Source: a virus (taxonomy: Duplodnaviria; Caudoviricetes). From it: DNA of 29,230 nucleotides. Numbering within the stretch: the stretch's first letter is position 1; every line of letters starts with the position of its first letter. Both the position numbers and the translations under genes were made by a program. Below the pieces are notes generated by a model that did no database searches, was not told where the DNA came from, and saw only the letters and a list, made by a program, of their open reading frames with translations. The stretch spans positions 1 through 29,230 of IMG/VR virus record IMGVR_UViG_3300033067_000583. The stretch is one strand, 5' to 3'. Of this stretch, positions 1 to 29,230 are shown in pieces.

Positions 1-35
1 AAAAATTTGACAGTCGTTGTGAACAGACTAGGCTC

Positions 36-122
36 TTACGGATTGACTTGAGTAAATTGTCGTGTGGTGAGTAAGGCTGCTGTCACGGAACGGGCGGCTA
101 AATTGATTGAATCATTTGCCAT
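36..122 (-). CDS. possible 28-aa peptide (MANDSINLAARSVTAALLTTRQFTQVNP)
   Basis: Translated by hand. Lies downstream of the promoter at 155-183 with a purine-rich GGGAAGGG upstream. No recognisable homology. Confidence 0.3.
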   Translation of the reverse strand: MANDSINLAARSVTAALLTTRQFTQVNP

Positions 123-154
123 TCATTAAGCCCTTCCCGACTGTCTAAGTATAT

Positions 155-183
155 ATTATACAGCGATTGGGGTCGAGATTCAA
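155..183 (-). promoter_or_regulatory. sigma70-type promoter
   Basis: Minus strand TTGAAT-17 bp-TATAAT. Confidence 0.65.
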
Positions 184-214
184 GATTAAATTTCTGGACC
201 CTCAACCGCCATAA

Positions 215-526
215 TCAGCCCAGCTTGGCCACCAGTGCTTCCAGCACGTCGTGGTTGGCCTTTTCCAGCGATTCAAACACTTCTGGGGCCACACCGCAAC
301 GCTGTGCAAGTTGGTCCACCAGGTCTGCTTTACGCACGCGGTGTTGGCCGGTGGCACGGGTTTTAGCCACGTACACGCCTTCACGTGCAAGCTTGGCGAC
401 CACGCTGCGAGTGGTTTTGCCCAGGCGAGTGGCCAGTGCCTCCACGGTTTCACCAGCTTGGTAGCCGGCGACGAGTTCCAGGGTTTGGGCTGGGGTGTAG
501 TTGGTTTTGGTAGCTTCAGTCATCAT
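215..526 (-). CDS. T5 A2-like HTH DNA-binding protein, paralogue 1 (~103 aa)
   Basis: Start reassigned to ATG 526 (or 523) after AAGGAC RBS. NYTP..VEALATRLGKTTRSVVAKLAREGVY..RKADLV..ESLEKAN resembles T5 A2 as recalled and aligns with 1667..1987 and 6233..6556. Confidence 0.75.
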   Translation of the reverse strand: MMTEATKTNYTPAQTLELVAGYQAGETVEALATRLGKTTRSVVAKLAREGVYVAKTRATGQHRVRKADLVDQLAQRCGVAPEVFESLEKANHDVLEALVAKLG

Positions 527-563
527 ATGTCCTTTGGTTGGTTTCTGCGCTGTTAAAGATATT

Positions 564-592
564 ATTATACTGTTAAAAGGGAACATCGTCAA
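564..592 (-). promoter_or_regulatory. sigma70-type promoter for A2 paralogue 1
   Basis: Minus strand TTGACG-17 bp-TATAAT. Confidence 0.75.
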
Positions 593-707
593 ATTCAAAA
601 AATTCGGGGTGTGCGCTGGTATCTTGAAAAATTTCACGAAGTTCTGCGTCCACAAATTCTGAATACTGGTCGTAGTGAAAATCTGCGAAAAAATCGGCTG
701 TTGTCAT
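573..707 (-). CDS. 44-aa acidic/aromatic protein ending in SSB-C-terminus-like FDDVPF
   Basis: ATG 707 after GAAAGGGA RBS with its own promoter (735-763). Sequence MTTADFFADFHYDQYSEFVDAELREIFQDTSAHPEFFEFDDVPF. Confidence 0.65.
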   Translation of the reverse strand: MTTADFFADFHYDQYSEFVDAELREIFQDTSAHPEFFEFDDVPF

Positions 708-734
708 CTGGGATTCCCTTTCATCAATACAATA

Positions 735-763
735 ATTATACAAAAGTTTGGCACTTGCAGCAA
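735..763 (-). promoter_or_regulatory. sigma70-type promoter
   Basis: Minus strand TTGCTG-17 bp-TATAAT. Confidence 0.6.
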
Positions 764-779
764 ATTTAAATTTTCGCAC

Positions 780-976
780 TTGACACGCAAAGGATTACCA
801 CTGTATAATTGGCGCGGCGGGACCCTCAAATTTTTCCACTTGTCAAGGATTACCACTTTGGCGCAGGTGCGCACCTGGTGAGTACTGGAGTACTCATTTT
901 TCATTTTTTATGAGATTTGAATACCAAAGTACACATGTAGGCATTTCGTTCACAATTTCGTCCTGCAAACAAAAGT
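780..976 (+). repeat. antisense promoter-hairpin cassette copy 1 (divergent, with internal duplication)
   Basis: TTGACA(780-785)-18-TATAAT(804-809)-TGGCGC; palindrome CAGGTGCGCACCTG 864-877; hairpin TGAGTAC-tgga-GTACTCA 879-896 plus T-run; TGCAAACAAAAGT 964-976. Confidence 0.75.
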
Positions 977-1003
977 AGTAGTGTTGTTTTTCCGCCACGA
1001 AAA

Positions 1004-1112
1004 TGTAACAGTTTGTAAATTTCCTTGACACGGGCGAAAATTATGTGGTATAATTTTGGCGCAGCAAAGTAATACTTTTGTTTTCAATTCTATCCGAAAA
1101 CAAAAGTATTAC
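1004..1112 (+). repeat. antisense promoter-hairpin cassette copy 2
   Basis: TGTAACAGTTTGTAA 1004-1018; TTGACA(1025-1030)-18-TATAAT(1049-1054)-TTTGGCGC; perfect 17-bp hairpin 1069-1112. Confidence 0.85.
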
Positions 1113-1131
1113 AATTTATTTTGGGCAAAAT

Positions 1132-1156
1132 AAAACCCCGATTATCTCGGGGTTTT
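1132..1156. terminator. bidirectional intrinsic terminator
   Basis: AAAACCCCGA-ttatc-TCGGGGTTTT, between cassette 2 and the stop of the convergent gene. Confidence 0.75.
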
Positions 1157-1160
1157 AAAG

Positions 1161-1412
1161 TTAATCTTGAATTAATGCGGATCTGGGGATTTTAATTAAT
1201 CCAGCCAGATAATCAATTTCCCATTCATAATGCTGGAATACCTCATAATCATAGTCGCCAGTAAATTCCAGCATATAATCGGCGGCTCGATTAATATAAT
1301 CGGGGCGGATTTTCTCAAATGTCCAGCCATTATAATCTTGTGGATTAATTCCTATTTGAGCAAATGTCAGAATCAGGGGTTTATCGGCAAATGAGGGCAA
1401 ATTGAAAAGCAT
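1161..1412 (-). CDS. hypothetical protein (83 aa)
   Basis: ORF with AAAGGA RBS, abutting the upstream ORF (TAAATG). Confidence 0.75.
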   Translation of the reverse strand: MLFNLPSFADKPLILTFAQIGINPQDYNGWTFEKIRPDYINRAADYMLEFTGDYDYEVFQHYEWEIDYLAGLIKIPRSALIQD

Positions 1413-1595
1413 TTATTTTCCTTTCAGAGTGTTTTTAATAACATTAAACAGAAAAAATCCCGCCATGCCAACCCAAAAACCAGGAATTTGATATTGTGCA
1501 TATCCAATGGCTTCGATAAAGTAATTGTAAACAAAATACAAAATCGGATAAACCAGAAAATATGTTCCGAAAATCGCGCCGATAATATGTGCCAT
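1413..1595 (-). CDS. small two-helix membrane protein (60 aa)
   Basis: AAGGA RBS; two hydrophobic segments. Confidence 0.75.
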   Translation of the reverse strand: MAHIIGAIFGTYFLVYPILYFVYNYFIEAIGYAQYQIPGFWVGMAGFFLFNVIKNTLKGK

Positions 1596-1616
1596 TTTAT
1601 TTCCTTTTGAAAAAAT

Positions 1617-1666
1617 CCTATTATAAGGGAGATTATCCCTTATAATAGGGCTTTCGCCCTATTATA
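1617..1666 (-). other. overlapping alternative hairpins in the intergenic region
   Basis: 11-bp stem 1641-1666 (GAAA loop on the minus strand) overlaps a 14-bp stem 1617-1649. Confidence 0.65.
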
Positions 1667-1987
1667 TCAGATTGGCTTAGAATTTGCCAATGCGGAAAAG
1701 ATTTTTTCCAATGCCGTTTTATTGGCTTTTGTCAGGCTTTCAGTTTCAGCCTCTGTCAGTTTCAGAATCGCGCCGATTGCATCGGCGTGAGCGTCTTTTT
1801 TCACAACTGGAGCGCCAGTTTTAGAAACGTAAGTTTTAGCTTTGTAAACGCCCTCGCGTGAGAGTTTGGCAACAATCGAACGAACGGATTTACCCAATTC
1901 GTTTGCAATTTGCTCGGTTGTCACGCCTGCGACATAATCGGCCACCATTTTGGTGGTTTGCTCGGGAGTGTAGTTAATAGTTTTCAT
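1667..1987 (-). CDS. T5 A2-like HTH DNA-binding protein, paralogue 2 (106 aa)
   Basis: Start reassigned to ATG 1987 (GAAAGG RBS). NYTPEQT..IANELGKSVRSIVAKLSREGVY..KKDAHAD..ESLTKANK. Confidence 0.8.
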   Translation of the reverse strand: MKTINYTPEQTTKMVADYVAGVTTEQIANELGKSVRSIVAKLSREGVYKAKTYVSKTGAPVVKKDAHADAIGAILKLTEAETESLTKANKTALEKIFSALANSKPI

Positions 1988-2023
1988 TTTTAGCCTTTCG
2001 TGCTGTGGTGTGTTGAAGTCTCT

Positions 2024-2052
2024 ATTATACATGGGCAAATCAGAAAAAACAA
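2024..2052 (-). promoter_or_regulatory. sigma70-type promoter for A2 paralogue 2
   Basis: Minus strand TTGTTT-17 bp-TATAAT. Confidence 0.6.
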
Positions 2053-2071
2053 GCCAGTGGGCAAAATAAAT

Positions 2072-2193
2072 TGTAACAGTTGCCAGAAATAAATTGTAAC
2101 AAACCCCAAAAAATTTGCAGTTTTTGCTTGACACGGGCCAAAATTATATGATATAATTTTGGCGCAAAATTGAATACCGGAGTATTCAATTTT
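2072..2193 (+). repeat. antisense promoter-hairpin cassette copy 3
   Basis: TGTAAC at 2072 and 2095; TTGACA(2128-2133)-18-TATAAT(2152-2157); 13-bp-arm palindrome 2137-2163; hairpin AAAATTGAATAC-cgga-GTATTCAATTTT 2166-2193 followed by more Ts. Confidence 0.85.
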
Positions 2194-2210
2194 TTCTGAG
2201 AACCTGAGTA

Positions 2211-2426
2211 TTAAAAAAAGTTGTTGTAAATACCTAAAAGGTTTGCGGCAAAAAATGTACCATTAAGTACACCAAGCGCTTTGTCTCGCTTGACCCAGGC
2301 CACGGTCAGCCAAGCGGCAGAACCAAAAGTAAACAAAACATAGCCGATTTTAAACATTGCGCTTGCAACTGCAAACGAACCAAGAATACTTACAAAAGTA
2401 CCGAACCAAGAAACAAAAGTAATCAT
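2211..2426 (-). CDS. small three-helix membrane protein (71 aa)
   Basis: Three hydrophobic segments; ATGA overlap with the upstream SprT-like gene. Confidence 0.75.
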   Translation of the reverse strand: MITFVSWFGTFVSILGSFAVASAMFKIGYVLFTFGSAAWLTVAWVKRDKALGVLNGTFFAANLLGIYNNFF

Positions 2427-2803
2427 TTTCGGGAAATCTCCATTGTGTGATAGGGGTTAGGCTCAAGCCCATAGTTTACCATAATTTCGCACCATTTTTC
2501 GCCGTGGCCGCAAATTTTTTCTGACTCGCCAAACAAGTTAAAATCGGCTTGGTGAATAATCTCATGCGGAAGTATTACATCCATCATGTAATTGAAACAT
2601 TTGGTATTAGCCGCAAAGAATTTGTAACCCATTTGTATGCGGTTTTCATGCTGAAAACATTGTCCAGCGCAACGCCAAAAGTAAGGGTTAAGTTCTATCT
2701 TTGGCTCATTGTAGTGAACCAAAGGTGTATATAATTCGCAAAGTGAATCCCAAATCATTACAGTTTCAAGTTTCAGGTGTTTGATTAAGGCTTTTTTGTC
2801 CAT
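2423..2803 (-). CDS. SprT-like zinc metalloprotease, paralogue 1
   Basis: RCAG..ILPHEIIH..GHGEKW matches the SprT-type HEXXH...HGxxW motif. Confidence 0.8.
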   Translation of the reverse strand: MDKKALIKHLKLETVMIWDSLCELYTPLVHYNEPKIELNPYFWRCAGQCFQHENRIQMGYKFFAANTKCFNYMMDVILPHEIIHQADFNLFGESEKICGHGEKWCEIMVNYGLEPNPYHTMEISRK

Positions 2804-2871
2804 GCCACAATTCTATCACAAAAAGGTGTTGTTTTTTAAACACACACAAAAAATAAGTTATTGAAAAAAGC

Positions 2872-2958
2872 TTGACACGCCCACAATTTATATGATAAAA
2901 TTGGCGCGCCCGCAAACAAAAGTATTCATTTTGCAATGTAACGCTTTTGTTTGCAAAC
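2872..2958 (+). repeat. antisense promoter-hairpin cassette copy 4
   Basis: TTGACA(2872-2877)-18-TAAAAT(2896-2901)-TGGCGC; 11-bp stem GCAAACAAAAG/CTTTTGTTTGC 2912-2954 enclosing TATTCATTT. Confidence 0.8.
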
Positions 2959-2960
2959 GC

Positions 2961-2984
2961 AAAAAAGCCCCGAAGGGCTTTTTT
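2961..2984. terminator. bidirectional intrinsic terminator
   Basis: AAAAAAGCCC-cgaa-GGGCTTTTTT (UUCG loop on the minus strand). Confidence 0.85.
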
Positions 2985-3231
2985 ATTTTCGCGGATTAAT
3001 TTTATAATAGGCGATAATCGAAATAAATATAATGTTGGCCGTATAATTAAAGATTAATGGCCAATGCCATTTTGGGATAATATAAACAATTGTAAATAAT
3101 TCTCCCACGCCCCACATAATTAAAAATCCCCATGTTAATCCGTCAGATTTTCCAGTTTTCCAAGATTCAATGGCCTGAGGTAATCCGCAAAATGCCAACA
3201 AAATCCCGCCAATCCAGCCAATATATTCCAT
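2983..3231 (-). CDS. PQ-loop/SemiSWEET-family membrane protein
   Basis: IGWIGGILLAFCGLPQAIESWKTGKSDGLT with PQ motif, three TM helices and Asn in TM3; GGAG RBS. Confidence 0.8.
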   Translation of the reverse strand: MEYIGWIGGILLAFCGLPQAIESWKTGKSDGLTWGFLIMWGVGELFTIVYIIPKWHWPLIFNYTANIIFISIIAYYKINPRK

Positions 3232-3248
3232 TTGATTATCTCCAGATA

Positions 3249-3268
3249 ATCGGGGATTTCTCCCCGAT
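3249..3268 (-). terminator. stem-loop after the exonuclease gene
   Basis: ATCGGGGA-tttc-TCCCCGAT (GAAA loop on the minus strand); weak U-tract. Confidence 0.5.
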
Positions 3269-3273
3269 ATTAA

Positions 3274-3972
3274 TTAAGCCGCTTTAAAGTGATCTTTAAC
3301 CTGAAATTGTTTCCAATTATATGGGGTCATTTTCTCGCGCCAATCGCGCTTATTTACAATGGCCTGCAAAATCGGCAATTCAAAATCACGGGCATCTTCA
3401 AGGGCAGTATGAGGCTCGATTTTAAATTCACCATCAATAAACCCGCAAACAGATTCCGCAGTGGTGGAAAATGTCATATTGTGATTAACTGTGGGCTTAT
3501 TAAAAAGGTGATTATCCAAAACAAATTGACGATATTTGCGAGAATTGCAAATATTACCAATAGCCGCTTGCCACAAACAAAATTTATTTGTGAAACCGGT
3601 CAAATCAATATCAGTATTTTGGCATTTATCCAAGTCAAAAGCCAGATTATATGCAGTCAAAATCGGGTCATATTTACCAATGGCTTGATTGATCCATTTA
3701 TTTACCGCATTAACTGAGGCCAGCATACGAGTGCCATTATCAAGCATTTTGATATAATTGGCTTTTCGTTTTTCCAAACCAGCATATCCCCAAATATCAT
3801 TGGCTTTTTTATCGTGGAACAATTCAAAATTATTATAATGGCCATTAATCAAAACCGCGCATTGATTGTGAATCTTGCCTTGACGGTCAACGATAATGAT
3901 GGCAAAATCGGCCACGGTGTTTTCGATTGTGGTTTCAGTGTCGAGAATTGCGAAGAATTGTTTTTTAGCCAT
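3274..3972 (-). CDS. DEDDh (DnaQ-like) 3'-5' exonuclease (232 aa)
   Basis: Start reassigned to ATG 3972 (MAKKQFFAILDTETT). ExoI LDTET, ExoII YNLAFD, ExoIII HTALEDA. Confidence 0.85.
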   Translation of the reverse strand: MAKKQFFAILDTETTIENTVADFAIIIVDRQGKIHNQCAVLINGHYNNFELFHDKKANDIWGYAGLEKRKANYIKMLDNGTRMLASVNAVNKWINQAIGKYDPILTAYNLAFDLDKCQNTDIDLTGFTNKFCLWQAAIGNICNSRKYRQFVLDNHLFNKPTVNHNMTFSTTAESVCGFIDGEFKIEPHTALEDARDFELPILQAIVNKRDWREKMTPYNWKQFQVKDHFKAA

Positions 3973-4092
3973 TTTGTTTCCAAATACCGGAACCGCCGGA
4001 TTGTCGCGGATGCCGCATTGTTTGCGGCATGGATGTATTATAACCCAGTTTTTGCCCATTGTGCGGGTTTTTTGCAAATTCCCAAAAAATAA

Positions 4093-4234
4093 AGTGTAAC
4101 AAACCGCCGACATTGTTACAATTAAATGTGTTGTTTTTAGAGGAAAAGGCTTGACACGGGCAAATATTATATAGTATAATATTGGCGCAGTTTTGCAAAC
4201 CAAAGTATTCATTTTTGGTTTGCAAACAAAAGTG
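4093..4234 (+). repeat. antisense promoter-hairpin cassette copy 5
   Basis: TGTAACAAACCGCC..CATTGTTACA; TTGACA(4151-4156)-18-TATAAT(4175-4180)-ATTGGCGC; 13-bp hairpin 4192-4226 with loop GTATTCATT; CAAACAAAAGTG abuts the stop of the convergent gene. Confidence 0.9.
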
Positions 4235-4390
4235 TTATTTTATGCCATATTTTCTTTTTGTTTCATTAATGGCCAATTTTAATTCTCCCCTATATTCATT
4301 ATATAAATGTTTTTGTCCAACAATAAAAAATATAATAGTGTATATTGGAATCAATAACATATTAAGCCAAAATTTAATGCGATTAATCAT
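4235..4390 (-). CDS. 51-aa single-pass membrane protein
   Basis: Translated by hand: MINRIKFWLNMLLIPIYTIIFFIVGQKHLYNEYRGELKLAINETKRKYGIK; AAGGA RBS. Confidence 0.65.
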   Translation of the reverse strand: MINRIKFWLNMLLIPIYTIIFFIVGQKHLYNEYRGELKLAINETKRKYGIK

Positions 4391-4405
4391 TTTATTTCCT
4401 TGATT

Positions 4406-4432
4406 ATATAATCCCCGAAGGGATTATATTTT
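4406..4432. terminator. stem-loop/terminator after the HAD gene
   Basis: ATATAATCCC-cgaa-GGGATTATAT followed by Ts on the plus strand. Confidence 0.6.
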
Positions 4433-4907
4433 AGTGGCCTTGTTTTGAAGGAACATAAACCCCGCGAATATTGAAACGGTCACAAACCGCTTTCAAATAA
4501 GTGGTATTATCTTCATAAAAAGTAAATTCAGCATCCTTGAAATTCTTGAGATTAAAGAATTTAGCCAAGCCAGCGATTTTCAATTTACCGCCTGAAGTAG
4601 TATCGCCGTCAACCCGTGAGATAATATAATCAGGCTCACCCAAAACCGTTTTAATAAATTCATTATCGGCATCACGCAAAACACGGGCAGTAGCGATAAT
4701 CACAAAAGTATTATCGTCAGCCAAATCAGCCCGATATTGTGCGGCCAATGGCAAAAGGGAATCATCCATTGCGCGGTATTCATTTTCGCGCCAGTAGTTC
4801 AAATCAATACGTTCGCCATTTTCGTCAACAATGGTACGATAGCGGTGAAGTGAACACACAATAGTACCATCCATGTCGTAAATTGAAACTTTAGTAATCT
4901 TTGCCAT
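4431..4907 (-). CDS. HAD-superfamily phosphatase (nucleotidase/PNK 3'-phosphatase type)
   Basis: Motif I YDMDGT, motif II ATAR, motif III Lys, motif IV YEDN; AAGGA RBS. Context recalls T5 dmp, but orthology is unverified. Confidence 0.8.
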   Translation of the reverse strand: MAKITKVSIYDMDGTIVCSLHRYRTIVDENGERIDLNYWRENEYRAMDDSLLPLAAQYRADLADDNTFVIIATARVLRDADNEFIKTVLGEPDYIISRVDGDTTSGGKLKIAGLAKFFNLKNFKDAEFTFYEDNTTYLKAVCDRFNIRGVYVPSKQGH

Positions 4908-4986
4908 TTTAGAACATCCTTGTTCGTTGTCGATGAATGAATTATACCCGCAATTTTCCCGATTGTCCCCAATTTCCGCAAAAAGA

Positions 4987-5127
4987 AGTGTAACAAACCG
5001 CCCCCATTGTTACAATTAAATGTGTTGTATTTATGCAAAACCCCTTGACACGCCCAAATATTATATGCTATAATATTGGCGCAAAATGAGAAACAAAAGT
5101 TCTCATTTTGGGTTGCAAACAAAAGTG
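4987..5127 (+). repeat. antisense promoter-hairpin cassette copy 6
   Basis: Near-copy of cassette 5 upstream; TTGACA(5045-5050)-18-TATAAT(5069-5074)-ATTGGCGC; 11-bp hairpin 5082-5110; CAAACAAAAGTG abuts the stop at 5128. Confidence 0.9.
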
Positions 5128-5460
5128 TTATTCTAAGTCAACCTCCGGAATATAAACCTCACGCAAACCAAAAGCCTTTTCCATTTTGCGCGCATATTTA
5201 ATAAACTTGGGCCCATGTGTTTCATGCGCCTTGTTTTCTTCTTGCCACGCATGGATTAGCTCATGGGCAATTAGTACATCCAAATCACGGGTATTATCTT
5301 TGTAATATACCGTAATCAAATGTTCTTTGAGTTTGCCGGTTTTGTCAGAATATTCAGGCTCATATTCGGCATCGGCCCATTTATTTTTACGGGTAATGAT
5401 TCGCAGATTCACGGGCTTTTTTAAACCCAAGAATTTAATATATTCATATAAATTTTTCAT
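5128..5460 (-). CDS. SprT-like zinc metalloprotease, paralogue 2 (110 aa)
   Basis: LIAHELIHAWQ..THGPKF; start 5460 by ATGA coupling with the upstream ORF. Confidence 0.8.
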   Translation of the reverse strand: MKNLYEYIKFLGLKKPVNLRIITRKNKWADAEYEPEYSDKTGKLKEHLITVYYKDNTRDLDVLIAHELIHAWQEENKAHETHGPKFIKYARKMEKAFGLREVYIPEVDLE

Positions 5461-5549
5461 TTTGAAAACCATCCAATCAATGCAATTTTAATTCCCACAA
5501 AAGCAATAAAGCCAACAACATAAGCCAAAAGCAATTCATATTCTGTCAT
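5457..5549 (-). CDS. 30-aa membrane peptide
   Basis: MTEYELLLAYVVGFIAFVGIKIALIGWFSK; tightly packed between neighbouring ORFs. Confidence 0.6.
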   Translation of the reverse strand: MTEYELLLAYVVGFIAFVGIKIALIGWFSK

Positions 5550-5550
5550 A

Positions 5551-5682
5551 TTATGCCCCTGTCATCATTGCAAAATAATCCTCAAATTCCCCATCTGTCC
5601 AAACCCATGCAGGGCACATATTCATGAGGGCATCATAATATGCGCCTGACATATTCCAAACGATGTAAGTATTTGAGTTCAT
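5551..5682 (-). CDS. 43-aa hypothetical protein
   Basis: MNSNTYIVWNMSGAYYDALMNMCPAWVWTDGEFEDYFAMMTGA; 1-nt gaps to neighbouring ORFs. Confidence 0.6.
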   Translation of the reverse strand: MNSNTYIVWNMSGAYYDALMNMCPAWVWTDGEFEDYFAMMTGA

Positions 5683-5683
5683 T

Positions 5684-5818
5684 TTAACGGTCTTTCAATC
5701 GTTTCATTATAGCAACAAACCAAGGTTTGTCAAACAATTCTTTGAGCCGTTGCTCTGGGTTGTACCATTCGCCAGTCTTACGGTCTTGAACCAATTGGGG
5801 TGTTTGTTTGTTCGTCAT
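5684..5818 (-). CDS. 44-aa hypothetical protein, probably leaderless
   Basis: MTNKQTPQLVQDRKTGEWYNPEQRLKELFDKPWFVAIMKRLKDR; TGaTATAAT lies 6 nt before the ATG. Confidence 0.6.
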   Translation of the reverse strand: MTNKQTPQLVQDRKTGEWYNPEQRLKELFDKPWFVAIMKRLKDR

Positions 5819-5899
5819 GTATGTATTATATCAGGGCGGCAAGCATTTCATCATTGTATTTATCAATCGCAGTCATTAATAAAATCAATCGCAAAACCC

Positions 5900-5978
5900 T
5901 TGACACGGGCCAATTATACGTGGTATAATTGGCGCCTCTGGAAACGAAAGTATTCATTTCCAGAGTGCAAACAAAAGG
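5900..5978 (+). repeat. antisense promoter-hairpin cassette copy 7
   Basis: TTGACA(5900-5905)-18-TATAAT(5924-5929)-TGGCGC; 11-bp-arm palindrome 5909-5933; hairpin 5936-5965; TGCAAACAAAAGG abuts the stop at 5979. Confidence 0.85.
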
Positions 5979-6167
5979 TTACATATTCTCAATCGTGTAG
6001 GTGGTCTTGCCAGTCACGCGAACGGGCACGCCACGGAACCATTCGACAGTTTCACAAGTCACAGTCTCATCAGAGTTCGCCCACAGTTCCCGAATCACGC
6101 CGTCCACATCCTCACCAGTTGCCCAAAAGTCCTCACCATAGGCATTTTCAAATTTACCGATCAGCAT
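5979..6167 (-). CDS. hypothetical acidic protein (62 aa)
   Basis: GGAG RBS; extended -10 TGaTATAAT near 6190. Confidence 0.7.
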   Translation of the reverse strand: MLIGKFENAYGEDFWATGEDVDGVIRELWANSDETVTCETVEWFRGVPVRVTGKTTYTIENM

Positions 6168-6232
6168 TTCATTCTCCAGTTAAAAAACAATTATATCACA
6201 GAAAATGCAGGGGCCAAAGCCCCTACAATCTA

Positions 6233-6556
6233 TCAGGTCTTTTCAGCCTTGATGAAATCAGCAATGGCTTTCAATGCTGTTTTGTTGGCCTTGGTCAGCG
6301 AATCAGCATCAGCTTCGCCCATGCCCAATGCCTGGGCAATGTAGTCTGCGAATTCGTCCTTTTTAACCACGGCTTCGCCAGTCTTGGTTTTGTAGGTCTT
6401 GGCAGTGTACACCTTTTCGCGTGACAGTTTCGCAACCACAGAGCGCACAGTCTTGCCCAATACCTCAGCGATAGCCTCAACAGTTGCACCGGCTTGATAG
6501 TCGGCAACCATTTTAGCGGTCATCTCAGGGGTGTAGTTTACAGTTTTTGCAGTCAT
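6233..6556 (-). CDS. T5 A2-like HTH DNA-binding protein, paralogue 3 (~107 aa)
   Basis: Start 6556 (or 6559) after GGAG. NYTPEMTAKMVADYQAG..IAEVLGKTVRSVVAKLSREKVY..KKDEFAD..DSLTKANKTAL is very similar to paralogue 2. Confidence 0.8.
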   Translation of the reverse strand: MTAKTVNYTPEMTAKMVADYQAGATVEAIAEVLGKTVRSVVAKLSREKVYTAKTYKTKTGEAVVKKDEFADYIAQALGMGEADADSLTKANKTALKAIADFIKAEKT

Positions 6557-6658
6557 CATTTTCTCCAGGTTAATCAGGGTTTCATCACAAGTGTGAAGTA
6601 TATCACGAAAGGGGTGGCGATGCAAGCGGCAAAGCCAAGCGCATCAAAAAGTTCACGT

Positions 6659-6823
6659 TTACTCATACCAAACATCTCCAACAATCTTGCCGTCAATTAT
6701 AACATAATACGCGGTCATATGTGCCACGCGTGCAGAAAAATTCTCTGCGTCATGTTGCACAATGCTATGCGCTTTTGGATCCTTTGCAAGGATCGCTTCA
6801 GTTGCTTGTTGTTTCGTTGTCAT
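6659..6823 (-). CDS. 54-aa hypothetical protein, probably leaderless
   Basis: MTTKQQATEAILAKDPKAHSIVQHDAENFSARVAHMTAYYVIIDGKIVGDVWYE; TTGACC-16-TATAAT lies 6 nt before the ATG. Confidence 0.6.
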   Translation of the reverse strand: MTTKQQATEAILAKDPKAHSIVQHDAENFSARVAHMTAYYVIIDGKIVGDVWYE

Positions 6824-6987
6824 GGGTTTATTATATCACGCTTTTGCAATCGGTCAACAAGATTTTAGGATTGTTACAAACTGTTACACAATAGCTATTT
6901 GGTTCACAAATCGCTTTGAAAACAAAAGTACACATACTAGGGGGGATAGTAGACTTGAGTATTCACACACGCCACGGGACCCACCCA

Positions 6988-7103
6988 CACGCGGCCTATT
7001 TAAGAAAAATCCGAAAACACTTTGGGTGCCAACATCGACCCTAAACCGCAACAACTTAGCCGGTGCCTAACGGTGTGACAGCACGCGGCCTATTTAAGAA
7101 AAA
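6988..7103. repeat. perfect 22-bp direct repeat CACGCGGCCTATTTAAGAAAAA
   Basis: Copies at 6988-7009 and 7082-7103 in non-coding DNA upstream of terS. Confidence 0.9.
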
Positions 7104-7205
7104 CCAACGCAAACCGCTTGACCCACAACCACAGCAAATCGACCCCCAACCAACCCAATCCACCCAAACCGTCCCCGATCTCCCCAAGCACACCAAAAAT
7201 CCCAC

Positions 7206-7235
7206 TTGCCCCCACCGAGCCCCCTGTGGTATAAT
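7206..7235 (+). promoter_or_regulatory. sigma70-type promoter for the terminase operon
   Basis: TTGCCC-18-TATAAT with extended -10 TG; AGAGGA RBS follows. Confidence 0.65.
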
Positions 7236-7256
7236 CGACCCAAAGAGGAATAATCT

Positions 7257-7730
7257 ATGCAAAATTTACCTGCTGAAACGCTACAAATTGCCCCGGAAGC
7301 CCTGGAAGTGGCAAATTGCTACCTGCAACTACAGGATGCTCGCCGTGTTGCCGACGAACTAGACTTGCCACCAACACTGGTTACTGAAATACTTGGCCGC
7401 CGCGAGGTCAAGTCGTACATCGACCACGTATTCATGGACACCGGATTCAACAACAAGTTTGAAATGCGTGCGGCTATGGATGCGCTTATTAAGAAGAAAT
7501 TCCAGGAGCTGCACGAGTCCGATACGGGATCAACCAAGGATATTGCCGAACTACTCCAGATTTCGCACAAAATGTCAATGGACTTGCTAGACCGTGAAAT
7601 CCAGCTGGAAAAGATCCGAGCAGGCAATGGTGGCCCACAAAAACAAGTTAACGTGCAGATTAACGAAGGCCTAGATGGGTCGAAGTATTCTAGTCTAATT
7701 TCGCGCCTGATTAGCGGGGACGGAGTTTAA
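7257..7730 (+). CDS. terS: terminase small subunit (T5-like)
   Basis: N-terminal HTH (RRVADELDLP), central helices, QVNVQIN tail; directly upstream of terL with TAATG overlap. Confidence 0.85.
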   Translation: MQNLPAETLQIAPEALEVANCYLQLQDARRVADELDLPPTLVTEILGRREVKSYIDHVFMDTGFNNKFEMRAAMDALIKKKFQELHESDTGSTKDIAELLQISHKMSMDLLDREIQLEKIRAGNGGPQKQVNVQINEGLDGSKYSSLISRLISGDGV

Positions 7731-9016
7731 TGTTAACTATCTCTCGCCCAGATGTAGAGCGTGATGCTATTACGGAATTTCCTGCCGACACACGCTTTAT
7801 CAAGCTGCCTATCACCAATTACCTAAAGCTGCTAGGCATTTACGAGTCGATTAACCGACCCCAAATCGCACTAATCAACGCAGTCAACGATCCCAAGTAC
7901 CGTTTTGTATGCGCTGCGCTTGCGCGCCGACTTGGCAAAACCTACATAGCCAACGTGGTGGGTCAACTGGTGAGCCTGGTACCTGGTAGCAATGTCTTAA
8001 TCATGTCGCCAAACTATAACCTGAGTGGCATTTCGTTTGAGCTACAACGCAAACTCATCAAGCACTTTGATCTCGAAGTGTCACGTGATAACTTAAAGGA
8101 TAAAATAATTGAACTCTCAAATGGTTCAACTATTCGTATGGGCAGCCTTAGTACTGTCGATAGTTGTGTGGGTCGGAGCTACGATCTTATTATATTTGAT
8201 GAAGCAGCGCTTGGGTCAGACGGAGAAGCCGCCTTTAACGTTGCCCTCCGACCAACCCTAGATAAACCGAATTCAAAAGCAATTTTTATTAGTACCCCTC
8301 GCGGTCGCAACAACTGGTTTAGTCAATTTTGGCAACGTGGCTTTGATCCCAAGTTCCCGGAATGGGTTAGTTTACAAGCGGACTATTCGGAGAACACTCG
8401 CATGGCCGAGTCGGATGTGGCTGAGGCTCGCAAGTCGATGAGCAAAGCCGAATTTGAGCAAGAATACTTGGCCTCGTTTACAGTGTTTGAGGGTCAAATT
8501 TACTCGCTAGCTGAGGGGGATGTGTGTGAACCCCCTCCGGATCTACGTGGCGAGGCTATTGCTGGCTGCGACCCAGGATACCGTGACTATACCGCGTTTT
8601 GCGTAATCATTTACGACCAGGTAGGCGACTGCTTTTGGATTGTGGATGAATACCTGGAAAATGAAGCTACCACACAACAGCATGCTGAACGGTTCCTGGA
8701 GCTAATGACTCGTTGGGGTGTGGAAACCGTGTTTATTGATAGTGCTGCCGCACAGTTTGCATCGGACTTGGCTTATATGTACGACATTGCATCGACCAAA
8801 GCCAAAAAAGATGTGCTGCCTGGTATTGCCTATGTGCAGACCCTGGTAGCACAAGGTCGACTAAAAGTCGCACCAAACTGTACACACTGCCTTGCTGTGT
8901 TTGACCAGTATCGCTGGGATACCAAGGAAGGTCTACAGCGCGAGCGTCCAAAGCATGATGACTACTCGCACATGGCTGATGCTATCAGATACGCGCTTTA
9001 TACGTACACCTTGTAA
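7730..9016 (+). CDS. terL: terminase large subunit
   Basis: Walker A ARRLGKT, Walker B LIIFDEAA, coupling motif ISTPRG, nuclease GCDPG..SHMADAIRY. Confidence 0.97.
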   Translation: MLTISRPDVERDAITEFPADTRFIKLPITNYLKLLGIYESINRPQIALINAVNDPKYRFVCAALARRLGKTYIANVVGQLVSLVPGSNVLIMSPNYNLSGISFELQRKLIKHFDLEVSRDNLKDKIIELSNGSTIRMGSLSTVDSCVGRSYDLIIFDEAALGSDGEAAFNVALRPTLDKPNSKAIFISTPRGRNNWFSQFWQRGFDPKFPEWVSLQADYSENTRMAESDVAEARKSMSKAEFEQEYLASFTVFEGQIYSLAEGDVCEPPPDLRGEAIAGCDPGYRDYTAFCVIIYDQVGDCFWIVDEYLENEATTQQHAERFLELMTRWGVETVFIDSAAAQFASDLAYMYDIASTKAKKDVLPGIAYVQTLVAQGRLKVAPNCTHCLAVFDQYRWDTKEGLQRERPKHDDYSHMADAIRYALYTYTL

Positions 9017-9579
9017 TTAAAAAGTCGATCCCACCAGCCTAGCTTTTGCAGTCGTTGTAGCTCGGTCTTATGCTCAAAGTAACGATCCTTGAACTCATTG
9101 GTGAGTTTTAGCAGGTCAAGGTAGTCTTGGTCAATAATATAACCATTGCTTTTATACTCTTCCAAGGCTTCTTCAGCTTGTTCTTGCGCCTCTTGTGCTG
9201 CGTTAATTTTGCCCTGCGCCTGGTCAATTAGCTTTAGGTGATCCCAGGTGCACAAGTGTAGCAACTCACGGTTATTGTTGATAAGTTCCGCAATTTCATC
9301 AGTACGCTCCAGTTTTGGATACGTGGTGTTGAGCATATCACCGCACTTAAACTGGTCAATTAACCACTCTTCCATGATATCAATATGATCTTGGTGGCAG
9401 TAGAAGATTGCCTCAGGTTTGGGCAAGCCACATTGATCGTACTCAACTTGCATTGGTCGAGCAGCCTTGCCAGTGGCAAATTTGTTAAAGTGCTGTTTCC
9501 AGCGGGTCTCCAAGTCTAGGGATTTACCAATGTAAAACTTGCCACTTGAAAAGGTTAGGCGGTAGATTCCAGAAGCCAT
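8998..9579 (-). CDS. GIY-YIG endonuclease with C-terminal coiled coil
   Basis: SGIYRL..FYIGKS..RWKQH..E..LN; GAGG RBS; own promoter. Confidence 0.85.
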   Translation of the reverse strand: MASGIYRLTFSSGKFYIGKSLDLETRWKQHFNKFATGKAARPMQVEYDQCGLPKPEAIFYCHQDHIDIMEEWLIDQFKCGDMLNTTYPKLERTDEIAELINNNRELLHLCTWDHLKLIDQAQGKINAAQEAQEQAEEALEEYKSNGYIIDQDYLDLLKLTNEFKDRYFEHKTELQRLQKLGWWDRLFNYKVYV

Positions 9580-9598
9580 ATTTCCTCAATAAAATTAT

Positions 9599-9627
9599 AT
9601 TATACCGAGTTTGGCTGGCACGGGCAA
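9599..9627 (-). promoter_or_regulatory. promoter for the GIY-YIG gene
   Basis: Minus strand TTGCCC-17-TATAAT. Confidence 0.65.
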
Positions 9628-9662
9628 GTCAAAATATCAGACCTGCAGCAGAAAATATGGTA

Positions 9663-9691
9663 TTGACATTTTTCTGCTAACCATGTATAAT
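9663..9691 (+). promoter_or_regulatory. consensus sigma70 promoter for the head operon
   Basis: TTGACA-17-TATAAT. Confidence 0.85.
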
Positions 9692-9721
9692 ACTAGTAAT
9701 CTCAAAAGGTCCAATTAAAAA

Positions 9722-10153
9722 ATGGCCAAGAACACAAATAAACGTATTCCTGTAAAGTGGGTTCGCGACCGAGCGAAAGCAGCATACGATAAAAAGTCCG
9801 AGTGTTTCATTTGCGACAGCACAAAAGACTTAGAACTACACCACCTACATTCGATCACAATACTCTTAGAAACGTGGGCCGACAGAAAAGGTTACGATAT
9901 ATCAACTGACGATGGCATTTTGGCTGTTCGTGACGAATTTATTCAAGAGCATAAAATTGAGCTTTATGACAAGGTTTACACCCTATGTAATCCGCACCAT
10001 GTAGCTCTGCACGCCGTATACGGCAAAGCTCCTGCGGTAGGTTCGGAATTAAAGCAGCAGCGTTGGATTGAATTACAGCGTCAAAAGCACGTTTCAGGTG
10101 AGCGTCAAGTACCCAACTCCAGTTATGGTTCACTATTCTCAAGATTTATATAG
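9722..10153 (+). CDS. HNH-type endonuclease (T5-like nicking/packaging-associated)
   Basis: CFIC..LELHH..TLCNPHHVALH; located between terL and portal as in T5-like phages. Confidence 0.8.
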   Translation: MAKNTNKRIPVKWVRDRAKAAYDKKSECFICDSTKDLELHHLHSITILLETWADRKGYDISTDDGILAVRDEFIQEHKIELYDKVYTLCNPHHVALHAVYGKAPAVGSELKQQRWIELQRQKHVSGERQVPNSSYGSLFSRFI

Positions 10154-10161
10154 GGAAATCT

Positions 10162-11346
10162 ATGAACTGGATAACAAAAAGTACGGATTGGTTTCGTGAG
10201 AAGCTAAATCCTGCACAAACACGAATTGCAGAAGCTGAAGGCACACAAGTTGGCACTCAGTCGAAGCTGGCATATTCACAAGCATTTAAAAAGCTAGAGA
10301 CAGTTAACCGACCAGTAAACATGCTGGTTTCGGCATGTGCTAGCTTAGACTATGATATTAAAGATAAAGTACACGACGGCGTTGTAGTTGGTGTGCGTCA
10401 AAAGACACTAAACACACTACTTAACTTTCGCCCTAACCCGTACCAGTCAGCACAAGATTTTCGCACTGCACTATTCACAGACTTCGTCTTAGAAGGCAAT
10501 GCGTTTATTCACTTTGATGGTACTTTTATGTACCACCTGCCAGCGTCTAATGTAGAGATCTTAACGGATAGCAAGACGTTTATTCGTGGGTTTCGCTATA
10601 ACGGTGCAGTGGACTTTACCGAATCAGAAGTATTTTATATTCGCGATTTGAGTTCGGAATCTATCTATCGTGGTGCTAGTCGACTGCAAAGTGCAGATCG
10701 CAGCATGAATATCCTGTACTCTATGCAGCAGTTTCAGGAAAGCTTCTTTGATAACGGTGCTATCTTCGGCTTGGTACTTACCACCGACAACACTCTGTCA
10801 CAAGTAGCCAAAGACAAAACAATTAATTACTGGTTGCAAAAGTACAACACCAAACTTGGTGCTAAGCGTCCAGTTATCTTAGACTCAGGACTAAAGCCAC
10901 ACGCTTTAGCTCAAACAAACTTTAAAGACATGGACTTTGACCAGAGTATTAAAACTCATGGTGAGAAGATCATGCAAGCTGTAGGCGTTCCGCCTATCTT
11001 ACTTGAAGGCGGTAACAACGCCAACATTTCGCCTAACTTACGCCTGTTCTACCTAGAAACAGTATTACCAATTAATCGTAAGTTTATTAGCGCCGTGGAA
11101 AGATACTTTGGTTACGACGTAGAAGCTATTACTAGCTCCGTTAGTGCCCTACAGCCAGAACTAAAAGACATTGCCGCGTACCATAGCACATTAGTTAATG
11201 CTGGTATTATTAGTGCTAATGAAGCTCGCGTAGAGCTACGTTACGAAACTAAACCTGGCAACGACGATTTACGAATTCCTGCAAATATTGCAGGTTCAGC
11301 CGCAAATCCTAGTACTGGGGGACGACCCGCCTCCGCTAAGGAATAA
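10162..11346 (+). CDS. portal protein (HK97/T5 type)
   Basis: LLNFRPNPYQS..EGNAFI..FFDNGA..VGVPPILL..GIISANEAR. Confidence 0.95.
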   Translation: MNWITKSTDWFREKLNPAQTRIAEAEGTQVGTQSKLAYSQAFKKLETVNRPVNMLVSACASLDYDIKDKVHDGVVVGVRQKTLNTLLNFRPNPYQSAQDFRTALFTDFVLEGNAFIHFDGTFMYHLPASNVEILTDSKTFIRGFRYNGAVDFTESEVFYIRDLSSESIYRGASRLQSADRSMNILYSMQQFQESFFDNGAIFGLVLTTDNTLSQVAKDKTINYWLQKYNTKLGAKRPVILDSGLKPHALAQTNFKDMDFDQSIKTHGEKIMQAVGVPPILLEGGNNANISPNLRLFYLETVLPINRKFISAVERYFGYDVEAITSSVSALQPELKDIAAYHSTLVNAGIISANEARVELRYETKPGNDDLRIPANIAGSAANPSTGGRPASAKE

Positions 11347-11360
11347 CACAAAGGGGTATT

Positions 11361-13277
11361 ATGGTAGATAAAAATAAAGTCCTGTTTTTAAACAGTTCTT
11401 TTACTAAGAGTGAACCTCTACCGACTGCCGACGGAAAAATTGATAGCATTACCATCGAAGGATATGCTTCAACTAATGACGAAGACAGACACGGCGATAT
11501 TGTTCCTGCGAGTGTGTGGGAAGCTGGTATTAAGAATTACTTGAAAAATCCGGTAATTCTTGCGTACCACCAACATGACGAGCCGGTTGGTAGAATGACA
11601 GATCACAGAATTGACGAGAGAGGCTTGTTTGTTAAAGCAAGAATTTCCGCAGCTGCTGAGGATGTTTTCAATCTTGTAAAAGACGGCGTGCTAACCGCTT
11701 TTAGCATTGGTTTTCGTATCATTGATGCGGAATATAATTCAGCCTTAGAGCTGTTTGTTGTAAAAGAACTGGAACTACACGAAATCTCAGTAGTGTCTGT
11801 GCCAGCTAATCAAAATACACTATTTAGTCTTTCTAAGGCGTTTGATACGGCCGAAGAATTTAAATCTTTCAAAATGCAGTTTGCAAGCAAAAGCGACTCA
11901 GCTAAAGGGCTAGAAGCCTCCAGCGAAGTAAACAGCGAAATTAACGAGGAATTGGAAATGACCCAAGAAGAACTACAAAAAATGATGGCCGCTGCTGCTG
12001 AGCAAGCCACAAAATCTCTGCTAGCCGCTCAAGAAAAAGCTGCTGCAGAAAAAGCTGCTGCTGACAAAGCTGAAGCCGAATTACAAGCCCGTATCAAAGC
12101 TGCCGTTGCCCTAGCAACTCCAAGCGAAACTGGTGCCGAGAAGCTACTAGCTGAAGTTGAGAAGCGTCTAGCTGAACAAACAGAAAGCACTAAGTCAGTT
12201 GTTGCTGGCCTAGAGAGCGCTCTAAAAGAAAAAGCTGCTGAACTAGAAGCTATCCAAAAGTCCCGTATGCAATTCCAAGACGGTAAGTCTGGCGAAATGT
12301 CTTACGCTGACAAGGAAAAGGCTGTTGTTCTAGCTAAAATGACTGGCAAGGCCCTAGAAGGCACTAAGTTCGGTCGTCAAATGGTTGAAAAGTACGGTGC
12401 TCACGTTCCAAGCGCAACTTGGGAAACCGAAGTTAGCCTAAACATGGAAAACGAAGTTCGCCGTCGTTTAGTTGTTGCTCCTAACCTACGCAACATCGCG
12501 ATGCAAACTAACGTTATGACTATCCCTGTAAACCCAGAAGCGGGTGTTGCTACATGGATGGCTAACACAGCCTTCGGTACTAGCGCAAGCGCCGGTAACA
12601 CAGATACACACGCCCTAAAAGAGATTACTCTAAACGCGTACAAAGTAGCTACAAACGAATACATGGCTTACGAAGAAGACGAAGACAGCCTAATCGCTTT
12701 ACTTCCAATCGTTCGTGATGGTATGATCCGCCGTGTTGCTCGCGCTGTTGACCGCGCTATGCTACGTGGTGCCGCAAGTGGTAACGATCCAGTTAAAGGT
12801 CTAGCAACTTACGACGCAGTAAGTGCCGTAACTATGGACATCTCTGCTAACGACAAAATGACTGTAGCTCGTCTACAAGCTATGCGCCGTGACCTAGGTG
12901 CATGGGGTCTAGATCCAAGCGAACTAGTTTACATCGTAAGCACAGAAAACTATTACGACCTACTAGAAGACCCAATCTTCCAGACAATGGACAAAGTTGG
13001 TACACAAGCTACTGTTCTAACTGGCCAAATCGGTGCAGTCGGTAACACTCCAGTTCTAGTTTCTGCTGAATTCGCAGACAAGGCTGACGGTGTAGCAGGT
13101 GCTATCGTATTCAACCCAGGTAACTTCATCGTTGGTAACCAACGCGGTCTACGTATCGATACACAAGACCTAGTTGAAACACAGCGTAAAGTAATGGTAG
13201 CTAGCCTACGTACTGGTATGACACAAGTTACAACTAACTTAGGTGGTGCAGTTTCCACCCTACGTTACGTAGCTTAA
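11361..13277 (+). CDS. prohead protease-scaffold-major capsid protein in-frame fusion (HK97 fold)
   Basis: Protease motifs IEGYAS, YHQHDEPVG, FSIGF, EISVVSVPAN; Ala/Glu/Lys coiled coil; capsid-like C-terminal half; internal GAGGA RBS before in-frame ATG 11958. Confidence 0.92.
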   Translation: MVDKNKVLFLNSSFTKSEPLPTADGKIDSITIEGYASTNDEDRHGDIVPASVWEAGIKNYLKNPVILAYHQHDEPVGRMTDHRIDERGLFVKARISAAAEDVFNLVKDGVLTAFSIGFRIIDAEYNSALELFVVKELELHEISVVSVPANQNTLFSLSKAFDTAEEFKSFKMQFASKSDSAKGLEASSEVNSEINEELEMTQEELQKMMAAAAEQATKSLLAAQEKAAAEKAAADKAEAELQARIKAAVALATPSETGAEKLLAEVEKRLAEQTESTKSVVAGLESALKEKAAELEAIQKSRMQFQDGKSGEMSYADKEKAVVLAKMTGKALEGTKFGRQMVEKYGAHVPSATWETEVSLNMENEVRRRLVVAPNLRNIAMQTNVMTIPVNPEAGVATWMANTAFGTSASAGNTDTHALKEITLNAYKVATNEYMAYEEDEDSLIALLPIVRDGMIRRVARAVDRAMLRGAASGNDPVKGLATYDAVSAVTMDISANDKMTVARLQAMRRDLGAWGLDPSELVYIVSTENYYDLLEDPIFQTMDKVGTQATVLTGQIGAVGNTPVLVSAEFADKADGVAGAIVFNPGNFIVGNQRGLRIDTQDLVETQRKVMVASLRTGMTQVTTNLGGAVSTLRYVA

Positions 13278-13284
13278 TTAATTT

Positions 13285-13312
13285 GACAAGGAACTTCGGT
13301 TCCTTGTCTTTT
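13285..13312 (+). terminator. intrinsic terminator after the capsid gene
   Basis: GACAAGGAAC-ttcg-GTTCCTTGTC-TTTT. Confidence 0.85.
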
Positions 13313-13358
13313 ATAAGGGTTTTTAGGAATCCTTATAAAAGACAAAAAGGATTTAGAT

Positions 13359-13931
13359 ATGGGATTGAATTTAATAACTAAAGCCGAATATAAAGCATAC
13401 GCAGGAATTAGCTCAACAAACCAAGATGCTGAAATCGACAGTTTAATTCCCAAAGTATCTCAATTCGTAAAAACATATTGCCGCCGTAGTTTCATCGACT
13501 ACGTGGATGAAATACTAACAGAACGCACAAGTGGCGGATTTGACAAAATAATTTTAAAAGAAACGCCAGTAGTTCAAGTACTTTCAGTTGAGAAAAGCAC
13601 TGACTATGGAAAAACTTATTCTACCCTAACCGAGTATACGGACTGGGTATTAGATACTGAAGATAGCTCAATAGTATCACTTAGTGTTACAGGATTTGAA
13701 AAGCTCGTAAATGGTTACGCCGTAAGTTATTATGCTGGATACGAATCAGTACCGGAAGACTTAAAATTAGCTATTATGGACTTGGTTACATACTATCGTC
13801 AAAATGACGGAGCTGTACACTCCAGCAAAGCACCCGGTACTAATACCGTTCAAATTGAGTACGTATCAACAACAAATCTACCAGCGCACATTAAGCGTGT
13901 ACTGGACCAATACGTAGCGGATTACGCATGA
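13359..13931 (+). CDS. head-tail connector/head completion protein
   Basis: LITKAEYKAYAGI..D..YCRR..YYAGYESVPEDLKLA (gp6/gp15-like); synteny. Confidence 0.85.
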   Translation: MGLNLITKAEYKAYAGISSTNQDAEIDSLIPKVSQFVKTYCRRSFIDYVDEILTERTSGGFDKIILKETPVVQVLSVEKSTDYGKTYSTLTEYTDWVLDTEDSSIVSLSVTGFEKLVNGYAVSYYAGYESVPEDLKLAIMDLVTYYRQNDGAVHSSKAPGTNTVQIEYVSTTNLPAHIKRVLDQYVADYA

Positions 13932-15301
13932 GTATAGCAGATTTCAAAAACGCCATTAAAGATAAAGCATATTCAGAGTGGTTCAAGAAATCTGCAAAAA
14001 GTATCTTTATTCAGACCAGTAAAGAGCTGCGTCCAATAGAACAAGTATCTCAGAAAACATCTTTTCTACTTACAGAGCAAGACATTGCCGATATTGGAGC
14101 AAAACTAGCCGGTAGAGGGCTAACCCCGCAGGAGCTTAGTACTATAAAAAGCGATCTGATAGCGTCTGTTAAACGAAAACGAGTAATTGTTAGAAAAGAT
14201 AATTCTCTTTTCTTCCCTGTCATAGATTTTGAGACTGGAATCAGTAACGTACTTAAAAAGGGTTTTGATTCTATACCAAAGACAACTATACTTGATAAAA
14301 AGACAGGCCAAGAACGTGAAGTTCGTATTTCTGATTTCTATCAAAAAGGTCACGTATTCTCAATTGCCACCAATGTGGCAGAGCAAACAAGGCGTAATTT
14401 ATTAGCAAGTAATGCTGCTCAGGAAACAAAAAACGCAATTCTTCCTATATTAGAAGCAGTAATAAGACAGCTACAATCAGACGATTTAGCCTCTAGTAAT
14501 ATTAAGTCCATAGATTTTGATCTTTACGCAAAGTATTCTAAAAACCCATATAAGTATATTGTAGAGATGCAGCCAGAAGAAGTAAACCGGGCGTCCGGCA
14601 CAGCTTCTGCCCCAATCACTAATGCTTTAAGACGATACTTTGATCCAGCTAACTATGTACAGATAGAGAAGTTTTTTAAAACTCGCGCAACTGAAGATAG
14701 TTTTATACAGAAGTTAATTACTTCGCGAGGCTCGCCTTCTTATTTAGAATTACTGGAGTCACACTTAGTAAATACCTTAAAAGGTGAAAATAAAACTCCT
14801 ACTACATATACTTTACCTCGTAGTAAGATAGCTGCAGAAAGTATAAAAGTAGATACTGGTGAGTACAGAAAAGAAATAAAGCTAACAATACAGAAAGTTA
14901 AAAAGTTATCAGCTTCTGTAAAAAAGGCCGCAGAATTAGCAAAAATCTCCGCCCGTAATAGATTAGCCGAAACACTAGATCTAAATAGTTTGCAAAATCT
15001 AATAAATGCACATTTACAAGATGTAGTTAGTGCTAATATGGGTGACGGTAATAGTAGAAACGTACTTAATTATCGTACAGGTCGTTTAGCCAGTAGTGCT
15101 AAAGTAGAAAGAATAAGTGAGTCACGCAGTGGGATGATAACTGCCTTTTACTCATACATGAAAAATCCGTATGCTACCTTCTCTGAAGGTGGTAAACAGC
15201 AAAACCCACGTTCACGTGACCCTAAATTGTTAATAGGTTCTGCAATCCGTGAGATTGCCGCACAAAGGGTTGCTAATAGACTGCGAGCAGTAGCCGTATG
15301 A
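13928..15301 (+). CDS. putative tail completion protein with long N-terminal region
   Basis: C-terminal LNYRTGRLASS..YSYMKNPY..RDPKLLI..IREIA resembles T5-like completion proteins; synteny between connector and terminator. Confidence 0.6.
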   Translation: MSIADFKNAIKDKAYSEWFKKSAKSIFIQTSKELRPIEQVSQKTSFLLTEQDIADIGAKLAGRGLTPQELSTIKSDLIASVKRKRVIVRKDNSLFFPVIDFETGISNVLKKGFDSIPKTTILDKKTGQEREVRISDFYQKGHVFSIATNVAEQTRRNLLASNAAQETKNAILPILEAVIRQLQSDDLASSNIKSIDFDLYAKYSKNPYKYIVEMQPEEVNRASGTASAPITNALRRYFDPANYVQIEKFFKTRATEDSFIQKLITSRGSPSYLELLESHLVNTLKGENKTPTTYTLPRSKIAAESIKVDTGEYRKEIKLTIQKVKKLSASVKKAAELAKISARNRLAETLDLNSLQNLINAHLQDVVSANMGDGNSRNVLNYRTGRLASSAKVERISESRSGMITAFYSYMKNPYATFSEGGKQQNPRSRDPKLLIGSAIREIAAQRVANRLRAVAV

Positions 15302-15738
15302 CAAAAAGAACCTCAATTACAAAAGCCTTAGCAGAAAAATTTAATTTGCTGCTTGACGGGACCGCCCCGTATAAAACCAACTTATATAATAATGCATACC
15401 CTAAACTAAAGTTCTGGGATGAAGTCAACGACTTTCCAAGCGTTTATATGGTTCCTGGTTCGGAAATGCGGGAGTACTTACCCAGCGACTTTACTTGGGG
15501 ATTCTTGAATATATCTGTAAAGGTATACTGCAAAGGTGAAGACTCCCAGCAACAACTAGAAGAATTACTAGAAGACATTGAACGAGCCGTAGATGCAAAT
15601 CGTGTTTTAGTGTACGACCAAGACAATCGCCTTGAGACTACCGAGATACTAATTCAATCAATCACTACTGATGAAGGGCTCTTAGCCCCATACGCAGTTG
15701 GTGAAATAAATTTACAAGTTCGTTACCAACTTGTATAA
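15298..15738 (+). CDS. tail terminator protein
   Basis: FWDEVNDFPSVY..ITTDEGLLAPY; size and position before the tail tube gene. Confidence 0.8.
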   Translation: MTKRTSITKALAEKFNLLLDGTAPYKTNLYNNAYPKLKFWDEVNDFPSVYMVPGSEMREYLPSDFTWGFLNISVKVYCKGEDSQQQLEELLEDIERAVDANRVLVYDQDNRLETTEILIQSITTDEGLLAPYAVGEINLQVRYQLV

Positions 15739-15810
15739 CTTATAACCAAGAACCAAACGCAGATAATTGTCTAGCTACGGTAAAGGTTATCAACATTTAA
15801 GGATAATCCT

Positions 15811-16989
15811 ATGGCATTAAATTTAATTCGTAACAGCAGAGTATTCTTCACAACAAACGTGAACTCTGCTGGTGAAGTCAAGACCACTGGTCTTACAAAA
15901 ACCAACACATTTGAGATTCAAGTTCAAGACGGATTTAGTTTCTCACAAAATACAACTCAAGAAACCATTACACTAAACGAAGGCGGTGCAGCACCTATTC
16001 GTGGTCAGCGTAGTTTTAATACTACACTAGAGCCAGTTGATTGGAGCTTTACTACCTATATTCGCCCTAAGTTTGAAGAAGGTGCACTTGCAAACCCAGA
16101 TAATACAGATGACTATGTTGGTGCTGAAGAAAGCGTACTGTGGAATGCCCTAACAGGTACTGGTGCTATTGGTGCTGTTGGTGCTGGATGGACAGCTACA
16201 CTTGGTACAAACCCAGTTTCAACTGTTGCTTTCGGTAATTCTAACTCCCACCAACTACAAAAATTTGGTTTAATTATTGTTTTTGAAGCAATTGCTTACG
16301 TAATTGACAGTTGCGCTATTGAATCCGCATCTATTGACTTCGGCTTAGATGCTATTGCCTCAATCGCCTGGACTGGTCGCGGTACTGCTATGAGTAGTAA
16401 AGCCATTACAGTTGTTGATGATATTGCAAACGGTGAAGTTGACTTTACTGGTGACGTAACTGGCAGTGCAAAGATCAAAGACACTAACGCCAAGTATATT
16501 GCTAATAAGCTATCTACTATGAGCCTAGCACGTACAACGTTCCAAGGTCAGGGTGCTAAGACTTACACAGTTGCGCTAACTGGTGGTAATTTAACTATTG
16601 CTAACAACCTAACTTACTTAACTCCAGCTAACCTAGGCACAGTTAATAAAGCAGTTACTTACTTTACCGGTACACGCGCAATTACTGCAAATGTAACAGC
16701 ATACCTAAAAACAGGTACAAATGAGAGTTCTACACTGTTAAGCGACCTATTAACAATGAGTGCTAGTGATGACGAAAACCAATTTGCTGTAAGTATTGAA
16801 TTAGGTGGATCTACTAACGCTAACAAAGTAGTACTAGATATGCCGTTTACAATGGTTGGTATTCCTTCCGTTACTAGTGAACAAGTTATCTCTACAAGTA
16901 TCAACTTAATGCCGCAAGCTGGTTCTACAACTGCTTACGACATTACTAATACAAACGAACTAACAGTTAAGTATTACGCAGCTGCTTAA
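15811..16989 (+). CDS. major tail tube protein (T5 pb6-like)
   Basis: N-terminus MALNLIRNSRVFF..DGFSFSQ..RGQRSFNTTLEPVDWSFTTYIRP resembles pb6; codon bias typical of high expression. Confidence 0.88.
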   Translation: MALNLIRNSRVFFTTNVNSAGEVKTTGLTKTNTFEIQVQDGFSFSQNTTQETITLNEGGAAPIRGQRSFNTTLEPVDWSFTTYIRPKFEEGALANPDNTDDYVGAEESVLWNALTGTGAIGAVGAGWTATLGTNPVSTVAFGNSNSHQLQKFGLIIVFEAIAYVIDSCAIESASIDFGLDAIASIAWTGRGTAMSSKAITVVDDIANGEVDFTGDVTGSAKIKDTNAKYIANKLSTMSLARTTFQGQGAKTYTVALTGGNLTIANNLTYLTPANLGTVNKAVTYFTGTRAITANVTAYLKTGTNESSTLLSDLLTMSASDDENQFAVSIELGGSTNANKVVLDMPFTMVGIPSVTSEQVISTSINLMPQAGSTTAYDITNTNELTVKYYAAA

Positions 16990-17007
16990 TTAAGGCTGCA
17001 TTTTCAT

Positions 17008-17039
17008 AGAGACTGGGTTGATCTCCAGTCTCTCTTTTT
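17008..17039 (+). terminator. intrinsic terminator after the tail tube gene
   Basis: AGAGACTGG-loop-CCAGTCTCT-CTTTTT. Confidence 0.75.
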
Positions 17040-17057
17040 CAATTATAATAGAATAAC

Positions 17058-17477
17058 ATGACAATTTCCCTAAAAACCCTCCTAGTGCCTTCTAAGTCTG
17101 TTGAAGTCGAATATCCCGGTATGCCAGGATTCGTTATCAATTTGGCGTTTTTAAGCCGCGAAACTCTGCTGAATATTCGCAAAAAGTCTACAAAGACTAG
17201 CTTCAAAAACCGTCAGGCTTCTGAAGAATTTAACGAAGACCTATTCTTACAGCTTTATGTAGAAAACGCCGTAAAAGGCTGGAAAGGGCTAAAACTAAGT
17301 TACCTAGAGCAACTAGCTCCAGTTGACTTAAGTGGACAGTCCGACCTAGATGCAGAGCTTGAGTACACTGCTGAAAACGCGCTATATTTAATGAAGAATT
17401 CTAGCAACTTTGACGCATTTATTAGTGAACAGGTTACAGACCTGGGAAACTTTTCAACGACCAGCTCCAGCAAGTAA
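17058..17477 (+). CDS. tail assembly chaperone (gpG-like)
   Basis: Position between tube and tape measure; VKGWKGL motif; slippery site near the 3' end. Confidence 0.85.
   Translation: MTISLKTLLVPSKSVEVEYPGMPGFVINLAFLSRETLLNIRKKSTKTSFKNRQASEEFNEDLFLQLYVENAVKGWKGLKLSYLEQLAPVDLSGQSDLDAELEYTAENALYLMKNSSNFDAFISEQVTDLGNFSTTSSSK
17444..17450 (+). other. programmed -1 ribosomal frameshift site G GGA AAC
   Basis: XXXYYYZ heptamer in the correct phase; the -1 frame is open from 17444 into ORF 17519..17836. Confidence 0.85.
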
Positions 17478-17518
17478 ATCAACAGCTGGTCAGCTATATC
17501 CAAAACAGCTCCCTTAAC

Positions 17519-17836
17519 ATGACAAAAGAAGCATATTTTGAAATGTGCGAAATGTTGGGATCGGAGCCTGTTGAGTCAGAAATACCTGTTGAGTTTGATG
17601 ATTTTCCACTAGAAATGCAGCAAGCGTTTGCTGTTTACAGAATGTTGCGAGATGAATGGGATACCATGAACGGCAACTATTTGGGAAAGTCACTTATAGG
17701 TATAAAAGACTTGTTGGAAGCAACAGAAATTGATCCACAAGATCAAAAGTTTGTTGTTATGTTAGTACGTATGATTGACCAAGTCAGATCTGATGAAATC
17801 AATAATAAGTTAAAGACTACTAAACCCGCTGAATAA
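17519..17836 (+). CDS. tail assembly chaperone C-terminal extension (gpT-like, probably expressed as a G-T fusion)
   Basis: In the -1 frame relative to 17058..17477; no evident RBS before ATG 17519. Confidence 0.8.
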   Translation: MTKEAYFEMCEMLGSEPVESEIPVEFDDFPLEMQQAFAVYRMLRDEWDTMNGNYLGKSLIGIKDLLEATEIDPQDQKFVVMLVRMIDQVRSDEINNKLKTTKPAE

Positions 17837-17854
17837 AAATCAGCGGGTTTTTTT
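17822..17854 (+). terminator. intrinsic terminator
   Basis: AAACCCGCTGA-ataaaaa-TCAGCGGGTTT-TTTT. Confidence 0.85.
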
Positions 17855-17873
17855 ATGTTCAAAATTTTTTGGT

Positions 17874-17902
17874 TTGACATTTCCTGGCTTAAGTGATATA
17901 AT
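17874..17902 (+). promoter_or_regulatory. consensus sigma70 promoter for the tape measure/tail tip operon
   Basis: TTGACA-17-TATAAT with extended -10 TG. Confidence 0.85.
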
Positions 17903-17958
17903 GGTCTCTAGTTAAACTTAACAAAAAATTTTAGCCACCAATCCAACAAGGAGTACAG

Positions 17959-20900
17959 ATGGCAAGTCAAGTAAGAATCGACCTAAGCGTCGAAGATACA
18001 CGTGGTACGCTGGCCAAGCGTACCGCAGAAACAAAGGCTCTTAACAAAGAGCTAGAAACAACACAAAAACTATCAACAGGTACCCGTACTGGTAGCCGCG
18101 CAGTAGCTGCAAGCTATAGTGCAGCCAGTGAAAGTACTGCATATGGCCAAGCTCGTGGAAGTATGGGTAATACCGGCGCTAGCGGTCGTGATTTTGCTAA
18201 TCAAGCACAAGGTCTTGGTGGCTTAGTTCGCCTATACGCTACTTATGCTGCTAATTTATTCGCAGTAAGTGCAGCTTTTGCCTCTCTTCGCGAAGCAATG
18301 AATACTTCCATGATGATCAAAGGTCTTGATCAATTGGGAGCAGCTAGCGGAGTAGCTATGGGTGGCCTAGCAAAACAATTTGCAGCCGCTAGTGATGGTG
18401 CAATTAGTCTACGCGAGGCTATGGAAGCTACCGCAAAAGCTACTACTAGTGGACTGAGCACTAAACAGTTCATGGAATTAGGTCAGGTAGCTAAGGGTGC
18501 TAGCCAAGCGCTCGGTGTAAACATGAGTGATGCCGTTAGTCGTTTAACTCGTGGTATTACTAAGCTAGAACCAGAACTATTAGACGAATTGGGTATTTTC
18601 ACAAAAGTAGGAAAAGCTACCGAAGACTATGCCCGCAAAGTAGGTAAGAGTGTAGATAGTTTGACCGACTTTGAAAAGCGTCAAGCTTTTGCAAATGCAG
18701 TATTAGCAGAAGGTAAGCAAAAATTCAGCGAGATAGCTCAAGAAAGCAATCCTTATGACAAGTTGCTAGCTAGTTTAAAGAACGTTGCTCAAGGCATATT
18801 AGAAAGTATCAATACTGTAATTGGCCCTATAGCTAAACTATTTGCTGATAGCACAGCACTAATTGGAGTAGCTATAGCTGCAGCCGCAGTAAAGATTACA
18901 CAACAAGCACTACCAGCCCTAACTAGTTGGAGAAACGGTATGAAACTAGCGGCCGAAGATGCTGCTAAGCGCGCCCAAGAAATTAATACAAGTTTCGGAG
19001 AAGCTTTTGTTGAGCGTGCACAACAACGTGCACGAGTACCTCAAATTCAACAAGCTCTTCAAGCTGCTGAAGAAGAATTTAAGCAGGCAAAACGTCAGTT
19101 TGTTGAATTAGATAATATATACAAAAGACCTAATGAGACTCTAAGAGCTCTACAAAAAGATAGACTACTAACTGAAAAAGAATTATCCGCTATAAAATCT
19201 GATGTAACCAAAAAGACTAACGAAAATACTACTGCAAGCTTAAACCATGCCAATAGTTTGGTTAAAGTACAGATGGCACAGCAAAAAATACTAGATCTTA
19301 CAAAGGATCTATCTGCTGCTAATGATATTGTAGAAGCTCAGGCAAGTAAAAGATCTAGACGTGGTAGCGAAGAATGGCAACGTGAACAAATAGTTATAGA
19401 CTCTAGAGCAAAAGCTGCTAAGTTAGGTCTATTAAGTAGCGTTGGTGAGCGCGTAGAGCAACAAGGTTTACGTGGTGGATTGGGTGGATTCTATTCAGAA
19501 ACACTAGCAAGCAAAGACCTTGGCAGAATAGATAAGTTTAAAACAGTAGTAACAGGTACTTTTGCAGGTATAGGTACTGCTGCCGGTATTTTAGGAAAGT
19601 CATTAATGGGTGCATTTATGTACCTGGAAATTGCATTAGTTGTATTTGGTGCACTAAACAGCATGTTTTCTAAAAATGGTGCCGCAGTAGATACATTTAA
19701 AAGCTCTATGGATGGGCTAAGTGAAGCTACAAAGACGGCTACGAACGTTACTGAGAAATTTGGTAATACACTTACTACCGAAAGCATAAATGCAAAGGCG
19801 AACGCCTTTACTAACTTAACTGATAGTATCAGTCAGGTATCTAAAAGCCTAGGAACAGCAGATGCTCTTGCTAGTGGCTGGGATAAGTTTTTAGACGGAT
19901 TTAAGACAGTAATAGGTAGCGACTTAAGGTCTACATTTTCTAAAGGGTTTGTTGAATCTATAGCGTCAGCTATAGAGCTGGCCCCAGAAGGTGAAATAAA
20001 GCAAAATCTTGAAGCTAAACTAAAGGGGCTGCTAGGTACCAAGAGTTTGGGTATTGAAGGCATTGCTAATGCAGTATCGAAAATCCCTTCCAAAGATTTA
20101 GTACAGGCTGCCAAAAATGTAAATGATATATTACAAGAAAGCGGAAAAATACTTAAGAATAGTCAGGCATTAACCCAGGATGTGAAAGAAACTGGAAAAG
20201 CTGCTGAAACGGCCTTCTTAAGTTTTTCTACTAGCGTATTTGGTAGTTCCCCTCTACAGACATTTTTAATTGCCACAACAAAAAATGTATATAGCCTTAA
20301 AAATGCCTTCAAAGATTCTACAGCTTCGGCCGCAGAATTTAAGAATATAGTTACAGGTACTACTAAGTTAGAATTACTACCTGCAGAACAAGCATTTCAG
20401 TTAAAATCTTTAGCCGATAACTATACTAGCATGCAGTATGGTTTAAAAGCTCAAATTAGCGATCTTGATAAAACTAGAGATCGTATTAATGAGATTACTC
20501 AAAGACTTAAAACACCAGGACTATTCACTAGAGACTCCTCAGCTTTAGTTGCAGAAAGAGCTGCTTTACAACAACAACTGCCACAACTACAACTAGACGT
20601 TCGCCAAACTGAATCTAGTTTAAAGCAAATAGCTAAAGAGGCCGGTGAAGTGCTCGGCCAAGCAGCCGAAAAACAAGTAGAACAAGTATTTGCACAAACA
20701 AAAATACGTTTAGCCCAATTAGATATTGGATATAAGCAACAAGTTATGCAAGGACTACCTGTAAAAACAGAGGCCGGAATAGCAGAAACTACTAAACTTG
20801 CAAAAGATGCTATAAATGCTGAGTTTGCACTAAAACAAAGTAATGAAACTTTAATTAACTCCATAGATTTATTACGTATTCAGATGGAATTAAGGAGTGC

Positions 20901-22602
20901 GCAAGAAAAAGTAGCTTTTGCTCGTGCAGAGTCTAATCCAAATATACGTGGAGCCTTATTAGCGGAAGCTACTACTGAAGAAAAGCGTATTGCTGATAAA
21001 TTAACTGCGTTAAAATCAGGTAATATTGGAGAGTTGCAGAAGTACGTCAAAGAAGATCCAGCAGCTTTAAAAGCCATAATGAATCTTGAAAATAATCGTA
21101 TTGCTAACCAAGAAAGACTAAATAAGTTAAAATTAGTTAGTATGACCGGTGAGTTAGATTTATTGGCCCTGCGTGCTGATAAAGAAAAAGAAAGTCTACA
21201 GAACGAAATCACTAGATTAAATAATGAACAAACATTATTTGATTTAAGAAAAGATGGTACTAGCGAAGCAGAAAAAGCCCAGCGAGCAGCTCAAACTGCG
21301 TCAGAGATAGCTATTAAAAACGCAAGATTAGCACAAATACCTTTACAGTTAGCTGCTGAACAAACTACTGTTCGTAGTAAGTATGGACTAGCAGGTGCCG
21401 TAGGTATGCAAACTCAGGAAAGATTGGCCGGACAGATGGGTCAAGCTGGGGCGGCTACCGGAGCCTCGGGCACTATATCTGGGCTTACCGCAAACACGAA
21501 AGCACAGGTAGCTGCATACAAAGAGTTAGCAGATGCGGCAAGTAAGACCTATGAACTAGAATCTTTAGCTTTAACAGATAATCTTGATACTCAGAAACAA
21601 AGTATTGCCGCCGAACGTGAGAAGCTTAGCCTGGCAGCAAGTACCGGTGCATTGACCGAGCAACAAATAGCTACAAGAACACGAATTCTTGCAGTACAGG
21701 ATGCAGAAGTAGAAAGATCTCAGAAACTTTTAGAGATAGAGAAGAGTCGTACTGCTGAGTTAATTTCTTGGACTGCCAAATTTGTAGAATTTGGTGCAAC
21801 GCCAGAAGTTTTACGTGAAAGGGACGCTATACTTGCACGCAATGCTGCAGCAACATCCGCCGCAGAACGCGACTATCAAAGTAAGCTACGTACAGCGGAT
21901 ATTACAGAAACTCTGGCATCTAAGCAAGTTAAGTACGAGCAGGTATTTAAAAATTCTTTTGATAACATGGCCGATGCCATACTAGAGTTCGCAAAAACCG
22001 GTAAGTTTAGTTTCAGTGATCTAGCTAACTCTATGATTACAGAAATTGCCCGTATTGAGCTAAGAGCACAAACTTCCAGTGTTTGGTCAGCCCTACGACC
22101 AGCTATATCTAATCTTATTACTGGATATACTCCTGGTGGTAGTGCAGCATCTAATATGCCTGATAATATAGATATTGGCGGTGGCTGGAGCCCTGCTGCT
22201 ACGCAAGCCAAGGGTGGTGCTTGGGATTATGGAGTTCAAGCCTTTGCTAAAGGTGGCACATTTACAAACTCTATAGTGAACTCACCTACACTATTTAAGT
22301 TTGCAAAAGGTACTGGTCTAATGGGCGAAGCGGGTCCAGAAGCTATTATGCCTCTAGCTCGCGACAGCCAAGGTAACTTGGGCGTTCGCGGAGGGGGTTC
22401 TGGTGGTAATACAGAAGTTGTTATTAATAACTACTCTACTGCACAAGCTGAAACCAAGGAAAGTACTGATTCTCGCGGAAATCGTAAGATCGAAGTTACT
22501 ATTGGTGATATGACTGCCGGAGAAATTTCTCGCAGTGGCAGTGCTAGCCAAAAAGCTGTAGGCGGTACTTTTGGACTAAGACCGCAACTAATTAGGAGAT
22601 AA
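17959..22602 (+). CDS. tape measure protein
   Basis: 1547 aa, helical and Ala/Lys/Gln-rich, with hydrophobic segments; C-terminal FAKGG..MGEAGPEAIMPL; AAGGAG RBS. Confidence 0.95.
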   Translation: MASQVRIDLSVEDTRGTLAKRTAETKALNKELETTQKLSTGTRTGSRAVAASYSAASESTAYGQARGSMGNTGASGRDFANQAQGLGGLVRLYATYAANLFAVSAAFASLREAMNTSMMIKGLDQLGAASGVAMGGLAKQFAAASDGAISLREAMEATAKATTSGLSTKQFMELGQVAKGASQALGVNMSDAVSRLTRGITKLEPELLDELGIFTKVGKATEDYARKVGKSVDSLTDFEKRQAFANAVLAEGKQKFSEIAQESNPYDKLLASLKNVAQGILESINTVIGPIAKLFADSTALIGVAIAAAAVKITQQALPALTSWRNGMKLAAEDAAKRAQEINTSFGEAFVERAQQRARVPQIQQALQAAEEEFKQAKRQFVELDNIYKRPNETLRALQKDRLLTEKELSAIKSDVTKKTNENTTASLNHANSLVKVQMAQQKILDLTKDLSAANDIVEAQASKRSRRGSEEWQREQIVIDSRAKAAKLGLLSSVGERVEQQGLRGGLGGFYSETLASKDLGRIDKFKTVVTGTFAGIGTAAGILGKSLMGAFMYLEIALVVFGALNSMFSKNGAAVDTFKSSMDGLSEATKTATNVTEKFGNTLTTESINAKANAFTNLTDSISQVSKSLGTADALASGWDKFLDGFKTVIGSDLRSTFSKGFVESIASAIELAPEGEIKQNLEAKLKGLLGTKSLGIEGIANAVSKIPSKDLVQAAKNVNDILQESGKILKNSQALTQDVKETGKAAETAFLSFSTSVFGSSPLQTFLIATTKNVYSLKNAFKDSTASAAEFKNIVTGTTKLELLPAEQAFQLKSLADNYTSMQYGLKAQISDLDKTRDRINEITQRLKTPGLFTRDSSALVAERAALQQQLPQLQLDVRQTESSLKQIAKEAGEVLGQAAEKQVEQVFAQTKIRLAQLDIGYKQQVMQGLPVKTEAGIAETTKLAKDAINAEFALKQSNETLINSIDLLRIQMELRSAQEKVAFARAESNPNIRGALLAEATTEEKRIADKLTALKSGNIGELQKYVKEDPAALKAIMNLENNRIANQERLNKLKLVSMTGELDLLALRADKEKESLQNEITRLNNEQTLFDLRKDGTSEAEKAQRAAQTASEIAIKNARLAQIPLQLAAEQTTVRSKYGLAGAVGMQTQERLAGQMGQAGAATGASGTISGLTANTKAQVAAYKELADAASKTYELESLALTDNLDTQKQSIAAEREKLSLAASTGALTEQQIATRTRILAVQDAEVERSQKLLEIEKSRTAELISWTAKFVEFGATPEVLRERDAILARNAAATSAAERDYQSKLRTADITETLASKQVKYEQVFKNSFDNMADAILEFAKTGKFSFSDLANSMITEIARIELRAQTSSVWSALRPAISNLITGYTPGGSAASNMPDNIDIGGGWSPAATQAKGGAWDYGVQAFAKGGTFTNSIVNSPTLFKFAKGTGLMGEAGPEAIMPLARDSQGNLGVRGGGSGGNTEVVINNYSTAQAETKESTDSRGNRKIEVTIGDMTAGEISRSGSASQKAVGGTFGLRPQLIRR

Positions 22603-22605
22603 AAT

Positions 22606-22971
22606 ATGGCCTATGCTTATATATGGCCAGCATCCTTACCACAGTCTCCGCAAAAAGGTTTTGCGGAGACTGGTGGAGTTCTTATGTTAAGAACTCCTAT
22701 GGATGCTGGACCGGCGAAGCAACGACGTAGAGGACAAAAGCCTCAAGGGTTGCAAGTATCGTTTATAATGACCACAGAGCAGACCGAAATATTGCAAGAA
22801 TTTATAGAAGATACTCTTAAAGGTACTGCGCGATTCGGATTTACCCATCCTAGGCTGGGTACCACAGTTGAAACCAGAATAGTGCCTCAAGGAGATGGGG
22901 AACTATACACATTTACTTATATAGCTCCAGGATACTGGAATGCTAGCCTTAGACTAGAAATATTGCCATGA
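22606..22971 (+). CDS. distal tail protein (Dit-like)
   Basis: WPASLP..RTPMDAGPAKQRRR..F..TLKGTARFGFTHP; directly after the tape measure gene. Confidence 0.75.
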   Translation: MAYAYIWPASLPQSPQKGFAETGGVLMLRTPMDAGPAKQRRRGQKPQGLQVSFIMTTEQTEILQEFIEDTLKGTARFGFTHPRLGTTVETRIVPQGDGELYTFTYIAPGYWNASLRLEILP

Positions 22972-23489
22972 GCCGTTTAACGTCAATGTCGCCCGGCGCG
23001 CTAAAAGCCGTATTTTCACCTGATTCAGATGATGATTTAATTACATTATTAACGGTATATAATCCGCTAAATGAATCTGAAGTTATCGCACGATTGGCGG
23101 ATGGCTACACTAAACGTATTTCAGAAACTGATAGTGAGGTAATATACGGTGTAACTAGTAATAGTTTGGATTACACATTCATACCTATGCAAGTATCCTT
23201 GCCATCAGAAGATGAGGCTCAGGCACCTAGGTGCTCTTTGGTAATGTATGATGTAACACGGTATCTTACACCGATTATAAGAACAATTACAGCTCCACCG
23301 CGTATCAAGCTAGAGTTAGTACTATCAAAAACTCCTGATATTGTGGAAGTATCATTCTCTGACTTTTACATAAATAATTTTAGTTATAACTCTGATTCAG
23401 TTACAGCTGATTTAGCTATGATTGATTATGAGCGCGAACCTTTCCCAATGCACTCTTTTACCCCCAGGTATTTTCCTGGAATGTTTTAA
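22968..23489 (+). CDS. tail tip/hub-associated protein (DUF1833/gpL-like position)
   Basis: YTFIPMQVSLP..LVLSKTPDIVE..EPFP..FTPRYFPGMF; synteny. Confidence 0.7.
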   Translation: MSRLTSMSPGALKAVFSPDSDDDLITLLTVYNPLNESEVIARLADGYTKRISETDSEVIYGVTSNSLDYTFIPMQVSLPSEDEAQAPRCSLVMYDVTRYLTPIIRTITAPPRIKLELVLSKTPDIVEVSFSDFYINNFSYNSDSVTADLAMIDYEREPFPMHSFTPRYFPGMF

Positions 23490-23498
23490 AGGAATATT

Positions 23499-26400
23499 AT
23501 GAATTTTGAAAAATATATTGGTATTCCTTACCTGGAAAAGGGTCGTGAAACTACTGGCGTTGATTGCTGGGGATTAGTTCGCCTCATTTATAAAGATGAA
23601 TACAATATAGACTTACCAAGCTTCAGCTCAGAGTATGAGATAGAAGATGATGCACGTATCGCGGAATTATTTGCACAGTACAAGGAAGCCTGGGAGCAGA
23701 TTAGTACTCCAGAAACGGGCTCCCTAGTGCTGTTCAGAATGTATGGGCTAGAGTCACACGTAGGGGTAATGGTCAGCCCTACACACTTTATTCACGTTCG
23801 TGAGGGGCGTGATAGTGTTATAGAATCACTGGAAAGCTCAAAATGGGCAAAACGTATAGTAGGTTTTTACTCATATTCGGAAAAATCTAATGTAGTCTTA
23901 AATGCAGTACCTCATCCGCTAAAGACAGAAAGATATGTACTACCTGTAGTGCCAGGAACTACAGTAAGTGAATTAGTACTAAATATTAGCAAGCAATATA
24001 ATATTGCCCCAGAACTAAAAAGTCGAATTAGCGTATTAGTTAATGGAATGGTAGTACCACAAGAAGTCTGGGCTACAAAAACTATTGGTTTAGGTGATGT
24101 AGTAGAGTACCGTGCAGTACCTGGTAAGGAAGCACTAAGAATGGTTGCAATTATAGCACTATCTTATTATGCTCCTATGCTAGCCGGTTCTTTAACCGGT
24201 TACACATCAGCAGCCAGTGCTGCAGCTTTAATGGGTGGCCAAGTTACCTTGGGGCTAACCGCCCTAAATATTGCAGCAACAGCAGCAATATTTTTAGCAG
24301 GTTCCGCTCTAATAAACGCAATCGCACCAATTCGCCCTCCAGCAGAACCACGTGATCCTGGAAGCTCAGAGCGACAGTTAATGGTAAGTGGTGGCTCTAA
24401 CCAAGTTAGCCCGTATGGGGCAATACCTGTAGTATTAGGTAAAATGCGTATTACCCCGCTACTTGGCAGTAATAACTTTTTAACATACGAAAACGAGCGA
24501 GACAGCTATCTTTCAATGTTATTGGTATGGGGATATGGTCCACTAAACATTGATGATAGTAGCTATAAAATCGGAGAAGTACCTCTTTCTAGTTTTACTG
24601 ACTACAACAAAATCACATTAGATCGTAAAACCGAACCTACTGCTACGGAAAAATTAAACTTCGATGCTATTTATGGCAAAGACGTAGTTCAAGTAAACAC
24701 CGCAGTAGAGTTAGTGTGTGATGGTAACCCAGAGGCCAGCGTAGCGCCTGGGCCTTGGTTTGAAGCGGCAACCGAAGTAGAGTACGATGCAGCCACTCAG
24801 CTACCAGTACCTGTTACTGGAGTAACTGTAGCTATTCACTTCCCTCAAGGTCTGCGTGGTATTAAAGCCAAAGGCGACGGGGCAGGAGATTCATTTCCAG
24901 TTAATGTAGTATTTAATCTAGAATACTCTACTGATAATGGGGCAACTTGGCAATATTTAGACGGCCTTGGTCTGGGATCTGATTCCGCTAAAAAAGACGG
25001 ATTTACTTATACTAAAACGTACAATAACTTAAACTATAATCAGATGATTGTTAGGGTTCGCCGCGCAACGGGCGATAATACCGACGACAACCCTGATAAT
25101 CGCTATTACTTTACATCCGTACTGCAAAGCGTAACTTTTTTACGCAATGCTACCCCAGCCGTAGACCCTGTTGGGGCAAAGATAGCAAAAACGGCGTTCA
25201 AGATAAAGGCAACAGATCAGTTAAACGGAAGCATTCAAGGTATTAGTGCTATTGTACAAACTTGGTGTAAAACTTGGAACGGAAGTACGTGGGTAGATGG
25301 GGCTACAAGCAACCCTGCCGCTCTAATGCGATATGTACTAGAACACCCTGCTAATCCGCGTAGAGTAACTAATGCTGCTTCACAAATCAACTTAACTCAG
25401 TTACAATACTTCTACAACTACTGCCAAAGCAAAGGCTTTGAGTATAATGGTGTACTTGGACAAGCACGCAGCGTACTAGAAGTTATCCGCGATATTTGCG
25501 CGGCAGGACGTGCTAGTCCAGCACTAATTGACGGTAAGTGGACAGTTATTATTGATGAGGCCAAGCCTAATGTTGTGCAACACTTTACTCCGCATAATAG
25601 CTGGGGTTTTGAGGGCTCCAAAGCACTACCAAAGCGCCCAGATGGCTTACGTGTTACTTACTACGATCAGGATCGCGACTATCAAGAATCTGAGATCATA
25701 GTTTATGAAATTGGAAAAAACGCTGGTAATGCAAGCTTATTCGAAAGCATAACACTGCCTGGTGTAACTAAGAAATCTCTTGTAATTGACCATGCTCGTT
25801 GGCACTTAGCACAAATGAAGCTTCGCCCAGAGGTCTATACCCTAAACTGCGACATTGAGTATCTAGTATGTAATCGCGGCGATCGTGTAAAAGTAATGCA
25901 TGACGTACCTATGTGGGGTTTAGGTAGTGGACGCGTTAAAAATCGTACATCTAGCTCTGTGCTAGAGCTAGATGAAGCCGTGCCAATGCAGTCAGGCGTA
26001 AACTACACGATCAGGTTTAGAAGTGCTACTGGAGCATCGGCAACAAGAACGGTAGCAAGCGTTAGTGAAGATGGGTACTATAATACTATTACCCTAACAT
26101 CCCCTGTAACTGCAAGCGAAGCAGATGCGGGTGACTTATTCCTGTTCGGGTCGCTAGAGCAAGAGTCTCAGGATCTTATTGTTTTAAGCATCGAACCATC
26201 AAACAATAACAATGCGCGTATTACGCTAGTTGATTATGGGGTTACCACTGGCTATAATATTTTTAATGACTACCCTACACTAAGCGCTAGTACCGTATTT
26301 GAATCGCAGATCACGTTACCACCATCACTACAAGTGCAAGGATTTGGGACTAAGACTCCACAAATTACTGGATTTGTAAGTGATGAGTCTGTAATGGAGC

Positions 26401-28442
26401 GCATATCTAAGGGCATTTATAAGTACAATATTAATGTAGCGTATGTAAATGCTCCCGCACTACCAAATAATGCAGATGTAATCGAAGTACAATATGACCT
26501 ACTTAGCGCACAAAATACAGTAAATACTAAATCTGTATTTGTTCCATTCCAAAATGGATCTGCTAATATTGGGGATGTAAAAGAAGGCGAAACGTACAAA
26601 ATACGTATGAGATATTGTGGACAAAATGGCGTACTAGGTAACTGGTCTAGCTATAGTAGTCATACTGTAGTAGGTAAGACTAATCCACCTTCTGATGTTA
26701 CCGAGTTCACAGCCACATCTGATAAATCTAGTGGGCAACTTTTACTTACTTGGGCAGCCAATCCCGAAGCAGATGTATACACATACGAAGTAAGAACTGA
26801 GAATGCTAACTGGAATAGTAACGATGTAAAGCGAGTATTTTATGGTGATTCCACTAGATGTTTTGCCAAATATACAAACAGTGGGCCAGTAAGCTTCTAC
26901 ATTAAAGCAGTAGATACCGCAGGTAATTATAGCTTAAATGCTGTACAGTATAGCTATACTCCTGCAGCTATTCCTAATATCACTAAGATTAATCACGAAT
27001 ACGCAGATACCGCACTTACAAATGCAACAGTTACCCTAAGTTGGGACGACGTAGCTACTTCAGAGTTTACAGTAGCATACTACGAAGTATCCTATGAAGA
27101 AACTATCGGGCTTGTTACCTCCACTATAACCAGAACAGTACGAGGTAATAGCGTTATCTTACCAGCTAACTGGGTAGGTACAAGAGTATTTACAGTAAAA
27201 ACTGTAGATATTCACAACCACAAGTCTTCTGGATTTCAGGACGGCATTGAAAAGTTACCACCAAATCCTCCAGGTAATATAAAGCCACAAGTTATTGATA
27301 ATAATGTGATGCTTTACTGGACTTTGCCTGCTAGAACTTCGCTTCCTATTGACCACATCCTGATTAAAAAGGGTACCACATTAGAGACCGCGGAATTAGT
27401 TGGTGAGAAAAAAGGCGAGTTTACAACAGTTAATGAGCTCCGCGGTGGAGACATTACCTACTGGCTGGCTTGTGTAGATACTGAAGGTATAGCAAGTGAC
27501 TTTGTGTCTGTAAAAACCTCTGTATCCGAACCACCGGATTTCGTATTCAATGATGAGTTTGTAGACGACTTTTCTGGCACTAAATCTAATGCTACATTTG
27601 ATGGTGCACTACTGGTATTACCGGTTAATACAACCGAAACTTTCCAGGATCACTTTACAACGCGTAGTTGGGACAGCCCAGAAGACCAAGTTGCTGCTGG
27701 GTTTCCCGTTTACATACAGCCGTCAGGCGGCTCAGGTTACTATGAGCGAGTATTTAACTTTGGGCAACCACTAGGTTCGAGTCGTGCTACCTTTAGCTAT
27801 AAAGGCACTGTTATTGCAGGTACACCTACGGTAACTTATACAATGAGCCTATCACTAAACGGTGTAGACTACACTACCTATGAGGGTGCAAGTGAGGTAT
27901 TCGGTAACTTTCAGTACGTTAAAATACGTATTAATGTAACTGAACCTACCAACAAAGGTCTTTATGCTATCGAAAGTATTCGCGTACGATCTGATGCCAA
28001 GATAAAAAGTGACGCGGGCAATGAAACAGCAACTATAGCAGATACACTAGGTACAATCGTAAATTTCAACAAAGAGTTTATTGATGTACAAAGTGTAACA
28101 GTATCACCATCGGGCACTACTCCAGCTAATGCTGTGTACGATATAAAGGACTCGGTAGCTAGTGGTACTTATACAGTTGTAGCTAATGTGTGTACCGTTA
28201 CAATAACAAATCATGGCTTTATTACTGGCCAAAAAGTAAAGCTATTTGTTGGCTCTGGTAGTGCTGTTAGTGCAGTATACACTATTACTGGATATACCAC
28301 AAATACGTTCACAGTTAGTATGGTTACCCCCGATACTTCAGGTAACTTAACACTATATCCACAATCCATGAGAGTTTACTTATTTGATAGCTCAGGGAAT
28401 CGGGTATATTCACGCTTTTCATGGGCAACTAAAGGATATTAA
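23499..28442 (+). CDS. tail tip protein: NlpC/P60 + gpI-like + TipJ/FN3 fusion
   Basis: N-terminal YIGIPY..GVDCWGLV..HVGV..FIH; VLVNG ubiquitin-like segment; PYGAIPVVLG, SNPA, GDRVKV and FN3-like repeats. Confidence 0.88.
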   Translation: MNFEKYIGIPYLEKGRETTGVDCWGLVRLIYKDEYNIDLPSFSSEYEIEDDARIAELFAQYKEAWEQISTPETGSLVLFRMYGLESHVGVMVSPTHFIHVREGRDSVIESLESSKWAKRIVGFYSYSEKSNVVLNAVPHPLKTERYVLPVVPGTTVSELVLNISKQYNIAPELKSRISVLVNGMVVPQEVWATKTIGLGDVVEYRAVPGKEALRMVAIIALSYYAPMLAGSLTGYTSAASAAALMGGQVTLGLTALNIAATAAIFLAGSALINAIAPIRPPAEPRDPGSSERQLMVSGGSNQVSPYGAIPVVLGKMRITPLLGSNNFLTYENERDSYLSMLLVWGYGPLNIDDSSYKIGEVPLSSFTDYNKITLDRKTEPTATEKLNFDAIYGKDVVQVNTAVELVCDGNPEASVAPGPWFEAATEVEYDAATQLPVPVTGVTVAIHFPQGLRGIKAKGDGAGDSFPVNVVFNLEYSTDNGATWQYLDGLGLGSDSAKKDGFTYTKTYNNLNYNQMIVRVRRATGDNTDDNPDNRYYFTSVLQSVTFLRNATPAVDPVGAKIAKTAFKIKATDQLNGSIQGISAIVQTWCKTWNGSTWVDGATSNPAALMRYVLEHPANPRRVTNAASQINLTQLQYFYNYCQSKGFEYNGVLGQARSVLEVIRDICAAGRASPALIDGKWTVIIDEAKPNVVQHFTPHNSWGFEGSKALPKRPDGLRVTYYDQDRDYQESEIIVYEIGKNAGNASLFESITLPGVTKKSLVIDHARWHLAQMKLRPEVYTLNCDIEYLVCNRGDRVKVMHDVPMWGLGSGRVKNRTSSSVLELDEAVPMQSGVNYTIRFRSATGASATRTVASVSEDGYYNTITLTSPVTASEADAGDLFLFGSLEQESQDLIVLSIEPSNNNNARITLVDYGVTTGYNIFNDYPTLSASTVFESQITLPPSLQVQGFGTKTPQITGFVSDESVMERISKGIYKYNINVAYVNAPALPNNADVIEVQYDLLSAQNTVNTKSVFVPFQNGSANIGDVKEGETYKIRMRYCGQNGVLGNWSSYSSHTVVGKTNPPSDVTEFTATSDKSSGQLLLTWAANPEADVYTYEVRTENANWNSNDVKRVFYGDSTRCFAKYTNSGPVSFYIKAVDTAGNYSLNAVQYSYTPAAIPNITKINHEYADTALTNATVTLSWDDVATSEFTVAYYEVSYEETIGLVTSTITRTVRGNSVILPANWVGTRVFTVKTVDIHNHKSSGFQDGIEKLPPNPPGNIKPQVIDNNVMLYWTLPARTSLPIDHILIKKGTTLETAELVGEKKGEFTTVNELRGGDITYWLACVDTEGIASDFVSVKTSVSEPPDFVFNDEFVDDFSGTKSNATFDGALLVLPVNTTETFQDHFTTRSWDSPEDQVAAGFPVYIQPSGGSGYYERVFNFGQPLGSSRATFSYKGTVIAGTPTVTYTMSLSLNGVDYTTYEGASEVFGNFQYVKIRINVTEPTNKGLYAIESIRVRSDAKIKSDAGNETATIADTLGTIVNFNKEFIDVQSVTVSPSGTTPANAVYDIKDSVASGTYTVVANVCTVTITNHGFITGQKVKLFVGSGSAVSAVYTITGYTTNTFTVSMVTPDTSGNLTLYPQSMRVYLFDSSGNRVYSRFSWATKGY

Positions 28443-28444
28443 AA

Positions 28445-29230
28445 ATGGCAGATCATACAAAGCCATCAGTTACAAGCAACTACTCCCTGTTTGTAAATGA
28501 AATGAGCGATAGGTTCAATGACCTAGCAAGGGGATTAAGCTCTAGTACTACATCCCCAACCAATCTACCAACTAACTCAATCCGTCTGTATCAGGATCTT
28601 ACCACTACCAAGTGGCAAAAGCTAACAGCGACTGGTTGGGAGGATTTAGCTGCTGCTTATGCTATAAGCATAAGTGGCAATGCTGCTACTGTCACAAACG
28701 GTGTTTACACTACTGGTGCTTACTCAAACCCTACTTGGCTTACCGGTCTTGCAGGTAGTAAAATATCGGGGGATATAAGCGGAAATAGTGGTAGCACTAC
28801 TAAATTGGCTACTGCCCGAAATATAAATGGTGTAGCTTTTGATGGTACAGCAGCTATTAGTATTAACTTAAATAATAGTGTTACGTTTAGCAATGCTGGT
28901 AGTGGAGCAGCTAGTGGTAGTGCTTTTAATGGGGGCTCCAATATAACTATTAGTTATAATAGTGTTGGGGCACCAAGTACCACAGGCGCAGGTGCTAGCG
29001 GTACTTGGGGTATCAGTATTACGGGCAGTGCAGCATCTGCTACTAACGCAACTAACATAGCCATCAGTAATGATACTACTAATGCTGCCACCGTATATCC
29101 TGTTTGGGTAACCGGTACCAGTAGTGGCACTGGGCTAAAAATATCTAGTACTAAAGTATCTTTTGTACCAAGTAGTGGTATACTAACTGCCGAAGGATTT
29201 TCAACTGGTCAATACGCTTTAACAGGTGTA
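28445..29230 (+). CDS. tail fibre protein (3' truncated by the window edge)
   Basis: Starts MADHTKPS; Gly/Ser/Thr-rich with ISISGNAAT and KLATARNINGVAFDGT fibre motifs. Confidence 0.85.
   Translation, partial: MADHTKPSVTSNYSLFVNEMSDRFNDLARGLSSSTTSPTNLPTNSIRLYQDLTTTKWQKLTATGWEDLAAAYAISISGNAATVTNGVYTTGAYSNPTWLTGLAGSKISGDISGNSGSTTKLATARNINGVAFDGTAAISINLNNSVTFSNAGSGAASGSAFNGGSNITISYNSVGAPSTTGAGASGTWGISITGSAASATNATNIAISNDTTNAATVYPVWVTGTSSGTGLKISSTKVSFVPSSGILTAEGFSTGQYALTGV

Follow-up and report, generated by a model that had tools for sequence, protein, structure and literature searches.

Backward promoter-hairpin cassettes in a pre-early phage region look like multiplied copies of the T5 injection-stop nick

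Introduction

Why would a phage repeat a promoter throughout its pre-early region so that every copy points against the genes? The question is raised by the window, i.e. the whole stretch of 29,230 nucleotides analysed here (IMG/VR record IMGVR_UViG_3300033067_000583), which belongs to an uncultured relative of phage T5. An earlier note on this DNA described seven plus-strand cassettes, each a promoter followed by a hairpin, among minus-strand pre-early genes, and proposed either a multi-copy non-coding RNA family or a device of antisense transcription and collision. Judged by sequence comparison, the cassettes look like multiplied copies of the injection-stop (iss) nick of phage T5, and a role at the level of DNA appears to fit them better than a role as RNA.

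Results

As described earlier, all seven copies begin with TTGACA, and a pattern check of the window confirmed the 18-bp spacer, TATAAT and TGGCGC, the variant -10 box of copy 4 being TAAAAT at 2896. The perfect cassette pattern has nine matches in the window, where 0.05 would be expected, and six of the nine are listed copies. In copies 2 to 7 the -10 box sits in a separate palindrome that the earlier reading had missed. Copy 2 (1025..1158, plus strand like all the others) consists of a promoter at 1025-1054 with this palindrome, a predicted nick at 1058/1059, a 17-bp hairpin at 1069-1112 holding two inverted dyads and a bidirectional terminator at 1131-1158. Copy 4 (2872..2986) combines its TAAAAT promoter with a compensating left arm, a predicted nick at 2903/2904, a hairpin at about 2912-2954 and a bidirectional terminator at 2961-2985; both terminators had been reported, and only these two copies possess one. 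In the following four copies the promoter is followed by a predicted nick and a hairpin, and a second dyad overlaps the stop codon of the convergent gene: copy 3 (2128..2213; nick 2161/2162; 12-bp hairpin 2166-2193; stop codon at 2211), copy 5 (4151..4237; nick 4184/4185; 13-bp hairpin 4192-4226; stop codon at 4235), copy 6 (5045..5130; nick 5078/5079; 11-bp hairpin 5082-5110; stop codon at 5128) and copy 7 (5900..5981; nick 5931/5932; 9-bp hairpin 5936-5965 with a dyad in its loop; stop codon at 5979). Such an ending had been noticed for copies 5-7, where it holds, and copy 3 was absent from that list.

Recomputation reproduced the stems of copies 2, 3, 5 and 6 (17, 12, 13 and 11 bp), and the long stem of copy 4 is visible in the RNA fold. 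The fold z-scores of copies 2-7 range from -1.5 to -9.8, with copy 3 the weakest (-1.5), and the fold of copy 1 is no better than chance (z -0.8). In agreement with the earlier reading, no credible plus-strand reading frame lies downstream, the sole scored one being a 54-codon ATG frame without a Shine-Dalgarno motif.

Copy 1 (780..815) is atypical. It has the TTGACA-18-TATAAT promoter with a DRD-like word within the spacer, no -10 palindrome and a predicted nick at 811/812. Downstream of it, at 860, lies a second GGCGC, which had gone unnoticed. Two short plus-strand hairpins lie past the 861 site (863..898), and the second of them is a symmetric form of a 16-bp dyad. This dyad, of which the AAACAAAAG box is a part, had also been missed. 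It occurs outside any cassette transcript as well (967 and 6920): two stand-alone dyads of the AAWAC-N4-GTATT type are found at 918..982 between copies 1 and 2, and another, which lacks an upstream cassette promoter, at 6917..6935 close to what is presumed to be the genome end.

Beyond the window, 214 distinct copies of the cassette were found in viral contigs, and 211 of them have near-perfect -35 and -10 boxes with the 18-bp spacer. An opposite-strand, convergent reading frame, stop codon first, follows 141 of the 154 scored cassettes, and the distance between its stop codon and GCGC has a median of 81 nt. All copies lie on one strand in 10/10 records (control 0). These data support the proposal of a conserved promoter-type element aimed against pre-early genes. 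Among 299 cassettes, 249 have the -10 palindrome (control mean 1.4), which in 195 of these 249 ends within 1 nt of the predicted nick. A bidirectional-promoter reading of the palindrome is disfavoured because its arms covary and its loop length varies. No match was obtained by blastn of window positions 1-8000 against 50,697 phage records or by tblastn of the A2-like protein against the phage collection, and the best terminase match among phages is 49.7%. The 14 matches of the cassette pattern in GTDB all fall in unrelated bins and point out no host.

The invariant word GGCGC likely behaves like a T5-type nick site, as its distribution suggests. It is the most strand-specifically avoided 5-mer of coding DNA in six relatives pooled, with 79 occurrences against 216 expected on the cassette strand and 216 against 189 on the other. 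Divided by gene orientation, the cassette strand has 58 against 150.9 expected and 21 against 65.3, and the other strand 92 against 82.1 and 124 against 106.8. Its strand asymmetry of -1.63 ranks first among 1024 5-mers, the next value being -0.53. The window alone has 4 against 13.6 expected on the cassette strand and 16 against 12.7 on the other, and a separate count gave the same trend. Since the terminase genes (small and large subunits, 7257..9016) are on the plus strand, the cassette strand is the terminase-coding strand, and the strand on which GGCGC is avoided is thus the one nicked in T5. TG precedes GCGC in all seven copies and at site 860, as well as in 129 of 131 promoter-bearing matches, so the cassettes have the purine followed by GCGC that is typical of a T5-type interruption. 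The full T5 consensus R/GCGCRGG (PMC3517423) is absent at the seven cassette sites; the plus strand of the window has it at just two places, 860 and 28985. GGCGC also stands where a GC-rich discriminator would be; this could explain its place in the cassette, but not its avoidance in genes. Two other ideas about this word were rejected: self-priming fold-back from the nick gave 0 matches in viral contigs, and a sigma-54 promoter formed by TGGCGC plus TTGC was dismissed by eye because the spacing falls one base below that of the consensus.

Contig ends bear on the same word. Nine contigs, some of which may share one sample, begin exactly at GCGC. In a first set this applies to 5 of 37 contig 5' ends (p about 3e-7) and to 5 of the 12 cassette-proximal ones (p about 4e-6), in a second set to 3 of 8 starts, one contig being already in the first set, and in a third set, with patterns that do not themselves contain GCGC, to 2 of 10 starts. 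The contigs of run X1 break at copy 3 with a 9-nt overlap. No readable signal was seen in the 20 contig 3' ends examined.

Site 860 links the window to T5. The homologue of the T5 iss nick context (837..867, plus strand) comprises a DRD-like word, 4 nt and G/GCGCAGG, with a predicted nick at 860/861; it aligns with the annotated T5 iss nick and with another T5-like record, and the DRD-like word, the spacing and GCGCAGG are common to all three. A DRD-type word directly before the nick is found at window 847-860, in relative G001 and in two further contexts in relatives, and is absent from copies 2-7. All five annotated T5 nicks are of the purine/GCGC type on the terminase strand. In T5, the iss nick is succeeded by a hairpin and by boxes of the Fur, DnaA and LexA types, and L549 has at the same place a different repeat and sigma-54-, DnaA- and LexA-type boxes; the remaining T5 nicks lie inside genes or adjoin a terminator. 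In T5 itself GGCGC is not avoided (31 seen, 26.0 expected), and AGCGC is avoided only mildly (22 seen, 37.3 expected). Nick-free T5 mutants reportedly exist and are viable.

The hairpin sequences are unrelated across lineages, and some contain exact DNA-binding sites such as parS. With site patterns taken from published consensus texts, parS-like sites were found after GCGC in 38, SlmA-type sites in 13 and Fur-like sites in 10 of 299 cassettes of relatives, and six genomes have none of the three kinds in the 558,610 bp that lie beyond their pre-early blocks. Other dyads were given the tentative labels Zur, IscR, SdhR, PhoB, PhaR, NnrR, sigma-54 and LexA. Paired DnaA boxes occur in 3 of 299 cassettes, and DnaA sites are not enriched: the pre-early blocks (50,321 bp) have 8, and the other 558,610 bp have 70. 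None of the identified host-type sites is present in the window's own copies. The window dyad is not enriched in the bacterial genomes searched, which are probably not of the host group; motif searches around G011 gave background-level counts, and the G011 group is probably not the host.

The neighbouring genes include three minus-strand paralogues of an A2-like DNA-binding protein: the first (215..526) matches phrog_1725 and phrog_323, the second (1667..1987) and the third (6233..6556) have profile matches, and the lead for the third is PF26822 (Phage_T5_A2), found on 19-22% of cluster members. A tblastn search with T5 A1 and A2 yielded nothing at E 0.05 in seven sequences. A homologue of the T5 pre-early gene dmp lies at 4431..4907 on the minus strand (E 2e-11). 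The T5.153 orthologue (9722..10153, plus strand; 37% identity, E 2e-30) is the candidate enzyme for the nicks; such orthologues are labelled sciA or nicking site-specific endonuclease by database annotation in several T5-like records, and the gene lies between terminase and portal in the window and in 6/6 relatives.

Discussion

We lean towards the view that the cassette is a DNA module, composed of a backward sigma-70-type promoter, a GGCGC nick and a hairpin with protein sites, which would act as a barrier, stopping pre-early transcription and slowing the entry of DNA. Under this barrier reading a nick at G/GCGC in virion DNA, as in T5, is likely, and the hairpins likely carry protein-binding sites; the barrier would probably serve the end of pre-early transcription, and it may brake the entry of DNA. 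A barrier to transcription had already been considered in the earlier note, and it is supported here as one possible role. SciA very probably would nick the plus strand at G/GCGC, and host or phage proteins would, with good probability, bind the dyads in double-stranded form; the three A2-like paralogues are candidates for the window dyad. Since the plus strand is the template of the minus-strand pre-early genes, an RNA polymerase leaving a gene would meet the obstacles of the cassette. We see an even chance that bound proteins, the hairpin, a nick in the template and a polymerase waiting at the opposing promoter all stand in its way, and that in copies 3, 5, 6 and 7, which have no terminator, the nick would define the 3' end of the mRNA, protected by the hairpin. 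RNA synthesis is inhibited by nicks in the template, and read-through of a nick by RNA polymerase is possible (PMC8989532). More tentatively, the array might offer several host-protein anchor points on the first-injected DNA, like the single iss module of T5. On this view, the short plus-strand RNAs that copies 2 and 4 would yield are by-products, and so is the swapping of modules among strains.

The near-perfect boxes and 18-bp spacer of 211 of 214 copies would also suit host-gated antisense promoters, at which repressors past the start site tune antisense transcription or collision and thereby adjust pre-early expression to the host state, any nick being incidental. The dyads are located at about +1 to +60, a usual position of repressors, and the four terminator-free copies of the window would read into the convergent gene. 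However, such promoters leave unexplained the genome-wide avoidance of GGCGC on one strand, the contig starts at GCGC and the fact that the -10 palindrome stops at this word; neither parS nor SlmA-type sites are metabolic sensors, and copies 2 and 4 terminate ahead of any gene. We regard this explanation as unlikely.

Another reading, for which we see only a slim chance, treats the virion nicks as programmed terminators and a clock, based on run-off at the nick, docked host proteins and a -10 fold that gates the backward promoter. The nick would be the run-off point of pre-early mRNAs, which a hairpin would protect, and host proteins docked next to it would hold the entering DNA. The -10 palindrome, folded at the 3' end of the nick, would silence the backward promoter until ligation, after which antisense transcription would shut the pre-early genes down.

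The PeSL cassettes of the T4-type phages RB49 and phi1 likewise pair a multi-copy intergenic sigma-70 promoter with a stem-loop that often overlaps the -10 box; they lie in the most variable region and are likely recombination joints (PMC2839356). It could be that the present cassettes are mainly joints of this type, where the nick would initiate the swapping of gene blocks and hairpin modules among strains. Besides this precedent, other strains join the promoter to the hairpin of another copy or to a new one at or just after GGCGC, and the gene order between cassettes varies among three relatives (G001, G002, G005) and the window. Yet promoter homology alone would yield such joints as a side effect, and recombination does not account for the host-type sites, for the constant antisense orientation or for the homology with the T5 iss nick, which makes it an improbable main role. 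PeSLs moreover end in a Shine-Dalgarno sequence and a start codon and drive the next gene (PMC2839356), whereas the cassettes face a stop codon (141 of 154), so the contrast with sense-oriented PeSLs drawn earlier stands; unlike PeSLs, the cassettes also have a nick-type word and operator-type dyads.

We give the least credit to a family of short hairpin RNAs with a decoy role towards proteins or an anti-defence role. The stems are real, and their pairs covary (9 of 33 rows were chosen by hand, and in these both partners have changed in 7 of 10 pairs, which supports the suggested selection on the hairpin), and a terminator ending at a median of 81 nt past GCGC is present in 94 of 299 cassettes, but the other 205 have none, no Rfam family was found (Rfam 15: 14 matches, all below gathering score, best E 0.34), the sequence is not common to lineages, and DNA is the form in which parS-, SlmA- and Fur-type sites are bound. 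The 18-nt core of the window is kept in different pairing registers (loop, arm or self-paired) and lies outside transcripts too, and stem wobble pairs favour the minus strand by 106 to 53, an excess that does not differ significantly between cassettes with and without a terminator (Fisher p 0.46). The small-RNA reading of the earlier note is therefore weak, and such a family is probably not the main product.

The system closest to the cassettes is the T5 iss interruption (AY543070, 9748/9749; Repeat Region 3, bioRxiv 10.1101/866236). T5 and the window have in common the purine/GCGC on the terminase strand and, at 860, the DRD-like word 4 nt before it; T5 and the cassette lineage share the hairpin and the array of host-protein-type boxes right after the nick, on the side that would be the first to enter, together with the dmp homologue, the A2-like genes and the T5.153/SciA orthologue. 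In contrast, T5 has one module per terminal repeat, while the window has the nick word at least 8 times in 5.2 kb, fused, unlike in T5, to a consensus promoter with a palindromic -10 box. The paired DnaA boxes and A1 of T5 were not found here, and the avoided word is GGCGC, not AGCGC. The main text of the Davison preprint has 0 matches for Fur, LexA or nick and leaves the Fur-type array beside the iss nick unmentioned. Phage tf and phiKMV-like phages have nick consensus sites that are also short strand-specific nickase words of unknown function; the words differ, and the excerpts of PMC3517423, in which the function of the T5 nicks is stated to be unknown as well, describe no promoter-hairpin-operator cassettes around them.

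The reason for the nicks in the DNA of T5-like phages and the cause of the halt in first-step transfer are long-standing questions. Here the iss-nick module is copied many times with its parts varied, and because of these many varied copies its conserved core, i.e. the nick word, the hairpin directly after it and the interchangeable protein sites, can be read and tested. The Fur-type array next to the iss nick can be tested directly in T5. If the clock reading were true, T5-type nicks would gain a function, and one element would explain both why pre-early genes are switched off and why injection pauses.

Results

The cassette is a real, conserved DNA module. On recomputation, the earlier note's account of seven plus-strand promoter-hairpin copies in the window (TTGACA at 780, 1025, 2128, 2872, 4151, 5045 and 5900) was borne out. 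A pattern scan of viral contigs returned at least 239 stretches, representing at least 214 distinct copies with the window's seven included, and among the matches listed the spacer was 18 nt in 211 of 214 copies (17-19 permitted, ambiguous parses taken as 18). Each of ten near-complete records (10/10) carries 3-7 copies, always on one strand, and the reversed control gave zero. The next ORF lies on the opposite strand after 141 of the 154 cassettes with sufficient flank, and in 94 of those 141 a convergent stop codon lies within 100 nt. TGTAAC/GTTACA repeats and dyads (1004, 2072-2100, 4095-4120, 4989-5014 and 6873-6888) occupy the space between the divergent promoters, upstream of four cassettes and close to the presumed end; they are likely another operator.

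Each copy contains GGCGC, the predicted nick site (G/GCGC, plus strand). Measured against synonymous-codon shuffles, this word is depleted on the cassette strand only, whichever way the genes point. This holds for the window and for 6/6 relatives, and GGCGC is by a wide margin the most strand-asymmetric 5-mer. The GGCGC words left on that strand are spread genome-wide and mostly preceded by T (relatives G001, G002, G004, G005, G006 and G008); in G005 this holds for 25 of 28 on the cassette strand versus 17 of 49 on the other. Moreover, nine contigs start exactly at GCGC on the cassette strand. The first set had 5 of 37 contig ends at GCGC (four cassette sites, one secondary GGCGC), the second, whose search pattern itself demanded GCGC, added two further starts among 8 ends, and the third, retrieved with GCGC-free patterns, had 2 of 10 upstream ends at GCGC and one more a base earlier. 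A repeat-induced break, we infer, should leave the shared promoter on the contig. Contigs of sequencing run X1 also end at copy 3, where they overlap by 9 nt, the overlap at copy 7 being an ordinary 30 nt.

A perfect stem of at least 7 bp covers the -10 element in 249 of 299 distinct cassettes from viral contigs (spacer-shuffled control mean, 1.4). Variants of the -10 element are paired with their own reverse complement, as in 25 of 27 cassettes of the TAAAAT type, and in 195 of the 249 the end of the stem falls at -1, 0 or +1 from the G preceding GCGC. Since this palindrome lies upstream of any start site, it cannot be part of the sRNA that the earlier note had proposed. Its folding as DNA is weak (-2.7 to -5.6 kcal/mol, copies 2-7), and by our estimate it would not displace the intact duplex unaided.

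Downstream of GCGC, 230 of the 299 cassettes have a perfect stem of at least 8 bp (shuffles, 1-9), mostly starting 4-8 nt past the first G. The hairpin content differs from lineage to lineage: parS-like, SlmA-type and Fur-like sequences occur in 38, 13 and 10 of the 299, shares that are not family frequencies because the set was partly fetched by window-type motifs, and none of them is found in the 558,610 bp of six genomes that lie beyond the pre-early blocks. The consensuses come from passages of PMC5450999 (parS), PMC3020112 (SlmA) and PMC7536154 (Fur), the Fur search pattern being a variant of those published. The window's 18-nt core is found in 33 distinct flanks, as loop, as arm or partly self-paired. 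Pairing is indeed retained despite sequence change, as had been claimed, with flanks covarying at 7 of 10 pairs in nine rows picked for folding around the core. The varied pairing contexts of the core, together with this covariation, argue for two separately selected traits, namely a hairpin directly after GCGC and a sequence motif indifferent to pairing; the latter fits a site bound by protein in double-stranded DNA. About 93% of stem pairs are Watson-Crick, and the wobbles number 106 on the minus strand versus 53 on the plus strand, an excess that is significant only in terminator-less copies, does not differ significantly between copies with and without a terminator and is statistically weak because the rows are related. 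The dyad that occupies cassettes of the G002 lineage is widespread in other viral contigs (L626-L750), with a cassette in view at only 21 of 125 loci; this spread suggests a host protein's site exploited by many phages.

The window spans the entire source record and is part of a T5-like phage. From 7257 onward the plus strand encodes terminase, a T5.153 orthologue and portal; within 1-6900 the minus strand encodes a dmp homologue plus three A2-like paralogues (215-526, 1667-1987 and 6233-6556). The relatives have the same three paralogues and one plus-strand A2-like gene beyond the pre-early block. No cultured phage similar to the cassette region was found by blastn or by tblastn of an A2-like protein against a phage collection, and A1 was not detected in the window or relatives, including by tblastn with T5 A1. 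The 232-aa pre-early protein at 3274-3972 has no match in Pfam or PHROG; RNase T-type exonucleases are its nearest named Atlas clusters (scores 0.94-0.95), and it could possibly stand in for A1's nuclease role. Other pre-early genes encode two SprT-like proteins (2423-2803 and 5128-5472) and a PQ-loop membrane protein (2983-3231). A GIY-YIG endonuclease gene (8998-9579), found in G001 and missing from G005, is an antisense insert between the large terminase gene and the sciA orthologue. The non-coding C/A-rich stretch 6961-7250, ahead of the small terminase gene, contains a 22-bp direct repeat (6988 and 7082), and other strains omit 68 nt within it; it is a candidate genome end or packaging site. 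In the closest relative, G001, ARAGORN predicts a permuted two-piece tmRNA (L225:640-1089) with the tag ANDTQFALVA, possibly a clue to the host.

Discussion

The T5 terminal repeat starts on the terminase side, so by analogy DNA near 7000 would enter first. Later work reportedly disputes that T5 ejection pauses at nick sites. Such pauses in vitro are described in part of PMC2771126. The predicted nick would fall in the template strand for pre-early genes and in the non-template strand for the backward promoter. Copies 3, 5, 6 and 7 adjoin stop codons without a terminator, and minus-strand transcripts there would finish in the hairpin, 2-4 nt from the predicted nick. As template nicks inhibit polymerase but do not always stop it (a section of PMC8989532), the nick would need help from bound proteins and an opposing polymerase.

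The cassettes are best classed as a variant of T5's iss-nick module whose architecture resembles that of PeSLs. They fall outside the PeSL cassettes of T4-type phages as defined in the portion of PMC2839356 consulted, and agree only in part with the T5 nick consensus. A literature search, drawing also on extracts of PMC10644984, PMC3517423 and bioRxiv 10.64898/2026.04.02.716235, found no description of them; Wang et al. 2005 and the Davison reviews and preprint supplements, outside its scope, may contain more on the T5 repeats.

Annotated nicks in T5 fall at purine/GCGC on the strand that corresponds to the cassette strand, and window 837-867 aligns with the T5 iss nick and the T5-like record L549 in a DRD-like word, four bases and GCGCAGG. 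The iss-context pattern retrieved 50 stretches, mostly T5-like iss nicks, together with the cassette family and some unrelated matches. Past its iss nick, T5 has a hairpin together with boxes of the Fur, DnaA and LexA types. In L242:9300-9748 (T5, minus) there are several of the Fur type and a single one of the LexA type, the DnaA boxes being already known; a term search of the Davison preprint main text, as far as available (bioRxiv 10.1101/866236), gave nothing for Fur or LexA. L549, in contrast, has four tandem 15-mers (651-710) in place of the Fur-type array, followed by sigma-54-, DnaA- and LexA-type boxes. The different arrays after the nick in T5, L549 and the cassettes thus point, at the level of sequence, to a swappable array after the nick as a design shared more widely among T5-like phages. 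The window's lineage appears to have multiplied this nick-array module and added a promoter to it.
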